Shown: one piece after another, positions 1 to 64,000 of the stretch | How positions within the stretch are numbered: position 1 is the stretch's first letter | How the letters are laid out: each line of letters opens with the position of its first letter | Virus record (IMG/VR): IMGVR_UViG_3300011934_000017 | Location: 156,238-220,237 of that record | Reading direction: 5' to 3' (one strand) | DNA: 64,000 nucleotides | Position numbers and translations under genes: made by a program | The notes under the pieces: generated by a model | What the model was told of the DNA's origin: nothing | Database searches by the model: none | What the model saw: the letters and a program-made list of their open reading frames with translations, nothing else

Positions 1-377
1 AGAAAGTTTTGGACATTGTTCACATACTGAGGAACAGTAGGGAGCTTAGCTACCTGTAAAAACGCTCTCACATGTTGAGGCTCAATAGGCACATCGACGC
101 CAACAGTACCCTTGTCACTCCATACGACTTTTTGAAAACGTTTCCAGATAACGTCTCGGAAGAATTGATGTACCATAGCTTGAAAGCGTTTATCTTTGGC
201 CACCAAGCTGTATGTACGTCCTATAAAGTCGAGCACATCAGGCGCTTGCTTGGGCTTTATGGTGCCGTTTCTAAGATCGAGGAGGGTATCTTTATCTTTT
301 GCGGAGGAACACTCTGCAATAAAGTCAAGGGAGCCGTCAATATTGTTGCTCGCCTGAATTGTTCTAGTTTTAGCCAT
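1..377 (-). CDS. Hypothetical protein, truncated at window edge (MAKTRTIQASNNIDGSLDF...)
   Basis: Manual translation: ATG at 377, frame open to the left edge, starts 7 nt after the stop of the acidic gene. Not in the ORF track. Confidence 0.75.
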   Translation of the reverse strand, partial: MAKTRTIQASNNIDGSLDFIAECSSAKDKDTLLDLRNGTIKPKQAPDVLDFIGRTYSLVAKDKRFQAMVHQFFRDVIWKRFQKVVWSDKGTVGVDVPIEPQHVRAFLQVAKLPTVPQYVNNVQNF

Positions 378-384
378 GCTAAGT

Positions 385-888
385 TCAATCTGCATCTTCT
401 TCTCCTTCGTCTTCTGAGTCTTCTTCTAGGTCTGCATCCTCGTCTTCCTCTTCTCCTAGGTCTGCATCCTCGTCAGCATCTTCGTCTGGCTCGTCATCAT
501 CTGCATCGTCATCTGACTCGCCATCATCGTCCCCATCATTGGCATCGCCGCCATCAGCATCATCGGCATCATCGTCGGCATCATCATCACCAGCATCGTC
601 ATCACCTTTTTCTTTGGAATCATCGTCATCAAGATCAAGACCTTTAGTAAGATCGTCACCTTCTTCTTCGGGCTTCTCTTCACCATCTTTCTTTTCTTCA
701 CCTTTTTCTTTTTGCTCTTTCTTAGCTTCTTCTTTCTTCTGCTCTCGGTCTTCTTTCTTTTCTTCTGCCTCTTCTTCTTCGGAAGGCTCAGTTTGAATAG
801 CCGTTCCAGGATCGGTAGGTCCATAAGAAGCTAACACTTCGCGCATGGAGTTTTCATCAAATGATATGGAAATAAACATGTTCTTCAC
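385..888 (-). CDS. Highly acidic low-complexity protein (about 50% D+E)
   Basis: 83 D/E of 167 aa by count; start GTG 888 or ATG 879 (AGGTG upstream); lies between co-oriented genes. Confidence 0.85.
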   Translation of the reverse strand: MKNMFISISFDENSMREVLASYGPTDPGTAIQTEPSEEEEAEEKKEDREQKKEEAKKEQKEKGEEKKDGEEKPEEEGDDLTKGLDLDDDDSKEKGDDDAGDDDADDDADDADGGDANDGDDDGESDDDADDDEPDEDADEDADLGEEEDEDADLEEDSEDEGEEDAD

Positions 889-891
889 CTG

Positions 892-1929
892 CTATTCGAT
901 ATTTATGGCTGAAATAAGCTCTTGCTTATCTTCCTCGTCGGAAGGGTGTTCAGACATAAAATCTTTGAGTGTTTTTCGGAGTTTCTTATCGTTAAAGCAG
1001 ACACCTAACATAGGACATTCCTTATAGTAGGCAATCTCTTTCTCATAAAACGCCAACGTCTTGCAAGGTTTATGCTTTATTGCCTTATCTGGATTTTGTT
1101 GTTTGAAGCTTTCTACTCCAGCCTTAAACTTCAATCTTTCGTTCTTTATGAGCGCCGCGCATTCTTCGTCCCACTTGTCTGTCCAGGTTTCTGAGTATTC
1201 GAAGAAATTAAACGGGTTGTCGCGGCTAAAATAAATCAGACTAAATCCTGCAATATCCATGTTGTACTTCTTCTTCAGAACCCAACAGTATGTAGGAAGC
1301 TGCTTTAAGTGACCTCTCTGAGGAAGCTTACCGCTGTCCATTTTATTCTTGGTGGTAGTCTTATAATCCGCTACCCAGTATCTTCCATCTTGCATCTTTA
1401 TGATACAGTCAATATGACCCTTTAAACCGCGGTAATTGATTTCTTTCTCAACGTACTCCATACCGCTTTTGCATATAGGGCACTTATTATTTGTACTATT
1501 CTTCCGTGTGAGCTTTCCTTTACGCACTATTTGACCGTGTTTGTCGTAAAGATCGAGTCCTCTGGCACCTTTTTTGCATTTATGATTAATGCACTTCCAG
1601 TCACCAAAAATCTTTCCAGAAAAACCCATGTGAAATTGAATGTTCTCGTGGGCTTTTGTGCCTATAGAGGTGAAGTAGTCCCCTGAGGCGGAACACTCGC
1701 TCTCGAAATAACCTATAGAGGCTCCTTTTGTAAGCTTCATGAAAACTAATATGCTACACAAAGGAAAAGCAGAGGGTCTATACTCAGGTCTTCTTCCTTC
1801 TTTTGTAGAGTATACGTTTTCCATAGCGTTCTCGTAGAGCTTGCCCGCTATAGATGTGGCTTTTGATCGTCTCGGAGGAAAACCACCTTTGGTAAACGTT
1901 TTCTTCTTAGGGATACGTGAATTAAACAC
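892..1929 (-). CDS. Cas4/RecB-like PD-(D/E)XK exonuclease with Cys cluster and inserted zinc ribbon
   Basis: RPSAFPLC, GTKAHE, GHID...DYKT, QLPTY, C-terminal PC...CPMLGVC; extra CxxxxC...CPIC; GAGG RBS before GTG. Confidence 0.8.
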   Translation of the reverse strand: MFNSRIPKKKTFTKGGFPPRRSKATSIAGKLYENAMENVYSTKEGRRPEYRPSAFPLCSILVFMKLTKGASIGYFESECSASGDYFTSIGTKAHENIQFHMGFSGKIFGDWKCINHKCKKGARGLDLYDKHGQIVRKGKLTRKNSTNNKCPICKSGMEYVEKEINYRGLKGHIDCIIKMQDGRYWVADYKTTTKNKMDSGKLPQRGHLKQLPTYCWVLKKKYNMDIAGFSLIYFSRDNPFNFFEYSETWTDKWDEECAALIKNERLKFKAGVESFKQQNPDKAIKHKPCKTLAFYEKEIAYYKECPMLGVCFNDKKLRKTLKDFMSEHPSDEEDKQELISAINIE

Positions 1930-1941
1930 AAGTGAATCCTC

Positions 1942-1991
1942 GTGTAAATATAGTCATTATTTACACATAAATGTAAATAGCATCTATATAA
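1942..1991. promoter_or_regulatory. Divergent promoter region with three TGTAAATA copies
   Basis: GTGTAAATA-N7-TATTTACAC perfect inverted repeat at 1942-1966, plus TGTAAATA 1972-1979 followed by TATATAA, between divergent nuclease and primase genes. Confidence 0.7.
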
Positions 1992-2012
1992 ATTACAGCT
2001 TGGGATGTTTGC

Positions 2013-2993
2013 ATGAGCGATGCCCGTCAAATAATATTCGATGAAATAACGTCCAAGATAGGTGGTAGCAAAAAGCTGGCTGGCGACACCTATATGATAT
2101 GTTGCCCTTACCACAGCGACAGCACACCGTCTGGAGGTATCAACCTGGCGGTAGAGTCGAACATACCACTAGGCTACTATCACTGCTTTGGTTGTGGAGA
2201 GAAACGTCATTGGAACTCATTGGCTGAGACGCTAGGTCTTCACCAGTTCAAAGATTGGGAATTGTCTTTCAAAGGAAATGGAGGCACAGAAAAGAGAAAA
2301 TCAAAGACGGTAACCTATGAGACACATAAACAAGAATTGCGTCGGTCACTCAACACGTATGAAAGCATCGACTGGCCTGCGAATATGTCATGGCGAGGCT
2401 ATAACGGTACCCTACTGCGTAAGCTTGGTGGCGTCTTTTATAATGATCCGATGACAGATCAAGTAATGCTGTTCTTTCCTGTGTACATAAATAAAAAGTA
2501 CAAAGGTGGCGTAAGAGCTTACCTAGAAAAACAAACAAACGGCCTTAGCTATCTGACAACGAAAGGAGAGTGGGTAAAAGACTACGGTCTTCTTGGTTAC
2601 GAGTACATAAAACGTATTATGCGAAAGCGACAGTATACTGCGGTCGTGCTTGTTGAAGGACCAAGAGATATGCTTCGACTGATAGACAACAAGATACCTG
2701 CATTGGCTGTACTAGGTTCCGAAAACTTCTCAGAGAAAAAGCTTTTACGTGTGCTGGCGCTTAATTCTTATATAGAAACAATATACGTGATGCCAGATAA
2801 CGATAAAGCAGGAACCAAGATGTACTCAATCGTTAAACGAGTAGCCAAAGATATGGTAAAAGTGAAAAGACTGAAGCTGCCTCGTGAGAAAGACATGGAA
2901 GGCAATCTGATTAAAATGGATCCAGATGATGCACCGATCGGTCTTATTCAGCAAGTGAAAAAGATTATAGAAGCAAGCCGAAAAGCCGCGTAA
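2013..2993 (+). CDS. dnaG: DnaG-type DNA primase (zinc finger + TOPRIM)
   Basis: CPYH...CFGC zinc finger, VLVEGPRD and PDNDKAG TOPRIM motifs. Confidence 0.9.
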   Translation: MSDARQIIFDEITSKIGGSKKLAGDTYMICCPYHSDSTPSGGINLAVESNIPLGYYHCFGCGEKRHWNSLAETLGLHQFKDWELSFKGNGGTEKRKSKTVTYETHKQELRRSLNTYESIDWPANMSWRGYNGTLLRKLGGVFYNDPMTDQVMLFFPVYINKKYKGGVRAYLEKQTNGLSYLTTKGEWVKDYGLLGYEYIKRIMRKRQYTAVVLVEGPRDMLRLIDNKIPALAVLGSENFSEKKLLRVLALNSYIETIYVMPDNDKAGTKMYSIVKRVAKDMVKVKRLKLPREKDMEGNLIKMDPDDAPIGLIQQVKKIIEASRKAA

Positions 2994-3009
2994 TAAAAAC
3001 ACACAGTTC

Positions 3010-3049
3010 AGACACAAAAAAGGCCGCATTTGCGGCCTTTTTTGTGTCT
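3010..3049. terminator. Bidirectional rho-independent terminator
   Basis: Perfect 19-bp inverted repeat AGACACAAAAAAGGCCGCA-TT-TGCGGCCTTTTTTGTGTCT between convergent genes. Confidence 0.9.
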
Positions 3050-3069
3050 ATGGTAAATGCTTAGAAGAT

Positions 3070-3672
3070 TTATTCGTCTTCCATTACATCCATAGCTTCG
3101 ACACACCATGCTTTCAGCTCGGCACTGGATGTGTTATCCATGAGGTACTGGACGTCTTTTGCGTTCATTGTATCAAGCTTAGTCTCAAGCTCTACAATCA
3201 AGTCCTCAACGCCTTCTTCTGAAGCGCGTAGCAGAATGTTTTGTACAAACTGGCTAACGTCATCTTTGGCTTTCGGAGGCTCTGCGTTAACGCTTTCTTC
3301 GACAGGTGCTTGGAAGCTCAGGTCGTTGTCTTCTTGCAGAACGTCGAAGATGCGGTCGTATTCTTTCTGGGCACGAGGATCTTGTAGAAATTCCTCTGCG
3401 CTTTCGCTGCTAACGATATGTACGAAACCGCGAGCAACCAAACGACGGAAGTTAGGGTTGCGAAGAACGTCTTCTTTGGTAGCAAAGGTAGATAGATCGA
3501 CCGGAATGAAAGTAACCGGTACCTGTACAGAAATTTTCTGTTGACCAGAATCTACCACAACAAAGTTTACGTTGCCGCGCGGATTGCTTTTGTTCAGCAC
3601 GTAAATTTGTGAAGAGTCAGACTTTTCAGCCTGTGCTACGTTTTGACGATCCATTTTTACTTTAATAGGCAT
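3070..3672 (-). CDS. Hypothetical protein
   Basis: Long ORF; ATG 3672 preceded by GAGGAG, preferred over TTG 3690. Confidence 0.8.
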   Translation of the reverse strand: MPIKVKMDRQNVAQAEKSDSSQIYVLNKSNPRGNVNFVVVDSGQQKISVQVPVTFIPVDLSTFATKEDVLRNPNFRRLVARGFVHIVSSESAEEFLQDPRAQKEYDRIFDVLQEDNDLSFQAPVEESVNAEPPKAKDDVSQFVQNILLRASEEGVEDLIVELETKLDTMNAKDVQYLMDNTSSAELKAWCVEAMDVMEDE

Positions 3673-3682
3673 TATTGTCTCC

Positions 3683-4237
3683 TCAGACAACGTTATTGAA
3701 AAGGGTGTTTCCAGAGTCCAGAATCTTCAAAGCTTTTTGTGCAGCTAGAAAATCCTTATTGCTAAGTTGAAGGGCGTCTTTGAGTTTGAATTTGGCTCCT
3801 ACTATTGAGGTTGTAAGGCTTTCATCAAATATCAGAGTAAGCATCCAAGTTTCGAAATGAAGCTTTTTCAGAGTCAAAGGTTCAGAGGTTATCAGGTCGT
3901 CGATTATATTGGATTTGCCTTCTACATAATTGAAACCATCTGTCTCTGTTTTTGTTTCAGTCAGAACAGAAATAATCCGCTGTAACATAATCAAATGTTT
4001 AACCTGCTCAACAGCCCTTTTTCTCAGTTTAGTAACGTCTTTTACCGAAAGCTCCTTGTGCGGAAACTTGTAGTGTAAGAGTTCATGGTCCGAAAAAGGC
4101 TTGTCTTCAGAACTAAACGTTATGTCTAGCCCTAAACAGTTATTCCGTGTTCGTGTTGAGTGGAACTTGCACGTAGTAACGCAACACTTGGTCTTAAACT
4201 TGTAACCTGAATGCAAAGGGCACGTCTTTATTTCCAT
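3683..4237 (-). CDS. Hypothetical protein with N-terminal Cys/His cluster
   Basis: GGAGG RBS, upstream TGTAAATA (4270-4263); CPLH...CCVTTCKFH...C. Confidence 0.8.
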   Translation of the reverse strand: MEIKTCPLHSGYKFKTKCCVTTCKFHSTRTRNNCLGLDITFSSEDKPFSDHELLHYKFPHKELSVKDVTKLRKRAVEQVKHLIMLQRIISVLTETKTETDGFNYVEGKSNIIDDLITSEPLTLKKLHFETWMLTLIFDESLTTSIVGAKFKLKDALQLSNKDFLAAQKALKILDSGNTLFNNVV

Positions 4238-4265
4238 GAAACCTCCAGTCCGCGTAGTAGTGTAT

Positions 4266-4850
4266 TTACAACTTTGGACTAGATTCGAAGTGGTTTAGGA
4301 AAGAGTTTAGTCTGTTAGGTCCTTCCAAACATTCAAATGGTTCTAAGTCAAAATGCTTGCAAGCATGATAGATTCCCATAAGCGAACAGTCCAGTTCGTG
4401 CACCGTTTTTCTTTCAGCTTTTGGCAGAGGTTTTACCAGCTCTTTGAGTTCATCGTAAAGCTCATTCAGAGGTTTAACGTCTTCCTCTTTGAACCTTCGG
4501 TTGAAGCTGTTCTTCCAGGTCGATGCGGTGTACAGATGGAGTTGCGGGTACAAAGTCACAAGAATACCGAGCATCATGTTGATGGACTCTATGGTAATTC
4601 CTTTGAGACCTCTTGATTGAAAGCGTTCAGCAACAACCAAATCAAAAGGACCGAACTCGCTTTCCAGACTAAGAATTTCTGCCATGAAGCTGCGATACTC
4701 GTTACGAATCGTAGCAGGGTTTTTAATCGTGTCGTAAACAAGCTTGGTTCCCATAACGCGAATTTTTAAGCGGGAGCTTGATGCGAGTTTAATAACGGAT
4801 GCGGCGTAGTTTGTGGTGCCGGGGTCCATTGAGAGTACAGTTATTGTCAT
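4266..4850 (-). CDS. ruvC: RuvC-like Holliday junction resolvase
   Basis: LSMDPGTTNYA, VVAERFQ, E-SINM and HELD acidic motifs; ATG 4850 with GGAGG RBS. Confidence 0.8.
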   Translation of the reverse strand: MTITVLSMDPGTTNYAASVIKLASSSRLKIRVMGTKLVYDTIKNPATIRNEYRSFMAEILSLESEFGPFDLVVAERFQSRGLKGITIESINMMLGILVTLYPQLHLYTASTWKNSFNRRFKEEDVKPLNELYDELKELVKPLPKAERKTVHELDCSLMGIYHACKHFDLEPFECLEGPNRLNSFLNHFESSPKL

Positions 4851-4935
4851 GGGGACCCTCCATAGGTATATAGCGCAAATTACTAAACGAAGGTCTGATA
4901 ATTTCAATTACATGCTAGAGTCTCAGGAGAATGAC

Positions 4936-6090
4936 ATGGCTAGAATACGCAGAGGTACGGGAGGCAAGCTCCGTAAAAATGCAAAGAACTTTACGCACAA
5001 ACAAGCGCAAGCACGTTTGCAAGAAACGGTAGCACCCTTTAACAAACAGGTAGATAACTCGCTACGAGTAAATGCTGTAGAGATTGATTATTACCAGACA
5101 CAAAACAAAATAGGCAGACCATGTACTTGCGACAAGATACAAATATATGATGAACAAAAGACGCGAGACGGTGGCAGCAATTCAAATCATATAGAACCAG
5201 TTGTACCTACCGTAGACGAAGACAGTAGCTCAAGATTAGATATTGAGCTTCAGGACGACAATCTGTTTGGTGATGGGCCTGCTGAAAAGCTGTACGGTGA
5301 AAACGTATATGATGTTAGTGGTTCCGACAATCTGAAAGACGACGATATTCCTGACGAAATATATCGAAACATGTTGGCAGGCGAAGGCGACGTAGCCATG
5401 TCTGAAACCTCCATGTTCGGTTCAAATGCTAACTGTGGAATATGCTATCGTGTAGGTTTCCAGCCGGGGTACAAGTCATACGGCAAACAGCGTACATTGT
5501 TGACCACGTGGGACATTAAAGACATAAGCAGTTATAATGTTGTCACGACCGAGACACCTAATAAGATGCGGCGTCAAGGCCCCAAAACAGACTACACGTT
5601 TGTTGAGTTCACCTTGTTCGTTCCGAAGTATTTCAAGTCTTGTATTTTCAGCATTCGAAACAACACACAGATTCTACAAGGTGAGCGGATTCGAGCGTTT
5701 AACCAACCGCTGACTTTGAAAACGTTGAAAGACAATGCAGGCAAAGAAATTGTGGTTCGAGTGGATGCGTTGGAGTTCACGCATATTGTTGTCGAGTTTG
5801 ATCTAGGTGTTCAAAAGACATATGCCAATCTAGGACCAGAAAGCCAAGCGCTTGACTATTCCAAGATGGATGCGCTTTCAAACTTTCCTTTAGTTCTTCC
5901 TCCTTCTATTCACGAGGTCAATACAGGTGATGTTATAGTCATCAAAGACCGAAAACTGGTACTAAAAATCATAGACCTGGAGAGAAAGATAACAGCAGAT
6001 AAGAGGCAATTAGAATGGACAGTTCAAACTCGACTAATCCAAAAAACAGAACCCTTGAGAGACATTGCGAAGGGCATGAAGATTCTGTAG
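4936..6090 (+). CDS. Putative virion structural protein with CxC...CxxC motif (possibly head closure/neck type)
   Basis: AGGAGA RBS before ATG 4936; PCTC and CGICYRVGFQPGY. The function is inference. Confidence 0.55.
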   Translation: MARIRRGTGGKLRKNAKNFTHKQAQARLQETVAPFNKQVDNSLRVNAVEIDYYQTQNKIGRPCTCDKIQIYDEQKTRDGGSNSNHIEPVVPTVDEDSSSRLDIELQDDNLFGDGPAEKLYGENVYDVSGSDNLKDDDIPDEIYRNMLAGEGDVAMSETSMFGSNANCGICYRVGFQPGYKSYGKQRTLLTTWDIKDISSYNVVTTETPNKMRRQGPKTDYTFVEFTLFVPKYFKSCIFSIRNNTQILQGERIRAFNQPLTLKTLKDNAGKEIVVRVDALEFTHIVVEFDLGVQKTYANLGPESQALDYSKMDALSNFPLVLPPSIHEVNTGDVIVIKDRKLVLKIIDLERKITADKRQLEWTVQTRLIQKTEPLRDIAKGMKIL

Positions 6091-7505
6091 GAAGAAAGAA
6101 TTACATTGTCACCGTAAAAAGAAATGTCGTCAAAGAAGACGTGCTGGATGAATTACAGCGCCCAGAATGCGGATGCGTCCATCGAAGCGTCGAAGTAACC
6201 GACTTCCAATCGTTGAGCAGAAGGAATTTCACAGTAGCTTTGACTGTGGAAGAGCGGGATATCCTGAGAGAAAGCGACAATGTGGTTGATGTTGTTTTGG
6301 AAGAAGGCTTCAATAGAATGAAGCCTGTGCTTGAAGAGCAACTGATTAATCCTGCTTTTGAGAATAGCGCTTCAAGCACCCACGACAACTGGGCTCTGGA
6401 TCATTGTGCGTTTCGAAACGGATACAAGTACATTTACTCGCACACCGGAAAGAACGTAGACATAATCTTCATTGACTCAGGTGTGGACCCTAATCACTCT
6501 GAGTTCGAACAGAACGGTGTATCCAGAGTCCGCGTTATTGAATGGGAAGCTGGACAGTTCAGCACTAAGCCAGATCAATACGTAGACACGGAGGGTCATG
6601 GGACTGGTGTGTCTAGCTGTGGTGTAGGCAAAAGACAAGGCTTCGCAAAAGACAGTGACATATATAGCATAAAGATTTTTGATAATGATGCCTACAGCCC
6701 GTTAAAAGCGTTGCAGCTTGCGCGTACTTGGCACAATCAAAAGACGAACGGTCGTCCTACCATAGTGAACAATAGCTGGGGATATTCAGCGGAGTATCCA
6801 CCTGGGCATCCTAAAGCAGGACAAAAGCATCCTGTTCAAGTAGCTGTGATAGATGCTGAAATCGAATCCATGATAGACGCGGGCATTATAGTAGTAAGCG
6901 CAGCAGGAAATGAAAATCACCACGTAGCCGCAGAAGGCACTGCCGAATACGATGATTTTTACTACACAGACAGCAGCGGTAACTACACCGAAATTATGGA
7001 GGATGCTGCATACTTTGATAGGAACAATCGATACACGCCGGGCGGTTCTGCCGAGACGATATGCGTTGGTTCAATAGGTGAGTTCTATCCTACTTCCAGA
7101 TTCATAAGGTCATGGTTTTCTAATTTTGGAAGTAGGGTAGACATATTTGCTCCAGGACGTGTGATTCAGTGTGCTCAGTCCTTAACAACAAACGATCTAA
7201 AGAAAACCAATGGTACTTCTTTTTCTTCCGGCATTCTGAGCGGTATAATTGCGCTTTGGTTAGAGATAAACCCGACTGCGAATCAAATGGATGTTAGAAA
7301 ATGGCTGAGTAGGCATGCCTTTTCAAGCGAGGTCGTAGGCAGTTTAGAAGGTGCAGAAAATCAAACAGCCAGAGTATTGTTCAACGGTGTCAGAGCAGCT
7401 AAAGACACTCCTCATACAATACTGTTGAAGCAAGGTAATCAATGGTATCCAGTACAACATATAACCAGCAATAAACGAGCCGTATATGGCAGGAGAATTT
7501 CATGA
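6015..7505 (+). CDS. Subtilisin-family (S8) serine protease with I9-like prodomain
   Basis: Triad motifs FIDSGV, EGHGTGV, NGTSFS; oxyanion AAGNE; NNSWG, FSNFGSRVDIFAPG. Start uncertain (76-nt overlap with the upstream gene). Confidence 0.9.
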   Translation: MDSSNSTNPKNRTLERHCEGHEDSVGRKNYIVTVKRNVVKEDVLDELQRPECGCVHRSVEVTDFQSLSRRNFTVALTVEERDILRESDNVVDVVLEEGFNRMKPVLEEQLINPAFENSASSTHDNWALDHCAFRNGYKYIYSHTGKNVDIIFIDSGVDPNHSEFEQNGVSRVRVIEWEAGQFSTKPDQYVDTEGHGTGVSSCGVGKRQGFAKDSDIYSIKIFDNDAYSPLKALQLARTWHNQKTNGRPTIVNNSWGYSAEYPPGHPKAGQKHPVQVAVIDAEIESMIDAGIIVVSAAGNENHHVAAEGTAEYDDFYYTDSSGNYTEIMEDAAYFDRNNRYTPGGSAETICVGSIGEFYPTSRFIRSWFSNFGSRVDIFAPGRVIQCAQSLTTNDLKKTNGTSFSSGILSGIIALWLEINPTANQMDVRKWLSRHAFSSEVVGSLEGAENQTARVLFNGVRAAKDTPHTILLKQGNQWYPVQHITSNKRAVYGRRIS

Positions 7506-8119
7506 ACGACAAGAGCCTAGAAATTTCAAAGAACATGGTAGTATTAGCACGTCGTCGCAAAGGTAAAGGAAAGAAGCGTGGTTCAGCGCGTAGCCAGATG
7601 CTAAAGATGGTCATGCCTATGCTTTCCCGTGAACATGGAGAGAAACTAGCAGAAGCTATCGAACACAATAACGTAAGTCTGCTACGCCGCACATGGGATT
7701 CAATTAAACATGATCTATCGGAAAAGCTGGCGAATGAAGCTACTGCCAGCGACTTTGCTTCTGAAGTCCAAGAAATCTTTGATAAAGTCTTTAAAGACCT
7801 TGAAGAAGAGTTTCTTTCACAATCAGCGTCTAAGAACAGAGGACGTTTGTTAACAGGCACCGCGCGTATTCCCTCTTTGACTCGTGATCTAATTGCAGAT
7901 GGTTATGTTGAATTTACCGATGCAAAAAATAACGTCTATACTGTGACTATCACGCAGCTTGGTGTTAAGAAAGTTGGAAATCCTCAACCAATAATCTATG
8001 CAGGCGCTTTAATTACCTCTGATTCCGGAATGAAAGAAGGTATATCTGCTTCTGGAATTTATGCTGACGTTTGTTCGGAGATTATTATTTCTGCTATGTC
8101 GCTGTCAGAAAACGATTAA
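7502..8119 (+). CDS. Hypothetical protein
   Basis: ATGA overlap with the protease stop; followed by a terminator. Confidence 0.8.
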   Translation: MNDKSLEISKNMVVLARRRKGKGKKRGSARSQMLKMVMPMLSREHGEKLAEAIEHNNVSLLRRTWDSIKHDLSEKLANEATASDFASEVQEIFDKVFKDLEEEFLSQSASKNRGRLLTGTARIPSLTRDLIADGYVEFTDAKNNVYTVTITQLGVKKVGNPQPIIYAGALITSDSGMKEGISASGIYADVCSEIIISAMSLSEND

Positions 8120-8135
8120 ACCTACCGAAACCTCT

Positions 8136-8163
8136 AAAAAGGGCGGCAAATGCTGCCTTTTTT
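8136..8163 (+). terminator. Rho-independent terminator
   Basis: AAGGGCGGCA-AA-TGCTGCCTTT stem followed by T run. Confidence 0.8.
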
Positions 8164-9130
8164 CGTGTCTGAAGCGTGACGCTGAAACATCAAATGTAAC
8201 AGAGTGTTAACCATGCAAAAGCACTCTACAGGGCTGTTTGAAAGCATTGGGGGCGTCATCCATGCAAAACCAATGCTTTTGCATGTCTGTAAGCAAAATA
8301 CCTTGTTACAATTCGTTACAAAAAAGTTTTGTGTGGAAGAAATGCGTTTTTAGACCGTTTGGAGCCTCTGTCCTGTTAAAAAACGTCAAAATATCAACCT
8401 TGTTTTTTAGACGCCTTAAAATCAGGCTAAAAATCACTCATTTTTAACGATTTCCTCAAAACCAAAAAGTGTCAATACGCAGTATTGGCGCAGATTGCGT
8501 TGAGCAGCAAAGCGTGAAGAGCTAAGCGAGGCGCAGCCGAGCATTAGCGATGATGCTTGAGTAATGCCTCAGCAAACAAGAGACGCTAGGCGGCGCGAAC
8601 ACTTAGAGCCCGTCTCGTCCAGAAGCGTTGAGCGCAGCGAATAAGCGAAGGGGTTCCAAGCGAAGCGTTAAGCGTTCCAAGCGCTGCGAGGCAGCGCGAT
8701 AGCAACGAGCGTAGCGAGTTGCTTAAAAGAACCTATCCTACGCGATCCTACGACTGATTCATTTAAAGAACGTTAAGCAATTAAAAATTGCATTCTTTTG
8801 GATCATGTTAAAACAGGCCGAACTCTGTCTTTGCTAAGACCATAGCAGACCTTAAAACAAGGTGAATTAATAGGACGTGTGGAATTAAATGAGCCAGTCG
8901 TAGGACTGCGTAGTGTTGTATAATGTTAAAGGTCCAACTCGCTACGCTCGTCGTCCCTAACGCTGCTTCGCAGCGTTTCTCTAATCCTTTCCGCTTCGCG
9001 GTACCGCGGGCTAACGCCCGCTCTCGCTCACTTCGTTCGCTCACCTTAAAAAACCTAATTTGTCAGTTCAAAAATCAAAGTCTTTTCAAGACAAACTTTT
9101 TAAATGAAAAACTTTTGTTGCGCGCTTTAA
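8164..9130. other. Non-coding dyad-symmetric region; candidate replication origin
   Basis: Largest gene-free gap; 17-bp perfect IR 8705-8721/8935-8951, nested 15/17 IR 8738-8754/8897-8913, AT-rich core, strand-specific hairpins, flanking A/T tracts. Confidence 0.55.
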
Positions 9131-9131
9131 G

Positions 9132-9139
9132 TGTAAATA
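9132..9139 (+). promoter_or_regulatory. TGTAAATA promoter motif upstream of the modification operon
   Basis: Exact motif copy ending 34 nt before ATG 9173. Confidence 0.65.
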
Positions 9140-9172
9140 TTGAACAGATTATATGGAAAACCGGAGATTACG

Positions 9173-10648
9173 ATGGGAAAACAGTTACCCGAAGAGCTAA
9201 GGTATCAGCTTCTTGTTTTCGACTATAAGAAAGCTAACAAGGCACGCAAGCTCTGGAAAAAACGTAAAGGAGATAAGGATAAAGAAGCCCATAAAAAGTT
9301 TTGCTATGGATTAGGAGCAAAGCTAGACGTTTCTCCGAAAGTAGTTAGCTTCATCGTCAAAAACAATAAATGGGCAGATCAAAAGCCCGCAGAGCATGTA
9401 AAATCATTACCAACAGGCCTTCAAGAATACGATAAACCTTCTTTGAAGCCTGAAGCCTTAGTCAGAGGAAGAGAATTATACATATCTCCTAAAAACTGGC
9501 GCAGGCTCAACGAGCATTACACCAAAGGAAAAATAAAGAAAGCTATTGTTCGCGCTGTTAGAAAGCTAGATTTACCTGCACCTGTTCAACCTATAAGCCA
9601 AGAGCAAGCAGATGATAGCTTTCGAGCACTGAAAAAGTTGCGTTCTGACAGCATGATAAAACGTATGCCTACCTGCACACGGTGGGATTATAAATACGGT
9701 ATTTCCGACGTTGTTATTGACGCACCTCGAACAGGAAACGAATGCTCAAACTTTTATCATCAGGAGTCACGTTGGTGGTGCGACTATCAGAGTATTCCGT
9801 CACCGATGAAAGTATGGAATTCTGATCTTCACATGTATTCCATGATGAATGCTTTATGGACGTTGAAGTTTAAGAAGATTACAGGACCAGAGCTTCGCAC
9901 AGCTATAAGTGTCCGTAAATATGTGGCTAGTCAGTTTAAACCTTCTGCCGCCAAAGCGTTTTACGAGCTATTTGACTGCAAGCACGTTTACGATCCTTCC
10001 AGTGGCTGGGGAGACCGTCTAGCAGGCTTCATGGCAGCTAAATGCACCAAGTCCTATTGCTCTACGGATCCCAACAGCAGACTGTACGACGACTATGAAT
10101 TGCAGAAAAATCGGTACGGTGGAAAGAAAGAAATAAACATGTACTGTCACGGTAGTGAAATCAAAGGTGGTGTTCGCAAGATGTACGGACACAGAGTTGA
10201 TACTGTCTTTACTTCGCCTCCTTATTTCAATGCCGAACGCTACAGCGAAGACGAAGGCCAAAGCTTTAGGCAGTTTGATGAAATAAGTGCGTGGCGTGAA
10301 AATTTCCTGTTTCCTTCTTTGAAAAATGCGTGGAATGCTTTGACTTCAGAAGGTGAACGCGGTGGCATTCTAGCAATCAATATTTCGGACATATACAACT
10401 CTTCGGATAAAACTCGCGGTGAGATATGCGACCCTATGAACGATTACATATCTTCGCTGAAAGGTGCTCGATACATCGGTTGTATTGGTTTGCGTCTAGC
10501 TAAACGTCCTGAGAGCGGTGCACTTGAAGGTAAACAAGGTGCAAGTATCGAACCTATCTGGGTCTGGGCTAAAGGTGGCTCTTGGGAGCTAGACGATTAT
10601 ATAGATAACGGATTTAAGACTAAGAAAGTAAAAGGTCTTTGGGGATAA
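9173..10648 (+). CDS. SAM-dependent amino (N4-C/N6-A type) DNA methyltransferase
   Basis: Motif I YDPSSGWGDR and motif IV FTSPPYF; long basic N-terminal extension; GGAG RBS before ATG 9173. Confidence 0.85.
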   Translation: MGKQLPEELRYQLLVFDYKKANKARKLWKKRKGDKDKEAHKKFCYGLGAKLDVSPKVVSFIVKNNKWADQKPAEHVKSLPTGLQEYDKPSLKPEALVRGRELYISPKNWRRLNEHYTKGKIKKAIVRAVRKLDLPAPVQPISQEQADDSFRALKKLRSDSMIKRMPTCTRWDYKYGISDVVIDAPRTGNECSNFYHQESRWWCDYQSIPSPMKVWNSDLHMYSMMNALWTLKFKKITGPELRTAISVRKYVASQFKPSAAKAFYELFDCKHVYDPSSGWGDRLAGFMAAKCTKSYCSTDPNSRLYDDYELQKNRYGGKKEINMYCHGSEIKGGVRKMYGHRVDTVFTSPPYFNAERYSEDEGQSFRQFDEISAWRENFLFPSLKNAWNALTSEGERGGILAINISDIYNSSDKTRGEICDPMNDYISSLKGARYIGCIGLRLAKRPESGALEGKQGASIEPIWVWAKGGSWELDDYIDNGFKTKKVKGLWG

Positions 10649-10649
10649 T

Positions 10650-11360
10650 ATGGCACATATCATTGAAGCAAACAGTATCGACAGTCTTTGGTATCGTACT
10701 ATGAATACCTTACTGACTGAAGGCGATAAGATTAGCGGTATTCAAGAAATTCCTAATCTGATCTTGGTTCTTAAAAAGAATTTTCGATCCTCTGAGTTTT
10801 TCGATAAAGAGTTTCGTCGTATTTTTGGAGACGAACGAATAGACTTTGCATCTTCTGTAACGTTTGTTCCTCCGAAAGAAGGCATGGTAAGTCCTTCATA
10901 CGAACAGAATGAGCCCAAAGCTAAGTGGACGAAAACTTACTGGGGTCGTATGATCAGTTTTGACGGAAGTGTTAATCAGATTGAGGAAGCAATCAAAAAG
11001 CTTTCTAAAGGTAAGAATACCAAGATGATTTCTATAGGTATTTATGCGCCTTCTTCCGATCATCGCAAAGTCATGGGTGGTGTGCCTTGTATGACTGCTA
11101 TCGATATAAAGCCTAGAAATGGAAAGATTGATCTATCTGTTTTCATGAGGTCTATGCGATTCTCTAAGTCGGGTTATGGAGACGTTCATGCCTTGTGTGA
11201 ACTAGGTAAATATATCTGTGAGCGCTCTAACATGGAAATGAACAGCCTCACCATGTTTGCGACCTCTGGACACACTTTTTACTCTGGTGAAGAGTTTACA
11301 AACTGTAAAGCTCTTATGGAATCAATGAAAGAACGCAAAGCAGAGAAGGTAAGAATATGA
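10650..11360 (+). CDS. Atypical thymidylate-synthase-fold protein (dCMP-hydroxymethylase-like Asp)
   Basis: YWGR...NQ, PC147, RS167-168, D178 at the E. coli N177 position, H208; R170 replaces the conserved D169. Confidence 0.8.
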   Translation: MAHIIEANSIDSLWYRTMNTLLTEGDKISGIQEIPNLILVLKKNFRSSEFFDKEFRRIFGDERIDFASSVTFVPPKEGMVSPSYEQNEPKAKWTKTYWGRMISFDGSVNQIEEAIKKLSKGKNTKMISIGIYAPSSDHRKVMGGVPCMTAIDIKPRNGKIDLSVFMRSMRFSKSGYGDVHALCELGKYICERSNMEMNSLTMFATSGHTFYSGEEFTNCKALMESMKERKAEKVRI

Positions 11361-12172
11361 AGCTCAGCCTTAATAATCCAGTTGAAACCCATCGTATTGG
11401 CAAATACGAAGTCTTTGTCAAGCGTGATGATATGATGGGTGATAATAAAATTCTTCCACCTTGGGGAAAGATGGACGCCATTGATAGTATTCTTCAAAGA
11501 ATGGATCTTAGCGTACCTCTTATACAACTGAATGTCTTTGGTTCTTGGAGTGGTTGGGCACTCGCACGTCTCGCTAAAAAGTATGATTGCGAAGTACATG
11601 TGGTTCATCCTAAGACGAAGAAAATCACTGACGACTATATAGGTGTGATGGAAGAAGCAGGTGCTATCATTCATCCTATTCGACATAATATGATGCGCGT
11701 TTTGTACGCTCAGACGAACAACAGGGCGAAAGAAGAAGGTATGAGAATGCTGCCGTATGCATTCAACACACCGAAATATCTAAACGCTATGGCAAGACGT
11801 TTACGCGCTACTTTAGAAGAGCTGGGTCCCATAGATAACTTGGTGGTAAGCTCTGGTAGTGGTGTGACTGTTACGGGACTGTCTAAACCTTTTCTTGATC
11901 TAAATCCTAAAGGTCAAGTCTACACTGTTTGCGTTTCGTCCGAAAATTCGATTCGTAAAACGTTTAACAGTCGTGAAGTCAGCACTGATCCTGTTCACAT
12001 TATCAAGTCACCGTATGAGTTTGGTGATACGATGCCTAAAGTTGAAGTTCCTTTCTCTTGTAATCAGTTTTGGGATAAGAAAGCTTGGCATTGGTTGACG
12101 GAGAACAAGAGCATTCTTAAAGGTAAGCGTACACTGTTCTGGAATCTAGGTGGTGAGTATACATTTTTGTGA
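11357..12172 (+). CDS. PLP-dependent fold-type II enzyme (ACC deaminase/D-cysteine desulfhydrase-like)
   Basis: VKRDD, PPWGK (putative PLP Lys), SSGSGVT phosphate loop, LFWNLGG; ATGA overlap with the upstream gene. Confidence 0.85.
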   Translation: MKLSLNNPVETHRIGKYEVFVKRDDMMGDNKILPPWGKMDAIDSILQRMDLSVPLIQLNVFGSWSGWALARLAKKYDCEVHVVHPKTKKITDDYIGVMEEAGAIIHPIRHNMMRVLYAQTNNRAKEEGMRMLPYAFNTPKYLNAMARRLRATLEELGPIDNLVVSSGSGVTVTGLSKPFLDLNPKGQVYTVCVSSENSIRKTFNSREVSTDPVHIIKSPYEFGDTMPKVEVPFSCNQFWDKKAWHWLTENKSILKGKRTLFWNLGGEYTFL

Positions 12173-12183
12173 GGATTGAATAA

Positions 12184-13026
12184 ATGGGCAAGCCGAAAGT
12201 TAAAGAATGTTTGATACGTAACCTGGAAAGATATGACGGACCTTTTGCTGTTCTTCTGTCGGGTGGTGCAGACAGTCACGCTAATCTTTTCGCATTACTT
12301 GAGATGGGCGCAGACGTACACGTATATAGCTGCACCTTAGAAGACAGGGAAAGCAGGGATTTTATTTGTGCTCGCAGGACTGCTGAAATCTTTGATCTAC
12401 CTTTCACACCTGTTATTTTACCTACAGACCTCGACCAGCTCCTTGTAGATATTCGAGAGAACATGAGTCTTATCGGAACAAAAGGCAAGGTAGAGGTAGA
12501 AGCTTTATGGGCGTTTCGTAAAGCCGTTGATATTATAACAGAACCTAGTATCGTCAGCGGTCTGTCAGCAGGTATGTATTTTTGTTTGACCAAGAAAGGC
12601 AGCATACACTACGCACATACAGGAAGAATCGACGAATATCGTAGAGAGACATTTAAAAGAGCCTCTAATCCTAATAATCAAGGGGCCAAGATGAAACGAT
12701 ATTCGAAAAGCGTTGGAAAGAAGTGGATAAATCCTTGGATAACCCGAGGAATGCTAAAGACGTTCTTAGGAACTACATGGGAAGATGTAAATAAACCACG
12801 ACAAAAAGAAGCGATCCGCGCAGACTTTGAAAAATACTTTGCAAAAACCAAAGTGTTTAATCAACGAGACATGCACAAAGGTGATAGCGGTATGTCTGAG
12901 CTATTCGCTAAATTGTTGGAAGACCCTAAGGTAAATGTTAGGAATCATAAATCTGTTGTTGGTATCTACAATATGATACGAGCAGAAGAGCTGGCCAGAG
13001 TAAATAAAGGCCCTGGCTTGTTCTAG
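12184..13026 (+). CDS. Asparagine-synthetase-like PP-loop amide ligase without glutaminase domain
   Basis: LLSGGADS PP-loop, IVSGLSAGMYF, INPW, KEAIR, KGDSG; 280 aa with no N-terminal Ntn domain. Confidence 0.75.
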   Translation: MGKPKVKECLIRNLERYDGPFAVLLSGGADSHANLFALLEMGADVHVYSCTLEDRESRDFICARRTAEIFDLPFTPVILPTDLDQLLVDIRENMSLIGTKGKVEVEALWAFRKAVDIITEPSIVSGLSAGMYFCLTKKGSIHYAHTGRIDEYRRETFKRASNPNNQGAKMKRYSKSVGKKWINPWITRGMLKTFLGTTWEDVNKPRQKEAIRADFEKYFAKTKVFNQRDMHKGDSGMSELFAKLLEDPKVNVRNHKSVVGIYNMIRAEELARVNKGPGLF

Positions 13027-13038
13027 TCGGAGAATGCA

Positions 13039-13701
13039 ATGCTTACTTTCCAACATTTAGATAAACTCACCATAAACGAATTTTTTGAAAGCGACTTGTT
13101 TTTTGAGTTGCACTCTCTGTCTGGTATGAGCATATTTAGCGGTAGTACGGAAACAGTAAAAGAGAAATTGCTAGATTCTGTACACAACCAACAAGAAAAG
13201 GTTTCACACAACCTCGTATGTTCGAATGGAAAACCTGTTGGTTTCTTTTCTTTGAAGACGCACAGTACCTACTTTTACTACGACACCTTTACAGATACAG
13301 TAGAAGACTTAGGTAATGCGGTAGAGTTTTCTAGTTGGTTTGTTTCTAGTAGCTATAAAAATCTAGTTTCTCCTACCGCCGCTATAATGAGAAAAAGCTT
13401 AGAAATGGCAAGTGACATTGGACGCATTGCTGTGTTTGGTGTGCGAGCACAGTATTACGAAGACGGTACTCCAATGTTTCTTTCTGCGAATAGAGATTGT
13501 TGGAGTCACGAACCGCGACCAGACTACAATATATCTAATGGGCCTAAAAACTTGTCTGTGACGCATCCTTCTTTTCATCCTGATTCTTTTGGTATTTTAA
13601 AAGCTGCTCACCTGTTTGGCTTTAATATGTTTGGTTTAGATGCTTACGACGGGAGTCCTAAATATCGCAAGTTTCTTTCTTCAATGAAATCTGTTGAATG
13701 A
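13039..13701 (+). CDS. Putative GNAT-fold acyltransferase
   Basis: LVCSNGKPVGFFSL strands, EFSSWFVSSSYKN motif-A-like segment, AIMRKSLEMA helix; GGAGA RBS. Confidence 0.5.
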   Translation: MLTFQHLDKLTINEFFESDLFFELHSLSGMSIFSGSTETVKEKLLDSVHNQQEKVSHNLVCSNGKPVGFFSLKTHSTYFYYDTFTDTVEDLGNAVEFSSWFVSSSYKNLVSPTAAIMRKSLEMASDIGRIAVFGVRAQYYEDGTPMFLSANRDCWSHEPRPDYNISNGPKNLSVTHPSFHPDSFGILKAAHLFGFNMFGLDAYDGSPKYRKFLSSMKSVE

Positions 13702-13745
13702 GATTCTGCAATATCCACTATGTAATGGTTTGATGAGGATAAATA

Positions 13746-14726
13746 ATGTCGATTACCGTAGAAAAAGACGATTATATAATCGTTCGTTACCGCAACAAGT
13801 CCGTTCTTTGTTTTGTGTTGAATGGAAAAAGCTGTAGAGGCGTTATAGAAAAAACGCTTCATACCGATGATCCTGAGAATATCACTTACGAAAGTGAAAA
13901 CGTTCTCTGTAATCTGGGTCCCAACCCACAAAATGGCAAAATCTACGGCATTGATGTTACACCGTATCGAAGCACCATAGATACAAAGACGTTTGGCCCC
14001 ATTCATCTATTCCGTGACGTTCCTAAAAAGGAGCTTAAAGCGCTTCGTTCTGCAATGAAGACGGTGCACAAGAAATTTGAGAAAGAGGCGAGCACTGCCT
14101 TTCTACCTTTGTATCAAATGCACATTCTACCGAAGAAGGGCAAGTATGCAGGGTCATATCTAGCCAAGTCTAAAGGCAGTGAAGTATGGGACCAGATTAA
14201 ACTGCATCCCGACACATTCGTTGATCCTATCTATAACGAATACCTGATTGCCCACGAGTTTGCACACGGCCTCTGGTACCGCTGTGTGCCTATGGATATC
14301 CGAGCTAAGTGGATCAATCTATATCAAAAGCGTCGTAAGCTAAACTCTATTAATCAAAAGCATCTGGACGAGCTTTACCAAGAGCTTATGCGTTATGAAG
14401 GTGGTATTCGTGATTACATCAAAGAAGTAGCCGACGATGAAGAAAAACTGGTAATCAAGGAAGTGTTGAACTACTTCAAGCGTTACCAGAGTATGTCTTC
14501 AGATGATGTGGAGCTCTTGTTGTTACATGATAGTGGCAAGCTTGCTGATATGTGGCCGAGCCGTGCTCTACTATCAGAGACCAGTCCCGACATTTCCACC
14601 TATTCTATGGTCAAGGTAGAAGAATTTTTTGCAGAGGCTGTGGCTTATCATTTTACAGGAAGAACGTTACCTAAAGATGTTCAGAAAGGCATTTCTATCA
14701 CCTTCAAAAAGTGCAAACAAGCTTAA
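13746..14726 (+). CDS. Zincin-like metallopeptidase domain protein
   Basis: IAHEFAHGLW (HExxH) and distal EEFFAEAVA. Confidence 0.65.
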   Translation: MSITVEKDDYIIVRYRNKSVLCFVLNGKSCRGVIEKTLHTDDPENITYESENVLCNLGPNPQNGKIYGIDVTPYRSTIDTKTFGPIHLFRDVPKKELKALRSAMKTVHKKFEKEASTAFLPLYQMHILPKKGKYAGSYLAKSKGSEVWDQIKLHPDTFVDPIYNEYLIAHEFAHGLWYRCVPMDIRAKWINLYQKRRKLNSINQKHLDELYQELMRYEGGIRDYIKEVADDEEKLVIKEVLNYFKRYQSMSSDDVELLLLHDSGKLADMWPSRALLSETSPDISTYSMVKVEEFFAEAVAYHFTGRTLPKDVQKGISITFKKCKQA

Positions 14727-14733
14727 TTCTAGC

Positions 14734-14760
14734 AGGGAAGCTTTTTAGCTTCCCTTTTTT
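14734..14760 (+). terminator. Rho-independent terminator closing the 9173-14726 operon
   Basis: AGGGAAGCT-TTTT-AGCTTCCCT-TTTTT. Confidence 0.85.
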
Positions 14761-14815
14761 AGGTTCAAATAGTGTAAATATTACTCAATATAACGCTATA
14801 CTTAAGGCAATACTC

Positions 14816-15529
14816 ATGAACCTAACTAAAATCATGGAAAACAATTCAAGGCTGTTCTCTCACGTTATAATCCCTAGACGAAGCGCTCCTACAAAAATTC
14901 GTCCCATTTTACCTCTCAAGATTAAGTTTCTAACAAAACCTAATTCTAAGCAAATCCTTTATTCTGGTTTGTACTTTTGCATTCCAGATAATCTTCTGTT
15001 TTACGAAATGGACTTACTAGAAAAGGCAATTATAAGCAGGTTGCCTGACATTTCTCAACCTTTGAACATACCGTATAGTCTGGTTACGAAACTAGATCCG
15101 TCATTTTATGGATACATAAATGGATTTCACGTCGAAGACAATAAGGCTTATATAGAATCTGCGAATTGTCTTTTTGTTAATCCTGACTCACCTTTATTAC
15201 CTACGTCGCTCGAAGACCCTGCTTATGGTGTACTGCTTCCCCTTTATGAGGCGTCTGCTTGCTTATCTTATCTGTTAGCTTCCATATCCCTATATAGAGC
15301 TGGTGACTTTGATACTCTACCTACGATGCTAGAGAAGACTTGGAGTAAAGTAGAAAAAGCTTCAGGTGTAAATATGACTAAAGCATCTTTCATCGACGGT
15401 ATGTTTAGAATCGGTCCTGACTTATTTGGTAACTCTATAGAAGATGATTGTGTGGCTCCCGGACTTGCGCATCTTCTAGGTAGCTTTTTGTCTTTAGATA
15501 CTGACGTGTCGAAACATTTGGAGTGGTAA
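14816..15529 (+). CDS. Hypothetical protein
   Basis: ATG 14816 downstream of TGTAAATA (14773-14780). Confidence 0.7.
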   Translation: MNLTKIMENNSRLFSHVIIPRRSAPTKIRPILPLKIKFLTKPNSKQILYSGLYFCIPDNLLFYEMDLLEKAIISRLPDISQPLNIPYSLVTKLDPSFYGYINGFHVEDNKAYIESANCLFVNPDSPLLPTSLEDPAYGVLLPLYEASACLSYLLASISLYRAGDFDTLPTMLEKTWSKVEKASGVNMTKASFIDGMFRIGPDLFGNSIEDDCVAPGLAHLLGSFLSLDTDVSKHLEW

Positions 15530-15531
15530 TC

Positions 15532-16677
15532 ATGGCTAAGAAAGCAAAAGCAGCACCAATTGAGACAACTACTAGCGGTGCACTGGCTGTAAAATACAGA
15601 CCTGCAAAACTGAAAGACTTGTCTGGTCAACCACATATCACTACTCAGCTAAAAGGCATGTTCAAGTCTCGAAAAGTACCTGGCGCTTTTTTGATTGAAG
15701 GTCAAACAGGCGGCGGTAAGACGACTCTAGCGCGTATCATTCATAGGTACTTGAACTGCGAGAAAGGTACGGCTTGCGGTAAATGTGAGTCATGCCGTAT
15801 TGACCCTAAGAACCATCCTGATCTTGTTGCTATAAACGCAGGTACTGATGGTAAAGTAGACGACATTCGAAAGCTTGTCAAAGGTGCGCGTGTTGCTCCT
15901 TACCACAACAAACGTATTATCCTGATCGACGAGGCACATAAGCTAACAGGTGCTGCGGCAGAAGCTTTGCTGGTACCTTTGGAAGAACCAAGTCGTGATA
16001 CCATCTGGATTTTGTGTACAACGAATCCTGAAAAGATGCTACCTACGATGATCAATCGTTGTGTGCATTTCACAATGAAGCCAGTCGAGCACCAAGATAT
16101 CGTTAGTCGCCTTACTTTCATTGCAGAGAAAGAGAAAGTAGATTTAAGCGGGGAAGACGGTCAAGAAGCTTTGAGCCTGATCGCTGACTTTTCCAACGGC
16201 AGTATGCGTCATGCTGTAGCGCTTCTGGAGTCTGTGCTTTATGCTGTCGCTGGCGGTGCAGATATCAGTAACAAAGAGGTACTGTCGGCGTTTATTCAAA
16301 ACTCCGAAGTTGATTTAGACAAGGCTGCCGTCAGTCTAGTCGCTGCACTAATGAATAATGATCTTAAAGGTGCTATTCGCTTTGTACGTAAAGCAGGTAA
16401 CACACGCGGTCTTGTAAGCAAGTCACGTTGGTTAATTGACTACTGTATAGGCGCTAAGACTAAGACAGCCAAGTTCAAGCCGTACTCCGGTCGATTGTTT
16501 GAGAAGCTGGTCTCCGACAAAGGTATTGACGTTCGATTGGATGCTTTGCTGTTGCTTCAGATGACCATTGTCGATGCTGAAATGAAGATGAATAGCACGT
16601 CCATCGATGAATCCGTTATTCTCCAAACAGCTATCGCCAAATACGCCTTCGATAATGTTGAGGAAGAGGAAGAGTAA
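15532..16677 (+). CDS. dnaX: Clamp loader ATPase, DNA polymerase III gamma/tau-like
   Basis: AVKYRP, Walker A GQTGGGKTT, Zn module CEKGTACGKCESC, Walker B LIDEAH, LEEP, NRC. Confidence 0.9.
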   Translation: MAKKAKAAPIETTTSGALAVKYRPAKLKDLSGQPHITTQLKGMFKSRKVPGAFLIEGQTGGGKTTLARIIHRYLNCEKGTACGKCESCRIDPKNHPDLVAINAGTDGKVDDIRKLVKGARVAPYHNKRIILIDEAHKLTGAAAEALLVPLEEPSRDTIWILCTTNPEKMLPTMINRCVHFTMKPVEHQDIVSRLTFIAEKEKVDLSGEDGQEALSLIADFSNGSMRHAVALLESVLYAVAGGADISNKEVLSAFIQNSEVDLDKAAVSLVAALMNNDLKGAIRFVRKAGNTRGLVSKSRWLIDYCIGAKTKTAKFKPYSGRLFEKLVSDKGIDVRLDALLLLQMTIVDAEMKMNSTSIDESVILQTAIAKYAFDNVEEEEE

Positions 16678-19055
16678 TGATAGAAGTCGATTCCTTTATT
16701 CTCCGAAATATCGTCTACTTCAACGAAGCCAAAGTTCCTGTACGTAAGAATAATGGTTTCGTTATCATTTCTGGTCTAAACAAAGACAGTCGTATTGCAG
16801 AAGATCAAAACAACGGTGCAGGTAAGTCATTGCTTTGGTCGGCGTTTCCTAACGCATTGTACGCGGCTGCTCCTTCTAGCACAGCTAAGAACACAAAGAA
16901 GGACATGCTGGACAGTTCTAAGTCTGAGATTGAAATACGTTTTAAGAACAACAGGCAGCAGAAGGTAAAGGTAGTTCAAAAGCCTTCTAAGTGGCTAGTG
17001 TACGAAGAAGAACCTGATGGTTCCCTGAAAGATATCAAGTCACACCGCGTATCTAATCAGCAAGAAAAAATAGCAGAACACTTTCCTCTTTCACAGGACG
17101 AGTTCTATGCTTACACATACCTATCCAGTATTCAAGGCCAGCGCCTGCACTTTCAAGTAGAAAAGCCTGCTGAACGCCTTAAGTTTATCACTTCTATTTT
17201 TCAGTTAGATGCTTATGACAAGCTGAAGAAATATTTTACCAACATGCTTGGTAGAATCAAGGATGAACAGACTAGGTTCTCCGTTCTTGAGTCGAAGCTT
17301 TTAAACGCTAACGTCCAGCTTGAAAGAATCCAATGGACTGAAGAATCAGTAGAGAAAGCCAAGAGAGCCAAGGAAAGCTTTGCTGATCTAAAAGTGAGGC
17401 GTGATAGTATAGCAAGAAGCGTTTCTAAAGGTGAGACACGAGTAGGTCAAATAAAGTCTTTGGTTCGTCTGCTAGAAAAGAAAGAAGCGTTAGGTATTCC
17501 AGAAGATACCGATGTTGACGATATGAAAGCCAAGCTTTGTGTACGGATGAAAATCATTCGAGACTATGAAGCTTACCTCAAGGAGCTAAAATCGTACCAA
17601 AAGCGTGTGTCTAAAATCGAAGAGGCTTTGGAAGAACTCAACACCAAAGACTTGACCGATAAAAAGACGTTGAACAAAAAGCTTCCTAAGCTTCACAGTA
17701 AAGCAGAAGATTTGGTTGCTGATATTGAAAGGGCGCGGGAAAGCGAACGTAAAAGAAGCAGGCTTGCCGATAAAGTAAAAGAGTGCCGTAAAGAACTCAA
17801 AAGCTTAGGCTTCTCCTCTGCTGATGACGTTGATACAGATACCGATTTGGACGATGATATTTCTATCTGTCGTACCACACTCCAGTTAAAGAAGCTTTTA
17901 GACTCCAGCTCCGACTCTACTTGTCCTACCTGTATGCAGTCAGTAGACCTGAAGTCCATCAAGACCAGTGTTAAGAAAGCAGAAAAGCGTCTGAAGAAAC
18001 TGGAGACATTGAACAAGGCACGGCGTGTTCTTACCGAGCTGCAAGACTTTGAAACAGAGCTAGAGTCTGTGGAGAAAGTTGATTCTGTCGATAGTCTAAA
18101 AGAAACATTGAATGATACCAAATCGAAAATTCAAGCTGCCGAGAAAGAACTCAAATTGCACGGTCGCTTGCAAGAATTAAAAGAACAGCTTGCGGAAGAG
18201 GAAGAACCTAAGGCACCTAAAAAGACGCCACCTAAAAACGCCTCCATAGATGACATAGATGAAAAGCTGGCGCTGTTGAATGAGTTTGCCAAGATCGACC
18301 ATTCTATCGAAGTGTTGATCGACGGTAGTAGCTTTTTGCTAAAGGCTTCCAAGAGTCCTGAGAAAGCATTGTCTAAGACCAAGATACAGTTAGATGATCT
18401 TTCGGCACAACTGGCTAAGCTTGATGCCGCCTATAAGATGGTGTCTAAACTTGTTAGTGAGTACGACCTGCGTCTCGGCGAATACAGGGTTCTTTCAAAA
18501 CAGAAGATTGAGCTGGAAGCCGAGTTAGAAGAGATTAAACCTATTCTTGAAAAGAGGGACCTGTACAAAGCACTAGAAAAAGCGTATAGCGCAAAAGGCT
18601 TGAAAGTATCTAAGGCTAATGAGATTGTACGTCTATTGGAAGCCAACCTGAATCGTTACTCTAATCTGATCTTTGCAGAACCATTTACGTTCAAAGTATA
18701 CGCGACTGAGCAAGGTGTCTTTTGCGACGTAGACCGAAACTCTGGTAAAGATTCTGATGTGCGCCTGCTTTCCGGCTCCGAGTCTGATAGTTTCCGTCTG
18801 CTGTTTATGCTAAGTCTATTACTTATGGTTCCGTCAGATCGCCGTACAAACTTCGTGGTGTTAGATGAACCTGAGTCACACATGGATCCCAGAACGCGCA
18901 ATCTGTTTGCAGAGCGTTACATTCCTTTTCTACGCGAAGTAGTTCCACACCTATTCTTGATTACTCCACAAGACCATCATATCTATAGTGACTTTGATCA
19001 TTGGACTGTCGAGAAAGCTAACGGTGTTTCTACTCTCAAAATCAATTCACTGTAA
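16677..19055 (+). CDS. sbcC: SbcC/Rad50-like SMC ATPase
   Basis: NNGAGKS, coiled coils with central CPTC hook, LSGSES signature, LDEPESHMD. Confidence 0.9.
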   Translation: MIEVDSFILRNIVYFNEAKVPVRKNNGFVIISGLNKDSRIAEDQNNGAGKSLLWSAFPNALYAAAPSSTAKNTKKDMLDSSKSEIEIRFKNNRQQKVKVVQKPSKWLVYEEEPDGSLKDIKSHRVSNQQEKIAEHFPLSQDEFYAYTYLSSIQGQRLHFQVEKPAERLKFITSIFQLDAYDKLKKYFTNMLGRIKDEQTRFSVLESKLLNANVQLERIQWTEESVEKAKRAKESFADLKVRRDSIARSVSKGETRVGQIKSLVRLLEKKEALGIPEDTDVDDMKAKLCVRMKIIRDYEAYLKELKSYQKRVSKIEEALEELNTKDLTDKKTLNKKLPKLHSKAEDLVADIERARESERKRSRLADKVKECRKELKSLGFSSADDVDTDTDLDDDISICRTTLQLKKLLDSSSDSTCPTCMQSVDLKSIKTSVKKAEKRLKKLETLNKARRVLTELQDFETELESVEKVDSVDSLKETLNDTKSKIQAAEKELKLHGRLQELKEQLAEEEEPKAPKKTPPKNASIDDIDEKLALLNEFAKIDHSIEVLIDGSSFLLKASKSPEKALSKTKIQLDDLSAQLAKLDAAYKMVSKLVSEYDLRLGEYRVLSKQKIELEAELEEIKPILEKRDLYKALEKAYSAKGLKVSKANEIVRLLEANLNRYSNLIFAEPFTFKVYATEQGVFCDVDRNSGKDSDVRLLSGSESDSFRLLFMLSLLLMVPSDRRTNFVVLDEPESHMDPRTRNLFAERYIPFLREVVPHLFLITPQDHHIYSDFDHWTVEKANGVSTLKINSL

Positions 19056-19065
19056 GGGTACCACC

Positions 19066-19398
19066 ATGTTCCGTCAGCGATTTTCTTGTCTGAATCTTCC
19101 TCAGCACCAGTTCAACGATACGTTTCGACTTTGGTTATCGGACTTGGATATCGCTAGACCCTTTTTGTTGGATGCTGATTGTGAAGAGTATTTTGTAATA
19201 GGTCAAAACGCTTTCAGCTTCATTGTACGTATGGAAGATCGAAGCTACCATTCTGTGCCTGCACAAGGATTAGATAATTATCTAGGCTTGCTAAACAATG
19301 TAAAAGTCTACGGTAACGCATTAAGCAAATCCGATAATAAAAAAGCTTTTGACCTACACGACAACGACATTGAATATAGGATAGAATACAAATGTTAG
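19066..19398 (+). CDS. Hypothetical protein
   Basis: ATG 19066 after AAGGG; overlaps the next start. Confidence 0.7.
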   Translation: MFRQRFSCLNLPQHQFNDTFRLWLSDLDIARPFLLDADCEEYFVIGQNAFSFIVRMEDRSYHSVPAQGLDNYLGLLNNVKVYGNALSKSDNKKAFDLHDNDIEYRIEYKC

Positions 19399-20150
19399 TT
19401 CTTGGTTCCGCTAACCACTCTCCCGATTTTATTTTGGTTTACCTGAAAAAGAAACTCAAAGCAGAAGAAAACAGAATAGCGCTGATAGCCTCCGAGACAC
19501 GTATAGTAAACAAACGAAAGCCTTTCGACTTCTATATTTTTCTGAATCCTAAGGCGTTGCGTCGGAACCTGAAAATCGTGAATAAATTGGACAGTGTAGG
19601 TATTGTTTGCGGTCCACCTATTGAGCTAAACAACTTCGAAAATTTAATGCCTTTAGATCACGAAGAGTCTGACTCTCCACATCTGGAGGCTTTTTTGTTG
19701 GACACAATAGATAGAAACTCCTTTAAGCCGAAACAGTCACAACCTATTGTGTATCGTTCTATTGACTATGCTATGGTTGTGCAGGACAAAGTGGAGTCTT
19801 TTACAGGTATCCTCACGTCTTTTATGACGTTTGTTTATACGATGCCTAGCTCTTCGCACCAGAAACCCGTTAAAGAATTGGCGTGTAAATGGTTGGTCAG
19901 CGGAGCGTCTTTGGAGCAGCTAGAGAAAAAGCTCCAAGAGCTAACGAAAGACGTATACCTTACAGATAAGCAGAAGGCCCGATTCCTTTCGTTGTTGAGT
20001 TCTGAATCGGCATTGGCATACAAGGACGCCTTACAAGAAGCTAAACAATACTCCATAGACAGCATAGATTTCCGCAATATTGCAGACAAGCATTCCGTGT
20101 CAGCTTACGAAATGCGCTATATGCTGTCCGTTGTAAAAGCTCTGAAGTAG
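19392..20150 (+). CDS. Hypothetical protein
   Basis: 252-aa ORF coupled within the replication operon. Confidence 0.75.
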   Translation: MLVLGSANHSPDFILVYLKKKLKAEENRIALIASETRIVNKRKPFDFYIFLNPKALRRNLKIVNKLDSVGIVCGPPIELNNFENLMPLDHEESDSPHLEAFLLDTIDRNSFKPKQSQPIVYRSIDYAMVVQDKVESFTGILTSFMTFVYTMPSSSHQKPVKELACKWLVSGASLEQLEKKLQELTKDVYLTDKQKARFLSLLSSESALAYKDALQEAKQYSIDSIDFRNIADKHSVSAYEMRYMLSVVKALK

Positions 20151-20181
20151 TGTAAATAGTTTCTACACAAGGAGATTAATA

Positions 20182-20367
20182 ATGCCTAAAAATTGCTGTA
20201 ACGAATCGCTTGCTCTTGTATCGGTATACGATGCTCCTGAATCGGGCTATGCGTATAATCTGTTTGTCTGCCAGTCTTGCGGCACCATAATCAAAGAAGA
20301 TGTTTGGAGCAATTCAGGCACCTTGACAGTAAAGACAAACGGTGAGGTAGTACATGAGCGTTCTTGA
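20182..20367 (+). CDS. Small putative zinc-binding protein
   Basis: CC...CQSC; GGAG RBS; TGTAAATA at 20151-20158; overlaps the sbcD start. Confidence 0.7.
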   Translation: MPKNCCNESLALVSVYDAPESGYAYNLFVCQSCGTIIKEDVWSNSGTLTVKTNGEVVHERS

Positions 20368-21418
20368 GGGTATTGCAACTGCGGACTGGCATTTTGGTGG
20401 ACTAGCTAAGCACTTTCCAGATCACGTTCAACGGACCATATACGAAATAGACAAGGTATATCGGTACGCTATAGAGAACGGTATTCAACACGTATTTATG
20501 CCGGGTGATGTTAGCGATACACCACACATGCCTTACGAAGTGTATATCGCGCTTGTCCTGTTCCTTAAGAAATACGACGGTCTGATTAATACCTATTACA
20601 TTCCTGGCAATCACGATTTTTCAGACGTTAAGAAAACAAGCATGGACCTTCTTAACGTTCTTTACCAAAATCAGTTCTTCGAGACATTCCATCTACATCT
20701 ACAGTACAAAGAAGATGAAATTGATGGGGTGCCTATTAATTTCCTTCCTTATCCTATGAAAGAAGCGCCTGCTTCTAATATTCCTCACCTAAATTTCTCT
20801 CACATAACATATAACGGCGCCATTGGTGATAACGGACGCAAGCTTAGGGTAAACGACGAGTTTATACAGAATCCCGGTGATTTTAATATAAGTGGGCATA
20901 TTCACCAGTACCAGTATATGAAGTCTAAGCGAGCCGTTTATTGTGGTAATCCATTTCAGAAAAACTTTGGAGAGAAACTGCCAAAAGGCTCCATTCATTT
21001 CAAAGCTTCTGGTGGAAAAGAGAAGATTGGATTTAAGCACAAATTTGTAGACAACAAACCTGACTTCAAGCTTCTTAACATCAAGATAGAAAGCAGGGAT
21101 GACTTTGCAAAACTATCTACATCCGATGCTTATCGCTACAAACTATGGATAGCTCCGGGTATCGAACTTCCCAAAGACTTGCGTGTTCGCTTCCCTAACA
21201 TAACAGGTGGCATTTTCGATCTTGAGTCCAAGGTAAAAACAAAAGAGATTGAAGCCGCTAGAGATTTGGCTACGGGTTCTGTTTCGAACAGAGTAGACCT
21301 TACTTCTGGTCTTAAAACTTATATGAAGAAATCTGGCTTCAAAAAGAGAGAATACCAAGAAGCCAAGTCTATAGTCAAGCAAGCCGCCAACGAACTCGGT
21401 TTAGATTTAGGAGAATGA
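20354..21418 (+). CDS. sbcD: SbcD/Mre11-like metallophosphoesterase nuclease
   Basis: ADWHFG, PGDVSD, PGNHD, SHI, SGHIH. Confidence 0.9.
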   Translation: MSVLEGIATADWHFGGLAKHFPDHVQRTIYEIDKVYRYAIENGIQHVFMPGDVSDTPHMPYEVYIALVLFLKKYDGLINTYYIPGNHDFSDVKKTSMDLLNVLYQNQFFETFHLHLQYKEDEIDGVPINFLPYPMKEAPASNIPHLNFSHITYNGAIGDNGRKLRVNDEFIQNPGDFNISGHIHQYQYMKSKRAVYCGNPFQKNFGEKLPKGSIHFKASGGKEKIGFKHKFVDNKPDFKLLNIKIESRDDFAKLSTSDAYRYKLWIAPGIELPKDLRVRFPNITGGIFDLESKVKTKEIEAARDLATGSVSNRVDLTSGLKTYMKKSGFKKREYQEAKSIVKQAANELGLDLGE

Positions 21419-21419
21419 A

Positions 21420-21767
21420 ATGCCAAAACGTCTTTATTATATCTGCGATCCTAATTTACCCGTAGCGACTCCTAAACGTATTCAGCTTTCGGGTCGTTGT
21501 CTTCATTTTTTCGATCTGAAGGACCTAACGTACATAGGACAATCTTATGGAGCTTTAGCTCTATCGCATAGAGGTATTTCTATCTGTGTAGGTCTTGAAA
21601 TGGCTAAGAAACTTTCCAGCCGGAACAAAGATTACGTGTACGTGTTTGACACATTAAATATAGAAGTAAGCGATACTGAAGCCTTTTGTCGATCCATAAT
21701 AGAAATGTTACGTGATAGAATGGAGGCGACTTGGTATCCGCCTGCAGGATTTGAAAGAGGAGTCTGA
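21420..21767 (+). CDS. Hypothetical protein
   Basis: GGAGA RBS, 1 nt after the sbcD stop. Confidence 0.7.
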   Translation: MPKRLYYICDPNLPVATPKRIQLSGRCLHFFDLKDLTYIGQSYGALALSHRGISICVGLEMAKKLSSRNKDYVYVFDTLNIEVSDTEAFCRSIIEMLRDRMEATWYPPAGFERGV

Positions 21768-21953
21768 TTTATATAAATGTAGGAGTTTCTTTGGTTTTGT
21801 AATTTATCTATGAAAAGTCGCTATATACTTTTCCTACTTTATCCGACAAATAGTAATTTGTTAATGTCACTGAAGCATAGAGTGACCCGGGCGCAAGCTC
21901 TATGTTTCAGAAGCATTGCTCATTGATAAGTTTCAAAAACTGGAGGCTCCAAC

Positions 21954-22847
21954 ATGGCCACTCGTAATAAAGTAAAAGATCCGCTTGACAAGAAAAAGCG
22001 GAAAAAGGTAGACAATAGTCCTGAAGCCAAAAAGCGTCGTAAAGACGCGAAAAAGGACTACAACAAAAACAAGAACAAGGCCAAGCAATCGCGTAAGAAA
22101 GCTGAAGCCAAAATGACGCCTAAGCAGGAACGTCTGAAGAAAGAACGTGGTTACGTCCTACGTCTTCGGAATAAAGGCGTCAGTGAAGCTGAAGTTAAGC
22201 GCAAGCTGAAAGATTACCGTGCCAAGCTGAAAGGCGAGCCTACTTCTGCGGCCAAACGCAAAGCAGCTACAAAAGCTCTACGTGAAAAATTCGGCGCAGC
22301 CCGTAAAAAGATCATTTCCGATCGTCGGGAAGCTCGCGGTATTTACAAGAAAGCTCGTGAAGCCAACAAGAAGTTGGAGTCACCGGCCAAGCGTAAAGCC
22401 GCTAACTTGAAAGCTAAAGGTAAGTTCCAGAAAAAGCTTGCTGCTCTGACTAAGCGCCGTACTAAGCTTATCGAGTCTCGCAAGAAAGCTTCTGAGAATA
22501 TTAAGGCCAAGTATCCTCGTGCCCCTCGTGCAACGGGCGGTAAGAAGCCTACTCCTACGAAGCCGAAGCCGGGACGCAAGCCTGGCAGTCGCAAGCCTGC
22601 TGATAAACTTCCGCCGAAGAAAGATGGCCGTAAAAAGCCGAAAACCGGTGATAAGAAGCCAAAAGCTGGAGGCACAGGCAAGAAAGGCGGAGACCGTAAG
22701 CCAAAAGCTGGAGGCAAGAAGCCAACTTTGAAGACTGATGGACCGAAGCCCGGCGGCAAGAAGCCGAAAGCTGGAGGCACAGGCAAGAAAGGTGGAGATC
22801 GTAAGCCGAAAGCTGGCGCTAAAGTACCACGTCGCGCCAAGAAGTAA
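21954..22847 (+). CDS. Lys/Arg-rich histone H1-like DNA-binding protein
   Basis: 115 K+R of 297 aa by count; GGAGG RBS; PKAGG repeats; own leader and terminator. Confidence 0.8.
   Translation: MATRNKVKDPLDKKKRKKVDNSPEAKKRRKDAKKDYNKNKNKAKQSRKKAEAKMTPKQERLKKERGYVLRLRNKGVSEAEVKRKLKDYRAKLKGEPTSAAKRKAATKALREKFGAARKKIISDRREARGIYKKAREANKKLESPAKRKAANLKAKGKFQKKLAALTKRRTKLIESRKKASENIKAKYPRAPRATGGKKPTPTKPKPGRKPGSRKPADKLPPKKDGRKKPKTGDKKPKAGGTGKKGGDRKPKAGGKKPTLKTDGPKPGGKKPKAGGTGKKGGDRKPKAGAKVPRRAKK
22653..22816 (+). repeat. Two 59-nt coding direct repeats (KKPKAGGTGKKGGDRKPKAG)
   Basis: 22653-22711 and 22758-22816, differing only at synonymous positions. Confidence 0.85.
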
Positions 22848-22885
22848 AACGCTATCAAGCTTAGTTAAGTACGGCTAATGCCGTG

Positions 22886-22925
22886 AAACGCGCAATAAGG
22901 CCGAGCCCTGTTGCGCGTTTTTTTT
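22886..22925 (+). terminator. Rho-independent terminator
   Basis: AAACGCGCAA...TTGCGCGTTT stem followed by T run. Confidence 0.8.
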
Positions 22926-22943
22926 GTTTCCAAGGAATTTTTT

Positions 22944-24044
22944 ATGAGCACACCACTAAAAATTGCAGACCAGAGTCAGAATATGGAAGACCTGCGCAAT
23001 GCCCGTTCTTATAATGATATTGTGGTTGTTTTAACTCGCATAATGACAGCATCAAATTCTATTCGCTCTAAAGTATCCAAATATCTGCTAAAAGTTTCCA
23101 ATACTGATCTTGATATTGATTCTGGTGAAATTCAATTTGATAGAGGTGATCTACGTAAGGTACATGCGGATCTAACTACACTCGAAGTGGCTGTTTATGA
23201 AGTGCGTTATGCCCGATCTATAGTCCACATTGTACCTTCCGACGAAAAGCTAAGTAAGCTGGAAACTTTATTCACTCGACTAGACAATCAGTTGGTTCGT
23301 TCGAAAAACACTTGCTTTAAATACTTGGACGAGGTAGGTAAACGTTTAGAGCCTGAAAAACTTCAAGATTTCTATACCTTTGTTACCAAGGTTCTGTCTC
23401 GCAGTCTTCCTCAAGTACGTATTTCTACGTTTTTGATTCCTACACCTGATGATAAGACTTCCATCGTTCGTTACATAGTTCTCAGAGGCTTGACCACAAA
23501 AGGCGGTTATACTGTCCCAGAGTTTCTGATAGCGCTTCATGCCCAAAACAATTTTGATGACTCTTATTCCTATCTCATTTCTTTTCCTGTTCGTCCGCTA
23601 GATACGGAGAACAAGGTATCGATAGCTTCGAAAGGTAAACTGGAAAGTCTGTTGAGAGATAAGATATCTAACCTATTTCAGGTGAAAAAAGTAAAGTCTA
23701 TCTCCATTAAGACTCGCAGACCTATTGAATTGTTGTCCAGTGTACGTTCTGTGGAAGTTGACAGAGGGGAAGTAAGAGTGAACCTCGAATCAGGCTCAAC
23801 AGGTTCTGACATAAACCAGATTCTAAGTCGTTGCCTGCCTTTACTTCATGCTGCCTTTGAGACAAAAGACCCTAGAATTGACATTCTACACAGGGTAGAG
23901 GCCAAGTCTGACGGTTCAAAACTGATCACATTTCTTGTGGCTAATCGTAATTTTCATGATAAGAAGGCTCTTGATGCGTTTCGAGACGTTTTGAATCTTG
24001 GAAACGAATCTTACACCAATCTACTCAATTCACTGGACGACTAA
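22944..24044 (+). CDS. Hypothetical protein (putative virion)
   Basis: ATG 22944 with AAGGA RBS. Confidence 0.75.
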   Translation: MSTPLKIADQSQNMEDLRNARSYNDIVVVLTRIMTASNSIRSKVSKYLLKVSNTDLDIDSGEIQFDRGDLRKVHADLTTLEVAVYEVRYARSIVHIVPSDEKLSKLETLFTRLDNQLVRSKNTCFKYLDEVGKRLEPEKLQDFYTFVTKVLSRSLPQVRISTFLIPTPDDKTSIVRYIVLRGLTTKGGYTVPEFLIALHAQNNFDDSYSYLISFPVRPLDTENKVSIASKGKLESLLRDKISNLFQVKKVKSISIKTRRPIELLSSVRSVEVDRGEVRVNLESGSTGSDINQILSRCLPLLHAAFETKDPRIDILHRVEAKSDGSKLITFLVANRNFHDKKALDAFRDVLNLGNESYTNLLNSLDD

Positions 24045-24045
24045 T

Positions 24046-25233
24046 ATGCTACCCAATTTCATGAAAAAATTGCGGTCTTTCCGCGATGTTTTGAACTTCA
24101 TTCGCACGGCTCCTGCTGCTGCTATAATGCGTCTTTTTACTTCGCGTAAAAGCAAATATGATGAACTAATGCGCAAGGTAGATGGATTCGTTACTATCCT
24201 TGAGGCCAGCGACAACGTAACTACTCTCGATGTGTCTGGAGGACCTGTAAAGAAAGGCGGAAAGACTGTAAGCTTTAAAGACCGTGCTGCCGTACCTATC
24301 GACAACTTCAAGGTACCGAATCGGAGTAAGCTTGCCGAAGACGTTCAACTGTTTGAAGGATTGGAGCAGTCCCTCGAAGAGCTTGAAGCAATGATGCTTG
24401 GTATCAGAAACCGAAAAGATCCTGCATCCCGCAAGTTTATGAAAGAAATGAAAGAATATCACGTTAACATGACCAAACAACGGGATAAACTTCACGATGC
24501 TATGGATGACCTGTCCAATAAGCATCTTCCGCCTGAAATGAAAAAGCTGATTGCGGCACTGCTTCGACACGTCGATGCCACTATTCCTAAGGATTCTTAC
24601 GAAGGCATGAGTCGTGACGTGTATGTTACCTCTCACAATTCTTTAGGTAACGACAAAGACAACGAGCCTATAGAGTTTACCTGTTATCTGTATATAGAAG
24701 GTCTGATGGAAGATGCTTTTAGAACAAAAGAGTTGATTTTGGTACTTACAGGTACTGTTCATGAAGACGTATCGAAAGCAGGTTCTTCCTTCTATCTGAC
24801 ATTCAACCTCACTGCTCTGACACGTTTTGCTAATCCAGGTGCTTTCAAAGAAGGCAAAGATTTAGCAGGTACCAATCTATCTAGTCTGATCAAGTCTATG
24901 GAGAAAGAAGCTACTCGCCTTATTTCTATGAACTCTATGATGCCGCATATTGGACGTAGAAAGCTGAAAGCAACACCTCAGCAGATTCAATACAGCGGCA
25001 TTATGGACGTTGACGGTGTACTGGACGTTGGTGTTGAAGAGGACAATGTTGTTATCAAAGTCATCGATATGGACGACGATGTTATCAACGAAGATCTGTG
25101 GCCCGAAATCATCGTCTATCTGCGCAAGGTACTTCGTGCGCCTCGCAAGTCCTCTTTCGTATACACAATAGAGAAAGCAAAAGGCGTTAAGTATATTCGG
25201 GTATCCAGCGTAAACAACCCAGCGAGTGTTTAA
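24046..25233 (+). CDS. Hypothetical protein (putative virion)
   Basis: ATG 24046, 1 nt after the upstream stop. Confidence 0.75.
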   Translation: MLPNFMKKLRSFRDVLNFIRTAPAAAIMRLFTSRKSKYDELMRKVDGFVTILEASDNVTTLDVSGGPVKKGGKTVSFKDRAAVPIDNFKVPNRSKLAEDVQLFEGLEQSLEELEAMMLGIRNRKDPASRKFMKEMKEYHVNMTKQRDKLHDAMDDLSNKHLPPEMKKLIAALLRHVDATIPKDSYEGMSRDVYVTSHNSLGNDKDNEPIEFTCYLYIEGLMEDAFRTKELILVLTGTVHEDVSKAGSSFYLTFNLTALTRFANPGAFKEGKDLAGTNLSSLIKSMEKEATRLISMNSMMPHIGRRKLKATPQQIQYSGIMDVDGVLDVGVEEDNVVIKVIDMDDDVINEDLWPEIIVYLRKVLRAPRKSSFVYTIEKAKGVKYIRVSSVNNPASV

Positions 25234-25256
25234 GTCACCGCTCAGGAGGTGACATA

Positions 25257-26261
25257 ATGTATATTCATCAAAGAGCTGGGTTCATCCATCAAAGAACTGG
25301 CTCAAACTTTCGAGTAACACCTTGGCCGACTTCTGGCGCAGGGCATTTTCGACTATTTAACAAACCTAAGCTAAGCACCGATCTATCTGTTATTGCGGAG
25401 TATATAGCGGAAGCCCTTTTCAATACTAACAGAGCGTTCGTTAGGCATTCCACTTTCACACTGGTCAATGTTGTGTCACCTATCGCTAATCTCAGCTATG
25501 GGTACAACAAAGAACCGTATGAATCCATACGTCGTTTTCATCCCCTGTCATTTACGTTCGCGTTTACTCGACGTGATACTTACAACGGTGTGTATCGCCC
25601 TCGTTTTATGCTGCGTCCGTATCCTCAAACTACATTCTGGGGATTCACGTTATTAGGAAATTCTGACTTTCTCACAGTCAATATTCCTAAGCGTGTTATG
25701 AGAGAAGCGGGACTACTCATTCCCAACATGCGTGAAATGGAATGGCTGTACATGGCGATAGGAGCTTTCTCTAAAGGCTTTGCACGACAGTTTGATTTCT
25801 ATACGACGAAAGGAATGTTTCGACAGAAGCCTATTTCCGTAGAAGTAGCTAAAAGTAGATTCTATCACGCTCGCTTTCAAGCCATGTTAAAGCGGGTGCC
25901 TTATAACTACTGGGGCTACAACAGGGATATGTGGCAGCTTGCTCCCAACTTCATTAGTCCTCGTGCTGCAAACGAAGACTTTCTGGACTTCTACTGCCGC
26001 TATCTGTCGGAAGAGTTTTACGAACAGTACAAGACCAACAATGTTAAACGCATTGAACGTGCAGCCCGTGATTACCTGAAGCCAGGTGTACAGCAAGCGA
26101 TTAATGCTGTTAACGCACAGTCGATTCCTGATAACCCTAGTAGAAATTTCTTGACCGTTCAACACATGCTAGACAACAATATCAGCAGTCTAGGCAGAAA
26201 AACTGGTGTGGATAACATCGTTCAAGATTTACTATCCAACAACTTTGGAGAAGATTCATGA
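25257..26261 (+). CDS. Hypothetical protein, aromatic/Arg-rich
   Basis: AGGAGG RBS; 334-aa ORF. Confidence 0.75.
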   Translation: MYIHQRAGFIHQRTGSNFRVTPWPTSGAGHFRLFNKPKLSTDLSVIAEYIAEALFNTNRAFVRHSTFTLVNVVSPIANLSYGYNKEPYESIRRFHPLSFTFAFTRRDTYNGVYRPRFMLRPYPQTTFWGFTLLGNSDFLTVNIPKRVMREAGLLIPNMREMEWLYMAIGAFSKGFARQFDFYTTKGMFRQKPISVEVAKSRFYHARFQAMLKRVPYNYWGYNRDMWQLAPNFISPRAANEDFLDFYCRYLSEEFYEQYKTNNVKRIERAARDYLKPGVQQAINAVNAQSIPDNPSRNFLTVQHMLDNNISSLGRKTGVDNIVQDLLSNNFGEDS

Positions 26262-27493
26262 GTAACGTTGTTTCCGTACTAGAAGGTGATACGTGTACGC
26301 TTGTTGAGCAGTTTGTGGATGACTTTGAGGATCCACTGTCGCTTGCCAACACTGAAGCGGGTCCAATGATTCGGGTGTACGATGATGATCATGACTTGAT
26401 TGTAGAGCAGATTGCTGTACCAGATCATAAAGGTCAACCTGGTGATTGGTCTGTTGATATCACAATTCCTCAGATCGGTCTGACTGAAAAGAAACAGTTC
26501 ACTGTCATTTGGACGTTCAAGACTTCAGACAATGAGGTGCACCGCTCCAAGCAAGCCATCTTTGTTGAACCCGATAGCGAAACCCGTGAGTCGGATATAA
26601 TCGTTGTGGTAGGGCGTGATCGTATCATGCAGGTAGCACTGCCTGTAGACTTCACACCAACCGTAGTTGAGACACCTGGTGATCCTGCAACAAAGACTCC
26701 TGCTGTTCGAGGTGTAGAAGGTGACACTCTTCGATTCTCATTATTCCGCAACAATATTCCTTTGTTCGGCGAAGAGGGTCTTATTTATGGCGCCAAAGAC
26801 TCGGGTATTAAGCTTACGCAGCATATAGGTAAGACCGTTGCTACGCTGCCTGCTTCAGTAGGAAAAGCTAAGCTTGAACCTCTGATTTTGATGGTAGACT
26901 ATTCAAAGCCCGGCATGATCATACCCACTACGTTGACGTACAAGGTGTGGCCTATAACGCCTCAAGTTTTGATTGCTGCTTCTCAGATGGAAGACTTCAT
27001 CAACAAGGCGCGTATTCAAAACGTCATTCCAGAGCTTGATTACACTCAGCCTGATTTGATTCAATACCTGTATCGAGGTCTAGCGTTACTTAATTCGTTT
27101 CCTCCTCACACAACGAATTTTACTGGTACCAACATGCAGGGTATTTTGTTGGATGCTTGGTTGCAGTGTAGTTCTTACTACGCATTAGCCTCACAGCTTC
27201 AGGCAGAAGGCGCAATGGCTTTTGACTTCTCAGGTCAAACCGTAAGCCTTAACATTGACCGTACTCCTGCTATCGAAAGTGCGTTAGGTCGGGTAGAGAC
27301 CGCATTAGATCAAAACGTTAAACCACTTAAAAAGCTACTTGCTAAAGCAGGCGTTCTTGATGGTGACGGTTCAGCAGGCGGTCAAGCTATAAACGGTGCG
27401 CATCATCTGGGTACTTTGGGCGTTATGAATGCTCCTACTACACGTCTTCCACATGCTGGGCACAAAGGTTCCTGGTTCCGTCCATTCTATTAA
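26258..27493 (+). CDS. Putative head-tail connector/neck-type virion protein
   Basis: N-terminal beta-rich domain and C-terminal helical ELDYTQ...AFDFSGQTVSLNIDRT. The neck call is from recall of large-phage proteins. Confidence 0.5.
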   Translation: MSNVVSVLEGDTCTLVEQFVDDFEDPLSLANTEAGPMIRVYDDDHDLIVEQIAVPDHKGQPGDWSVDITIPQIGLTEKKQFTVIWTFKTSDNEVHRSKQAIFVEPDSETRESDIIVVVGRDRIMQVALPVDFTPTVVETPGDPATKTPAVRGVEGDTLRFSLFRNNIPLFGEEGLIYGAKDSGIKLTQHIGKTVATLPASVGKAKLEPLILMVDYSKPGMIIPTTLTYKVWPITPQVLIAASQMEDFINKARIQNVIPELDYTQPDLIQYLYRGLALLNSFPPHTTNFTGTNMQGILLDAWLQCSSYYALASQLQAEGAMAFDFSGQTVSLNIDRTPAIESALGRVETALDQNVKPLKKLLAKAGVLDGDGSAGGQAINGAHHLGTLGVMNAPTTRLPHAGHKGSWFRPFY

Positions 27494-27505
27494 TAGGTAT
27501 TTACT

Positions 27506-28840
27506 ATGATTATTCATCACGATAACACTGTCCTCGCTGCTGCCAATAAGGATCCGCGCAATTATGGTTGGTACGAACTCACGGGCGCAAAAGCTACCTT
27601 CGAACATGCTCACAAGACACATGAGCTAATTCTATCTCGCGGTGAGAAATATGGCCTTAAGGAGTACCGAGGTAAAGTATTTCTAGTAGACGGCAGTGAT
27701 TTGAGTATTCAATTCAGTCTTACACTGGATGAAGCTACTAAGCTTGTTAAGAAGTCTAAGCCTTGGTCAGGAAAGATCAGTCGCTACAAAGTAAATGCTG
27801 GCGCTCCTAAGCTGTCTGGACCTAAAGCTTCTGGACCTAAAACGATTGTTACAACGCCTAGTTCTGCTCCCAGCGATTCGCTAAAAGGCTTAGACATTCT
27901 AAAAGCATTAGGCAAAAGTAAACCAGAAAGTGACAAAGAAAACGGTATTTCGTTTAAGCGCGTTGTCGCTTCTGGTACTCCATCTACTGTAATGCGTAAG
28001 CTCACTAAGATGGGTTTGGCTAAAGCGCAAAAACATAATGAGGAGCCTTTTGTTGAGTGCGATGACGGTGTTCTGCTCGTCAAACGTCACGAGTTGAAAG
28101 AATCGCTTATCATGTTCTTCAAGCCTACGACATGGAAAAAGTATAAGAACCTAGAAGCACAGCCTGTTAAGACTCCGAAGACGCCTAAGACTCCTAAAGA
28201 GCCCGTGTCCGCTCGTCCTCCAAAGCCACCTAAGACTACAACTACTAATTCAGGTCAAAAGGTACAGCACACACCTCGTACGGAAGCTGTCAAACTGATG
28301 GATTCTGTTAACGGAGCACCTCTAAGTGCAACGTCTATGCCTGTAGAGCTAAAAGACCCTGAAGTTTATGCAGCGTCCTTGTACGGTCGTGAAGTTAGCA
28401 CAGGGCGTCGAACATCTCCTAGATCCGTGACTACTGTAGGTTATGCTCACATCAAAGGCAAATTCTGTCTTGTCGGAGTCTCCACCAGTATGAAAGGTGT
28501 CAATATTGTAGGCTTTCCCCTCACTGATGTAGAGAAACATGCTACAAAACGACTTCAGGATCCTCAGCTTTCTTATAAAGATTTCTTGTATATGAGGAAT
28601 TTAGCTTCAAATGAAATAAACAACATTCATGAGCGCAGAGCCAACACCAAAGAGGAATCCCACGAGAAGTTTGAACGTATGAATCCGCAACCGGGTATGC
28701 GAGCCACTATTAAGTTTTCCAACGGAACGCAGTCTACGACTATCGTAGATGTACGACGTTCTGACGCTACTATTGGAATTAAGGGAAGTGGCAAGAAGCT
28801 TCGTTGGATTCCAATGAGCATGGTAAAGTTTGTTGAATAA
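27506..28840 (+). CDS. Low-complexity virion-like protein, paralog family A member 1
   Basis: N-terminal DP-x-Y-x-W-Y...L-S-x-GEK[YF]G[LI]K domain shared with 28856 and 42686; PK repeats. Confidence 0.75.
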   Translation: MIIHHDNTVLAAANKDPRNYGWYELTGAKATFEHAHKTHELILSRGEKYGLKEYRGKVFLVDGSDLSIQFSLTLDEATKLVKKSKPWSGKISRYKVNAGAPKLSGPKASGPKTIVTTPSSAPSDSLKGLDILKALGKSKPESDKENGISFKRVVASGTPSTVMRKLTKMGLAKAQKHNEEPFVECDDGVLLVKRHELKESLIMFFKPTTWKKYKNLEAQPVKTPKTPKTPKEPVSARPPKPPKTTTTNSGQKVQHTPRTEAVKLMDSVNGAPLSATSMPVELKDPEVYAASLYGREVSTGRRTSPRSVTTVGYAHIKGKFCLVGVSTSMKGVNIVGFPLTDVEKHATKRLQDPQLSYKDFLYMRNLASNEINNIHERRANTKEESHEKFERMNPQPGMRATIKFSNGTQSTTIVDVRRSDATIGIKGSGKKLRWIPMSMVKFVE

Positions 28841-28855
28841 CTCTGGGATTCCATT

Positions 28856-30484
28856 ATGATAACGCAAATGTATAGAGAGGTTCTTTCTGCTTCTAATCGA
28901 GATCCTCTACAGTATGATTGGTACAAGGTAGTTTCTGACACAAAGACCAAGATTGATCTTGGCACTGTCGTCATGGAGCTATCTAAGGGTGAGAAGTTTG
29001 GCATCAAGAAGACACGCGGCTCATTCTTCATTATTGACGAAGACAACCTCGCTAAGCAGTATAAGGTAGAAGAACGTCACGTCAACCGTATTTTGAAACG
29101 TTCGAATTCTTTCCGAGGTAAAATCGACGGAATTAAGGTGGGCGGAGCTTCGAGTTCTGCTAAAGAGCCTCGTGCTCCGAAGCAACCCAAAGAGCCTGTA
29201 ACACCTAAAGCACCTAGTGCCCCGAAGCGACCTAAAGAGTCTGCAACACCTAAAGCACCTAGAGAGACTTCAGGTATAATACGAAGAAGGCCCAAACAGC
29301 CTAAACAACCTGAATCTTCTGATGGACCTAAGGCACCTAAACAACCTAACGCACCGAAGCAGCCTCGTGCTCCTAAGCAGCCCAAAGAACCTAAGCAGCC
29401 CAAAGAACCTAAGTCGTCTACTATAACACGTAGAGCACCTAAAGAGCCTGTTATCGACGACGAGCTGGATACGGACATTGATGACGAGCTGGACGAAGAC
29501 TGGGAAGAAGAAGACCTCGATCTTGAAGGGGATGAGGACTTAGAGGATGAGGACTTAGAGGATGAGGACTTAGAGGAAACTGTTAACGCAAAGCCTGATA
29601 TCAACGACGATGACGACGCTTTGTTAGCAGCTTTTCCTAAAGCTAGAGGGCGTATAAGAAAGAAAACTCCTTATCAGAAAATGTTAGAAGAGGACGCAGC
29701 AGAAGAACAAGCGGCCCGTGAGGTTAGGAAAGAAGAAGTCAAGCCGTCTCCTGTATATGATGCTCCCGCACCTGTGAAGCGCGATATATCGAAGATTAAA
29801 GTTCCTTCTGTTTCCGAACTTCCACAACCTATTGACGATGCCGATTTTAAAAGGCTCGCAAAGGCCGCGCAAGCCCTTTCTATTGCATTGTCTCGTAAAG
29901 AAAATTCTTTGCCGAAAGAGTCTCAAGAAGTTTTAACTTGGCTCAACGCTTTGACTTCCAATATCTCTCCGCTTGAAGAGGAATTTGCAGTCAAATTCCC
30001 TAAGAGAAGCATGTGGCCTTCCATCGAAGAGTTTAGAAACTTCCTTAACGACTGTCTGCAAAACGCCTTAAATCGCACAGTGTCTTTGGCTGTGGGTAAC
30101 ATTGAAAACGAAGTTGACCTTCTTTTGGGCGAGTATGCTGAGCATAAATTCCAAGAAAGCGCTTGGCGAGCCAACATCACCAAGACAGAGTACCATATCG
30201 AAGATGTGCTAAGCAATCTAGGCTTTGAACAGAAAGACGACTCTGCCGTTCTAACTTTGGATTCGTCCTCTTTTATTCAAGCAGCGTATAACCCAGAAGG
30301 CAAAGGCATCAAATTAGAGGTTCAGAAACACAGCTTGCAGCAGGTAGAGACTCAACCCGATGATGAAGGTCTTGTTAAGAAAACCGAGAAGATTTTACCT
30401 GACGGTCCAGCTAAAAAGCTTCTAATTCCTTTCTCAAAAACTGCTAAAGCCAATATAGAGCGCCTAGTAAACGCTGTTCGGTAA
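28856..30484 (+). CDS. Low-complexity virion-like protein, paralog family A member 2
   Basis: Same N-terminal domain; PKQPK repeats followed by an acidic tract. Confidence 0.75.
   Translation: MITQMYREVLSASNRDPLQYDWYKVVSDTKTKIDLGTVVMELSKGEKFGIKKTRGSFFIIDEDNLAKQYKVEERHVNRILKRSNSFRGKIDGIKVGGASSSAKEPRAPKQPKEPVTPKAPSAPKRPKESATPKAPRETSGIIRRRPKQPKQPESSDGPKAPKQPNAPKQPRAPKQPKEPKQPKEPKSSTITRRAPKEPVIDDELDTDIDDELDEDWEEEDLDLEGDEDLEDEDLEDEDLEETVNAKPDINDDDDALLAAFPKARGRIRKKTPYQKMLEEDAAEEQAAREVRKEEVKPSPVYDAPAPVKRDISKIKVPSVSELPQPIDDADFKRLAKAAQALSIALSRKENSLPKESQEVLTWLNALTSNISPLEEEFAVKFPKRSMWPSIEEFRNFLNDCLQNALNRTVSLAVGNIENEVDLLLGEYAEHKFQESAWRANITKTEYHIEDVLSNLGFEQKDDSAVLTLDSSSFIQAAYNPEGKGIKLEVQKHSLQQVETQPDDEGLVKKTEKILPDGPAKKLLIPFSKTAKANIERLVNAVR
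29531..29575 (+). repeat. 3 x 15-nt exact tandem repeat (GATGAGGACTTAGAG, DEDLE)
   Basis: Read directly from the sequence. Confidence 0.9.
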
Positions 30485-30577
30485 TCCTGCCCTATGTTGT
30501 GCTGTTGAAAACCTGTCCAATATCGTAATTTAACTTGCTATAGCAAGCATTTACCTTCCTATGTAGGAGAATCAAAA

Positions 30578-31456
30578 ATGAGTAACCACTCACGTTCCGT
30601 TGTGAACACCATGGTATCCGAACTCAATCGCAGCAAGAAGCCGCGTATCAATATTGTTGATGTTCAGCGTACCGCAAACGAAGGCTACGCTCGAATCACC
30701 GCCTCCGTTACCCACACTACTGCCAGCCGAAACGACCACGATCTGGTCATGCAGGCTATCAGTGATGTTGCTGGCGCTAAAGTTCGTCCAGTCGAAGGGT
30801 CTTTTCACGCACTGGCCTCCAGCGATGTTGGTGACACCATTACAGGTATCGTTACGTCAAATCCTGAGACTGTTGCATACGATGAAGCCGACTCGCAATT
30901 CAAGGCTGTATCAAGCAACATGTTTATGGATGAAGAAGAACAGCTTTGGGCACTTCGTACTACCGAAGCTGGTGATCTGCTGGTCAAGAGTCGCGGCAAA
31001 GAAGACGCTGATATCATTGCAGACCTAATGACCAGCCTTTCAAGCTCCGATGTTGGCACTCTGGCGTTCGAAGCAACCGCTTCTGCTAACCGTGACAAGG
31101 GTGTACGTAACAGTGTAGAAGGCGGTGACTTTCTTTCATTCGTTAATCCGCAGACTGAGCAAGTTGAGTTCGGTGCTGTTGTTGCATCCGTGTTAGATTA
31201 TAACGGCTCTGAAATGAATCAACTGGTTGTCCAATCTTCGAACGGATCCTCTCCTGTTCAGATTGACCGTGCTTTGGCTCTTGGTGTGTTCGACGACGTA
31301 GACTACGATGATTCTGGTCTGATCGACGAAAATAGTGTCGAGGCTTCTGCTCACACGTTGGACTTCATTGCGTCTTACTACCAGAAAGTCTTTCAGCGCG
31401 ATCCTTCGTACTTCGATAAGTTCATGGAACGTTGGATGAACCACAAGTTCTGCTAA
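30578..31456 (+). CDS. Putative abundant structural protein
   Basis: AGGAG RBS, upstream GTAATTT motif, own terminator. Confidence 0.7.
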   Translation: MSNHSRSVVNTMVSELNRSKKPRINIVDVQRTANEGYARITASVTHTTASRNDHDLVMQAISDVAGAKVRPVEGSFHALASSDVGDTITGIVTSNPETVAYDEADSQFKAVSSNMFMDEEEQLWALRTTEAGDLLVKSRGKEDADIIADLMTSLSSSDVGTLAFEATASANRDKGVRNSVEGGDFLSFVNPQTEQVEFGAVVASVLDYNGSEMNQLVVQSSNGSSPVQIDRALALGVFDDVDYDDSGLIDENSVEASAHTLDFIASYYQKVFQRDPSYFDKFMERWMNHKFC

Positions 31457-31463
31457 GTCTACT

Positions 31464-31490
31464 GGGGGAACTTTTCGTTCCCCCTCTTTT
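31464..31490 (+). terminator. Rho-independent terminator
   Basis: GGGGGAAC-TTTTC-GTTCCCCC-TCTTTT. Confidence 0.8.
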
Positions 31491-31505
31491 GGAGGTTAGT
31501 CGCCT

Positions 31506-32462
31506 ATGGCTCGCAAAAAAGGAGCAACTGAGATAGATGTATCAGGCAGTGGGTTTATTGATGATCGAGGTCGTCATGTTAACACTGATATACCTGAAGA
31601 CGCGCGCCGTTCTAGCTCTGGTAAATCCAACTCGAAGCAACGCTTAAAGGATAAGCAAAGCAAGGCGGCTAAACGCAAAAAGGAGATTGAAGAGGAGAAC
31701 GAGCAAGCTAAAGCACCTTCACAGCGTAAGAAGAAAAAGAAGAAAGAAGACACGTATTCCTTAGATCCAGAGAAAGAAAAAGCACGAAAGCGCAAGAAGA
31801 AAGACTCAGATACTAAGAAGAAAGAAAAAGAGGCTGAAAAAGCCGACGGGAAGAAAAAGAAGAGAAAGAAGAAAACAGTAGGCCAACTGTTGAAAGAAGG
31901 TAAAACCGAGCAGGCTAGAAAGAAAGCCAGCAAGCTATCTTCAAAAGCTTTGACCGTTGCAAATGAAAGTGAAAGCGGTGAGTTAATTCAAGCGGAATCT
32001 GCGGGAGATTTAATGCCTTCTGCTTTAAACTCCGAAGCTGAATTTCTCCAAGAATACTATCACATATATGGTACACTAGGTTCCATTATTCGTAACCTAG
32101 AAAAGCGCATGACTGAACCTAACAGTCAGGTTAACAGTAAAGACGTTTATGCGCTAATGACCATGTATAGCCAGATGCGTGAAACAATCGCGGATCTACG
32201 TTCTATTAAGGATATGAATGAACAAGCGGAAGAGCTTGCGAAGCATGTTTTTGATCCTGCTGCTAAAAGCGCGGGTGAGTCACTTGTAGGGCTTTACTTT
32301 AAAGTGTCCTCCTCTATACGTCAAAGTGTTAACGATCCTGCCGTTGTCGAAGCCTTGATTGAGTCGTTAAAAGGTGATGTAGGAGAGCAAGCCTCTAACT
32401 TACAGGATCAGTTCGACGTTGCTCGAAGCCGCATTGTTGACATTCTAAACGGCGGTGCCTAG
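31506..32462 (+). CDS. Hypothetical protein with Lys-rich N-terminus and helical C-terminus
   Basis: GGAGG RBS; poly-K tracts. Confidence 0.75.
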   Translation: MARKKGATEIDVSGSGFIDDRGRHVNTDIPEDARRSSSGKSNSKQRLKDKQSKAAKRKKEIEEENEQAKAPSQRKKKKKKEDTYSLDPEKEKARKRKKKDSDTKKKEKEAEKADGKKKKRKKKTVGQLLKEGKTEQARKKASKLSSKALTVANESESGELIQAESAGDLMPSALNSEAEFLQEYYHIYGTLGSIIRNLEKRMTEPNSQVNSKDVYALMTMYSQMRETIADLRSIKDMNEQAEELAKHVFDPAAKSAGESLVGLYFKVSSSIRQSVNDPAVVEALIESLKGDVGEQASNLQDQFDVARSRIVDILNGGA

Positions 32463-32470
32463 GAGTCAAC

Positions 32471-32797
32471 ATGGGAAAGAAAGTCAGAGTAGGACCACCT
32501 AGAGTGGGACCTAAGATTGTATCTAAGATAAGACGCACTCAAAAGCAGGCTTATGGTACGTTAAAAGAATGGTCTGTTATCACAGCGGCAGTTAAGCGCA
32601 GAGACAACCACAGATGCAGGAAGTGCAATTCTACGTCCTATCTCCAGGTCGACCACATAGTACCAGTGTCTCGCGGTGGACGGTCTGTAATGTCTAATCT
32701 TTGGACGCTTTGCGATTACTGCCACTCAAAAAGACCAGGACACAAAAACGCAAAGTCACTAATAATGCACCGGAGAAGAAAGGAGACTAAAAAATGA
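32471..32797 (+). CDS. HNH endonuclease
   Basis: RDNHRCRKC...VDHIVPVSRGG...NLWTLCDYCH. Confidence 0.9.
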   Translation: MGKKVRVGPPRVGPKIVSKIRRTQKQAYGTLKEWSVITAAVKRRDNHRCRKCNSTSYLQVDHIVPVSRGGRSVMSNLWTLCDYCHSKRPGHKNAKSLIMHRRRKETKK

Positions 32798-33576
32798 TGC
32801 TTTCTATTTCCGGTAAAATGAGGACACTTCTAAAGAAACTGAAGTCCAAACCCTCTTTACGTATCGAAGACTGCTTTCCACATTGTCTGTCTGATCAATT
32901 TCGAGAAGTGTGGAATGAGTTTCTATCTTCGTTAATGGTCAAGAATATTCTATCGAGGCATGGTACCAATATAATAGGTCAGTATTATGTTGTCGCCTTG
33001 TTTCTATCGTACATGTCACGATTTACTAAGGTACCCAGTAATCTAGGTGCTTTTGATCTGTATGAGCCGTCTCCTATTTATAAGAGAATGACAACAGAAA
33101 TAAATCACTTAAAGCTTTTAAGCAAGCTGAACCTGACATTCCATTCGCATTCGTTCAAACTTCAAGCGGAAGATGTAGCATGGGCAAGATGCTTGATTGA
33201 CGTGCGGTGCACAGGTATTCTTACGTACAAACTAAATGGCAGAACGCCTTTAGAAGCCTACCTGTCTTCCCTCAGCCCTTCTGTCTTCAAGACTTTGCCT
33301 AAAGAGCTTTATTCGGACAAATCTAAAGACAAGAAAAAGCGAAGAGACCAAAAGCTTGTGACGCCAGAACAGCAAATAAACTCTTCCTATGGTTGGGTGC
33401 CGTTATTTTCGAATAACGAAGTCCGCGTTGAAGTGGCTCGTGCTCGATACAGTACCATAATTTTAAGGTACTTTTTCACAATTCCCGGATTCTTTTGTTA
33501 CGGCAGTGGTGACCCAGCACGGTTTTCAAGGCAATTACGTACAAAGCACGAGGCCAGTGCTTTTATTCCCAAATAA
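32794..33576 (+). CDS. Hypothetical protein
   Basis: Overlaps the HNH stop; AAGGAG RBS. Confidence 0.7.
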   Translation: MMLSISGKMRTLLKKLKSKPSLRIEDCFPHCLSDQFREVWNEFLSSLMVKNILSRHGTNIIGQYYVVALFLSYMSRFTKVPSNLGAFDLYEPSPIYKRMTTEINHLKLLSKLNLTFHSHSFKLQAEDVAWARCLIDVRCTGILTYKLNGRTPLEAYLSSLSPSVFKTLPKELYSDKSKDKKKRRDQKLVTPEQQINSSYGWVPLFSNNEVRVEVARARYSTIILRYFFTIPGFFCYGSGDPARFSRQLRTKHEASAFIPK

Positions 33577-33610
33577 TGTAAATAGTGTTATATGAATAGA
33601 GAGGTATGAT

Positions 33611-34120
33611 ATGGATCTTATTGATGCGTTACACAGCGTATCGGGCAAATCGTCTTTGGCCGACTACATAATCAAAAATAGGTTCGGAGATATGGTGTCC
33701 GAGTCTTCTTCTTCTGACATTGCGCTAATTTTGGATGAAGACGAAAGGCAAGATATCATCGAAGCTGTAACCCGAGCAACCTACAATAAAACTGGTGATA
33801 AAGCAGTTCAGGAGCTTTCTGCTGTTATTCTGGCGTTGTTGGACCAATTGGCAATGTCTTACGATGCAAACTCCTCTAAAGAAGAGGATAACGAAGACGA
33901 CGCAGAAGCAACTAACACTCAGATGGAGCTTTTTCGAGCATCCTTGGTAGGTGCCAGAGTGTGGGACTTGAAGCATTACTATACACCTGAGCGTCTGAAG
34001 TCGATGAAACAAGAAACTCGTGCTTTGGTAGCCATAGAGCTTGTTAATTATTCTATAGAGAACAGCAAGGAGCCCGCGTATATTTGGGCGCTTCTGGCTC
34101 AAAACAACGGTCAAATGTAG
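33611..34120 (+). CDS. Hypothetical protein
   Basis: TGTAAATA at 33577-33584 and GAGG RBS. Confidence 0.75.
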   Translation: MDLIDALHSVSGKSSLADYIIKNRFGDMVSESSSSDIALILDEDERQDIIEAVTRATYNKTGDKAVQELSAVILALLDQLAMSYDANSSKEEDNEDDAEATNTQMELFRASLVGARVWDLKHYYTPERLKSMKQETRALVAIELVNYSIENSKEPAYIWALLAQNNGQM

Positions 34121-34129
34121 GAGACCCAA

Positions 34130-37100
34130 ATGACACTTTCTTTTGAAGACGGACTCAAGCAACTGCATAAAATCTTGCAGGAAAGCAATAGTAGTTCCGA
34201 AGATCAAGATGATCAAAACCCCGATACTTTGCCTGTGAATTATGGACTGGCGTACCCTTTTTCTTCTTTGTCTGCCAGTAAAGATGATTCCGATTCTATT
34301 ATCTCGCAACAGCTAACCTCTGTTCGCCTCGATAAGGATCGAGCCGCAGAGTACAATAAAACCTTTTATCCTAAAGGCTCTGAAGCTTTTCAACCTATTA
34401 TCGAAGAGCTTGTTAAGGTTTCTGCTCAAGTTAACGGCATGTTTTCGCTGTTGCGCTATTGCCTTGCGTCCTCTCGTCGGCTGTCTTTGATGGGCCCTAT
34501 GGAACGCGCTGATGCAATCAACCGCGAAGCCGAACGTATTTTACGCAATGTTTCTGGAGGCGACCGCTCTGAAATCATTGACAACTTCCTTAGCTCAACC
34601 AACTCCGGTAAGAATCACGTAATCAAACCCTCTACTCGCTATGAAGGTGGTTACGATATTCGATTTATTGGTTCTCCTGCTTCTCCAAGTTCTTCTGTAG
34701 AAGCTAGTCTTCCTTCTATCCATGTTCCTTACGGCGAAAACTCCGTAATTGATATTGCACCAGGCGGAAAAAGCAATAGCCCTCATTATCAGCGTGAATA
34801 TTTAGAAGCCTATGCTACCGAGTTTGCTCAGAATGCTGTGGCAGCGGGTGAAGAAATTCTGCAAATGTTGGTAGGCGAGAAAGCGTCTGATTACGGAAGT
34901 GCGGCTCAACGACTGGTTCGCACAGTACCTTTTGACTTTGATTTTCGTTCCGCTAACGAGATTTTCTTCAAGCATACTGGTATTGTTCTTACCGTAGATA
35001 TGATGGAAGATATTGATAAGAGTATCGTTCAGAAATACGGAGAGTTCTTTAGCGCTTGTGTTATTCGGACACCAAAAAGCTCCTTGATCAATCTTGTTTA
35101 CCGTAAGATGGAAAAAGACCGGGCTGAAGCTCAAGAGGGTGCTGAAGCTCCGCCTGTATCTGCTTCATATATTGAAGACTATGTTACAAAAGAAGGCATG
35201 GCGCTTTCTCAAGTAGTTTCTCTGTCTTTTGCTATTACGCTTCCAGCCGACATTACTCGGTACATCACTCAAACAGAAACCAGTGAGCGTGTACCTATCG
35301 CATCGCTGCATAACTGGGCATCTATCTGGACTCGCGTCTTCATTCGTAAGAAAGGCGCGAAAATGTCTGGTGGACGTATTCGTAACCGCGAAATTCCTCG
35401 TTTCGTTCCGCCTCTGTCGAAGACTCAGAATATTACGAATCTACGTGCTCAAAATGGTTTTCACGTAGAGCCTGGTAAGGGCGATGACAACGGAATTTTT
35501 ATTGCACCTGACGGTACGTTGCAGTACGGTCTTCCTACAGAAGCAAAAGCGGACATTAACGAAAACCTAATCAATTACGAGCGTGACCTAGATACATATC
35601 TCGCTTTTTGTTTTGATCATGATATTCCGCCTCAGAGCACTATGGCTTTGCCTAATGAGGTTCAAGTAGGCTCTGCTGATCCAAACGTTAATGAACAATA
35701 CAAGAAGCTCTTTAATAATGTCCGTAAGTATAGTGGTAAGCTGTTGTCCTATGATTGGGACTACAACAATATCATCACAGCACATGTTACGGACCCTACG
35801 AGCATTGTACCTCGCGATCTGGTAGGTGCAGCTAAAGTCGATAGTTTGGCTATTGCGGATTACTTGGGTTACAACTTCGCAGACGAAGGCGAAAGTCCGA
35901 TTCGTAAAGGCTTTGCAGACGCAATGGTCTTGATGACACAGCCAAACTCGGAAGATTCCGACATTGCTCTTTCTCGTGTGTCATCCAGTTCGAATCCTGC
36001 TGCCTTCATGGAGCCTGGAGGTGTATCGCCTTCTCTGTTGGAGTTCTATGCCTTTCAAATGATGAAAGAGCGTGTACCTGACGGTGAAAAGCTGTTTGAA
36101 ATGGCGAAAAGCGAGCTTGGTATCACCGAGCTATCCGAATATGACCAGTATATCTATCCCAATCTGTTTCTTAACGGATATCCCGATCCTGACGGCTCAA
36201 TTAGAAGTTCGCGCGGGACTGTAAACTTTCTGCTGTCGTGCGTAAGCCACACGATGCGCCATTGTAATCGTGGTCCTATTTTACGTCAGATGGTCGCTAA
36301 TGAGAACCCTGGTATCTCCCCAGGTGACTTGGCTGAAGAGGTAGAGAATCATCCTCACTTCTTCAATCCGTCTTCTTCTCCCGCTGCTGACTTTGGGCGT
36401 CTGTACAACTACATCGGTGGTATGATTTTCCGTATCGCTATGGAAAGTCTGACCAAAGTTGCACGAAAAGACCTATTCAGCGTAGAAGAGCCGATTCCTG
36501 TAGGCGGGTACGGCAATGCGCTGTTGCACAAGTCCAACCATAGCCAGGTATCTCGTACTATATTGCCTCTTGCTATCATGTTTTCGAAGTATATTCCGAA
36601 TAAAGATTTATACTTCCGTGAGGCCGAAGAGCTGGTTGAGTCGAACAAAGGTGATCCTTCTGTTGACGAATCGGATATTCAAATAGCAGGTTCTGTAGAC
36701 GGTGCGCAGATGTTCCCGCACCAGGTACGTGCTCACGGTAGCCTACGTAAGCGTCCTGCTTTCTCAATTCTTGACATTGCTCCAGGTGGCGGTAAGACTA
36801 CTCTAGGTGTTACTGACATTGCATCTATGGTCACGGAGTTAAATGAACTCGGTCAAGACAAAATCAAGCCCATCATCTTATGCCCAGACGGTCTCATTAA
36901 GAACTGGGTAGACGATATGAAGATTTTCACAGGCAACAACTGGAACATGCTTCCTGTGAACAGTACGATTTTGTCACGTTGGGGATACGAAAAGCTTGAA
37001 GAGACTATTCGAAATGCTCCGCCTAATACCATAGTAGTTTGTGGCTTCCAGTTCCTTAACAACAAGAAAGAAACTATTGTTGTGGGAACACACTCAGTTA

Positions 37101-40100
37101 ATATCTCCAATAACCTGGAGTTTATGAAACGTTTCGGCTTCGATTATATCTGTATTGATGAATCGCACAAGCTGAAAAAGAAAAGCTCGCAGCGCCACAA
37201 AAACATTAAGCAGTTTACCACAGGTTCACACGTTCGCTTCTTGCGTCTGGCCACAGGTACTTTGATTAGTGACCGTGTCAGCGATATTGTAGGGCAAGCA
37301 AGTCTCTATAATGGACACATTTTCCGTGACGGTGAAGTATCAAGAACAGCCGTCTCTGATGTGTCTCCCAGCGTGAGTGTTAACGGCGATGAAGTCCCGT
37401 TGTGGCAAGTAGATAGCCCTCAACGTGCTCGCCAGAAGCTTGGTCGTTATGCGTCTGTTATCACAATGAAGAAAAAGGAATGGGCATTCATGCTGCCCAG
37501 TCCTATTGAAACCTTCATTGCAGTACCTATGGTACCGGATAACGAAGGTGCTACCGCCGCTGAGCGTGAAGCCGTTGAGCTGGGTGAAATGCACAAGCAG
37601 CTTTATGATGCTGTACTTCAGGAGTCTGTCGAAGAGCTGGAAGAGCTTTTAAAGAAAGCCAAAGGTCGAGGTGCAGGCGAAGGTGATGACGACGAGGAAG
37701 AAGAAGCAGATAGCGATGGTTCGCCTGAAGGTGCTGATGTTGATCTGGACGATGCGGATGATTTAGCGGCACTAGGCGCTACCGCCCTTCATCCTTATCT
37801 GGCACGTATCGAGCGTTTGGTCACTAACCCTATGGCAGACCCGCTTGCTCCTCAAATCTTCGGTGCTGCGGGTGTTGAACACTACCATAGTACCAAAGCG
37901 CTTTACGTTGCTAAGCGAATCGACGACCACTTCAATCCTACGAAGTGGGAGAAAGACAAAATCTACAAGGAATACACACTTGTAGATTTTGAAGGTCGTT
38001 TATTCTTGAGTCGCAAGAAAGACAAGGGTTCTCCTACTCCAACAGTTCTTCCAGAGACTACTCGCGGTGTTACGCCTCTGGACGATACAGATACTTGGAA
38101 AGAAGAGCCGGAAGGTAAGATCGTTATTTTCTGTCGCTATACTAACAGCGTAAACGGTATTTATAACGCTTTGCCTTCTGAGTACAAGAAAATCGCTGTT
38201 AAGTTTACTGGTCAAGAACAAGACAAGTGGGCAAATCTTGATGGTTTCATGAACGATCCTAAAATCAAGATTCTGGTCGCTAACGAAATGGGTATTGCGG
38301 AAGGCCATAACATGCAGTTGGCTTCTCGTATTATTCGTATCGAGAGTCCTTGGGCGCCGGGTGATCTTGACCAAGCATCTTCACGTATCTTCCGTCCTGA
38401 TCCGAAAGCTCAGAAAGACATGGTTAAATCAGGTAAGCCTGGCGAGCTTGCGCGTGAAGCTATCTTCCTTGACTGGATTCTTTGCGATAACACAATGGAG
38501 GTTGCTAAGCAGGCACGTTTGATTTCCAAGATTTTCAACAAGGCACGTTTTGACGAAGCCGAAAACGCGACCTACGATGACGTGTTGAATGAGTACGACC
38601 TTGATGAAATTCGAATGAGTCTGGACACGCTTCGGTCTCGTGCGTCTCTGAGTGAATATACCGATTACGTTGAAGCTTATGCTGCGCTTAACGGTATTCA
38701 GCGTGAAGAGTTCCACGAAATGCGGGCTACCATGGATCACACCATGAAGAGCCTTGAAGTTACTCCGCCTACTCCTGGTTTTGCCAAGATTCAAACTCCT
38801 TTTGTTGCGAATCAAAAGCCCGACGATAGCGAGGGTCTAAATCTTGTTACGCTTCGGAACATGTTGCGCAGCGACGAGTACAGGAAGTTTAAAGATGATC
38901 CTTCTTTATTGAAAGGCATGCCCATTGTAACAGATATGGGTAAAGGACGCATCGCTTCTGTTCGAGTTCGCTACTTAAATCAAACAGTGTTGGATGAAGA
39001 AGGTAATCCTGTTCGTAACAAGCCTACTAGGGCTAATCCTTTAGGTACAATCAAGAAAGAACCTGTTCTTGACTCTCAAGGCCGCAAAGTTATCGACCCT
39101 GACAAGCCTATTAGTAGTATGAAAGTGAAGCTTTCTGGCTCGAATGATGTTATTGATATTAAGGGAACTGGCGATGTGTTTATGCCTACCACTCTTGATT
39201 CGAAAACAGCTAAGAAAGACTTCAAGGTTAACAATCTGAATACTACAGCGACACAGGAGCGTAAAACAGCCCGAGAAGAGGAGCGCATTCGCCAAGAGGA
39301 AGAGGAAGAGCGTAAGCAGAAGGAGAAAGAGGAAGAGAAAGCATTGCTCAGAGAAGAGCGACGTCGGAAGAGGGAAGCACAGCAAGCCAAAGAACGTGCT
39401 GCCGCTGCTGAAGACGGTAAGAAGCGTGAAGAAAACATCAAAGACGGCAAGCCAATCAACACAGGTATTCGCCCGAAGGACAATGTTCCTCCGATTAAGC
39501 GTGGTCGCATTCAAGACGAAGATGGTGACAAGGTAGTTACCGTATCTCCTGCTTACTTCCACGGCTATCTAACGCTCGAAATGGACAGCGACGATACTGA
39601 TCCTAAACTAGCCAAGAAGCTTGGGTTCAAGACTTCAGGACCCTATGCTTACGTTACTGCGGATCGTTACAATCGTTTCGATAAGGTTCTGGATTACCTC
39701 GAAAGTAACTTCTATCTATCGGATGCAAGTGCTCGCCGCTTGGAAGAAGTTCAAGATGCTTTCGATACAGGTCCGAAAGAAATCTATCGTATGGAGCTGC
39801 TGCCAAACACTTCTCTTCCGATGTTCTTCGCTGTTAGCAAGCGCAAGGTCACCAAGCGTAATGAGATTCGTCCATACCCAATCATTATGCCGGATGCTTT
39901 GCATATTGCTGTTGATAAGCTGACAAGTCCTGCCATTGTTAAGCACATCAATAAAGCGATTCCGGGTGCCGTGACCAAATGGAAAGAGCATCCTGGACAC
40001 TACCTGTTCTTTGCAACAACGAAAGCAGAACTTCGCAACAAAATTCGTGAACTGAAAAAGGCAGGACTCACTATAGCAAATGAGGCCGAAGCTAAAGCGG

Positions 40101-40144
40101 AAATCACCAACATCAAATTCCGTGCTGCTAAAGGCAAGAAGTAA
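34130..40144 (+). CDS. Giant (2004 aa) SNF2/SWI2-family ATPase-domain protein
   Basis: MFPHQ, APGGGKTT, IDESH, LATGT, VIFCRY, EGHNMQ, ESPWAPGDLDQASSRIFR; AGGAG RBS. Confidence 0.85.
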   Translation: MTLSFEDGLKQLHKILQESNSSSEDQDDQNPDTLPVNYGLAYPFSSLSASKDDSDSIISQQLTSVRLDKDRAAEYNKTFYPKGSEAFQPIIEELVKVSAQVNGMFSLLRYCLASSRRLSLMGPMERADAINREAERILRNVSGGDRSEIIDNFLSSTNSGKNHVIKPSTRYEGGYDIRFIGSPASPSSSVEASLPSIHVPYGENSVIDIAPGGKSNSPHYQREYLEAYATEFAQNAVAAGEEILQMLVGEKASDYGSAAQRLVRTVPFDFDFRSANEIFFKHTGIVLTVDMMEDIDKSIVQKYGEFFSACVIRTPKSSLINLVYRKMEKDRAEAQEGAEAPPVSASYIEDYVTKEGMALSQVVSLSFAITLPADITRYITQTETSERVPIASLHNWASIWTRVFIRKKGAKMSGGRIRNREIPRFVPPLSKTQNITNLRAQNGFHVEPGKGDDNGIFIAPDGTLQYGLPTEAKADINENLINYERDLDTYLAFCFDHDIPPQSTMALPNEVQVGSADPNVNEQYKKLFNNVRKYSGKLLSYDWDYNNIITAHVTDPTSIVPRDLVGAAKVDSLAIADYLGYNFADEGESPIRKGFADAMVLMTQPNSEDSDIALSRVSSSSNPAAFMEPGGVSPSLLEFYAFQMMKERVPDGEKLFEMAKSELGITELSEYDQYIYPNLFLNGYPDPDGSIRSSRGTVNFLLSCVSHTMRHCNRGPILRQMVANENPGISPGDLAEEVENHPHFFNPSSSPAADFGRLYNYIGGMIFRIAMESLTKVARKDLFSVEEPIPVGGYGNALLHKSNHSQVSRTILPLAIMFSKYIPNKDLYFREAEELVESNKGDPSVDESDIQIAGSVDGAQMFPHQVRAHGSLRKRPAFSILDIAPGGGKTTLGVTDIASMVTELNELGQDKIKPIILCPDGLIKNWVDDMKIFTGNNWNMLPVNSTILSRWGYEKLEETIRNAPPNTIVVCGFQFLNNKKETIVVGTHSVNISNNLEFMKRFGFDYICIDESHKLKKKSSQRHKNIKQFTTGSHVRFLRLATGTLISDRVSDIVGQASLYNGHIFRDGEVSRTAVSDVSPSVSVNGDEVPLWQVDSPQRARQKLGRYASVITMKKKEWAFMLPSPIETFIAVPMVPDNEGATAAEREAVELGEMHKQLYDAVLQESVEELEELLKKAKGRGAGEGDDDEEEEADSDGSPEGADVDLDDADDLAALGATALHPYLARIERLVTNPMADPLAPQIFGAAGVEHYHSTKALYVAKRIDDHFNPTKWEKDKIYKEYTLVDFEGRLFLSRKKDKGSPTPTVLPETTRGVTPLDDTDTWKEEPEGKIVIFCRYTNSVNGIYNALPSEYKKIAVKFTGQEQDKWANLDGFMNDPKIKILVANEMGIAEGHNMQLASRIIRIESPWAPGDLDQASSRIFRPDPKAQKDMVKSGKPGELAREAIFLDWILCDNTMEVAKQARLISKIFNKARFDEAENATYDDVLNEYDLDEIRMSLDTLRSRASLSEYTDYVEAYAALNGIQREEFHEMRATMDHTMKSLEVTPPTPGFAKIQTPFVANQKPDDSEGLNLVTLRNMLRSDEYRKFKDDPSLLKGMPIVTDMGKGRIASVRVRYLNQTVLDEEGNPVRNKPTRANPLGTIKKEPVLDSQGRKVIDPDKPISSMKVKLSGSNDVIDIKGTGDVFMPTTLDSKTAKKDFKVNNLNTTATQERKTAREEERIRQEEEEERKQKEKEEEKALLREERRRKREAQQAKERAAAAEDGKKREENIKDGKPINTGIRPKDNVPPIKRGRIQDEDGDKVVTVSPAYFHGYLTLEMDSDDTDPKLAKKLGFKTSGPYAYVTADRYNRFDKVLDYLESNFYLSDASARRLEEVQDAFDTGPKEIYRMELLPNTSLPMFFAVSKRKVTKRNEIRPYPIIMPDALHIAVDKLTSPAIVKHINKAIPGAVTKWKEHPGHYLFFATTKAELRNKIRELKKAGLTIANEAEAKAEITNIKFRAAKGKK

Positions 40145-40185
40145 GTAATCTATCGGACAGGGACGTCCTTTTAGGAGTTAAGCTC

Positions 40186-40791
40186 ATGATTATAGTAGTG
40201 ACAGGACCAGCATTTAGCGGTCGCATGGAGATGGCTGAAAAGCTTCTATTGCATTTACCGGAAGCTGAACCATTTCCCTTAATAACACACTCTAAAAAGC
40301 TTTTTGCTTGGGACAAAGAATCAATGTTGTCCTACTCTACAAAAGCCGATTTTGAAGCTATGTCCGAAAACTCGGAATTCCTTTATGAGTTTGAAAGTGG
40401 TGGTACATCGTTTGGTATTTCCAGAGACTTAGTTAGTGATCCGAAGAAAATCTACATAGTTACTTGCGATCCAGATGTGGCTCTGATGGTTTCTAAGCTA
40501 TTTCAAGAACTGGATGTGGTTTCCCTGTGTGTATACATGCATTGCTCTCTAAGAACCCTGATGTTTCGACGTTCCGGTGAAGTAAGAGCTTCCGCCTCCA
40601 GCGATCTTCACTTTATTCAGGACATATATGGAGATCATTCCTTGAAGTTTGGTCAGCTTTTAGCAGACACCGAGAAAGGTCGTGGATTCAATAAGATCAT
40701 TCCTGTTAACTCTGATCGCCTAGCTTCAAGCTCATATTGGAACGAAGTAGTTAAACCACTTACATCCCGATTAATTTCAGAAGCCGTTTAA
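40186..40791 (+). CDS. Guanylate-kinase-like NMP kinase fold, degenerate P-loop
   Basis: IIVVTGPAFSGR; YS-T-x-x-D-FE-x-M...EFLYE...GGTSFGISR, resembling the GMK nucleotide-binding domain. Confidence 0.6.
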   Translation: MIIVVTGPAFSGRMEMAEKLLLHLPEAEPFPLITHSKKLFAWDKESMLSYSTKADFEAMSENSEFLYEFESGGTSFGISRDLVSDPKKIYIVTCDPDVALMVSKLFQELDVVSLCVYMHCSLRTLMFRRSGEVRASASSDLHFIQDIYGDHSLKFGQLLADTEKGRGFNKIIPVNSDRLASSSYWNEVVKPLTSRLISEAV

Positions 40792-40800
40792 GGAATCAGT

Positions 40801-41238
40801 ATGCAAATCAAAAAGACCCAACTTCAACGACAGCAAGTTATTATGTCGAAGCTCGGTTTCTATAAGAGTGCCTGTGAAGGTATCTGGGGACCCGAAGCCA
40901 TCGCAGCTAAGAGCGCATGGGAGCGTGATCCGTCTTTCATTCCAGGACTGCCTACTAACGGTCTCCCTCTAGGTGATCGAGATCCGCTTCCTCAAGGTGT
41001 TTCGTTTGATAAAGCCACACGCTTGTTTCGTCTCGAAGGTATGACAGACGAGGAGATGGATAAGTACGTAGAAAAAGCTTCTCCTAAGCCTGAGAAAGAG
41101 AATCCACCTCAAGAGACGGTAGATTCTGAAACAGTTACAGAAGCCGAAAATGAACCTACTGTATATTCACCAGAGCAAAAGAACGAGCACACCAACTCCA
41201 ATCAGAGTTTTGGTAAACACAATAAAAAGAAACGATAG
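40801..41238 (+). CDS. Hypothetical protein
   Basis: AAGGA RBS. Confidence 0.75.
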   Translation: MQIKKTQLQRQQVIMSKLGFYKSACEGIWGPEAIAAKSAWERDPSFIPGLPTNGLPLGDRDPLPQGVSFDKATRLFRLEGMTDEEMDKYVEKASPKPEKENPPQETVDSETVTEAENEPTVYSPEQKNEHTNSNQSFGKHNKKKR

Positions 41239-41246
41239 GAGGTTGT

Positions 41247-41999
41247 ATGCTTGATTTAAAGCTATCTACCTTATATCTAAAATCTTCTCGATTCCAAGAC
41301 TCCTTTTTGATTGCACATCTGGAGAAGCCCGAAGAATTTGTACCAGGTTCTTATATGTCCGATCTACTTGGCTACTTTGGAATCGGTGCTGGAATCTATC
41401 GACGCGATATAAAGAGTCCTCCAGATTGGGCATATCGTTATCGATTCTCTCAATTTCCCGACGTGCTTAAAAGGCTAAACGAGCTAGAAAGCAGAATAGG
41501 AGTGGAAAAGGCGAAGATTATTGTCTTTTCAGATATTGTTAAATGGTTTCAAGGCCTTCTAGGTTTCTACGCATATCACGGTATTCATTTTGCTATTCCT
41601 GATCTGCGCATGTTCATAGATATGACCGCTTCCTACTTAAACATACCTGTTTCTCCTGATCTACGACTACAGCTTATAGGACCTGACGCTCCTCCAGATA
41701 AACCTGTAGTAGAAAGCGTTATTCTTTTTGAAGTTACGGAAGACAAGGATGTGCTGTTAGGTTTTGGAGCGCCAGCTTTTGAACCGAAGCTTGATTCTAC
41801 TTATGAGTTCTTTGACCTGAGCATAGATAACCATCGGTTTGATTGGGAGCATAGCTCGCAGCTTGGAACACCTTCGAATCTTGTGGGAACTCTGCTGAGT
41901 CTAAAGCACTACAATTTTTCAGCTTCGCCCAAGGAAGAGCAAGAAGAAGAGCTGGATTTCCACATAGAGCATTTAAATAAGATTAGGAGAGCAGTATGA
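41247..41999 (+). CDS. Hypothetical protein
   Basis: AGGAGG RBS. Confidence 0.75.
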   Translation: MLDLKLSTLYLKSSRFQDSFLIAHLEKPEEFVPGSYMSDLLGYFGIGAGIYRRDIKSPPDWAYRYRFSQFPDVLKRLNELESRIGVEKAKIIVFSDIVKWFQGLLGFYAYHGIHFAIPDLRMFIDMTASYLNIPVSPDLRLQLIGPDAPPDKPVVESVILFEVTEDKDVLLGFGAPAFEPKLDSTYEFFDLSIDNHRFDWEHSSQLGTPSNLVGTLLSLKHYNFSASPKEEQEEELDFHIEHLNKIRRAV

Positions 42000-42358
42000 C
42001 ACCTATTGTTCATGGTGCGATGGAATTACCGCAAGGCGTAGGTACAAAAGCAAAGCTTCAGGATTTAAAGGGTCCTATACGTGCTGTTATTCATCCTGAA
42101 GATGATTCGTATCACGTATTTGCCTTGCCTTGGACATTCGCTTGGAATACAATCAGTATTGCACCGGAAGGTACAGCTACTATCTACTTCACCATCAGTT
42201 CACCCGAGTCTATTCGAAGCGATACTGCTATCTGGCATGAATGGGGTCAAGGCACTATTTCTGAACCTTCTTGGCACGAGTGGGAAAATCCTTGGTTAGC
42301 CATGCGTGTTGACTGCGACGCTACCACAATCGTTGAAATTGCAGGCAAATACGGATAA
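41996..42358 (+). CDS. Hypothetical Trp-rich small protein
   Basis: ATGA overlap and AGGAG RBS. Confidence 0.7.
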   Translation: MTPIVHGAMELPQGVGTKAKLQDLKGPIRAVIHPEDDSYHVFALPWTFAWNTISIAPEGTATIYFTISSPESIRSDTAIWHEWGQGTISEPSWHEWENPWLAMRVDCDATTIVEIAGKYG

Positions 42359-42361
42359 TTT

Positions 42362-42682
42362 ATGTCAAACATCATCGAAGTAACAGACGACACTTTTTCA
42401 GGTGCTCTAATGTCTAACGCTAAAGCTGCTGTACTGTTCCATGCACCTTGGAGTGGACACTCTCAGCTAATGCATCCTATCATGGAGAGCGTGGCAGAAG
42501 ACTCCACTGTTACCGTTTGTTTTGCTCAAGCAGAATTGAACACGTCGTTCATAGCTAAATTTGGTATTCGCACAGTTCCAACCTTAGCGCTGTTTGAAAA
42601 CGGAAAACTGCAAGGCGTTCGTATCGGGCGACAAACCCGAGAAGACGTTTTATCCTTTTTAGAAAGCTCTTCCCAGGAATAA
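42362..42682 (+). CDS. Thioredoxin-fold protein lacking CxxC
   Basis: VLFHAPWSGHSQ in place of WCGPC; cis-Pro motif TVPT; LFENGK. Confidence 0.85.
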   Translation: MSNIIEVTDDTFSGALMSNAKAAVLFHAPWSGHSQLMHPIMESVAEDSTVTVCFAQAELNTSFIAKFGIRTVPTLALFENGKLQGVRIGRQTREDVLSFLESSSQE

Positions 42683-42685
42683 ATC

Positions 42686-44617
42686 ATGACTATAAAATTT
42701 TCTCCGCAAACGTCTTTGTCAGCAGGACGCAAAAGCGATCCCACCAAATTCAAATGGTTCGAGGTCTCTAAAGGTAAAATTCTTTTAGATAATCACCATA
42801 AAGAGTTCGAAGTCGAGCTTAAAAAAGGTGAGAAATTCGGTATCAAAAAAGGTCGGGGAAAATTCATTCTTGTCGATGAAGACGACCTTTCTCTGACCTT
42901 CTCTCTGACTTTGGATGACGTTTCTGCTATTCTGTCGAAGGCTAAAAGCTTTTCTGGTATGATAGATGGTAAGAAAGTGATGCCTGGTAGTCCTAAAGAC
43001 TTTGCAGGCGCGAAGTCTGCACCGTCTGCTTCAAGACGTGTGCCTCCGGAAATGTCCCTGACATACTACAGAGCCTTAGAAAATGTTTTTGGGGTTCTAT
43101 GGCGACCTTTTGCAGGCTACATAAATAAAGGTGAAGGTAAGGGTAAGCCTGCAAAAGGAATGCTTAACAGAATGCTTAAAAGCGCCTACAAGAGTGCTCA
43201 GGAGATTAAGTCTTACGGAGGCAAACTTCCTAAATACCAACATTCTTACCTGGAAAAGTATTACGACTTCTACAATAACACGTTAGCAGAAGTTCTCAAA
43301 AAGCCTGTTCCCGACATTTTGGAGATTAGCGCGCCAGCACGAAGTACCTATAAATTCACTGTTAAAGAATACCGTGAAGATATCAAGTATTTCGCAGACA
43401 TTTTTCTGCTGGATGAAGAGAAATCAACAAAACAAACCCAGAAAATTTTAGCGCAGAAAAAGAACGATGCCGCTCATGGTGTAAAAATGCTTAAATTCCT
43501 GGGAGAGAAACTGCCTTCCACTAAAAAGCATCAGCGTGTTATCGAGGAAGTCCTTGAACCTGCTACGAAAAGTCGTGCTTCGAAAACGCCATCTAATACA
43601 ACTAAGCCACATCCCGGTTTAGAAGTAAAGCAAGGTGCTACACCCAAGCAAGATCGTTCAGGTGAAGCAGCCAAGCGCATCACAGATAAGAACGTCGTTA
43701 CTGCTTTGAAGCGTATGGGTGTAGAGCTTGAGAAGGATCCTTCCGATAAGGCATATCGCGGTGAGGTGACTCCGAAGCTTACTCGTGAGATTAAAAGCGC
43801 TTTTGAAAATGCAGGTTGGGATACCAGCTATCGTAAAGGCGGTTCTAACACTAGAAAGCGAGGGTCGTTTACCGTTCTTTATATGGAGCTGCCTGGCGGA
43901 AAGCGTCATGTTACCATAGCGACTACAGGACGTTCTAAAGGTCGCGTAACAGTAATGCCTCCTACTACCAAAGCTGCGCCTAAAGCTGCTGCGCCTAAAG
44001 CTGCTGCGCCTAAAGCTGCTCCTGCTAAAAAATCGGCTTCTAGTGTTACAAACTACAATGACTATGTAGCTCTTCTGGAACGTAATAGTGACGAACTGGA
44101 TCAAAACGGTATTGATCCTGCGGAAGTAGCACCAGACTTTTTGCGTAATATTAAAGGCTTGCGTTCCTTTATGAATAAAAAGTTTGGTTTAAAGGGCGAA
44201 GATGCTGCTAGAGCCTTAGCCGACGATATCTATATGGGCAGACCTGCTAATCTGCGCCGGGACGAAGGTGTTTCCGACGCGATAGATAATTACGAAGAGG
44301 AAATAGAAGCCACATTCATTCAGGACGTCGCCCGTAACCTGAGACACATGAAAAAGCACAGTAAAGCGATAACCGAAATAAAGCAGAAAGAGATAATAGA
44401 AGGGATGGCGTCGTTCACCTGTAAGTTCGAAGGAACGCCCTTCCAGATAGATGTTGTCTTCCAAGACGTTGTGAAAGGTAAGATATCTGCTCGTGTGTCT
44501 ATCTCCAGTTCCACAATGCGCGGTAGTGTGAGCAAGCGGGCGTTAGGCGCAAAAGCAGAACCTGAAGCTTTGGTTAAGCGCATTGTGAACTTCTTTGAGA
44601 CAGGTGGCAAGTGGTAG
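42686..44617 (+). CDS. Multidomain virion-like protein, paralog family A member 3
   Basis: DPTKFKWFE...LKKGEKFGIKK N-terminal domain; AAPK repeats. Confidence 0.75.
   Translation: MTIKFSPQTSLSAGRKSDPTKFKWFEVSKGKILLDNHHKEFEVELKKGEKFGIKKGRGKFILVDEDDLSLTFSLTLDDVSAILSKAKSFSGMIDGKKVMPGSPKDFAGAKSAPSASRRVPPEMSLTYYRALENVFGVLWRPFAGYINKGEGKGKPAKGMLNRMLKSAYKSAQEIKSYGGKLPKYQHSYLEKYYDFYNNTLAEVLKKPVPDILEISAPARSTYKFTVKEYREDIKYFADIFLLDEEKSTKQTQKILAQKKNDAAHGVKMLKFLGEKLPSTKKHQRVIEEVLEPATKSRASKTPSNTTKPHPGLEVKQGATPKQDRSGEAAKRITDKNVVTALKRMGVELEKDPSDKAYRGEVTPKLTREIKSAFENAGWDTSYRKGGSNTRKRGSFTVLYMELPGGKRHVTIATTGRSKGRVTVMPPTTKAAPKAAAPKAAAPKAAPAKKSASSVTNYNDYVALLERNSDELDQNGIDPAEVAPDFLRNIKGLRSFMNKKFGLKGEDAARALADDIYMGRPANLRRDEGVSDAIDNYEEEIEATFIQDVARNLRHMKKHSKAITEIKQKEIIEGMASFTCKFEGTPFQIDVVFQDVVKGKISARVSISSSTMRGSVSKRALGAKAEPEALVKRIVNFFETGGKW
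43976..44020 (+). repeat. 3 x 15-nt exact tandem repeat (GCGCCTAAAGCTGCT, APKAA)
   Basis: Read directly from the sequence. Confidence 0.9.
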
Positions 44618-44660
44618 TAAACTGTAAATATGAAGCATCAATCATGTCTATAGGTGCTTC

Positions 44661-44828
44661 ATGTTCGACAACTCTGTGATACAACCTCCTGTTCTTGATA
44701 AGCCTCATATTGTTCTCATTGACCGATACTGGCGTGTTAGCAAGCTTAAAAAGCCGTATAGGCAGCGTGAAAGATTTAAACTTGCTCATGACTTCGTAAC
44801 AAGGTTAAATCGTGATCTACATTACTGA
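44661..44828 (+). CDS. Small basic 55-aa protein (MFDNSVIQPPVLDKPHIVLIDRYWRVSKLKKPYRQRERFKLAHDFVTRLNRDLHY)
   Basis: Manual translation; AGGTG RBS, TGTAAATA at 44623-44630, terminator at 44837-44869. Below the ORF-track cutoff. Confidence 0.7.
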   Translation: MFDNSVIQPPVLDKPHIVLIDRYWRVSKLKKPYRQRERFKLAHDFVTRLNRDLHY

Positions 44829-44836
44829 CGACTTGG

Positions 44837-44869
44837 ACCCTGAAAGCCTAATCGGTTTTCGGGGTTTTT
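44837..44869 (+). terminator. Rho-independent terminator
   Basis: CCCTGAAAGCC-TAATC-GGTTTTCGGGG stem (2 G-U pairs) followed by TTTTT. Confidence 0.7.
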
Positions 44870-44925
44870 CGGTTTCTAAAACTGTAAATAGTGATTATAG
44901 AACGTTATTCTAGTTTGAGGTCATC

Positions 44926-47900
44926 ATGGGTAAACCGAAACACGTTAGTCTTCCTTACAAGTATTCACCTTCTTATAGAGACGTACAAAATGACTTCGGA
45001 TATGTTCAATTAGCCAAACACCAAACCAAGAAGACCGATAAGAAGATTCTAATCGTATTAGACTATGTGCCTACAGAAGACCTGGCTTCAGGTAGATTGC
45101 TTTCTGGTGCTACAGGTTCCTTACTGAAAAGAATCGATCAAGTCACTTCCCAGTACTATGGAAGCAAGTATAAGATCAATGATCATAATTGGCTCGCTGT
45201 TACGTTCCATACGTTTAAGACAATAGGTCAGTCGGATGCTTTTCGTGAAGGTGCAAAGAAAGAGTTTAAAAATAGGCTTCAGCACATCATTTTAAAGTAC
45301 AAGCCGGATGTTGTACTTACGTTTGGTCCTGATCCTTACAAAGCTTTGAATGCAAGCAAGATAAGCAAATACAACGGAAAGATGCAGCATTTGTTTGGTG
45401 TGCCTATTCCTACAAAGATTAAAAGTAAAAACAAAGAACACAAGTTTAAGCACGTTCCTTCACTGAGTCTGAACACTCTGGTAAACGATCAAGGCAAAGG
45501 CAGCGAGATGGCTTTGACCGGCTACGTTGCACGTAATCTGCTAACGGCTGTAGAAGGCGATCTTCGATATAGAATACCAAAGCGTCCTGAGTATAGCACC
45601 GTTCTTGTTGATACCGTAGAAAAATTCGACAAGATGCTAAAACTCATGGCTCGATCCAAGTATGTTGCTATTGATACAGAGACCGAGAATCTAAATCGTC
45701 GCGCCAACAAAATGCTTACGCTCCAGTTTGCAGCCAGTACCAAGCGCGCCTTTGTATTACCGTTTTTGCATAAAGACAGTCCATTTACAGCAAAAGAGCT
45801 TCAGTACATACGAAAAAAGCTCCGCAAGTATTTTGAGTCAAAGAACAACAACACGTACCAAATATATGCCAACGCCACTTTCGATCTAACCGTACTGCGT
45901 AACGCCTTAGACATTCGTTTCTTCAAAGCAAGTATCTGGGACCTGTTCGCTGCCGAATTTGCCTTAGATGAAAACATGAAGTTTCTTAGCGGTGTCACAG
46001 GTCACTATTACTACAGCCTGTTGAACCTGAGTATGCAATACGGTTGTACGGCATACTATGAGGCAGAGTTTGGTAAAGAGAATCGTAAGACCATTTCGAC
46101 GGCAGACCTGAACGATGCCTTGCTTGAATACTGTTCGCTAGACGTTGTGATTCCTCTCCATATTATGAGAGAACAGATGCAACGTGCCGTTGACATAGGC
46201 TATGATAAGTTTGAGTCTGTGGTTGCCGAACAAATAAGTGATATGCTCCACACGTTCTCCACACTTGAGTACAACGGTGCATACACTGACATTGACTACC
46301 TGTTCTACTTGATGACAAAAGACAGTCCGATCCATGGTGAGATTTTGAAGATCATGGATCGCCTGAAAGAGACGAAAGGCGTTAAGAAAGCCAATCAGTT
46401 ATTGAGCAAAAGCAAAGGCGTACCTACTGTCGGTCTTTGGGGTAAGTCCGATGTTGATATGTTTAATATTAGCAAGCAAGACCATCAGCGTCTTTTGTTC
46501 TTTGATGTGTTGAAACTGAAACCTATTCAAGTAGGTAAAGCAGGTCATGGTAAGATAGATAAGACGTTCCAAGCTAAGTATAGCGACGTAGAAGAGGTAA
46601 AGCTATACACAGAACTTCAGAAAGCCAAGAAGCTTTTCAACGCCTATGTTAAGTCCTTCATTAAGAACTGGGGTGTGGATGAAGATATGCGTTTCGATAG
46701 ACGCATTCGTCCTCACTTTAAGTTTCTTGACGTTGTAACAGGTCGTACTTCAGCACAAAAACCTTCGCTTCACCAGATACCTTCACGTTCCGAGCTTGGT
46801 AAGCACATTAAGCGCCTCTTCATAACAGAAGAAGGCCGCATAATGATCAAGGTCGATTACTCTGCTCACGAGGTTCGCTGTTGGAGTCTGTTCACAGGCG
46901 ATAAAGATGTAGCAGGTCTTTTCGATAATGGTCGCCAGTTGCGTAGTGACTTCAAGCTCGCTCCTGATGCTGATCTTCTCAAAAGAGTAGAACTTGAAGG
47001 TGACGTTCACAAGATAAATGCCAGCTACTTCTTCGGTGTTCCCATCGATCAAGTAGACAAGAAAACACGTAACGCCGTAAAGACAGTAATATTCGGTTTG
47101 ATTTATCAGCAAGGTATCAAAGGTCTTGCAAAATCTACAGGTCAGACCATAGAAGCAATGGAAAAACTGACTAAAGAGTTCAAGAAGAAATATCCTGTAG
47201 GTGTTTCTTGGTTCGACGACATTAAGCAGTTTGCTCGTGAGCACCTGTATGTTGAATCGCCACTTGGTCGTCGTCGTCATGTTTGGGGCCTGTTGATTCC
47301 TGATGATGCTAAAAACGCCGACTCCTGTATTGCACGTAATGAACGTCAAAGCGTTAACAGTCCCATTCAAGGCATGGGTTCTGACTTCTTGATTAATGGA
47401 AGCCGCCAGATTGAACGTCTGAAGTATGATCACTTCGAAGCATCAGGTCACTATCCTGATTTCTACCAAGCAAACTCAGTGCATGACTCCATCATCTTCA
47501 GTTGCGCTAAGGAAGATTTATGGCTTGCTATTCGCATCATTGAAGAGGGACTCACCTCTGCCGTTAGCGATGTATCCAAGAAACGTCATGATATGGACTT
47601 TGTTGTGCCTCTTGAGATTGATTTTGAAATTGGTAGTAACGAGCGAGACGTTGAAGGTTGGGACTATAGCATCGAAAGCCTTGAGCGTATCATGCGAGGT
47701 ACGTTAAAGACACAGAAAGAATGGGGTCACAATGTCGATGTTGAAAAAGACTTACATAGCTCGGTATTCGGACATTATGAAGATATGCCAGAGTGGGCAC
47801 AAAAGCAAGCTTGGAACTACAAGCTCAAGCTCAGAGGCATGAAGAAAGATCCTAGAAGTAAGAAAGAAAAGCGCCTTGCTGTGCCTGAGCATTCTGATAG

Positions 47901-47928
47901 CTTTTCTTCCGTTAAACGTGTCGCTTAG
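44926..47928 (+). CDS. polA: Family A DNA polymerase with N-terminal UDG-like domain and 3'-5' exonuclease
   Basis: Exo motifs IDTET, NATFD, YCSLD; Pol motifs TGR, DYSAHEVR, RNAVKTVIFGLIY, VHDS; N-terminal ILIVLD...LLSGATG...PDVVLTFG resembling UDG family 4; TGTAAATA at 44883-44890. Confidence 0.92.
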   Translation: MGKPKHVSLPYKYSPSYRDVQNDFGYVQLAKHQTKKTDKKILIVLDYVPTEDLASGRLLSGATGSLLKRIDQVTSQYYGSKYKINDHNWLAVTFHTFKTIGQSDAFREGAKKEFKNRLQHIILKYKPDVVLTFGPDPYKALNASKISKYNGKMQHLFGVPIPTKIKSKNKEHKFKHVPSLSLNTLVNDQGKGSEMALTGYVARNLLTAVEGDLRYRIPKRPEYSTVLVDTVEKFDKMLKLMARSKYVAIDTETENLNRRANKMLTLQFAASTKRAFVLPFLHKDSPFTAKELQYIRKKLRKYFESKNNNTYQIYANATFDLTVLRNALDIRFFKASIWDLFAAEFALDENMKFLSGVTGHYYYSLLNLSMQYGCTAYYEAEFGKENRKTISTADLNDALLEYCSLDVVIPLHIMREQMQRAVDIGYDKFESVVAEQISDMLHTFSTLEYNGAYTDIDYLFYLMTKDSPIHGEILKIMDRLKETKGVKKANQLLSKSKGVPTVGLWGKSDVDMFNISKQDHQRLLFFDVLKLKPIQVGKAGHGKIDKTFQAKYSDVEEVKLYTELQKAKKLFNAYVKSFIKNWGVDEDMRFDRRIRPHFKFLDVVTGRTSAQKPSLHQIPSRSELGKHIKRLFITEEGRIMIKVDYSAHEVRCWSLFTGDKDVAGLFDNGRQLRSDFKLAPDADLLKRVELEGDVHKINASYFFGVPIDQVDKKTRNAVKTVIFGLIYQQGIKGLAKSTGQTIEAMEKLTKEFKKKYPVGVSWFDDIKQFAREHLYVESPLGRRRHVWGLLIPDDAKNADSCIARNERQSVNSPIQGMGSDFLINGSRQIERLKYDHFEASGHYPDFYQANSVHDSIIFSCAKEDLWLAIRIIEEGLTSAVSDVSKKRHDMDFVVPLEIDFEIGSNERDVEGWDYSIESLERIMRGTLKTQKEWGHNVDVEKDLHSSVFGHYEDMPEWAQKQAWNYKLKLRGMKKDPRSKKEKRLAVPEHSDSFSSVKRVA

Positions 47929-47939
47929 GAGGAGCCACT

Positions 47940-48323
47940 ATGTCAGGTATAAAATTCGAACTGATCGTAAACGCAGAGCTAGATAGGCAATTAAAAGGAA
48001 CCGATGTTTATGAATCCGAGCTTTACGATGTACTGACTGCAATCCCTAGGGATTGTTTGGAAGAATGCGCGTATAGTATGCCAGATGACGTTCCTGTGCT
48101 GGACCTTTTGCTGCTAGAGAAATTTTTATACACGTTGGAAAACACTGTAAATAAACTTCTAAGAGAGAGTGATTTGAATACGAGAGCCTTGGTTCTTTGC
48201 TTTCACTTACCACAATCTTCTCCCCCTGTTTTAAGCTTCTTTTTGTTCCCATTTATTTCGGAACAAATGATTTCTGAGACCCGAGTTATCTGTCCCTTCA
48301 GCAACCAAACTGTATATCATTAA
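47940..48323 (+). CDS. Hypothetical protein
   Basis: AGGAGG RBS, between polymerase and clamp. Confidence 0.7.
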   Translation: MSGIKFELIVNAELDRQLKGTDVYESELYDVLTAIPRDCLEECAYSMPDDVPVLDLLLLEKFLYTLENTVNKLLRESDLNTRALVLCFHLPQSSPPVLSFFLFPFISEQMISETRVICPFSNQTVYH

Positions 48324-48332
48324 GGATTCGCA

Positions 48333-49523
48333 ATGTTTCACAATATTAATATTGAAACCCAGACCTCATTTTCCTTTTCTTGCGACTCTAAGTCCTTAAT
48401 GAGCGCTGTTAATAAAGCCACTACTGTTTCTGCATTTTCAAACAGCGGTGAAGCAGAAAAGCACCACTTTATAATCGCTTCTTCTGGTAACCTTTTCGTT
48501 GTAGGTTATTCAACTGAGACATTTATCTGTCTTAAGGTATCTAACGTAGAAGTAGATGGTAATGGCTCTATTGGCTTTGTACCTACAATTCTACTAGGTC
48601 TTATCAAGAACAGAAAAGAATTGTCTTTTGAGTTTGATAGTGGTGTGCTGTCTATTTCGGCTGTTCAAGGCAAGTATAACGCTCGCATGAATACAATGGC
48701 TGTAACAGATGATCATACACCTCATATTGATCGCATGTTGAGAGCCAAGTCTAAAGGTGAAGGCAGCTCCATGTCCGGTACCTTGCTAGAAGAGATACGA
48801 AAGGGTGTCAAGCTCGCCGATCTTAAAGACTACTACAATGATGAACAGATTCTTTGTGCTATCCGTGTTAAGTCCGGTATGTTGGACGTTTCATCGCACG
48901 ATAACTTCCACATGGCTTACTATAAAGCCAAGGTGCCTTCAAAAGACACGTTCGAGCTGGCTATTCCTGTTACTACGTTCAAGCTACTTGACCGTTTCAT
49001 TACAGACGAAGGTGAAGATGCTGATTTCTTCCTTGACAGTAAGCATTTCCGTATTGTTGGTGCTACTTATATGGTCAGCTTGCCTCCAGTACAGGTAGAT
49101 GAAGACTACTTCGACCGCGTTCCAGGCTACGTTAAGTCTCTGAAGAATCCTATGGTAGAACTCAAGTTTGAAGGTTCTGCTATTCAAACCGTAGATAACA
49201 TGTTTACAATTTCCGACGATGACACGCGACTGTCATTGTCTGTTTCCGACAAAGGTAATGTAGGTATTTCACTGTCTACAGATAACGGTAAGATCAGCGA
49301 CGGTTTTAAATCTAAGTCTGTGAAGATTGACGGTGCCAAGAAAGTAGATTTCATGATTGATCCTCGCATCTTCGCCGACCTGTTTAGCAAGGTGCGTGAT
49401 AGAAAAGAAGTGCCTATGCGTTTGTTCAGTAAGCGAAACAAAGGCGTTAGTTCTTGCTTTATGATTTCCGCATCTTCTGGAGACTCTAAGGCTTTCCTTG
49501 TAGGTACGTACTATGAAGAGTAA
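48333..49523 (+). CDS. dnaN: DNA polymerase III beta-type sliding clamp
   Basis: 396 aa with three repeated alpha/beta domains; SHDNFHMA equivalent to ATDgHRL; DFMIDPRIFADL; clamp loader in the same window. Confidence 0.75.
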   Translation: MFHNINIETQTSFSFSCDSKSLMSAVNKATTVSAFSNSGEAEKHHFIIASSGNLFVVGYSTETFICLKVSNVEVDGNGSIGFVPTILLGLIKNRKELSFEFDSGVLSISAVQGKYNARMNTMAVTDDHTPHIDRMLRAKSKGEGSSMSGTLLEEIRKGVKLADLKDYYNDEQILCAIRVKSGMLDVSSHDNFHMAYYKAKVPSKDTFELAIPVTTFKLLDRFITDEGEDADFFLDSKHFRIVGATYMVSLPPVQVDEDYFDRVPGYVKSLKNPMVELKFEGSAIQTVDNMFTISDDDTRLSLSVSDKGNVGISLSTDNGKISDGFKSKSVKIDGAKKVDFMIDPRIFADLFSKVRDRKEVPMRLFSKRNKGVSSCFMISASSGDSKAFLVGTYYEE

Positions 49524-49956
49524 AGAAGACATTAGCTGTATACATTCTTTAGCTTCACCGTTCGAGTACAATCCCAAGTCGTTAGGTAGATTCGAATGCT
49601 TAGGACACGGTTCTCAAGGTGATTATCATATAGCCGTGTTCTTTCGAAACATTGTAGACTCTATTCTGTCCGTTAACACCAAAGTACCTATACTGACAAC
49701 AAAGCGTTCTGCAATCTATGAGCTTACGGGCGCTAAGGGTTCTGTTTATGGTATTCTAATGGTCATTGATAAGGATGCTTATTCTCTCAAAGAAACCCAT
49801 TTGACCGTTCAAGGAGACGCACCTTCTACAGGTGATTTTTCTATGCTGCCTGTGAGCGTAGATCGTTACTCCATACAAATCTATATCGACAGCGTGGATA
49901 CCCTTTTAATAAACAAGGGTACCTTAAATTCTAAACTCGTTGTGGTGGATGAATAA
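49513..49956 (+). CDS. Hypothetical protein
   Basis: Overlaps both neighbours. Confidence 0.7.
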   Translation: MKSKEDISCIHSLASPFEYNPKSLGRFECLGHGSQGDYHIAVFFRNIVDSILSVNTKVPILTTKRSAIYELTGAKGSVYGILMVIDKDAYSLKETHLTVQGDAPSTGDFSMLPVSVDRYSIQIYIDSVDTLLINKGTLNSKLVVVDE

Positions 49957-50498
49957 TGCCAGATAAACACGACTTACTTAAAATCAAGCGTATCATTGCC
50001 AAGGATAAGCGAGTAGGAAAACTGGACGATGCGTTTCAGGAGCTTTCGGAGTTCAATCTCCCTATTCGGGATATGTACGAAGAGATTGAGCGTATCCACA
50101 TGACTAGGAAGACAAGGCATTTGGATAAATCAAGCGACACGTTCGTTCAAGACGTAATTGAAGGTATGCTTAACGATCAGGCTAATCGTTCGAGGCTTAC
50201 CGAGATTCTGATGACCTGTCTTCATGCTAAACGTAATCTATCTTCTTCCTTGGAAAGCCTCCAAGGTTACATAATGATTGAATACTCGGCGCAGCTTAGC
50301 ACCATCAGGACAAAAGGCGAAAGAGTTAATTTCATTGAACATCATGTTTTTAGTAAATACCACAAATACATCGACCGCGTTACTCGCATCAAAGAAGCGG
50401 CAGAGCTGGTAACCACTGATATTGATAAAGCTGGTTACATGTACAAAGGTCTTATTGAGGCCGTCAAGCTTGCTGCGGGTCGTCGTGAGGTAATGTAA
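49956..50498 (+). CDS. Helical protein, possibly UvsY-like recombination mediator
   Basis: All-helical; C-terminal DIDKAGYMYKGLIEAVKL resembles the UvsY end; close to an SF2 helicase. Confidence 0.45.
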   Translation: MPDKHDLLKIKRIIAKDKRVGKLDDAFQELSEFNLPIRDMYEEIERIHMTRKTRHLDKSSDTFVQDVIEGMLNDQANRSRLTEILMTCLHAKRNLSSSLESLQGYIMIEYSAQLSTIRTKGERVNFIEHHVFSKYHKYIDRVTRIKEAAELVTTDIDKAGYMYKGLIEAVKLAAGRREVM

Positions 50499-50516
50499 TC
50501 AAAAGAGGATTTAGTA

Positions 50517-50765
50517 ATGCTTTCCGTTATTCCTGTTGAAAAATTTGAGGAAACCTATTTCTCCTTAGTTTACGAAGGTCTTGAGAACTACCTAACCTTC
50601 GACTCTTCTGGTCTTATCATTGATATACCTTCAAACGAATTTGATTTCTTGGACTTCACAAACAAGCTACGCAGAAGAAACCTAAAGCCTTTCAATATAT
50701 CGTATAGACAAGACTCTGTACGTGGTTACCTATGCTTTGCTGATACTGTAAATGATTCAGCGTAG
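50517..50765 (+). CDS. Hypothetical protein
   Basis: GAGGA RBS; 82 aa. Confidence 0.65.
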   Translation: MLSVIPVEKFEETYFSLVYEGLENYLTFDSSGLIIDIPSNEFDFLDFTNKLRRRNLKPFNISYRQDSVRGYLCFADTVNDSA

Positions 50766-50784
50766 AATACTCTAGGAGTCTAAA

Positions 50785-52452
50785 GTGGCTAAGCCTAAGT
50801 ACGACGAGTCCACTATCGTGGTCCGTGATAAGCTATACATTCCTGCTGAGACCATCGACGTTGAACATGTGAGCGATACCTACACGCATTACATGTATGA
50901 AAATAACGTTTGCGCTCGGTGTCCTAATCGACCTATGCGCCACAATTTTGAATGTGACCAGTGTGAGGCATTTAAGGGAGCAATCAGTACCAGCAGTACC
51001 GTGTATAAAAACGGAATCGAATACGTAGGTTTGCCTCTCGGTGACAGGCTGAATTTCGAAAAGAAAATCGGTTTTGATCTTGATGAATACGATATTATAG
51101 ACAAGCGCGTTAAAAAGAAGTTCGATTATCCTATTAAGATGAAGAAAAGCTTTAAACTGCGTGATTACCAAGAAGAGGCGGTAGAAAGCTGGTGGGATTA
51201 CAAACACGGCCTTATAATTGCCCCACCTCGTTCTGGTAAGACACCTACATTGCTCCATCTGTTCATTCGCATTGGCTTCAGAGCTATACTGTTGGCGAAT
51301 CAGCATGAATTTCTTCAACAGTTTGTTGATCACATCGAAGAGCTTACCAATCTTCCTGAGCTTGAAAAGAAAACAGGTAAAAAGCTATACGGCTTCCCTA
51401 AGAAAGACGAAGACTTTGACACGCTTCAGATAGCCGTTTGTACTTATCAGCAATTCACCAGCGCTACACGAGGTAGTGAACGTTATAAGCGAGCAACTAA
51501 AAACTTCGGTACTGTAGGTGTTGATGAAGCCCATCGATCTGCATCTAATGAGTTTGCCCGCGTCTTAAACCGATGGCCTTCTCGTGTAAAAGTCGGTGTG
51601 ACAGGTACTGACAAGCGCAAAGACGGTCGCCACAAGATCCTTTATGAGATTGTAGGTCCTGCACACACTAGGGTCGAAATTGATCAGCTTCAACCAAAAG
51701 TCACTGTCCACATTTGTGACTATGTTAAGTCACGCGCCGCTTATCGTGGACCTGCTGGTTTTGTATACGCCTGTAAGTTCTTGGCTAATCATAAGAAGCG
51801 TATGGATGACATTCTCACTTTCGTCCTCAAGGATTTAGAAAAAGGCCATAGTATTGTTATTCCTGTGCATTTTCGTGATCATGTTTGGGACTTAGTGAAA
51901 CGTATCAACGATCTTGCTGGCAGTAATGTCGCTGAAGGTTTCGTGGGCGGAAACGGTAAGAAAAACAAAGAGCAACGTGAAGGTATACTAGAAAGAGCCA
52001 AGAACGGTAAGACCCGTGTCGTAGTAGGTATTCGAAGCATAATACAGCTTGGCCTAAACATTCCTCGTTGGTCTTGCTTGTATTACATAATGCCTATGAA
52101 CAACGAGTCCAACTGGAAACAAGAATCATCACGTATTCTTACACCGATGGAAGGTAAGAGACAGCCTTTGATTCGCATGTTTGTCGATCCTAACATCGGA
52201 CTATCACTTGGTTGTTTCGTAGGCACGTATAGAACGTCCATGAAATTTAAGCACTCTCCTACTGAGATTGCTAGAGAACGTGCAGGTGAAATGTTTGAGC
52301 TTCAAGGTGCAGGAAGACGCTCTGCCGAAGATCATGGAATAGACATAGACTATGAGGCAGATGACAACTATAGTGCCAAACCTAAGAAGACAAAGAAAGC
52401 CGAATCGCGCTTGAAGAACGATAAGGCACCTAAGGGATTGTTTGGTAAGTGA
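50785..52452 (+). CDS. Superfamily 2 DNA helicase (UvsW/XPB-like) with N-terminal Cys cluster
   Basis: LRDYQ, APPRSGKT, VDEAH, TGT, GLNIP; CARC...CDQC; AGGAG RBS before GTG. Confidence 0.9.
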   Translation: MAKPKYDESTIVVRDKLYIPAETIDVEHVSDTYTHYMYENNVCARCPNRPMRHNFECDQCEAFKGAISTSSTVYKNGIEYVGLPLGDRLNFEKKIGFDLDEYDIIDKRVKKKFDYPIKMKKSFKLRDYQEEAVESWWDYKHGLIIAPPRSGKTPTLLHLFIRIGFRAILLANQHEFLQQFVDHIEELTNLPELEKKTGKKLYGFPKKDEDFDTLQIAVCTYQQFTSATRGSERYKRATKNFGTVGVDEAHRSASNEFARVLNRWPSRVKVGVTGTDKRKDGRHKILYEIVGPAHTRVEIDQLQPKVTVHICDYVKSRAAYRGPAGFVYACKFLANHKKRMDDILTFVLKDLEKGHSIVIPVHFRDHVWDLVKRINDLAGSNVAEGFVGGNGKKNKEQREGILERAKNGKTRVVVGIRSIIQLGLNIPRWSCLYYIMPMNNESNWKQESSRILTPMEGKRQPLIRMFVDPNIGLSLGCFVGTYRTSMKFKHSPTEIARERAGEMFELQGAGRRSAEDHGIDIDYEADDNYSAKPKKTKKAESRLKNDKAPKGLFGK

Positions 52453-52513
52453 TTTTACTACCAATATCGCCTCTTTAACTGTAAATACACTGTATATTTT
52501 AATCGAGGCGCGT

Positions 52514-53173
52514 ATGGCTCCAAAAGCTTTAGATACTCCAGCATTACGATTTAAGTTTGAAGGTAAACGTCAACGTATTATGAAGTCGCGTGGTGCTGAC
52601 GGTGTACTATTTTCAGGAAGTAGAAATTCATTCGAGTTTGATGTTGCGGCAGTAAGAATTAAGCCTGATATTCCGGGTATCGTTGTTCGAGGCATATCTG
52701 TTAAAAAGCAAGCACGTCATTTAGCTACCTTGTTTCGAAATCCTTTACGTGGTCATCCTATTATTGGTATTGGTAGCTTTCCTTCTGACTTACGTGCAAG
52801 AATGTTGGCCTTAAATATCATGGAACGTGCAATAGCAGTGCAAGATATGGCCAAGAGAGGTCGTTTAGCGATTCGTGACTATCCTCTTTGGCACAAAGTA
52901 TACGGTGGTCTCGGTGATCCTCTTCGTGACAAAGGACTGCCTGATAACCCAAGTATGCTAATTATATCCAACGTCGATATAGACAGCACTGCTTTCAAGA
53001 TAGAAAAAGTCCGCGACATTCTTGAAAAGAACACTCACATACCTAGGGTCGTTGTTGTAAGTGGCAGCGATCCGATGACCTTCTTTGCTCGCAAGCTTCA
53101 TCTTCCTATGGACTATGGGTTTTATATTGGCGCAGACAATAGAGAAGGTAAATCAAATATCCTAGACATATAA
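52514..53173 (+). CDS. Degenerate P-loop protein, possibly DnaC/IstB-like helicase loader
   Basis: MLIISNVD...STAFKIEKVRDILE...PRVVVVSG fits the DnaC-like C-terminal half, with no intact Walker A; TGTAAATA at 52480-52487, GAGG RBS. Confidence 0.45.
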   Translation: MAPKALDTPALRFKFEGKRQRIMKSRGADGVLFSGSRNSFEFDVAAVRIKPDIPGIVVRGISVKKQARHLATLFRNPLRGHPIIGIGSFPSDLRARMLALNIMERAIAVQDMAKRGRLAIRDYPLWHKVYGGLGDPLRDKGLPDNPSMLIISNVDIDSTAFKIEKVRDILEKNTHIPRVVVVSGSDPMTFFARKLHLPMDYGFYIGADNREGKSNILDI

Positions 53174-53182
53174 GGCAGTACC

Positions 53183-53722
53183 ATGAATCCTCTACGACAA
53201 TTAATTAACTCTCTATTACCAAAGTCAAAAGCTTATAGAAATTCAGGAATTGAATCTTTAGACAAAGCTACAGCTCAGGCAGTTGTGTCTATCCTGCACA
53301 GTCTGGAAAGTGACACACTCCAACTTTTAAGCGAACACTGGATTTCTAATCAGTCTCGAATTATTTCTCCGCACAACAGTGATATTAAATTCTTCCACCT
53401 AAGTTATGAAAGACCTTCAGGGTTTAACGCCGTTTTTAGCGCCCATCTGCGCTTAACTCTGATATGCAAAAAAGATGGAGTTGTTGATGACGCTCTTCAT
53501 AGTTGGATAAAAAAGTTTTTCTCTGTACAACAAAACCTTTCTAATCCTGCCTATCTTCAGGAGCTGAAGCTGTCTTCCGATCGCCTGATCGGTGTGTTTC
53601 CAGAGAGCAGGCAAGTTGACACTTTGACCGTTCATTCTGATCTTGAAGGACATTTAGTTACACGACCTACCGGAATCGTCACGTGGAGCCTTTTATGCGA
53701 TCTAGTGAAGACACACAGATAG
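53183..53722 (+). CDS. Hypothetical protein
   Basis: AAGG RBS; 179 aa. Confidence 0.65.
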   Translation: MNPLRQLINSLLPKSKAYRNSGIESLDKATAQAVVSILHSLESDTLQLLSEHWISNQSRIISPHNSDIKFFHLSYERPSGFNAVFSAHLRLTLICKKDGVVDDALHSWIKKFFSVQQNLSNPAYLQELKLSSDRLIGVFPESRQVDTLTVHSDLEGHLVTRPTGIVTWSLLCDLVKTHR

Positions 53723-54120
53723 ACTGTTTAGCTATAATAGGTTCCCGTTCTTTGGATCCTAAATCTAACGTTCAAAGCGACCAAGCTAAACGCAACAAGA
53801 AGAGAGCATTCAAACTGCTGGACAACATTCACGCACGGCGTCCTGTGTTGAGCGTAGTCTCAGGAGGCGGGCAAGGACCAGACCAGTGGGGAGAAGAGTG
53901 GGCTAATCTCAATTCTATTCCTTGTTGGGTTATCTATCCTGAATGGGACAAGTACGGAAGAGCAGCAGGTTTTATTCGAAACAGTGATATCATAAATGCC
54001 GGTACTAGAGTTATTGCTTTTTGGGATGGGACTTCTAAAGGTACGTCCGATTCTTTATCAAAAGCAAGGCAATTAAAGCTGCCTAGAAAGGTCATTATAA
54101 TGCAAGCACCACTAAACTAA
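53695..54120 (+). CDS. SLOG-superfamily (YspA/DUF2493-like) protein
   Basis: AIIGSR, VVSGGGQGPD, WDKYGRAAGFIRN, AFWDGTSKGT. Confidence 0.85.
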   Translation: MRSSEDTQIDCLAIIGSRSLDPKSNVQSDQAKRNKKRAFKLLDNIHARRPVLSVVSGGGQGPDQWGEEWANLNSIPCWVIYPEWDKYGRAAGFIRNSDIINAGTRVIAFWDGTSKGTSDSLSKARQLKLPRKVIIMQAPLN

Positions 54121-54132
54121 GGAAGCTACACG

Positions 54133-54909
54133 ATGAACACTTCTCTTGCTGTAATTGATGATTATAATCCTGAAACGGAAATTCATCTTTCATTTAAGCT
54201 AAGTGAAGCCACACGTCAAGAAAAGGAGTTGAAAGAGAGAGTCGATACTCTGCATCAAGGCATGGAAAAGGTAGGTACTTCGTATCGTTCTTATTTTCCG
54301 AATATGTTACACATACTATTCGAGTTGGACGAGGCTATTCGGGAAACAGAAGCCCAGCTATTCGACTTAAATTCCGATGAAAATGAGTCTGAAGAGCAAC
54401 CGTTCAGTTCCGAGCTTCCTGAGCCAGACAAGAAAACTAAAAAGCAAACAGGCAAAGCCATTAGAGAGTCTTACGGTAAGATAAGTAAGCTATGTCATCC
54501 AGATAAAACTTCGAACCGAAGTGAAAGTATGAGGATACGATTGAAAGACCTTTTTATCGCGGCTCGACAAGCTTACAAGGATAAAGACATAGACACCTTG
54601 CTCGATATTGAAGCTACAGTGACGTTGCTTTTAAGTGGAAGAACGGAGCAGCAGGTTAAAGTCGATAAGAAGAAAAGGCTGGAGCACCTACAAAGTCGCA
54701 TAAACTCTTTGTACTTCCAACTTGAAGACGTAAAAACCTCTCCTATTTATTTCGTGTATGATTTTGATAGAAAAGGAGATAAGTTGAATGCAAAGTCCAT
54801 TTATGCACAAGTGTTGGAATTTAACATTCAACAAAAACGTAGAGCGCTTCATGATCTAAAAGGTCGCATACACTCCAAGCAAAATGACCAATACTGGTCA
54901 ACAATCTAA
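54133..54909 (+). CDS. J-domain (DnaJ-like) coiled-coil protein
   Basis: IRESYGKISKLCHPDK...LFIAARQAY with HPD motif. Confidence 0.8.
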   Translation: MNTSLAVIDDYNPETEIHLSFKLSEATRQEKELKERVDTLHQGMEKVGTSYRSYFPNMLHILFELDEAIRETEAQLFDLNSDENESEEQPFSSELPEPDKKTKKQTGKAIRESYGKISKLCHPDKTSNRSESMRIRLKDLFIAARQAYKDKDIDTLLDIEATVTLLLSGRTEQQVKVDKKKRLEHLQSRINSLYFQLEDVKTSPIYFVYDFDRKGDKLNAKSIYAQVLEFNIQQKRRALHDLKGRIHSKQNDQYWSTI

Positions 54910-54919
54910 AGAGGACAAC

Positions 54920-55867
54920 ATGTCTAAGAAAAAAGTGAAACTTCCTACAAAAAAGCTCGTCACACTGTACGAATCTGTAGGACTGTATGATGCCTTCTAT
55001 AATCGCAGTTTAGGTTACAAAGTAGGTGAAGCGGGTGCATTTTCTCGTATTCTGGAAGCCGAAGAAAAGCGGCCTACTAGCATTCTTGAACTGTTTGCTA
55101 ACACTGGTTCTCGCCATAAAAATTTCTTCGAGCTACAGTACAACTACATCAACGAAATCCAAACATATAAAGGACTTGACGGCTTAGCGCCTCCAAGTCC
55201 TGATGTTATCAGTGCCGATGCTGGTCGTGGTGATTTCGGTGAGAAATTCGATGCCGTATTCGCCTATTATTATTCCGTCTCTTCTGCTATTGATCTTGAA
55301 AGTGAGACAGGTAATATTACTTGGGAATACATGCGCAAGATTTTCGAAAACGTGCGTAAGCACCTAAATCCTGGAGGTATCTTCGTCATTGATAGTGCTA
55401 TCGATGGTTACCGTCTTAGCCTAGGTTCTGTTGTTGACAGGGAAGACGACACAGACACCACTACTACCGCCATCCCACTCGGTCATTCTTTACGTGCAGA
55501 GCTAAAAGCTGAAGGAATTAAGATCGAAGATAAAGACGAAGTGGAAGCCAAGTACAAACATACGACGATCTATAAACGTCTGACAGGCAATACGGAAGAC
55601 TGGGTTGATCACGTTAAAATTTACGTTAATGAAAAGCCTGTCTTCAAATACATGGTAAAGCAACCTTTCTGCCAGCGCTACTTTTCTGAACCTGAAGTTG
55701 TTCGCATGTTACAGGAAGCAGGCTTCGACGATATTGATTTTTGGTCATGCGATTACTCTGACGGTGACGCAGATAAGCTAACTCAAAGCGTCCAACCTTC
55801 TGATTGTCCCAATGAAGAAGAAGAAATGATCATGGCTAATGTGTTTGTGGCTCGCGTTAAGGAATGA
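54920..55867 (+). CDS. Class I SAM-dependent methyltransferase (small-molecule type)
   Basis: ILELFANTG, GLD, ADA...FDAV, HLNPGGIFVID, LQEAGF; GAGG RBS before ATG 54920. Confidence 0.8.
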   Translation: MSKKKVKLPTKKLVTLYESVGLYDAFYNRSLGYKVGEAGAFSRILEAEEKRPTSILELFANTGSRHKNFFELQYNYINEIQTYKGLDGLAPPSPDVISADAGRGDFGEKFDAVFAYYYSVSSAIDLESETGNITWEYMRKIFENVRKHLNPGGIFVIDSAIDGYRLSLGSVVDREDDTDTTTTAIPLGHSLRAELKAEGIKIEDKDEVEAKYKHTTIYKRLTGNTEDWVDHVKIYVNEKPVFKYMVKQPFCQRYFSEPEVVRMLQEAGFDDIDFWSCDYSDGDADKLTQSVQPSDCPNEEEEMIMANVFVARVKE

Positions 55868-56439
55868 CTATGGACTTCGCTTTAGACTTAGAAACGTTAG
55901 GCTTAAAACAAAACAGCGTTATTGTGAACGTAGGAATTACCTACTTCGATCCTGCAAAAGTGGATTCTTTTGACACTCTACTTAAAAGGTCAAAGATATT
56001 TACTTTGGATAGAAGCGTACAGAAGCTTCTAGGTAGAATCGAATATGCTGCTACTTTAGAGTGGTGGAAAAAGCAAGGTGAAGAAGCGAAACGACAACTG
56101 GACGTTGCAGGGAATCCTCCTGATGTTGTTGCACGTTATTTAAAGGACTACCTACGATCTTACGGGGATAAACGTTCTCGAATTTATTGCCGTGGCACCC
56201 ACTTTGATATTGCTTTGCTTGAAAGCCTGTTTCTTCAGTTCAATGTCGATCATCCTTGGCATTACCGAAAACCTCGTTGTTCTCGCACTGTTTTGGATGA
56301 GTGGGGAATTACGGACGATATGCTAGTTGAGCGTCCTGAAAACATGGTAGCACACAACTCCGCTGCGGATGCTGCTTTCGAAGCTTACATGCTACAGCGT
56401 GTGCGTAACGGCGTAGAACTTCCAATAAGAACCAAATGA
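55864..56439 (+). CDS. DEDDh 3'-5' exonuclease
   Basis: LDLET, RGTHFD, HNSAADA. Confidence 0.9.
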   Translation: MTMDFALDLETLGLKQNSVIVNVGITYFDPAKVDSFDTLLKRSKIFTLDRSVQKLLGRIEYAATLEWWKKQGEEAKRQLDVAGNPPDVVARYLKDYLRSYGDKRSRIYCRGTHFDIALLESLFLQFNVDHPWHYRKPRCSRTVLDEWGITDDMLVERPENMVAHNSAADAAFEAYMLQRVRNGVELPIRTK

Positions 56440-56446
56440 TACGTAC

Positions 56447-56479
56447 AGGGTACTTCCTTTATTAGGAGTACCCTTTTTT
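56447..56479 (+). terminator. Rho-independent terminator
   Basis: AGGGTACTTCCT-TTATT-AGGAGTACCCT followed by TTTTT. Confidence 0.8.
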
Positions 56480-56580
56480 CGTTCTTACTCTTCTAGCCTA
56501 TATAATTTATGTAGTGGGAAAGCGAAACTGGCCGAGTTTCGATAACGACCATATAAGAAACGCTAGAAGGAGTTTCGATA

Positions 56581-58212
56581 ATGAAATCAGTACATCCAAG
56601 TGCGGGTGTTTACGCGAATGAGATTGATCTTTCTCAGCGCGTAGCTTCCGCTTCTACCAGCATCGGTGCAGTTATCGGTGCAGCACAAAAAGGTCCTGTG
56701 GGCGAACGTACCTTAGTTACAGATAATACGGAGTTACGTCAGAAGTTTGGTAATCCAGACGCTCGTAAATATCAGTACATGATGTATAGTGCTGATGCAT
56801 TTATTCAACGCAGTAGCCAGCTTTATGTTACCCGTTTGGTTAACGGTGCTTTGACTGCAGGTGCTTATCTGACAGTGGATGATCCGCAAGCTAATACACC
56901 TATTCTGTCTCTTCGCAACTTCGACGACGGGAATAATTATCCGAAAGGTGTTGATGCGCCTATGGACAATCTGTACTTTAATCTTGGCGATCAAGGCTTA
57001 GATAGTACAATGTTCTTTGTCGCTGCACACAATCCAGGTGAGTGGAATAACCGTATTGCTGTTCGCATTACGCCGTCTACACCTAAAGGTCTTCCAGTAG
57101 GTCAAGGTCACGATACAAAACACTTTATCATCGAAGTCTACTACGACTACACGGGCCCTGCAAACATGCCTGTGGAGAAGTTCGTTGTTGGTCGTAAAAT
57201 TGGTGAAGTTGACGGTAATGGTAAGCCTCTGTTTATCGAGGACGTTATCAATCGCAACTCTGCTTACATTCAAGTGCGTAATAATCCTCATTGCCCCGAG
57301 TATCCTGTTCTTAATCCTGTATTTGAGTTCTTGAATGGTGGTACTGATGGTAATCGCGTTACAGACGATCAGGTCGCAGAAGCTTGGTCTTTGTATGACG
57401 ATCCAGAAGAAATCGACGTTAATATCCTGATCAACGGTGGTTACGCTACTCCCTTTGTTCAACGGGCTATGGTTGTTTTGGCTGAGAGTCGTCAAGATGC
57501 TACAGCGATTCTGGACGTTCCTGATGAAGACTACGAAGTAGCTAACGCTGTTAACTACCGCCGTAATACTTTGAACGTTAATTCTAGTTATGGTGCTATT
57601 TACGGTCCGTGGGTTCAGATTCGTGACACGTACAACAACAAGAAGATTTTCGTTCCACCGAGTGGTCTTGTTGCTGGCGCTTATTCTGCTACAGACTCCG
57701 ATCGTGCTCTTTGGTTCGCACCTGCTGGCTTGAATCGCGGTGGCCTAAACATTCTGGCTGTTCGCAAGAAGTACAATCAAGGCGCGCGGGATGCTTTGGA
57801 TCGTGCTCAGATCAACGCTATTCGCTTTCTGCCGGGTCGTGGTTATGTGGTTTGGGGTCAAGAGACAATGCAAGCGCATTCCAGCTCCCTGTCCAACGTC
57901 AACGTTCGCCGTCTTATCAACTTCATTAAGAAGTCTATCAGCACATCGGCAAATACTGGCGTGTTCGATCCGAACGATACGTTCTTGCGCCTGAAGCTAA
58001 GCTCCATGGCTTCTGGTTTCCTTGAGCCTATTAAGAATGGTCGTGGTCTATACGAATATGATGTTGTCTGTGACGAACGCAACAATCCGCCCGAATCCAT
58101 TGCTAACGGCATTCTGGTGCTTGATGTTTATGCTGATCCTGTTATTCCGGCTAAACGTATTCACTTAACTGCTCACATTCAACCGACCGGTTCTTACTTT
58201 GATGAAGGATAA
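56581..58212 (+). CDS. Contractile tail sheath protein
   Basis: HPSAGVYANEID, GAAQKGP, YGAIYGPW, VPPSG, WFAPAGLNRG, VWGQET, NVRRL, VCDERNNP. Confidence 0.95.
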   Translation: MKSVHPSAGVYANEIDLSQRVASASTSIGAVIGAAQKGPVGERTLVTDNTELRQKFGNPDARKYQYMMYSADAFIQRSSQLYVTRLVNGALTAGAYLTVDDPQANTPILSLRNFDDGNNYPKGVDAPMDNLYFNLGDQGLDSTMFFVAAHNPGEWNNRIAVRITPSTPKGLPVGQGHDTKHFIIEVYYDYTGPANMPVEKFVVGRKIGEVDGNGKPLFIEDVINRNSAYIQVRNNPHCPEYPVLNPVFEFLNGGTDGNRVTDDQVAEAWSLYDDPEEIDVNILINGGYATPFVQRAMVVLAESRQDATAILDVPDEDYEVANAVNYRRNTLNVNSSYGAIYGPWVQIRDTYNNKKIFVPPSGLVAGAYSATDSDRALWFAPAGLNRGGLNILAVRKKYNQGARDALDRAQINAIRFLPGRGYVVWGQETMQAHSSSLSNVNVRRLINFIKKSISTSANTGVFDPNDTFLRLKLSSMASGFLEPIKNGRGLYEYDVVCDERNNPPESIANGILVLDVYADPVIPAKRIHLTAHIQPTGSYFDEG

Positions 58213-58318
58213 TCAACAGTTACTTGAGCGGGCTTTGGTTATCGCTCGCAACGTAAACACCCTTCTCGACAAAGCCTATGCGGCCCACGTCGAAGCCGTC
58301 CAAACACGAGGTTAAATC

Positions 58319-58957
58319 ATGGAACGTCGTCTACAGCAACTCATTGAGGACTTCGAGCGCGTCTCAAACGTCCGTAATCTTGATTCTAATAACCCTATTG
58401 TTATGCGAATCAGTCATCCCACAAACGCCAGTGTTCACGTTATTGTCTGTGCGCTAGAAGAACCTACAACTCTGGTACTTCCGCTTAATGTCACTTGGTT
58501 CGTTTACGATCCTATGAGCGCGGACTACCGCCAGGCTCTTCGTCGTGAAAGCAAAAACGATGATCCTTCTGGTATCTACGAGCAAGAATGGATTACCGTA
58601 TCTACGTATGATGAAGTCTTTGTTGACCAGTTCTACGATGAAGCGGATACAGAGCTTCTTAGCGACAATTCAGGTCCTTCACCTGCTCAGACCGACGCTT
58701 TGGGTATTGCACGTCTGTCTTATCCTGCTGAAGTGAAATCAAACCCCGTTGTAGTTGTTGAGGGTGATCCACGTCTGTCTGATGCACGAGTTCCTTTGGC
58801 GCATACGCACCCTGAGCGTCCTGCACGACAGCTAAAGACTTCGGAAGGTGTTGTCACTATCGAAGGTTCTGATGCTCCTACTTCTGGATCAGTGTTGGTA
58901 GCCACCTCTGCTACTACAGCCGAATGGCGTAAACTGCGCACTTCTGACATTCGTTAA
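58319..58957 (+). CDS. Tail-associated protein, paralog of the N-terminus of the Ig-repeat protein
   Basis: Shares NPI...LPLNVTW...DP...Y..ALRR and DPR.S..R.PL.HTHP with the 58973 protein. Confidence 0.75.
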   Translation: MERRLQQLIEDFERVSNVRNLDSNNPIVMRISHPTNASVHVIVCALEEPTTLVLPLNVTWFVYDPMSADYRQALRRESKNDDPSGIYEQEWITVSTYDEVFVDQFYDEADTELLSDNSGPSPAQTDALGIARLSYPAEVKSNPVVVVEGDPRLSDARVPLAHTHPERPARQLKTSEGVVTIEGSDAPTSGSVLVATSATTAEWRKLRTSDIR

Positions 58958-58972
58958 TTGAGGAGCCCTGCT

Positions 58973-61900
58973 ATGACAAGGCTTGAACAATTTATCGACC
59001 GCGTAGTGACTGTGGCAGAACGGCGCAATCTTGCTCCTGAAAACCCTATCACTATCATGATCGATGTAGGAAACTCGCAGTATTATACTGTGGTTTCACA
59101 CGGTGAACCTAATCACGTTACGCTTCCACTTAACGTCACTTGGGTAGTAGCCGATCCTGATAGCCCTCATTACATGAAAGCTTTGCGCCGTGCTTCTGCA
59201 TTGCCTTTTGATGGTTATCGAAACACATGGGCAGAGCTTCGTACCTACGAAGACTTTGAAGACGAACCACAATTCTGGGATTTGAGTGCTACGTTCCAGT
59301 TCGGTGAGGTTCAAGTAGCAGGTGTTCAGCCTGCTACTGATACGATGCGCGGTGTGTTCATGCTTAATCGTGAACCTGCCGATCCTGCTGATCCGATTAT
59401 CGTGTCTAGCGATGATCCGCGCATGAGCAACGAGCGTCAGCCACTTCCGCATACGCATCCTCTTTTACCTTCGACAATGCTACAAGGCAGTCAAGGTACT
59501 CATGAGTTCTTTGTGCATATCGGAAACAATCGCAGTCCTAAAGCAGGTGAGCTTCTTGCTCTTACTCGTCCTGCGACAGAACCTGGCGAATGGCACGGCG
59601 AATGGCGTTACGTTGAAGAAACCGATCTGGTATATGACGGCCCTGTCGTAACAGATATGGTGATCAACGGTCCTGTGGGAGATACCGTTGACGAAGGAAC
59701 ACCTGTTCCCTTCACTGTCGATGTTACGTTCTCTGACAGTTCTACAATGACGTCCGTTCCTGCTACTTGGGAAGTCATTGCTAACACTGCGGCAGGTACG
59801 ATTCGCACGAGCACAGGTGTGTTCACATCAAACGATGTGTCTGGCGATCAGGTAGTTCGAGTTAAAGCAACTTGGCGTCACGCTGAAGCAAATGCTGAGC
59901 ATTCCGCTACCTATGATCTGACTGTTGTTGATAACACCGTTACCGCTGTTCTGGATCGTATTGAAATCTCAGGTCCTTCTACTATCACTGAAGGCGGTTT
60001 GAGCGAAGTATATTCTGTCACAGCTTTTTATGATGATGGAAGTTCACGCGGTGTTACGCCGACCACTTTCACTTCTAGCAACGTAGCCGCAGGTACGCTC
60101 AACGCTTCTACCGGTATTTTCACATCTTCCGTTAACGTCGTCAATAACCAGACCACAACGCTTGCTGCTTCTTACACTGAAGCTGGTGTCACTCGCACGG
60201 ATTCGTTGGATCTTACAGTTCAAGATACCACCGTCTATCCTGTTAGTGCTACTATCGTTGGTCCTGATACGGTTAATGAGAATACCGAAATCACGTATGC
60301 ACTGAGTGTTACGTTCTCTGACCTGTCTACCAGCGAAGTTGGTGTGTCTGATTGGGCAACTACCAATCTCGATGCCGGTACTATTGATTCAACGTCTGGT
60401 GTGTTCACAGCACCTATTGACTTGAATGAAAACAAGGTAACCGATATTTCGGCTTCGTTTACATCGAACGGTCGAACAGTCTCCGCAACCAAGACGCTTA
60501 CTGTGTCTGATGCAACTGTTTATCCGCTGAGTGCAGTGATCGAAGGTCCCGATCAGGTTAACGAGTCTGAAGTTGGTAACTATAGCTTCCGTGTTTCGTT
60601 CTCTGATTCTACCAACTCTGTTGTTTCAGTCGATGACTGGGCTATCAGCGACGGTGCTCTTGGTGTTATCGGAAATAACAGCGGTGAGTTTACCGCCGCA
60701 GCCGATATTCCCACCAACTTGACCGGTACAATCTCTGCTTCTTATACACAAGCGGGCGAGACTGTTACGGCGTCTAAGGTTGTATCTATTATCGATACGA
60801 CTAACTACCCTGTCAGCGCAGCTATTGTTGGTTCTCCGACAATGGGCGAAGGGCAGAGTCAAGACCTTGTACTTGAAGTTACCTATCAAGACGGTACTAC
60901 TGAGCCACGCACTGCTTTCGAGTGGGCAAGCTCTAACACCGCCGTAGCTACTGTGAATGCTTCCGGCAAAGTGCAGGCAGTTAACAATCTGCTGTCCAAT
61001 CGTACTCTTATCATTTCAGCCGAGTACAAAGAAAACGGTAAGACGGTAACTGCCAATCTGTCCCTGACTGTGACTGACGACACGAACTATCCTGTGAGTG
61101 CTGCTATCAAAGGTCCTGAAACAGTTAACGAAGATACTACCGTTACGTACACCCTTGAAGTTACCTTCCAAGATAGCTCTAAGGCCGTGCAGCCTGTATC
61201 GTCGTTTACTGTCTCTGACTCAGCGCTTGGTACTATCACAAGCGATGGTCGCCTGACAGCGCCAGCTACAGTTTCTTCCAATGTTACTGGTCAAGTTCTT
61301 GCTGACTACACGCTAGATGGCACCACTGTTTCGGCTGTTCTGGATATCACTGTTACAGACATTACGGTTTATCCTGCGTCTGCTAACATCATCGGTCCGT
61401 CTAACGTCGATGAAGAGTCTTCAACGACCTACATGTTAGAAGTCACCTTCAGCGATGCTACCAAGCGTAACGTAACGGTCTCTGATTGGGCAAGCAGCGA
61501 TAACACAGTCGGTGTTATTGGTGCCTCTACAGGTGTTCTGAATACCCTGACAATCAGCGACGATTCTGCAATTTCGATTTCTGCAAGCTTCACAGAAAAC
61601 GGCGTCACGGTGTCCGATAGCAAGAACATCATTGTTTCGGACACCACGAACTATCCAGTTAGCGCTGTTGTTCAAGGCAACAATGTTCTAACAGAAGGTG
61701 GGGGTGCAGTTACCTACAGCTTGAACGTTAGCTTTAGTGACGGGCAGTCTCAGATAATGCCTGCTGCGTGGACTCAGACCAACACAAACGCAGGTACGCT
61801 AGACGCTTCGACAGGTTCGTTTATTCCCGCTTCCAACATTGTAGGCGGCGATAAGACAACCAAGATCGAAGGCACGTATACGCTGAACGGACAGACCGTG

Positions 61901-63478
61901 AAAGCTTCTGTCAACGTTACTGTTGAAGATTTGACAGCTTATCCGACTAGCGCTACAATCGTTGGGCCTACAAGTGTAGATGAAGAAACAACGGTTACAT
62001 ACGAACTGCGTGTGGACTTTGATGATTCTTCTACATTGACCGTTCCAGCTACCGACTTCACTTCCAGTAATCCTGCTGCGGGTACAATCGACTCTGCTAC
62101 AGGTGAGTTTGTCGCTGCTGTTAACGATACCGGCAGCAACGTATCGACGACGATTTCCGCATCATGGGAAGTTGATGGTGTTGTTCAGACAGGTACGCTG
62201 AACGTTGGTGTTGTTGATACCACAGTGTACGTTGCTTCTACTCAGATCATTGGCCCAACAACACTCAATGAAGGTGAGTCAGCTACATACACCTTTGAAC
62301 TAACCTACGATGATGGTATTTCCGCTATTGTTGTAGTTCGTGATTGGGCTGTAGACAACACTACTGCGGCGACCATTACACAAGATGGTGAGCTTACCGT
62401 AAATAGCATCACTTCTGATCGTAACGTAACGATTACAGCTTCTTATACGGACGATAAGGGTGTGCCGCACGGACAGTCTTTGATCGTTGACCTGAAAGAC
62501 ACGATCCTACGTCCTGTGTCGTTGCAAATCAACGGTCCTGCGACTTTGCTTGAAGGTAGTCCAGGCACGTACTCTTCCGTCGTTACTTACGACAACGGAA
62601 GCACTGCTGGTGCCACTGTGACAGACTGGGCAATCACGCCCACAAGTCTGGGCAACTTCATTGGAAATGACCTTACTTCCAACGATATTGATGCAGACGA
62701 AAGCGGTACTATCACATGTTCCTATACTGAAAATGGAAGCACTGTATTTGGAACCAAGCCTATCACCGTGGAGCATATCTATCCCGATGGTGCTACGGTA
62801 ACAGGCGTTGCTACTGTTAGTTCAGATGAGGTACAGACTTACAAGCTGTCTGTTTCACGTAGTGACGGTTCTAACACAGATGAAGTCGCCGCTTGGTCTA
62901 TCAATTCTCAGATCGACGTTGATGGAAATCCTGTAGTAGCGCCAGCCACCATTGACAGTGCTGGAGTCTTAACTGTTGGTACCGTTACAGAGGACGTTAC
63001 GATTACCATCGAAGGCACATACGTTGAGAACGGTGTTACCGTTTCAAACACTCTTGACGTTGCTTTGGTAGTTAGCTTAGTTTCTGCTACCGCTGTGCCT
63101 AAGTGGGGCTTTGCAGGTTATGTGACGCCTGACTTTAACGTTGGCTTCTCTGGTCCACAAGCTTTCATTGACTCTCTTGTTAATGAAATGCCTGATCGTG
63201 AAAGCGGTCACACAATCACCTATCAGCTTGCTGCTGACGAGTATGCGTATTATGCTTGCCCGAAAGACATGGGTGAACCTACGTTTGTAGACATGGCAAG
63301 CAGCTTCAGCGGTGGTTGGGATGGGGCTTCGTGGTTAGATGATTATTCTAATCTGGATAATAAAGGTCCTGTAGAAGTAATGTACGATGCAGGAAATGGA
63401 CCCGAACCATGGCTTATTTATCGTACCGATTGGACGGGTCCGAATAGCAGTCCCGTCAATTTTCGAATTGACTTTTAA
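58973..63478 (+). CDS. Large virion fibre/decoration protein with about 12 Ig-like repeats
   Basis: Repeating YPxSAxIxGPxxVxE...Y.L.V.F.D units about 95-100 aa apart; GAGGAG RBS before ATG 58973. Confidence 0.85.
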   Translation: MTRLEQFIDRVVTVAERRNLAPENPITIMIDVGNSQYYTVVSHGEPNHVTLPLNVTWVVADPDSPHYMKALRRASALPFDGYRNTWAELRTYEDFEDEPQFWDLSATFQFGEVQVAGVQPATDTMRGVFMLNREPADPADPIIVSSDDPRMSNERQPLPHTHPLLPSTMLQGSQGTHEFFVHIGNNRSPKAGELLALTRPATEPGEWHGEWRYVEETDLVYDGPVVTDMVINGPVGDTVDEGTPVPFTVDVTFSDSSTMTSVPATWEVIANTAAGTIRTSTGVFTSNDVSGDQVVRVKATWRHAEANAEHSATYDLTVVDNTVTAVLDRIEISGPSTITEGGLSEVYSVTAFYDDGSSRGVTPTTFTSSNVAAGTLNASTGIFTSSVNVVNNQTTTLAASYTEAGVTRTDSLDLTVQDTTVYPVSATIVGPDTVNENTEITYALSVTFSDLSTSEVGVSDWATTNLDAGTIDSTSGVFTAPIDLNENKVTDISASFTSNGRTVSATKTLTVSDATVYPLSAVIEGPDQVNESEVGNYSFRVSFSDSTNSVVSVDDWAISDGALGVIGNNSGEFTAAADIPTNLTGTISASYTQAGETVTASKVVSIIDTTNYPVSAAIVGSPTMGEGQSQDLVLEVTYQDGTTEPRTAFEWASSNTAVATVNASGKVQAVNNLLSNRTLIISAEYKENGKTVTANLSLTVTDDTNYPVSAAIKGPETVNEDTTVTYTLEVTFQDSSKAVQPVSSFTVSDSALGTITSDGRLTAPATVSSNVTGQVLADYTLDGTTVSAVLDITVTDITVYPASANIIGPSNVDEESSTTYMLEVTFSDATKRNVTVSDWASSDNTVGVIGASTGVLNTLTISDDSAISISASFTENGVTVSDSKNIIVSDTTNYPVSAVVQGNNVLTEGGGAVTYSLNVSFSDGQSQIMPAAWTQTNTNAGTLDASTGSFIPASNIVGGDKTTKIEGTYTLNGQTVKASVNVTVEDLTAYPTSATIVGPTSVDEETTVTYELRVDFDDSSTLTVPATDFTSSNPAAGTIDSATGEFVAAVNDTGSNVSTTISASWEVDGVVQTGTLNVGVVDTTVYVASTQIIGPTTLNEGESATYTFELTYDDGISAIVVVRDWAVDNTTAATITQDGELTVNSITSDRNVTITASYTDDKGVPHGQSLIVDLKDTILRPVSLQINGPATLLEGSPGTYSSVVTYDNGSTAGATVTDWAITPTSLGNFIGNDLTSNDIDADESGTITCSYTENGSTVFGTKPITVEHIYPDGATVTGVATVSSDEVQTYKLSVSRSDGSNTDEVAAWSINSQIDVDGNPVVAPATIDSAGVLTVGTVTEDVTITIEGTYVENGVTVSNTLDVALVVSLVSATAVPKWGFAGYVTPDFNVGFSGPQAFIDSLVNEMPDRESGHTITYQLAADEYAYYACPKDMGEPTFVDMASSFSGGWDGASWLDDYSNLDNKGPVEVMYDAGNGPEPWLIYRTDWTGPNSSPVNFRIDF

Positions 63479-63488
63479 TCAGTAACCT

Positions 63489-63512
63489 AAGGGCGAGTAC
63501 GCTCGCCCTTTT
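63489..63512 (+). terminator. Rho-independent terminator
   Basis: AAGGGCGAG-TACG-CTCGCCCTT-TT. Confidence 0.8.
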
Positions 63513-63532
63513 ATCTCAAATGAGGTGTTAAA

Positions 63533-64000
63533 ATGGCAGTCCCACTTACGTCGTTTCTTTCGAAAGCTAGTCCGGCAATTCCGTTTCTGTTGAAAGACAC
63601 AGACTTGCGCGGGGGTTATCGCGTTGTGTCTACAGAAGCCGATCGTGACGCTATCCCTACAGGTGCGAAAGCTCCAGGTATGTTGGTGTTCGTAACAGAA
63701 AACTCTACGTTCTTCCAATGGGATGGTGCAGCATTCCAACCGTTGGACGTTACGTCTATGGTAAATACCGGTACCGGTCTTACTATGGAAGCTGACGCTA
63801 TCACTGTTGATACTGCACATCTGGATACGTTGTACGCCCCGGTGACACACGATCATGATGCCAAGTATGCTGATATCAACCACGATCATGATACCCAGTA
63901 TTCGGCGTTGACTCACGACCATGATGGTGATTATGCTCCGGCGACACACGATCATGATGCCAAGTATGCTGATATCAACCACGATCATGATACCCAGTAT
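63533..64000 (+). CDS. Tail-fibre-like protein with HDHD repeats, truncated at window edge
   Basis: Manual translation MAVPLTSFLSKASPAIPFLLKDTDLRGGYRVV...THDHDAKYADINHDHDTQY; GAGGTG RBS; frame open to the end. Confidence 0.8.
   Translation, partial: MAVPLTSFLSKASPAIPFLLKDTDLRGGYRVVSTEADRDAIPTGAKAPGMLVFVTENSTFFQWDGAAFQPLDVTSMVNTGTGLTMEADAITVDTAHLDTLYAPVTHDHDAKYADINHDHDTQYSALTHDHDGDYAPATHDHDAKYADINHDHDTQY
63844..64000 (+). repeat. Exact 58-nt direct repeat, period 99 nt, built of 33-nt HDHD units
   Basis: 63844-63901 is identical to 63943-64000. Confidence 0.9.

What the first reader, a model, noticed from the sequence alone, without database searches (positions are those of the whole stretch)
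8991..9045. Minus-strand segment resembles the ColE1/pBR322 primosome assembly site
Seen on the - strand: GGTGAGCGAACGAAGTGAGCGAGAGCGGG...GCGAAGCGG, with GTGAGCG twice (9044-9038, 9031-9025) and AAGCGG (8996-8991). From memory, the pBR322 L-strand n'-pas reads ...GAGCGCAGCGAGTCAGTGAGCGAGGAAGCGG..., and GTGAGCG/AAGCGG were implicated in PriA recognition; GAGCGCAGCGA also occurs here at 8630 on +. Inference: the phage may recruit host PriA or use a convergent ssi-type signal.
Basis: partly seen in the sequence, partly recalled or inferred. Interest (0 to 1): 0.6.

Follow-up and report, generated by a model that had tools for sequence, protein, structure and literature searches.

The report
Conserved hairpin-rich noncoding element, jumbo phage
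The flagged words are real, but their likeness to the ColE1 primosome site is no better than chance; they form one end of a 600-base, single-copy noncoding element conserved in PaBG-like jumbo phages, which is most likely a replication start region or a structured RNA.

Summary
Aligned to ColE1 itself, the segment does pick out the recalled pas region, but the score (14) is reached by 79 of 200 shuffles and 85 of 200 random phage pieces. Homology to the PriA site is therefore not supported.

The segment is the outer right arm of a 415-bp imperfect palindrome (8629-9043). This lies in a 1-kb gene-free gap of a 220-kb PaBG/Lu11-type jumbo phage from a stromatolite metagenome. The element occurs once per genome. 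It follows the same 205-aa gene in three closer relatives at sequence level, and a compositionally similar element follows it in PaBG, Lu11, HRDY3 and two other contigs.

Its left half is better conserved than the neighbouring gene and holds a hairpin with compensatory changes. It carries ten GCG-N(1-2)-AGC "mini-hairpin" words, the genome maximum: five on the top strand left of centre and five on the bottom strand right of centre. A phage-promoter-like box points into it, and a DnaG-type primase gene lies 5.5 kb upstream.

Best reading (0.4): a replication initiation zone with opposed single-strand hairpin signals, like RSF1010 oriV or G4. Main rival (0.3): a structured noncoding RNA. Neither could be tested directly.

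The parts
8142..8164 (+). Intrinsic terminator-like hairpin plus T run ending the upstream gene block (gene 7502-8119)
   Evidence: Sequence read; the terminator scan flags the same hairpin on the - strand.
8261..8285 (.). Perfect 9-bp inverted repeat CATGCAAAA-N7-TTTTGCATG in the spacer before the element
   Evidence: Read directly; not studied further.
8305..8320 (+). Two direct GTTACA repeats 10 nt apart (iteron-like). The box TGTTACA-N-GTTACAAAAAAG is conserved in L017 and L037 (ATTACA in the second repeat of L036); L020 has only TTGTTACAATT.
8455..8476 (+). Conserved 22-nt box at the left edge, identical in L017. It is a one-base variant (TGTCAATA) of the phage promoter word TGTAAATA and points into the element.
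   Evidence: TGTAAATA occurs 34 times in the genome, mostly before genes. A canonical TGTAAA box sits at the same edge in L020, Lu11 (annotated there as a middle/late promoter), HRDY3 and L041.
8473..8487 (+). Hairpin H1: CAATAC-GCA-GTATTG
   Evidence: Kept in the three sequences that cover it (L036 is cut there), with one compensatory change, AU to GC.
8476..8627 (+). Left domain outside the palindrome: AGCG-rich, purine-rich, with local hairpins
   Evidence: The left domain (8455-8735) is 79-86% identical to L037, against 64-69% for the neighbouring gene's DNA. nhmmer E values run from 1e-58 to 1e-81 in relatives, with no second significant copy in the genome.
8582..8619 (+). Hairpin H3: 12 pairs, none broken in 4 phages, three positions with compensatory double changes
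   Evidence: alignment A6, columns 136-173. The non-Watson-Crick cells are G-U only.
8629..8766 (+). Left arm of the long imperfect palindrome. It contains GAGCGCAGCGA at 8630 and mini-hairpin words at 8632, 8660, 8696 and 8709; a fifth lies at 8531.
8767..8884 (.). AT-richer centre (the 8736-8934 stretch is 38% GC), with the conserved box CTCTGTCTT (8823-8831) and the small hairpin GTCTT-TGCT-AAGAC (8827-8840)
   Evidence: The 9-mer is identical in L037, L017 and L020.
8885..9043 (-). Mini-hairpin words lie on the - strand at 8941-8947, 8965-8971, 8993-8999, 9010-9017 and 9020-9027. The end 9019-9045 is conserved in L017 and L037.
9132..9139 (+). Phage promoter word TGTAAATA for the next gene (9173-10648), which marks the right limit of the noncoding region

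Best explanation
The segment is the outer right arm of a single-copy, 600-bp cis-acting element conserved in PaBG/Lu11-type jumbo phages. I read it as a replication initiation zone. Transcription from the promoter-like box at its left edge, or an initiator bound to the nearby GTTACA repeats, would open the region. The purine-rich strand on each side (top strand on the left, bottom strand on the right) would then fold into stable hairpins, including GCG-N(1-2)-AGC mini-hairpins. These would keep the bubble or R-loop open and serve as outward-facing single-strand initiation signals for the phage's own DnaG-type primase and helicase. Shown here: the anatomy, conservation, single copy, motif enrichment and polarity, covarying hairpins and genomic context. 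Inferred only: opening, priming, and the proteins involved.
For: The palindrome spans 8629-9043. Its DNA fold gives z -5.4, and the RNA fold gives about z -10 on both strands. Contigs from two runs cross it unchanged, so it is not an assembly artefact. The element follows homologues of gene 7502-8119 in L036, L037 and L017. Analogous AGCG-rich elements follow it in L020, PaBG, Lu11, HRDY3 and L041. It is present once in the 220-kb genome, and its left domain is better conserved than the adjacent gene. GCG-N(1-2)-AGC words number 10 per 600 nt, against a genome mean of 0.64 and a next-best window of 5. A mononucleotide shuffle gives a mean of 0.58 and a maximum of 5. In the window all left-side copies are on + and all right-side copies on -. 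The element is also the top-scoring stretch in every relative's locus. AGCG-to-AGCG spacing peaks at 5 and 6 nt. At aligned positions the loop letters vary while GCG and AGC stay fixed. This motif family is reported at the G4, St-1 and alpha3 primase origins and at RSF1010 ssiA (PMC13037366). RSF1010 oriV uses two oppositely oriented hairpin signals on complementary strands (PMC8567376). For context, a DnaG-type primase gene lies 5.5 kb upstream and a clamp loader 6.5 kb downstream. The genome-wide cumulative GC-skew minimum lies about 7 kb to the left, at the point where transcription diverges. The motif polarity persists in relatives whose arms pair poorly (PaBG, L041, L037), which suggests each strand's words are selected rather than the long-range pairing.
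Against: There is no functional data of any kind. The GC-skew minimum is about 7 kb away and coincides with the switch in gene direction, so it is weak evidence. The motif polarity is confounded with purine skew and, in the window, with the palindrome itself. Lu11 and HRDY3 have almost no motifs on the bottom strand of their right halves. No initiator protein was identified, and the fold of the adjacent 205-aa protein gave no clear match. A promoter-like box pointing inward, covarying hairpins with G-U rather than A-C cells, and a strongly conserved 5' domain fit an RNA gene equally well. The element is absent at this place in the Erwinia Y3-like phages and in NCTB.
Confidence: 0.4

Rival explanations
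1. The element is a gene for a structured noncoding RNA of about 570 nt, transcribed rightwards from the promoter-like box at 8455-8476. It would have a 5' domain of local hairpins and a long closing helix between 8629-8650 and 9019-9045. The RNA itself, perhaps bound by the adjacent 205-aa protein, would carry the function.
For: A promoter-like box of the phage's own type sits at the left edge in the relatives that carry an element. Hairpin H3 has three compensatory positions and no broken pair in four phages; its only non-Watson-Crick cells are G-U. The 13-nt H3 loop is identical in L037 and L017. The 5' domain is better conserved than the neighbouring gene. The outermost long-range helix is kept with two compensatory pairs. 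L020 has a terminator-like hairpin with a T run just after the conserved centre box. The C-terminal domain of the neighbouring protein weakly resembles dsRNA-binding domains at Z 5.6.
Against: No Rfam family matches, even at E up to 5. Whole-element folding is significant only in the window, with no consistent strand preference. Arm mismatches show no excess of G:T over A:C: 13 against 12 in the window, and A:C is more frequent in Lu11, L017 and HRDY3. About half of the long-range pairs break in one of three phages, and the covariation term is unfavourable. The window clade shows no clear terminator. The box overlaps hairpin H1. No RNA runs exist for this phage.
Confidence: 0.3
2. The element is an array of double-strand binding sites for a phage protein and acts in something other than initiation: a packaging (pac) site, a centromere or condensation site, a recombination site, or a transcriptional insulator between two operons.
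For: Short words are repeated in two opposed arrays around a conserved centre, which resembles the layout I recall for the P1 pac site (from memory). A small conserved gene of unknown function always lies next to the element. The element sits between a terminator and the next promoter.
Against: In PaBG the large terminase is gene 108, far from the gp159/gp160 gap (PMC7412058). This record has 3,172-bp terminal repeats about 55 kb away. Covarying hairpins are not expected for a purely duplex binding site. No recombinase or partition gene was seen nearby.
Confidence: 0.17
3. The segment is a true relative or functional equivalent of the ColE1/pBR322 PriA-dependent primosome assembly site, and the phage recruits host PriA.
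For: That stretch also contains a GCG-N-AGC word. PriA is reported to recognise hairpin-forming pas sites (PMC11707656).
Against: The alignment score is at chance level and the plasmid search found nothing meaningful. The phage has its own primase, and the host is unknown.
Confidence: 0.05
4. The element is a decaying or selfish palindromic insert, such as a MITE-like element or a PeSL-type mobile cassette, with no function for the phage.
For: It has long inverted arms. Its 17-mer arm also occurs three times each in two T4-like phage genomes.
Against: It is single copy. It holds a syntenic position across phages whose DNA polymerases are only about 50-58% identical. Its left half is better conserved than coding DNA. 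About 12 chance hits are expected for a 17-mer in that collection, and 10 were found.
Confidence: 0.05

Closest known systems
RSF1010/R1162 (IncQ) oriV with ssiA and ssiB
   Same: Both have two hairpin-forming initiation signals on complementary strands in opposite orientation, forming a large inverted repeat next to short direct repeats. A GNA-type mini-hairpin lies in the signal (PMC8567376, PMC13037366).
   Different: There is no sequence similarity. The arms here are about 140-160 bp with several hairpins each, not single 40-nt signals. The phage primase is DnaG-type, not RepB'. No RepC-like initiator was found, and function is untested.
Primase-dependent complementary-strand origins of phages G4, St-1 and alpha3
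   Same: Both have clusters of stable hairpins containing GCGAAAGC or GCGTTAGC. The window has GCGTTAGC with a 6-bp stem at 9006-9021 on the - strand. Those origins are recognised directly by a DnaG-type primase (PMC13037366).
   Different: Those are ssDNA phages with one signal on one strand. Here a 220-kb dsDNA phage has arrays on both strands, and no homology was shown.
ColE1/pBR322 n'-pas (phiX174-type, PriA-dependent)
   Same: Both have AGCG-rich, hairpin-prone DNA, and they share the 10-mer AGTGAGCGAG and GCG-N-AGC words.
   Different: The alignment score is no better than shuffles. Nothing here links the phage to PriA.
T4 oriF/oriG and the ColE1 RNA II type of transcript-primed origin (from memory)
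   Same: A phage promoter reads into a region where a purine-rich transcript could stay hybridised as an R-loop, displacing a strand that folds.
   Different: The promoter here is only a one-mismatch look-alike in the window clade. No unwinding element or R-loop was demonstrated, and the element is much larger and palindromic.
PeSL mobile regulatory cassettes of T4-type phages (from memory)
   Same: Both are intergenic and combine a promoter-like box with a stem-loop.
   Different: PeSLs are multi-copy and flank shuffled genes. This element is single copy and syntenic.

Membership tests
ColE1/pBR322 PriA-dependent primosome assembly site (pas) | Sequence similarity to a known pas beyond chance | tested here: not met
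   The local alignment to ColE1 NC_001371 scores 14. This is reached by 79 of 200 shuffles and 85 of 200 random phage pieces. Blastn against the plasmid collection gave only chance-level short matches.
ColE1/pBR322 PriA-dependent primosome assembly site (pas) | Single strand folds into stem-loops | tested here: met
   The DNA fold of 8450-9060 gives -124 kcal/mol, z -5.4. Local hairpins occur at 8960-8978, 8991-9001 and 9006-9021. This feature is generic and not specific to pas.
ColE1/pBR322 PriA-dependent primosome assembly site (pas) | Stimulates PriA ATPase and supports PriA-dependent priming | not testable with these tools
   This needs biochemistry. The host is unknown (stromatolite metagenome).
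Oppositely oriented ssi signals of an oriV (RSF1010 type) | Hairpin signals on complementary strands in inverted orientation | tested here: met
   Five GCG-N(1-2)-AGC words lie on + left of centre and five on - right of centre. The arms span 8629-8766 and 8885-9043.
Oppositely oriented ssi signals of an oriV (RSF1010 type) | Adjacent iterons bound by a cognate initiator | tested here: inconclusive
   GTTACA direct repeats 10 nt apart at 8305-8320 are conserved in relatives, but no initiator was identified.
Oppositely oriented ssi signals of an oriV (RSF1010 type) | Primer synthesis starts at the signals | not testable with these tools
   This needs an M13 ssi rescue or an in vitro priming assay.
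Primase-dependent (G4-type) origin | Mini-hairpin words GCGNAGC or GCGNNAGC clustered at the site | tested here: met
   There are 10 in 600 nt, the genome maximum (mean 0.64, next-best window 5). The cluster is also the top window in each relative's locus.
Primase-dependent (G4-type) origin | A DnaG-type primase is available | tested here: met
   Window 2013-2993 matches Zn_ribbon_DnaG and Toprim_2. That this primase recognises the site is not shown.
Structured noncoding RNA family | Match to a described RNA family | tested here: not met
   Rfam gave no hit at gathering score, and only two chance-level rows at E up to 5.
Structured noncoding RNA family | Conserved structure with covariation | tested here: inconclusive
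   Local hairpins H1 and H3 covary. Long-range pairs are often broken, and whole-element z-scores are weak outside the window. Only 3-4 sequences were available.
Structured noncoding RNA family | A discrete transcript exists | not testable with these tools
   No RNA run holds this phage.
PeSL-type mobile cassette or MITE | Several dispersed copies per genome | tested here: not met
   There is a single copy in G000 by blastn and by nhmmer profiles.

The most novel reading that the evidence does not exclude
The element encodes a previously undescribed large structured RNA (about 570 nt) specific to PaBG/Lu11-type jumbo phages. It would be made from a phage-sigma promoter, with a covarying 5' hairpin domain and a long purine:pyrimidine closing helix, and it would work together with the always-adjacent 205-aa protein of unknown fold.
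Probability: 0.27. Interest if true: 0.7.

Novelty: new variant of a known kind. Interest (0 to 1): 0.5.

Why it matters
I know of no mapped replication origin for PaBG/Lu11-type jumbo phages. The PaBG genome paper does not mention one, and in Lu11 the region is annotated as two small hypothetical ORFs. A single-copy, conserved, hairpin-rich element beside the primase module gives a concrete and testable candidate for where these genomes start replication. If it is instead an RNA gene, it would be a new large phage RNA. The case also shows that a remembered similarity to a textbook site can point to the right kind of DNA (hairpin-prone, AGCG-rich) while being wrong about homology.

Tried and rejected
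- **ColE1 pas homology.** Rejected by alignment against ColE1 with shuffle and random-piece controls and by a plasmid blastn.
- **Known RNA families and tRNAs.** None found.
- **Protein coding.** The minus-strand ORFs over the right arm (78 aa in the window, 92 aa in L037) are not conserved, and L017 has no counterpart.
- **Assembly artefact.** Rejected: contigs from two runs cross the palindrome without change or inversion.
- **Blastn against phages.** Queries with the window element, the Lu11 element and the L017 element found nothing beyond self.
- **nhmmer profiles.** Profiles from the close clade do not reach PaBG, Lu11, HRDY3, L020 or L041. Their relation therefore rests on synteny, composition and shared short boxes, not on demonstrated homology.
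- **L005.** This 61% relative of gene 9173-10648 has a different gene order and no element.
- **Mismatch-type test for the transcribed strand.** G:T against A:C counts were uninformative.
- **Strand-specific folding.** No consistent preference. A first version of that script timed out.
- **Neighbouring 205-aa protein.** No verdict from Pfam, PHROGs, the AlphaFold model (pLDDT 66), Foldseek, VIA-align or the ESM Atlas.
- **Terminase search.** Searches of the genome with Pfam Terminase_6N and Terminase_6C found nothing.
- **Expression.** Could not be tested because no RNA runs exist.

Full report
**1. The observation**

The window is the last 64 kb of a 220,237-bp virus record with 3,172-bp terminal repeats.
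- GTGAGCG on the - strand at 9025-9031 and 9038-9044.
- AAGCGG on the - strand at 8991-8996.
- GAGCGCAGCGA on + at 8630.

GTGAGCG occurs only 18 times on both strands of the whole genome, so the doublet is not chance.

**2. The ColE1 comparison**

I fetched ColE1 (NC_001371) and aligned 8990-9046(-) to both of its strands. Its score of 14 is reached by 79 of 200 shuffles of the query and by 85 of 200 random 57-nt pieces of the phage.

A blastn with 11-base words against 72,556 plasmids gave only chance-level short matches. The likeness is a shared taste for AGCG-type words, not demonstrable homology.

**3. What the segment belongs to**

Positions 8120-9172 contain no credible gene and lie between + strand genes 7502-8119 and 9173-10648.
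- Nested inverted repeats run from 8660/8999 inwards to 8766/8885, including a perfect 17-mer pair.
- A self-versus-reverse-complement alignment runs from 8629 to 9043 with 142 Watson-Crick positions.
- The fold is far better than shuffles: z -5.4 as DNA, and about -10 as RNA on either strand.
- Contigs from two sequencing runs cross it unchanged.
- AGCG density here (13 per 200 nt) is the highest in the genome; the next best is 6.
- The centre region 8736-8934 is 38% GC, and the arms are 55-61% GC.

**4. The phage and its relatives**

The DNA polymerase is 58% identical to that of Pseudomonas phage PaBG, 53% to Lu11 and HRDY3, and 47-48% to NCTB and the Erwinia Y3-like jumbo phages. The source is a stromatolite metagenome.

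The same noncoding element follows homologues of the 205-aa gene 7502-8119 in three closer relatives:
- L036, 72% protein identity. Its contig ends inside the left arm.
- L037, 54% protein identity.
- L017, 44-48% protein identity.

Profiles built from the left, centre and right parts find these relatives at E from 1e-15 to 1e-81, and find no second significant copy in the window's genome.

The left domain (8455-8735) is 79-86% identical to L037. The DNA of the adjacent gene is 64-69% identical.

Conserved islands include:
- the 22-mer at 8455-8476;
- the centre box CTCTGTCTT with a small GTCTT/AAGAC hairpin (8823-8840);

More distant phages carry an AGCG-rich, then pyrimidine-rich, element in the same gap, with the same short boxes. 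These are L020, PaBG (the unannotated 1.5-kb gap between gp159 and gp160), Lu11 (annotated there as ORFs 0129A/B), HRDY3 and L041. Sequence profiles do not reach them. The Erwinia Y3-like loci and NCTB lack it.

**5. Structure**

Two local hairpins of the left domain are supported by comparison of four phages:
- H1 (8473-8487) has one compensatory change.
- H3 (8582-8619) has 12 pairs, none broken, and three positions with double compensatory changes. Its only non-Watson-Crick cells are G-U.

The long-range pairing is less well kept:
- About half of the predicted arm-to-arm pairs break in one of three phages, and the covariation term is slightly unfavourable.
- Whole-element folding is weak or not significant outside the window, with no consistent strand preference.
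- Arm mismatches show no excess of G:T over A:C.

The minus-strand ORFs over the right arm are not conserved.

**6. The repeated word**

The AGCG units are mostly spaced 5 or 6 nt apart (24 and 15 cases), which gives GCG-N-AGC and GCG-NN-AGC.

In the window there are five on the + strand left of centre: 8531, 8632, 8660, 8696 and 8709. There are five on the - strand right of centre: 8941-8947, 8965-8971, 8993-8999, 9010-9017 and 9020-9027.

Ten per 600 nt is the genome maximum. The genome mean is 0.64 and the next-best window has 5. A mononucleotide shuffle gives a mean of 0.58 and a maximum of 5.

The same cluster is the top window in every relative's locus. The same polarity holds in L037, L017, L020, PaBG and L041. 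Lu11 and HRDY3 have almost only top-strand copies, and their right halves are C-tract-rich instead.

At aligned positions the GCG and AGC stay fixed while the loop changes in letter and length: C, AT or TC at one position, and T or CC at another.

Several copies are not mirrored in the other arm yet still obey the polarity. However, the polarity is confounded with purine skew.

A recent review describes this motif family as an extraordinarily stable DNA mini-hairpin. It reports it at the primase start sites of phages G4, St-1 and alpha3, at RSF1010 ssiA, and at N4 early promoters (PMC13037366). RSF1010 oriV uses two oppositely oriented hairpin signals on complementary strands (PMC8567376).

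**7. Transcription and context**

The phage's promoter word TGTAAATA occurs 34 times, mostly just before genes, and one copy at 9132 serves the next gene.

The conserved box at the left edge of the element is a one-base variant, TGTCAATA. L020, Lu11, HRDY3 and L041 have a canonical TGTAAA box at the same edge. Lu11's authors annotated theirs as a middle/late promoter. Transcription probably enters the element from the left, and that transcript would be purine-rich (60% purine over 8470-8735).

Nearby genes:
- a DnaG-type primase at 2013-2993;
- a PD-(D/E)XK nuclease at 892-1929(-);
- a clamp loader at 15523-16677;
- an SbcC-like protein at 16677-19055.

The genome-wide cumulative GC-skew minimum is at window 0-2000, where gene direction diverges. 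That is about 7 kb left of the element.

The PaBG paper mentions no origin. It places the large terminase at gene 108, far from this gap, and describes the genes as two oppositely oriented cascades (PMC7412058).

**8. Interpretation**

Settled points:
- The element is real, single copy, conserved and noncoding.
- It is hairpin-rich on the purine-rich strand of each half.
- It is probably entered by transcription.
- It lies in the replication and recombination gene neighbourhood.

My best reading (0.4) is a replication initiation zone with opposed single-strand initiation signals. It would work like RSF1010 oriV or the G4-type primase origins, possibly opened by an R-loop as I recall for T4 oriF/oriG (from memory).

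The main rival (0.3) is a structured noncoding RNA. That reading explains the inward promoter, the covarying hairpins and the well-conserved 5' domain at least as well. It does not explain why bottom-strand motifs persist where the arms no longer pair.

A duplex protein-binding array (pac site, partition site or insulator) gets 0.17. True PriA pas kinship gets 0.05, and a selfish palindrome gets 0.05.

The neighbouring 205-aa protein gave no usable fold match, so it does not discriminate between these readings.

**9. Novelty**

If it is an origin, it is a new variant of a known kind of signal in a phage group where I know of no mapped origin. If it is an RNA, it is a new family. Decisive tests are possible in PaBG and Lu11 and are listed under next steps.

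Noticed in passing
window 10650-13026: Three adjacent genes resemble thymidylate synthase (a likely pyrimidine hydroxymethylase type), a PLP-dependent enzyme, and an asparagine-synthase/QueC-like ATP-pyrophosphatase. This looks like a DNA base hypermodification cluster. L005 has the same genes in a different order.
   Followed up: partly
window 1943-1979: Three copies of the phage promoter word TGTAAATA (two on +, one on -) are packed into the divergent gap between the nuclease gene (-) and the primase gene (+). This is exactly at the genome-wide cumulative GC-skew minimum, so it is an alternative candidate for the origin region.
   Followed up: partly
L009 7567-7583, L010 7700-7716, L014 5411-5427 (records G001, G002): The 17-mer arm ACGAGCGTAGCGAGTTG, which holds a GCGTAGC word, occurs three times each (0-1 mismatch) in two 155-160-kb phage genomes that look T4-like. 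The copies are dispersed in intergenic regions, one of them upstream of a gp45-like clamp gene. It may be a repeated regulatory or hairpin motif there, and the link to this element may be chance.
   Followed up: partly
L028 4343-4891 (Lu11_0129A, Lu11_0129B): The two small hypothetical ORFs annotated in Lu11 lie on the AGCG-rich noncoding element and are probably not genes.
   Followed up: partly
L036 end (6200-6221): The Logan contig of the closest relative stops inside the left arm, right after the 17-mer. This is consistent with an assembly break at a long inverted repeat in that phage.
   Followed up: no
window 8261-8285 and 9080-9092: A perfect inverted repeat, CATGCAAAA-N7-TTTTGCATG, lies in the spacer before the element. 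A second GTCTT-N-AAGAC palindrome lies after the right arm and repeats the one at the element's centre. These are possible protein-binding sites.
   Followed up: no
L029 3600-4242 joined to L030 end (NCTB record start): At the syntenic place NCTB has an AT-rich gap with three copies of CCCTTCCGGGATAT and a 37-nt A run instead of the AGCG element. The record's start was placed there.
   Followed up: no
genome ends (G000 1-3172 and 217066-220237): The record carries a 3,172-bp exact direct terminal repeat, which is long for an assembly overlap. PaBG is described as circularly permuted, so the packaging mode of this relative may differ.
   Followed up: no
L028 4810-4870 and L031 3800-3860: In Lu11 and HRDY3 the right half of the element has runs of C on the top strand, giving four or more G-tracts on the bottom strand. 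That strand could form G-quadruplexes instead of mini-hairpins.
   Followed up: no

What the first reader, a model, noticed from the sequence alone, without database searches (positions are those of the whole stretch)
8500..9050. Dyad-symmetric origin-like element with strand-specific GNA-triloop / tandem-GA DNA hairpins
Seen: perfect 17-bp inverted repeat ACGAGCGTAGCGAGTTG (8705-8721/8935-8951) enclosing a second pair, CTACGC-(GA/AG)-TCCTACGAC (8738-8754/8897-8913, 15/17), around an AT-rich core. Left of centre the + strand folds GCTAAGC-GA-GGC-GCA-GCC-GA-GCATTAGC (8521-8548), GA-GC-GCA-GC-GA (8630-8640), GCGAAGC (8660-8666) and AGCAAC-GA-GC-GTA-GC-GA-GTTGCT (8701-8723). Right of centre the same architecture is on the - strand: AACGCTGC-GAA-GCAGCGTT (8977-8959), CCGC-GAA-GCGG (9001-8991) and GA-GC-GA-AC-GAA-GT-GA-GC-GA (9042-9024). 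Established: d(GNA) triloops and sheared tandem GA pairs are very stable in ssDNA and form on one strand only. Inference: two mirror-image single-strand priming sites flank an unwinding core, giving a bidirectional origin, with CCTACG units as initiator-binding sites.
Basis: partly seen in the sequence, partly recalled or inferred. Interest (0 to 1): 0.82.

Follow-up and report, generated by a model that had tools for sequence, protein, structure and literature searches.

The report
Conserved mirror-hairpin element, likely phage origin
The largest gene-free stretch of this giant phage genome is a single-copy element, conserved across a whole family of giant phages, whose two halves fold into very stable hairpins on opposite DNA strands; it is most likely the origin of DNA replication, which has not been mapped in any phage of this family, but this is not proven.

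Summary
The element is larger than described, about 8455-9045, and lies in the only long ORF-free gap of the 64-kb window. The window comes from a 220-kb jumbo phage contig related to Pseudomonas phages PaBG and Lu11. The same element sits at the same syntenic position in eight related lineages, including cultured PaBG, where it is single-copy and holds the largest ORF-free gap of the genome. What is conserved:
- an invariant AGTGTCAA boundary motif that resembles the family's promoter motif;
- a purine-rich left arm that folds on the + strand;
- a GC-poorer core carrying TTGTTAAA...CTGTCTT;
- a pyrimidine-rich right arm that folds on the - strand.

Compensatory changes, G.T wobbles and G..A loop counts all assign the left arm to the + strand and the right arm to the - strand. 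The perfect 17-bp repeat, the 29-nt repeat and the CCTACG units are lineage-specific and not conserved. The best explanation is a bidirectional, possibly transcription-activated, replication origin (confidence about 0.5). The main rival is one or two structured non-coding RNAs (about 0.25). No replication or transcription data could be obtained.

The parts
8135..8165 (+). Intrinsic terminator (GGCGGCA-AAT-GCTGCC followed by TTTTTT, preceded by an A-run, so it can act in both directions). It ends the upstream operon (gene 7502-8119).
   Evidence: Sequence; the - strand version is listed; equivalent terminators follow the homologous gene in L037, L038 and L016.
8303..8328 (+). Conserved upstream block TGTTACA-N3/4-GTTACAAAAAAG (two GTTACA units about 10 bp apart).
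   Evidence: Aligned in the window, L037, L038 and L035; not enriched elsewhere in the window. Function unknown.
8455..8479 (+). Left boundary block CTCAAAACCAAAAAGTGTCAATACG. AGTGTCAA (8468-8475) is invariant in 8 relatives and present in PaBG. It resembles the family's promoter-like motif AAGTGTAAATA.
   Evidence: motif statistics; Lu11 has an annotated 'putative middle/late promoter' TCTGTAAATACTGACT at the same place.
8473..8487 (+). Hairpin H1, CAATAC-GCA-GTATTG. The stem is kept by compensatory changes (TAC/GTA, CGC/GCG, TGC/GCA) and the loop varies from 3 to 13 nt but always runs G...A.
   Evidence: pairs 13-24 UA:5 CG:2 UG:1 and 14-23 AU:4 GC:4.
8468..8725 (+). Left arm: GC-rich and purine-rich, 84-98% identical to L037 and 67-83% to L038 while the flanking non-coding DNA is 30-55% identical. 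It folds on the + strand.
8521..8548 (+). Hairpin GCTAAGC-GA-GGC-GCA-GCC-GA-GCATTAGC. The tandem GA is kept while the inner hairpin changes: GGT-AGA-ACC in L037, C-GAAA-G in L038, GCCG...CGGC in L035.
   Evidence: Alignments.
8580..8617 (+). Hairpin GAGACG...CGTCTC with four covarying pairs and G.T wobbles that are allowed only on the + strand.
   Evidence: pairs 157-192, 164-187, 167-184, 169-183; one search shows the same pairs broken on the - strand.
8630..8698 (+). Run of mini-hairpins: GA-GC-GCA-GC-GA (8630-8640), GCGAAGC (8660-8666), GCGCTGC-GAG-GCAGCGC (8680-8698).
8701..8723 (+). Hairpin HL, AGCAAC-GA-GC-GTA-GC-GA-GTTGCT. In L038 it is GGGTGCAGC-GA-GC-GCCA-GC-GA-GTTGTACCC, with G.T pairs allowed only on the + strand. 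It is also the left copy of the 17-bp repeat.
8738..8766 (.). Left arm of the inner inverted repeat (pairs with 8885-8913), carrying two CCTACG units 10 bp apart. Lineage-specific.
   Evidence: I1. L038 has a repeat of different sequence at the same position. It is weak in L035 and L046 and absent in L043, L044 and L045.
8767..8884 (.). GC-poor core. It holds a conserved local hairpin GCAAT-TAAAA-ATTGC (8775-8789), the conserved motif ATGTTAAAAC-N9-CTCTGTCTTTGCTAAGAC (8803-8840), and the small palindrome GTCTT-TGCT-AAGAC (8827-8840) close to the dyad axis (about 8826-8828).
8885..8913 (.). Right arm of the inner inverted repeat.
   Evidence: I1.
8916..8931 (+). TTGTATAATGTTAAAG, a direct repeat of 8798-8813. 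It aligns with the conserved TAAATGCTT...GRTAAC block of relatives, just inside the right arm.
   Evidence: D1, D8.
8931..9045 (-). Right arm: GC-rich, pyrimidine-rich on the + strand, and folding on the - strand. Its hairpins are HR 8957-8931 (two tandem-GA blocks and a GTA loop, the mirror of HL), AACGCTGC-GAA-GCAGCGTT 8977-8959, CCGC-GAA-GCGG 9001-8991, GCGGGC-GTTA-GCCCGC 9021-9006, and GA-GC-GA-AC-GAA-GT-GA-GC-GA 9042-9024. The conserved end block is CCGCTCTCGC..TTCGCTCAC.
   Evidence: 85.8% of cells paired, 13 of 29 pairs compensatory, 0 of 500 shuffles as high; 13 G.T against 3 A.C.
9055..9062 (+). Conserved right-flank block CCTAATTT (AATCCTAATT in relatives). Function unknown.
9129..9139 (+). 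Promoter-like motif AAGTGTAAATA for the downstream operon (RBS GGAGA 9163-9167, ATG 9173). It lies outside the element, so the right arm is not the leader of this operon.
   Evidence: the same motif is annotated as a putative middle/late promoter in Lu11.

Best explanation
The region from about 8455 to 9045 is the single-copy, family-conserved replication origin region of a PaBG/Lu11-like jumbo phage.

Proposed mechanism (inferred): the GC-poor core and the arms are opened, possibly helped by transcription entering from the promoter-like AGTGTCAA motif at the left edge, as happens at T4, T7 and ColE1 origins. Once the strands separate, the purine-rich strand of each arm folds into a row of very stable mini-hairpins with GNA or GNNA loops and tandem sheared G.A pairs. 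That strand is the + strand on the left and the - strand on the right. In each arm it is the leading-strand template for a fork moving outward. The hairpins would hold the bubble open and could offer structured priming signals to the phage DnaG-type primase (2013-2993). The complementary pyrimidine-rich strand cannot fold well. It would stay single-stranded as the lagging-strand template, which is where a DnaB-type helicase loads. The result would be two diverging forks.

Shown: the anatomy, the strand of folding, conservation, single copy and genomic position.

Inferred: origin activity, opening, priming and helicase loading.
For: 1. Conservation and synteny. The same architecture lies after the homologue of gene 7502-8119 in L035, L037, L038, L043, L044, L045, L046, L042 and PaBG. 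Neighbouring proteins are 34-87% identical. The length from AGTGTCAA to CTCAC is 514-591 nt in seven lineages.
2. Single copy. Profile searches find one left-arm hit and one right-arm hit in the 258-kb PaBG genome. Both lie inside its 116153-117629 gap, in the same order, and no second copy occurs in the window.
3. Largest ORF-free gap in the window and in PaBG.
4. Position. The element lies within the replication cluster: primase, PD-(D/E)XK nuclease, Holliday junction resolvase, clamp loader, SbcCD, helicases and PolA. In PaBG it lies 5.3 kb from the point at 110.85 kb where a 134-kb minus-strand gene arm and a 124-kb plus-strand gene arm diverge. It also falls on the broad maximum of the cumulative G-C curve.
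5. Strand-specific folding.
- Consensus fold energy is -49.9 (+) against -36.1 (-) kcal/mol for the left arm, and -23.4 (-) against -11.4 (+) for the right arm.
- G.T against A.C cells are 31:3 on the + strand of the left arm and 13:3 on the - strand of the right arm.
- In the right arm 13 of 29 pairs are compensatory and no shuffle of 500 reaches that.
6. Loop census over seven elements. G..A loops number 28 (+) against 2 (-) in left arms and 20 (-) against 2 (+) in right arms. GNA triloops, a DNA-type stable loop, outnumber GNRA tetraloops 32 to 9.
7. The mirror polarity holds in L035 and L038, where the two arms are not complementary in register. It is therefore selected and not a by-product of a recent inverted duplication.
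8. The compositional plan, a GC-rich purine arm, a GC-poor core and a GC-rich pyrimidine arm, is kept in genomes of 42-56% GC.
9. Precedent. GCGNAGC-type mini-hairpins occur at the G4 complementary-strand origin and in ssiA of RSF1010 (PMC13037366). RSF1010 oriV carries ssiA and ssiB on complementary strands, exposed by helicase unwinding (PMC8567376).
Against: - There is no direct evidence of replication initiation. Only assembled contigs were available, so no depth profile could be made.
- GC and AT skew switch with gene orientation and are weak. The cumulative curve in the window turns near 2000, not at 8800.
- There are no DnaA boxes or iterons, and no initiator protein is identified. The adjacent 205-aa protein gave nothing informative.
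- Several features are typical of a structured RNA gene. The left arm has high primary-sequence conservation. G.T(U) pairs make up 9-13% of paired cells. Some relatives have GNRA tetraloops. A promoter-like motif points into the left arm.
- Lu11 shows + strand polarity only.
- A more distant relative, L016, has an AT-rich repeat region without these hairpins at the same position.
- In the 277-kb relative (L002/L018), the fetched DNA upstream of the homologue of the downstream gene has no gap, and its copy of the element, if any, was not located.
Confidence: 0.5

Rival explanations
1. The element encodes structured non-coding RNA. Either one RNA of about 270 nt is made from the left arm in the + sense, starting at the AGTGTCAA or TGTAAATA-like promoter, with a second convergent - sense RNA from the right arm, or one + sense RNA of about 600 nt spans both arms. 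Its role would not be in initiating replication; it could be regulatory, anti-defence or a protein scaffold.
For: - A promoter-like motif sits at the 5' edge of the left arm. It matches AAGTGTAAATA, which is enriched upstream of genes (11 matches against 3.4 expected; TGTAAATA occurs 12 times on + and 3 times on -). The same motif is annotated as a putative middle/late promoter at the equivalent place in Lu11.
- The arms show strong sequence conservation and covariation.
- G.U-type pairs are frequent.
- Some relatives have GNRA loops.
- Several relatives have a hairpin followed by a T-run just before the operon promoter.
- Lu11 has + strand polarity across the whole gap.
- The element folds with z = -8.6 and -5.1 as RNA.
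Against: - The right arm folds on the - strand in 6 of 6 aligned lineages, but no conserved leftward promoter was found to its right.
- A single + sense RNA would carry UNC loops and U.C/C.U mismatches in the right arm.
- GNA triloops, which have no special stability in RNA, outnumber GNRA loops 32 to 9, and there are no UNCG loops (PMC13037366 reports a Tm of 39 C for r(GCGAAAGC), much lower than for the DNA mini-hairpin).
- No Rfam family matches in any relative.
- No RNA run was listed.
Confidence: 0.25
2. The element is an invertible DNA switch. The perfect 17-bp inverted repeats (8705-8721/8935-8951) would be recombinase sites flanking a 213-bp segment that carries a TATAAT-like promoter (8919-8924) for the downstream DNA-modification operon.
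For: The repeat is perfect while its surroundings have diverged. TTGTATAAT lies just inside the right repeat and points at the operon.
Against: - The long repeats are not conserved in relatives although the element is.
- The operon has its own promoter-like motif outside the segment at 9129.
- Contigs from two runs show a single orientation, although contigs drop rare variants.
- The genes tested with family searches (72-21418 and the largest ORFs) gave no recombinase match.
- The repeat copies are themselves the conserved strand-specific hairpins HL and HR.
Confidence: 0.03
3. The element is a regulatory or boundary region of double-stranded DNA, such as an operator, an insulator or a recombination hot spot, lying in front of the hypervariable DNA-modification cassette. 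Symmetric sites would be bound by a phage protein.
For: The genes downstream of the element differ in almost every relative: methyltransferase-like, thymidylate-synthase-like, TAGT, an intein-bearing methylase and small ORFs. The genes upstream are conserved. The window and L038 have symmetric repeats around the core.
Against: Sites in double-stranded DNA do not explain tandem G.A mismatches kept at fixed places, compensatory stem changes, G.T wobbles confined to one strand, or the 28:2 and 20:2 loop polarity. About 580 nt is large for an operator.
Confidence: 0.1
4. The element is a mobile element remnant (MITE or IS with terminal inverted repeats), or a packaging site or genome terminus.
For: It has inverted repeats. 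One relative's contig (L037) ends inside the element.
Against: - It has a fixed syntenic position across deep divergence and is single-copy.
- No other copies occur in the window or in PaBG.
- Contigs from two runs bridge it.
- In PaBG the terminase gene lies about 42 kb away.
Confidence: 0.03

Closest known systems
IncQ plasmid (RSF1010/R1162) oriV with ssiA and ssiB
   Same: Two hairpin-forming single-strand initiation signals lie on complementary strands as an inverted pair. They are exposed when a helicase unwinds the origin. Each primes continuous synthesis, and ssiA contains a CCGAAGG mini-hairpin (PMC8567376; PMC13037366).
   Different: The IncQ signals are single 40-nt sites next to iterons bound by RepC and are used by an archaeo-eukaryotic-type primase, RepB'. 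Here each arm is 120-260 nt with 4-6 hairpins, there are no iterons, the primase is DnaG-type, there is a 120-150-nt conserved core, and priming was not tested.
G4-type complementary-strand origin and DnaG-dependent priming signals
   Same: These are stable hairpins containing GCGAAAGC or GCGNAGC-type mini-hairpins. They stay free of SSB and direct DnaG-type primase on single-stranded DNA (PMC13037366). According to the title of reference 8 of PMC8567376, DnaG-dependent priming signals can replace ssiA and ssiB in RSF1010.
   Different: G4 is a single-stranded phage with one signal on one strand. Here there are mirror arrays in a 220-kb double-stranded genome, and there is no sequence similarity.
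Transcript-activated or transcript-primed origins (T4 oriF/oriG, T7 primary origin, ColE1 RNA II). This comparison is from my own knowledge and was not checked in a paper here.
   Same: A promoter sits at the edge of the origin and points inward. A purine-rich transcript would form a stable RNA-DNA hybrid, and the displaced strand here could lock the loop by folding.
   Different: No transcript has been demonstrated. A symmetric second promoter is not conserved. The known examples lack arrays of mini-hairpins.
Phage N4 virion RNA polymerase promoters
   Same: A hairpin with a 3-nt GNA-type loop (GGA or GAA) is extruded from one strand of duplex DNA and recognised in single-stranded form (PMC13037366).
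   Different: N4 promoters are single 5-7-bp hairpins with a purine at the loop centre. Here many loops are GTA or GCA, the hairpins come in arrays, and PaBG is described as encoding sigma factors, with no RNA polymerase of its own reported (PMC7412058).
Herpesvirus lytic origins (HSV oriS/oriL, CMV and EBV oriLyt). This comparison is from my own knowledge.
   Same: These are non-coding elements of a few hundred bp to kb in a large double-stranded DNA virus, with dyad symmetry around an AT-rich centre, strand-specific hairpin forms and associated transcripts.
   Different: The hosts and proteins are unrelated. Those origins have defined sites for an origin-binding protein, and none is identified here.

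Membership tests
IncQ-type oriV (ssiA/ssiB) | Two hairpin priming signals on complementary strands in inverted orientation | tested here: met
   Left-arm hairpins fold on the + strand and right-arm hairpins on the - strand, conserved in relatives. This shows the geometry only; whether they act as priming signals is unknown.
IncQ-type oriV (ssiA/ssiB) | Adjacent iterons bound by an initiator (RepC), and a RepB'-type primase | tested here: not met
   No repeated units of 9 nt or longer occur three or more times. The primase has a DnaG-type zinc ribbon plus Toprim domain.
IncQ-type oriV (ssiA/ssiB) | Primer synthesis starts at a defined base next to the hairpin | not testable with these tools
   This needs a primase assay on single-stranded templates.
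Replication origin (generic, bidirectional) | Site where DNA synthesis initiates (copy-number peak, bubble arcs, autonomous replication of the fragment) | not testable with these tools
   Only assembled contigs with flat depth were available.
Replication origin (generic, bidirectional) | Compositional skew switch at the site | tested here: inconclusive
   In PaBG the cumulative G-C curve has a broad maximum at 114-130 kb that includes the element (116.2-117.6 kb), but it coincides with the switch in gene strand at 110.85 kb. Within the window the turn is near 2000.
Replication origin (generic, bidirectional) | Easily unwound AT-rich segment | tested here: met
   The core is 6-14 percentage points below genome GC in seven of the eight elements profiled (30-48% GC); PaBG (L047) shows little dip.
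DnaA-dependent origin | Clustered DnaA boxes | tested here: not met
   No TTATCCACA match with at most one mismatch in seven of eight gaps; one match in PaBG.
Described structured RNA families (Rfam 15) | Match to a covariance model at the gathering score | tested here: not met
   No match in the window at E up to 5 apart from two chance-level hits. In seven relatives only tRNAs matched.
N4-type hairpin promoter | Single 5-7-bp stem, 3-nt loop with a central purine, and a virion RNA polymerase of the T7-like family | tested here: not met
   Loops include GTA and GCA, and the hairpins come in arrays. No single-subunit RNA polymerase turned up among the window ORFs tested with family searches (72-21418 and the largest ORFs). 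The PaBG paper mentions putative RNA polymerase genes but describes only sigma factors. The rest of this genome was not seen.
Invertible promoter switch | Inverted repeats conserved as recombination sites, both orientations present in the population, and a cognate recombinase | tested here: not met
   The repeats are not conserved. Contigs show one orientation. No recombinase match among the genes tested with family searches.
MITE or insertion sequence | Several copies, variable location, target-site duplication | tested here: not met
   It is single-copy and strictly syntenic.

The most novel reading that the evidence does not exclude
The element is a new kind of origin in which the structure does the work that initiator proteins do elsewhere. 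Transcription from the boundary promoter or promoters makes purine-rich RNA that stays hybridised. The displaced purine-rich DNA strand then locks the loop open by folding into arrays of mini-hairpins with tandem G.A pairs and GNA loops, in mirror image on the two sides. The free pyrimidine strands receive the helicase. No iterons and no dedicated origin-binding protein would be needed. A second unexcluded reading is that the two arms are a convergent pair of a new class of large structured phage RNAs.
Probability: 0.2. Interest if true: 0.85.

Novelty: new variant of a known kind. Interest (0 to 1): 0.62.

Why it matters
To my knowledge, replication origins of jumbo phages are essentially unmapped. 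The PaBG genome paper does not mention an origin, skew or non-coding elements. This analysis defines one discrete, alignable, single-copy candidate shared by a widespread family. That family includes environmental contigs of 200-290 kb and two cultured Pseudomonas phages, PaBG and Lu11. The question can therefore be tested directly with standard laboratory strains. If the element is an origin, it would extend hairpin-based, strand-specific initiation signals from small plasmids and single-stranded phages to very large double-stranded genomes. It would also be a natural case in which DNA mini-hairpins with sheared G.A pairs are kept by selection, shown by covariation. If it is instead an RNA, it is a large, conserved structured RNA class with no match in Rfam.

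Tried and rejected
- DNA similarity to deposited phages found no match for the region.
- Rfam and tRNA scans found nothing.
- The sigma-70 and terminator consensus scan found nothing above background inside the element.
- The exact 17-mer was scanned across viral contigs and gave 10 foreign hits. By my own rough estimate of the collection's size that is about the number expected by chance. Most are intergenic, and some sit in hairpins of the same design: a giant-virus MAG, Klebsiella phage May (twice), and a 191-kb contig I suspect is an iridovirus. I treated this as convergent use of the mini-hairpin motif, not homology, and did not pursue it.
- The conserved 19-mer was scanned and found only in two related contigs.
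- The closest relative found first (L002/L018, 277 kb) has no gap next to the homologue of the downstream gene. This looked like non-conservation until synteny was followed from the upstream genes instead.
- Reads: only Logan contigs were available, they bridge the region without variants, and they give no depth profile or read ends. No RNA runs were listed.
- DnaA boxes and iterons are absent.
- The neighbouring 205-aa protein as a possible initiator gave no family, no informative atlas hit and only a low-confidence model.
- A long-range left-right duplex as a conserved feature: it is present in minimum-free-energy folds of most relatives, but the arms consist of a repeated motif and its complement, so any register pairs. 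The specific repeats are not conserved. I rejected it as a defining feature.
- RNAalifold on all eight left arms failed in the 3' half because the MAFFT alignment is poor there.
- I did not build a covariance model. The element exceeds the 400-column limit, and the result would not separate RNA from DNA.
Full report
**1. What is in the sequence**

- The 17-bp repeat ACGAGCGTAGCGAGTTG (8705-8721/8935-8951) is perfect.
- The inner pair is longer than stated: 8738-8766/8885-8913, 29 nt, 86% complementary.
- Weaker complementary blocks continue outward to about 8629 and 9043.
- The core is AT-rich: 26% GC at 8750-8799 against 44% for the window.

GCGNAGC mini-hairpin sites are about 25-fold enriched. 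Seven of the 33 in the window (both strands) fall in 551 bp. The four + strand sites are all left of 8720 and the three - strand sites all right of 8940. The 578-nt stretch 8468-9045 folds with z = -8.6 against dinucleotide shuffles.

On the - strand, 8957-8931 folds as (G)G-GA-CGAC-GA-GC-GTA-GC-GA-GTTG-GA-C(C), the mirror of 8701-8723.

**2. Context**

The window is the last 64 kb of a 220,237-bp viral contig from a stromatolite metagenome. It carries a replication module:
- a DnaG-type primase at 2013-2993, a PD-(D/E)XK nuclease and a Holliday junction resolvase;
- a clamp loader, SbcC and SbcD;
- a 2004-aa helicase, a PolA-type polymerase and a UvsW-like helicase;
- tail genes after these.

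The upstream operon ends with an intrinsic terminator at 8135-8165. The next gene starts at 9173 behind a GGAGA ribosome-binding site. The stretch 8120-8913 is the only gap of 350 bp or more in the 64 kb that is free of open frames of 100 codons.

A motif AAGTGTAAATA is over-represented: 11 matches within one mismatch against 3.4 expected, and the core TGTAAATA occurs 12 times on + and 3 times on -. It lies 30-50 nt upstream of several start codons, including 9129 before the 9173 operon. In the GenBank record of Pseudomonas phage Lu11 the same motif (TCTGTAAATACTGACT, ACTGTAAATATTAGGA) is annotated 'putative middle/late promoter'.

**3. Relatives**

The first relative found, a 277-kb contig, has no gap beside the homologue of the downstream gene. 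That is because the downstream genes are a variable cassette.

Following the conserved upstream genes instead gives the same picture in L035, L037, L038 (identical in four samples), L042, L043, L044, L045 and L046, and in cultured Pseudomonas phage PaBG (KF147891 116153-117629). These genes are the primase, three leftward genes, a 381-aa protein, an S8 peptidase in some lineages, and a 205-aa protein. The 381-aa protein is 34-87% identical across relatives. In every case a non-coding gap of 0.8-1.5 kb follows the 205-aa gene homologue, sometimes after one or two small leftward genes.

Lu11 has a 750-bp gap there. A more distant 200-kb contig (L016) has an AT-rich repeat region with a poly(A) tract of about 30 nt at that position, without mini-hairpins.

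**4. What is conserved and what is not**

Alignments and a sliding identity profile show unconstrained DNA (30-55% identity) from 8166 to about 8450, apart from one conserved block, TGTTACA-N-GTTACAAAAAAG. A sharp rise follows at CTCAAAACCAAAAAGTGTCAATAC. AGTGTCAA is invariant in eight lineages and present in PaBG.

The left arm, 8468-8725, is 84-98% identical to L037 and 67-83% identical to L038. That is much higher than expected from neighbouring proteins that are 72% and 54% identical. The core keeps TTGTTAAA-N9-11-CTGTCTT. The right arm keeps CCGCTCTCG..TCGCTTCGCTC..CTCAC. The distance from AGTGTCAA to CTCAC is 514-591 nt in seven lineages. The compositional plan, a GC-rich purine arm, a GC-poor core and a GC-rich pyrimidine arm, is kept in genomes from 42 to 56% GC.

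Three features are not conserved:
- The 17-bp perfect repeat.
- The 29-nt repeat. L038 has a repeat of different sequence at that place, L035 and L046 have weak ones, and L043, L044 and L045 have none.
- The CCTACG units.

**5. Which strand folds**

*Left arm.* The consensus structure scores -49.9 kcal/mol on the + strand and -36.1 on the - strand. H1 (8473-8487), the hairpin at 8580-8617 and HL (8701-8723) keep their stems through compensatory changes. The helices contain 31 G.T cells on the + strand, which would be A.C mismatches on the other strand, against 3 the other way. In 8521-8548 the two GA dinucleotides are kept while the inner hairpin is replaced: GGC-GCA-GCC, GGT-AGA-ACC, C-GAAA-G and GCCG...CGGC.

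*Right arm.* The scores are -23.4 on the - strand and -11.4 on the + strand. On the - strand 85.8% of cells pair and 13 of 29 pairs show compensatory change. No shuffle of 500 reaches these values, and structures slid by 1-3 columns pair only 30-44%. G.T against A.C is 13:3 in favour of the - strand.

*Loop census.* Perfect hairpins with stems of 3 bp or more were counted in seven elements. G..A loops number 28 on + against 2 on - in left arms, and 20 on - against 2 on + in right arms.

In L035 and L038 the arms are not complementary in register. The mirror polarity is therefore an independently maintained property and not only the trace of an inverted duplication.

One caveat: RNAalifold favours G.U pairs on whichever strand it is given, and purine-rich strands offer more of them. 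The independent per-strand predictions and the loop census do not share that bias.

**6. Single copy and genome position**

Profiles of the left and right arms each find one hit in the whole PaBG genome: 117039-117231 (E = 0.016) and 117378-117459 (E = 0.18). Both lie inside the gap and in the same order. No second copy occurs in the window. The PaBG gap contains the largest ORF-free stretch of that 258-kb genome.

PaBG genes run leftward from 235.3 kb through 0 to 110.8 kb, and rightward from 110.9 to 234.9 kb, with few exceptions. The two arms therefore diverge between the RecB/Cas4-like nuclease and the primase. The element lies 5.3 kb to the right of that point. The window has the same arrangement, with divergence at 1929/2013.

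The cumulative G-C curve in PaBG has a broad maximum at 114-130 kb. Skew follows gene orientation and has the opposite sign in the window, so it neither confirms nor refutes an origin.

**7. DNA or RNA**

For single-stranded DNA:
- GNA triloops closed by C-G, the signature of the very stable DNA mini-hairpin, outnumber GNRA tetraloops 32 to 9, and no UNCG loops occur. The review PMC13037366 reports a Tm of 76.5 C for d(GCGAAGC) and d(GCGAAAGC) and 39 C for r(GCGAAAGC).
- The right arm folds on the - strand, but I found no conserved leftward promoter beside it.

For RNA:
- A promoter-like motif points into the left arm.
- G.U-type pairs make up 9-13% of paired cells.
- The left arm has high primary-sequence conservation.
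- Some relatives have GNRA loops.
- Lu11 has + strand polarity throughout.

No RNA run was listed, and the one read-laying run returned only contigs. The two readings are compatible if a transcript activates or primes the origin.

**8. Mechanism proposed (inferred)**

When the core opens, the + strand of the left arm and the - strand of the right arm are the leading-strand templates of forks that move outward. Folding of exactly these strands would keep the bubble open. It would also provide SSB-free structured sites for the phage DnaG-type primase, as at the G4 origin and at ssiA and ssiB of RSF1010, which lie on complementary strands and are exposed by helicase unwinding. The poorly folding pyrimidine strands are the lagging-strand templates, on which a DnaB-type helicase translocates; PaBG encodes one. 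Transcription from the boundary motif could help opening.

The invariant GTGTC inside AGTGTCAA resembles T7-class primase recognition sites. That is a recollection of mine and was not tested.

**9. Comparison with known systems**

The closest analogue in logic is IncQ oriV. The element is not a member of that family, because iterons are absent and the primase is of another class. It also fails the tests for several other families:
- It is not a DnaA-type origin.
- It is not a described RNA family.
- It is not an N4-type promoter.
- It is not an invertible switch.
- It is not a mobile element.

I file it as a new variant of a known kind: an origin-type element with strand-specific hairpin signals. 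Origin activity is unproven.

**10. Verdict**

I put the origin at about 0.5, structured RNA at about 0.25, a duplex regulatory or boundary element at about 0.1, and the remainder on other explanations. The conserved signal is the mirror-image, strand-specific hairpin arrays around a conserved core.

Noticed in passing
window 1943-1979, 9132, 12786, 14773, 15367, 20151, 33577, 44623, 44883, 48146, 52480: TGTAAATA (extended form A-A-G/C-TGTAAATA) occurs 12 times on + and 3 times on -, mostly 30-50 nt upstream of start codons, with two back-to-back copies in the divergent gap 1929-2013. The same motif is annotated as a putative middle/late promoter in phage Lu11. It resembles the T4 late promoter TATAAATA (from my memory).
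   Followed up: partly
window 9173-13701; L043 12703-15051; L044 13399-15158; L045 11144-15155: The genes just downstream of the element form a variable cassette of DNA or nucleotide modification genes. In the window these are a 491-aa methyltransferase-like protein, a thymidylate-synthase-like protein, a PLP-dependent enzyme and a QueC-like protein. Relatives carry instead a cytosine methylase, one of which is interrupted by an intein with a LAGLIDADG domain, or TAGT, an asparagine-synthase-like gene and others. This suggests hypermodified DNA and a hot spot for cassette exchange.
   Followed up: partly
L037 7196-7221: The contig of the closest relative ends within a few bases of the HL hairpin (GCAACGAGCGTAGCGAGTTGC). 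This is probably an assembly break caused by the inverted repeat and not a physical genome end.
   Followed up: no
L004 4730-4775; L008 11787-11835; L011 7740-7790; L033 2270-2286 and L007 7700-7716; L014 969-985: The exact 17-mer, and neighbouring hairpins of the same design (stem-GA-GC-GNA-GC-GA-stem), occur in intergenic DNA of unrelated viruses: a giant-virus MAG, two low-GC viral contigs, Klebsiella phage May (twice, one copy between the uvsW-like helicase and the sliding clamp genes), and a 191-kb contig rich in GCGNAGC repeats. Nine of the ten foreign hits are intergenic, although by my rough estimate the hit count is about what chance would give.
   Followed up: partly
window 43979-44009 (- strand): Three GCGNAGC sites are spaced exactly 15 nt apart inside ORF 42686-44617. 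This is probably a short tandem repeat in a coding region.
   Followed up: no
L016 5200-5957: A distant relative has, at the syntenic position, an AT-rich non-coding region with two copies of TTTGAAAAGCGGTTCGG...ATATATA about 107 bp apart and a poly(A) tract of about 30 nt, but no mini-hairpin arms. It may be a different solution for the same function.
   Followed up: no
window 8200-8300: CCATGCAAAA occurs twice (8211, 8260). The second copy is part of a perfect 9-bp hairpin, CATGCAAAA-CCAATGC-TTTTGCATG. This region is not conserved in relatives.
   Followed up: no
window 4813-6090 and 6015-7505: The mechanical ORFs overlap by 76 nt, and 4813-6090 also overlaps the leftward gene 4266-4907. Gene calls in relatives show that the true starts are later: the 381-384-aa protein starts near 4945, and the S8 peptidase starts after 6090.
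   Followed up: partly
L047 (PaBG) 9563-9690: In PaBG a pyrimidine-rich insert of about 140 nt lies between the AGTGTCAA boundary motif and the purine-rich left arm, so the element there is longer and more complex.
   Followed up: no

Follow-up and report, generated by a model that had tools for sequence, protein, structure and literature searches.

Two described routes to hypermodified phage DNA are closest to the locus analysed here. In the 5-carboxymethylcytosine-glycine (5cxmC) pathway of Synechococcus phage S-B43, formed by CmoA (a Cx-SAM synthase), CmoX (a C5 carboxymethyltransferase) and CmoY, the latter is an ATP-dependent ligase that amidates 5-carboxymethylcytosine in DNA (Yang et al., Nat Commun 2025, PMC12783734). 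In the thymidine hypermodification pathways of phages M6, ViI and PaMx11 the first step is a thymidylate synthase (TS)-fold enzyme, and M6 gp52 is a PLP enzyme which decarboxylates amino-acid-base conjugates in DNA (Lee et al., PNAS 2018 and NAR 2021, PMC8989533). Cytosine-specific TS homologues comprise the dCMP hydroxymethylase T4 gp42, the CMP hydroxymethylase MilA, and the flavin-dependent 5-hydroxy-dCMP synthases RB69 gp48 and HY126 AfhB (PMC13326640). We analysed a 64,000 nt stretch (the window) of a 220-kb jumbo-phage contig (IMG/VR record IMGVR_UViG_3300011934_000017, positions 156,238 to 220,237), in which an operon joins a cytosine-type TS-like enzyme to homologues of both CmoY and M6 gp52. 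The same gene set recurs in about 90 uncultured viral contigs but was found in no cultured phage, and no description of it was found in the literature, so it probably builds a DNA base modification which has not yet been described. The features of the locus are as follows.

9132..9139 (+): TGTAAATA, promoter-like motif in front of the operon
9173..10648 (+): SPPY protein with a predicted class I methyltransferase fold (MTL), 491 aa from the ATG at 9173, which has a GGAG 6 nt upstream; the automatically called ORF of 502 aa starts at the TTG at 9140
10650..11360 (+): TS-fold enzyme of cytosine type with an unusual cofactor pocket, 236 aa, the core gene of the module
11357..12172 (+): fold-type II PLP enzyme of the M6 gp52 family, 271 aa
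12184..13026 (+): single-domain PP-loop amide ligase of the CmoY family, 280 aa
13039..13701 (+): GNAT-derived protein lacking the acetyl-CoA motif A, 220 aa, a labile tailoring slot
13746..14726 (+): HExxH zinc metallopeptidase (zincin), 326 aa, a backbone gene of PaBG-like phages
14734..14760 (+): intrinsic terminator

The original prediction, made from the sequence alone, described one unit of six genes encoding an SPPY amino-methyltransferase, a TS-fold protein, a fold-II PLP enzyme, an asparagine-synthetase-like PP-loop protein, a GNAT-like protein and a zincin, and this observation was confirmed. All six genes are on the + strand, and are separated by gaps or overlaps of 1, -4, 11, 12 and 44 nt, exactly as predicted. 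The terminator consists of the stem AGGGAAGCT/AGCTTCCCT (14734-14755), with 9 pairs and a 4-nt loop, followed by TTTTTT. The TGTAAATA motif occurs 15 times in the window against 2.75 expected (0 of 100 shuffles reached 15), mostly intergenic, in gene orientation and just upstream of genes, and is found both at 9132 and again at 14773, right after the terminator, making a single transcription unit plausible.

We next examined the individual proteins using profile searches and structure prediction. The MTL protein has an SPPY motif preceded by a DPSSGWGDR motif I, and scores 18.4 bits with PF01555, below the cut-off of 26.7 bits, although many members of its family do carry PF01555. This family has more than 1280 members with a core of about 370 aa, in which D274-G278-W-G (motif I) and S348-P-P-Y are invariant, fitting the FxGxG-like motif I and the (S/D/N)PPY motif IV of the N6/N4 amino DNA methyltransferases, and its viral look-alikes are automatically named N4-C DNA methylases. 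The AlphaFold model (pLDDT 90.6) has a class I methyltransferase fold without a close solved relative, with the best solved neighbours being tRNA/rRNA and small-molecule methylases at a TMq of 0.30 or less.

The 236-aa protein was assigned to the TS fold by TIGR03283 (2.6e-21), and its profile hits MilA and AfhB. The structural model (pLDDT 91) gave AfhB and MilA as best PDB matches (9iqc/9iqu and MilA, TMq 0.65-0.71). Using the diagnostic residues from PMC13326640, the catalytic Cys146 equivalent (C147) is kept and Asn177 is replaced by Asp (D178) in 87 of 87 relatives, aligning with MilA and marking the family as cytosine type, and the phosphate-binding Arg-Ser is also kept. In contrast, Asp169, which binds the pterin in folate-dependent enzymes, is Arg in 77 and Ala in 10 of the relatives, and no member has the Asn diagnostic of the flavin-dependent enzymes, even though AfhB is the best structural match. 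Position 143 is Gly, Ser or Lys, rather than Asp/Glu or Leu, and the family has its own invariant Lys173 and Tyr176.

The PLP protein matches PALP (5.8e-11) and phrog_7093 (3e-25), and aligns over its full length with MP1412_11, the gp52 orthologue. Its K38 is invariant, which we equate with the K36 proposed for gp52 (PMC8989533), and a C-terminal PFxCNxFWDxKxWxWL motif is shared. Among the 50,697 cultured-phage records searched, the only relatives of this PLP family are the gp52 orthologues of M6-like phages and neighbours annotated alike. The PP-loop protein matches Asn_synthase (3e-5) and phrog_26038 (5e-53), contains an SGGADS motif, and is 27% identical to CmoY of S-B43 (SpCmoY) over 244 aa (E 2e-25), with an SGGxDS motif in the full-length alignment, and 37-40% identical to the PaBG and Erwinia phage ligases that sit beside CmoA, with CmoX too in PaBG. 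It has only the synthetase domain, and thus lacks the N-terminal class II glutaminase domain with Cys1 of glutamine-dependent asparagine synthetase (AsnB), whereas most distant relatives do have the glutaminase domain, their called ORFs mostly starting with MCGI. In the ligase tree it falls in one clade with SpCmoY (100/100 support), and this short-ligase clade mixes ligases from TS-type and CmoA/CmoX-type loci, which argues for a similar substrate, a carboxylate on cytosine.

Two of the six genes did not fit the module as originally predicted. The 220-aa protein has no Pfam hit, even at E 1, but is 28.7% identical (E 4e-13) to proteins in two related loci (L011 and L009) which score 1e-8 and 8e-11 with PF00583, respectively. 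In a three-sequence alignment, a 6-residue deletion removes their HQKQGI loop, corresponding to the acetyl-CoA-binding motif A (Q/R-x-x-G-x-G/A), and in the closest relative (L008) unrelated ORFs of 182 aa and 85 aa take the place of this gene. The zincin (phrog_17197, 1e-95) is 42% identical to PaBG_182, and in PaBG and in L009/L011 it sits between homologues of PaBG_181 and PaBG_183, whichever modification cassette is present, while it is absent from the other TS-type loci. Although plausibly co-transcribed, it is therefore not a conserved module member. Pseudomonas phage PaBG carries its CmoX, CmoA and CmoY homologues at the syntenic site, before the same peptidase, clamp loader and SbcC, so that two cytosine-modifying cassettes (the one described here by inference) share one ligase family; neither this synteny nor the link with the CmoA/CmoX/CmoY system was noted in the original prediction.

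[quoted passage not shown] Of 25 dereplicated related loci from very different phage backbones, all 25 have a PLP or radical-SAM gene next to the TS-like gene, while 23 have the ligase and 22 have the MTL gene, the latter often in 2-6 copies. The genes are on the same strand, usually in the order TS-ligase-PLP, and the clusters sit among replication genes such as polymerase, helicase and RNR. Three of the families are firmly linked by fusions, as TS::radical-SAM (P0177) and radical-SAM::SPPY-methyltransferase (locus L043), whereas a TS::AsnB fusion (locus L088) lacks the catalytic Cys1 and may be a deletion artefact. The family is essentially viral, with one clear hit in 185,579 species genomes. 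While the original prediction suggested that related phages may carry the same genes, the TS/PLP set was found only in metagenomic viral contigs.

We also searched for components of the described pathways. HMMs built from the CmoA and CmoX proteins of S-B43, PaBG, Erwinia and Staphylococcus phages found nothing among the ORFs of the window, which covers only part of the contig, or in the 87 TS-type loci. Searches with phmmer using the MP1412 kinase, its presumed aGPT-Pplase and its SPL-like radical-SAM enzyme likewise found nothing in the window, and no such family recurs in related loci. No CmoA, CmoX, 5-hmdU DNA kinase, aGPT-Pplase or radical-SAM homologue was thus found among the window ORFs, and the set matches no described pathway, in agreement with the original prediction, which had seen no match to the pathways known to it.

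Taken together, we favour, with moderate confidence, a phage DNA hypermodification module aimed at C5 of cytosine, built from four conserved enzyme families and ending in an amide-bearing, amino-acid-derived side chain. The original interpretation, that the genes install an amino-acid-derived, amidated, acylated and/or methylated group on cytosine as an anti-restriction or anti-CRISPR shield, is therefore partly supported: the conserved module, the homology of two members to enzymes shown to act on modified bases in phage DNA, and the cytosine type of the TS-fold protein come from our analysis, whereas the chemistry and any anti-restriction role are inferred from sequence alone, as every carrier is an uncultured contig. 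In this model, the first step is supported by sequence and fold: the TS-fold enzyme would bind a deoxycytidine mononucleotide and activate C5 through its conserved cysteine, and with Arg or Ala at position 169 the group it installs is probably neither plain hydroxymethyl nor hydroxyl. The second step is inferred, with the substituent carrying, or being extended to carry, a carboxylate and an alpha-amino group, and the gp52-type PLP enzyme working on that amino-acid part, either by decarboxylation, by analogy with gp52, or by forming the bond through a beta-replacement typical of this fold. In some relatives a class-B-like radical-SAM enzyme replaces or joins the PLP enzyme. However, no enzyme that would obviously install a carboxylate or an amino acid was identified (no kinase, AADT, CmoA or CmoX), and the first two steps need either new TS chemistry or an unusual PLP reaction; furthermore, a decarboxylase like gp52 would remove the kind of carboxylate needed by the ligase, unless there are two carboxylates or a side-chain-linked amino acid. 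By homology to CmoY and AsnB, the PP-loop enzyme would then adenylate a carboxylate on the modified base and turn it into an amide, which in most relatives, with a glutamine-hydrolysing AsnB type, implies a carboxamide, while the short CmoY type of this phage may add an amine or an amino acid. Finally, it is inferred that the MTL protein N-methylates either the side-chain amine or a base amino group, although it could also be an ordinary DNA methylase, while the GNAT remnant probably no longer acetylates. The finished bulky, amide-bearing cytosine would shield the phage DNA from host nucleases.

Of the alternative explanations, the one surviving best, albeit unlikely, is that the pathway makes a free modified cytidine nucleotide or nucleoside that is never built into DNA, such as an inhibitor, a signal decoy or an antibiotic-like compound, as in peptidyl-nucleoside pathways beginning with MilA. 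MilA is among the best sequence and structure matches of the TS-like protein, TS-fold enzymes act on mononucleotides, the TS::radical-SAM fusion suggests that later steps could also act on the nucleotide, and amidotransferases and PLP enzymes are common in nucleoside-antibiotic clusters. On the other hand, the nearest characterised relatives of the ligase and of the PLP enzyme both act on DNA, the clusters sit among replication genes and are accompanied by DNA-methylase-like genes, and the syntenic PaBG cassette is a set of homologues of characterised 5cxmC DNA-modification genes.

It is somewhat less likely still that the genes have separate, ordinary jobs and merely lie together, as a short archaeal-type thymidylate synthase or dCMP hydroxymethylase, an asparagine synthetase-type metabolic gene, an amino-acid enzyme and a plain N4-C or N6-A DNA methylase. 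The long ligases do exceed the NCBIfam cut-off for true asparagine synthase (292 against 267 bits), the MTL family is widespread and occurs without the TS-like gene in Vibrio, Bacteroides and Staphylococcus phages, and phage genes are always tightly packed. This is countered by the adjacency of TS, ligase and PLP (or radical SAM) in 23-25 of the 25 dereplicated loci, the fusions between the families, the narrow distribution of PLP relatives among cultured phages, and the replacement of the folate-binding Asp in every TS-like member. Modification of host or phage tRNA or rRNA is very unlikely, for although the structural neighbours of MTL include tRNA and rRNA methylases such as TrmN and RsmD-like enzymes, and CmoA-type chemistry originated in tRNA modification (PMC12783734), TS-fold enzymes are not known to act on polynucleotides or to feed RNA, CmoY and gp52 act on DNA, and no tRNA genes lie in the window.

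When compared with the CmoA/CmoX/CmoY system, the ligase is a full-length CmoY homologue with the same single PP-loop domain, occupies the same genomic slot in PaBG-like phages, and the target base is inferred to be cytosine C5, but CmoA and CmoX (which has a C5 methyltransferase fold and an SPPC motif) are replaced by a TS-fold enzyme, a PLP enzyme and an SPPY methyltransferase-fold protein, and the handle is probably made on the nucleotide before replication rather than on DNA. As with the M6, ViI and PaMx11 pathways, there is a TS-fold first step, a PLP enzyme of the gp52/gp226 family, radical-SAM and acetyltransferase options and a combinatorial cluster design, but the TS-like enzyme is cytosine type and not a dUMP hydroxymethylase, there is no 5-hmdU DNA kinase and no aGPT-Pplase/amino-acid:DNA transferase, the radical-SAM enzymes of related loci are class-B-like and not the SPL-like gp53, and a PP-loop ligase is a core member. 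The cytosine-specific TS homologues share the fold, the catalytic Cys, the Asp at the Asn177 position and the phosphate-binding Arg-Ser, but differ at positions 169 and 143. Finally, by analogy only, the enzyme logic resembles that of diphthamide biosynthesis, where an amino-acid-like side chain is installed by a radical-SAM enzyme, N-methylated by a class I methyltransferase, and its carboxylate amidated by a PP-loop ATPase, although the substrate there is a protein histidine, and it serves here only as a model for what such a combination could achieve.

The predicted operon lies in the last 64 kb of a 220-kb IMG/VR viral contig (IMGVR_UViG_3300011934_000017), and consists of six ORFs on the + strand, separated by 1, -4, 11, 12 and 44 nt:

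9140/9173-10648 (+), methyltransferase-like protein (MTL), 491/502 aa
10650-11360 (+), TS-fold protein, 236 aa
11357-12172 (+), PLP protein, 271 aa
12184-13026 (+), PP-loop protein, 280 aa
13039-13701 (+), GNAT-like protein, 220 aa
13746-14726 (+), HExxH zincin, 326 aa

The unit is closed by a 9-bp stem at 14734-14755 followed by a T-run. The sequence TGTAAATA occurs 15 times in the window against 2.75 expected (about five-fold over-representation, with none of 100 shuffles reaching 15), mostly in intergenic DNA just upstream of genes and facing the downstream gene, with sites at for example 1943, 1958(-), 1972, 9132, 14773, 20151, 33577, 44623 and 44883. It is likely to be a promoter element of this phage, possibly read by a phage-encoded polymerase as in other jumbo phages. 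One copy is located at 9132 and the next at 14773, directly after the terminator, and the transcription unit described in the original prediction is therefore well supported on sequence evidence. The ORF called automatically at 14711-15529 (272 aa, GTG start) overlaps the terminator, but its real start is probably the ATG at 14817, which follows the TGTAAATA at 14773 and gives a protein of 237 aa, close to the 236-aa homologue in L008, the viral locus most closely related to this one. Immediately upstream of the operon is a 1-kb gene-free stretch (8120-9130) with a long imperfect palindrome, containing nested inverted repeats at 8705-8721/8935-8951 (17 nt, 100%) and 8738-8766/8885-8913 (29 nt, 86%). 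Folded as RNA it forms a single hairpin of about 420 nt (approximately 8627-9045, z = -9.0 against shuffles), while an Rfam search of this region gave no match. The small ORFs inside it (8923-9228 and 8808-9044(-)) are probably not genes, and the region could be an origin, a cruciform or a structured RNA. Further away, a subtilase (Peptidase_S8, 6e-27, 6015-7505) is encoded upstream of the operon and two proteins carry the KMPT-N domain (27506-28840 and 42686-44617), but none of these seems related to the module. There was no near-identical DNA among 50,697 cultured phage records.

We next examined the individual proteins. The MTL protein has an invariant motif I (DxxxGWG), followed about 75 residues later by SPPY. 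This copy scores 18.4 bits with PF01555, below the threshold of 26.7 bits, although many of its more than 1280 relatives are flagged with this domain. A direct sequence search of the 502-aa protein against PDB gave nothing, and a profile search gave only weak generic methylase hits, including non-significant CmoB matches on which we do not rely. The structural model (pLDDT 90.6) is a class I methyltransferase with a helical N-terminal extension, but a structure search against PDB was uninformative beyond this, as the solved neighbours are generic (TrmN, COMT; TMq 0.30 or less), whereas viral look-alikes are automatically named N4-cytosine methylases. The TS fold of the 236-aa protein is supported by TIGR03283 (2.6e-21) and by a model with pLDDT 91, and its best solved matches are the phage HY126 dCMP hydroxylase AfhB and the CMP hydroxymethylase MilA. 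The PLP protein matches PALP (5.8e-11) and phrog_7093 (3e-25), while the PP-loop protein matches Asn_synthase and phrog_26038 (5e-53) and has an SGGADS motif. The 220-aa protein has no family hit, but is homologous (E 4e-13) to proteins in relatives that carry PF00583, with a 6-residue deletion removing their acetyl-CoA loop. In L008 (88% TS identity) unrelated 182-aa and 85-aa ORFs replace this GNAT-like gene (L008:4183-5015 compared with 13039-13701 in the window), and the slot between the ligase and the zincin turns over quickly. The 326-aa zincin matches phrog_17197 (1e-95).

Two of these proteins are linked to enzymes which modify phage DNA. The PP-loop protein is a full-length homologue of SpCmoY (27% identical over 244 aa, E 2e-25), the ATP-dependent ligase shown to join glycine to 5-carboxymethylcytosine in DNA (PMC12783734). 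It is also 37-40% identical to ligases of PaBG and of Erwinia jumbo phages, and about 36% identical to that of a 90-kb Staphylococcus phage, which sit beside homologues of CmoA, and of CmoX too in PaBG and the Staphylococcus phage. The PLP protein aligns end to end with MP1412_11, the orthologue of M6 gp52, and shares with it a C-terminal motif and an invariant lysine (K38 here, taken to be equivalent to the K36 proposed for gp52). gp52 decarboxylates C-alpha-glycinylthymidine in DNA (PMC8989533).

The comparison was then extended to gene order. PaBG has, in order, a ParB-like nuclease, CmoX, CmoA, a hypothetical gene, CmoY, gene 181, zincin 182, gene 183, DUF2829, clamp loader and SbcC, whereas the window has MTL, TS-like, PLP, CmoY-like, GNAT-like, zincin, a hypothetical gene, clamp loader (53% identical) and an SbcC-like gene (38%). 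In the closer relatives (viral loci L009-L011 and L016) the order is TS, PLP, MTL, a gene-181 homologue, zincin, ligase, GNAT, a gene-183 homologue and clamp loader. The zincin therefore belongs to the conserved backbone, with the modification genes inserted around it, and two different cassettes share one ligase family at this locus. A role of the zincin as a tailoring enzyme was rejected, since it travels with PaBG_181/183-type backbone genes whichever cassette is present, and is missing from all loci which are not PaBG-like. The original prediction of a cytosine hypermodification operon is partly supported, with the zincin that it had listed among the encoded proteins falling outside the module.

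To assess how widespread the module is, we identified 48 database relatives of the TS-like protein, and a scan of IMG/VR with their alignment returned 80 loci; HMMs were built for each family and all loci were scanned. Among 25 loci dereplicated at 90% TS identity and with at least 3 kb of downstream sequence, 25 have a PLP or radical-SAM gene within 6 kb, 23 have the ligase and 22 have MTL. The usual order is TS, ligase, PLP with one to six MTL copies on the flanks, and in viral contigs L032, L035, L038, L075, L085 and L090 up to four to six tandem MTL paralogues flank the TS-ligase-PLP core, which suggests several sequence specificities or several methylation steps. Beyond these families, the only recurrent neighbours which we could identify are replication genes. 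In L012, a 154-kb contig with a minimal TS-PLP-ligase cluster, a 586-aa protein with a weak Cas12f/TnpB-like nuclease domain is located directly downstream (4886-6646). The radical-SAM partners were considered as M6 gp53-like isomerases, but this was rejected, as they show no similarity to the MP1412 enzyme and look like class-B or ArsL-like enzymes, albeit only at generic scores. Most ligases are about 500 aa with a class II glutaminase domain, nearly all of the called ORFs begin with MCGI, and one sampled member exceeds the NCBI asparagine synthase B cut-off. The short CmoY-like form occurs in the lineage of this phage and in several others, and a maximum-likelihood tree places all short ligases in a single clade with 100/100 support, in which members from TS and CmoA/CmoX contexts, including SpCmoY, are intermixed.

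Fusions tie the families together: a TS-like::radical-SAM protein of 676 aa (database protein P0177), and a radical-SAM::SPPY-methylase of 801 aa (L043:4486-6891). A third, in which the TS-like protein is joined to an AsnB (L088:7995-10127), was downgraded to weak evidence, since the join removes the first ~13 residues including the catalytic Cys1 of the glutaminase. The clade is small and viral, with 16 clusters at E 1e-30 or better among 1.84 billion representatives, one clear hit in 185,579 species genomes and none in the cultured phages searched. The only cultured-phage relatives of the PLP family in that collection are the gp52 orthologues of M6-like phages and neighbours annotated alike.

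The active site of the TS-like proteins was compared at the diagnostic positions set out in PMC13326640. All 87 members keep the Cys146 equivalent and Arg166-Ser167, and all have Asp at position 177, which marks cytosine specificity. Position 169 is Arg in 77 members and Ala in 10, and is never Asp (as in folate-dependent methylases and hydroxymethylases) or Asn (as in flavin-dependent 5-hydroxy-dCMP synthases). Position 143 is Gly, Ser or Lys, while Lys173 and Tyr176 are family-specific invariants. This points to a cofactor or co-substrate different from those of the characterised classes.

With regard to mechanism, homology supports a cytidine-nucleotide C5-activating enzyme, an ATP-dependent enzyme that converts a carboxylate to an amide, a PLP enzyme of a family that works on alpha-amino-acid groups attached to a pyrimidine, and a SAM-dependent amino-methylase-like protein, whereas it is an inference that together these build an amide-bearing, amino-acid-derived substituent on C5 of cytosine. 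As neither a kinase plus AADT nor CmoA plus CmoX was identified in the sequences examined to account for the carboxylate or amino acid, we consider three options between which the sequence does not decide: the TS-like enzyme itself may install a carboxyl-bearing group, the PLP enzyme, whose fold typically does beta-replacement, may attach a serine-derived alanyl unit to a TS-made handle, or the MTL may transfer a non-methyl group from SAM or a SAM analogue. A more far-reaching possibility, which we consider unlikely but not excluded, is that the TS-fold enzyme performs a reaction new to its superfamily, neither folate-dependent one-carbon transfer nor flavin-dependent hydroxylation. It could for example carboxylate C5 directly, or form a C-C bond with an amino-acid-derived electrophile, placing a carboxyl or amino-acid handle on dCMP. 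With the PLP or radical-SAM enzyme, the amidotransferase and the N-methyltransferase-like proteins, this would yield a diphthamide-like amidated (and perhaps N-methylated) amino-acid side chain on cytosine, and would represent a widespread but so far unseen DNA base in uncultured phages, many of them large. The alternative readings are a free nucleotide or nucleoside product and unrelated housekeeping roles, both made less likely by the conserved adjacency, the fusions and the DNA-acting homologues. An RNA target is made less likely by the same evidence.

Phage DNA hypermodifications decide which restriction, CRISPR and other nuclease defences can touch a phage, and have also supplied tools for sequencing and DNA chemistry. 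The module recurs in about 90 viral contigs from diverse backbones and in no cultured phage searched, which would explain why such a base has not been seen, and literature searches on cytosine hypermodification, on a TS homologue with asparagine synthetase, on candidate base names and on aGPT-Pplase with PP-loop found no description of this cluster. It gives a short list of three to five genes, expression of which would reveal a new nucleoside and possibly a new TS-family reaction.

Finally, we compared the module with known systems. Known pyrimidine routes start from 5-hydroxymethyl, 5-hydroxy or 5-carboxymethyl handles, whereas this module combines a TS-fold enzyme carrying a new active-site signature with the amide ligase of one known pathway and the PLP enzyme of another, without the handle-making enzymes of either pathway in the sequences examined. 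It does not fulfil the criteria for the thymidine pathways or for the CmoA/CmoX system, and its TS-like protein does not fulfil those for the folate-dependent or the flavin-dependent class of cytosine-specific TS homologues, while the enzyme set resembles diphthamide synthesis in logic only. We regard it as a probable form of phage pyrimidine hypermodification distinct from these pathways, and the comparison with PaBG also shows that PaBG-like jumbo phages swap whole cytosine-modification cassettes at one locus while keeping the ligase.
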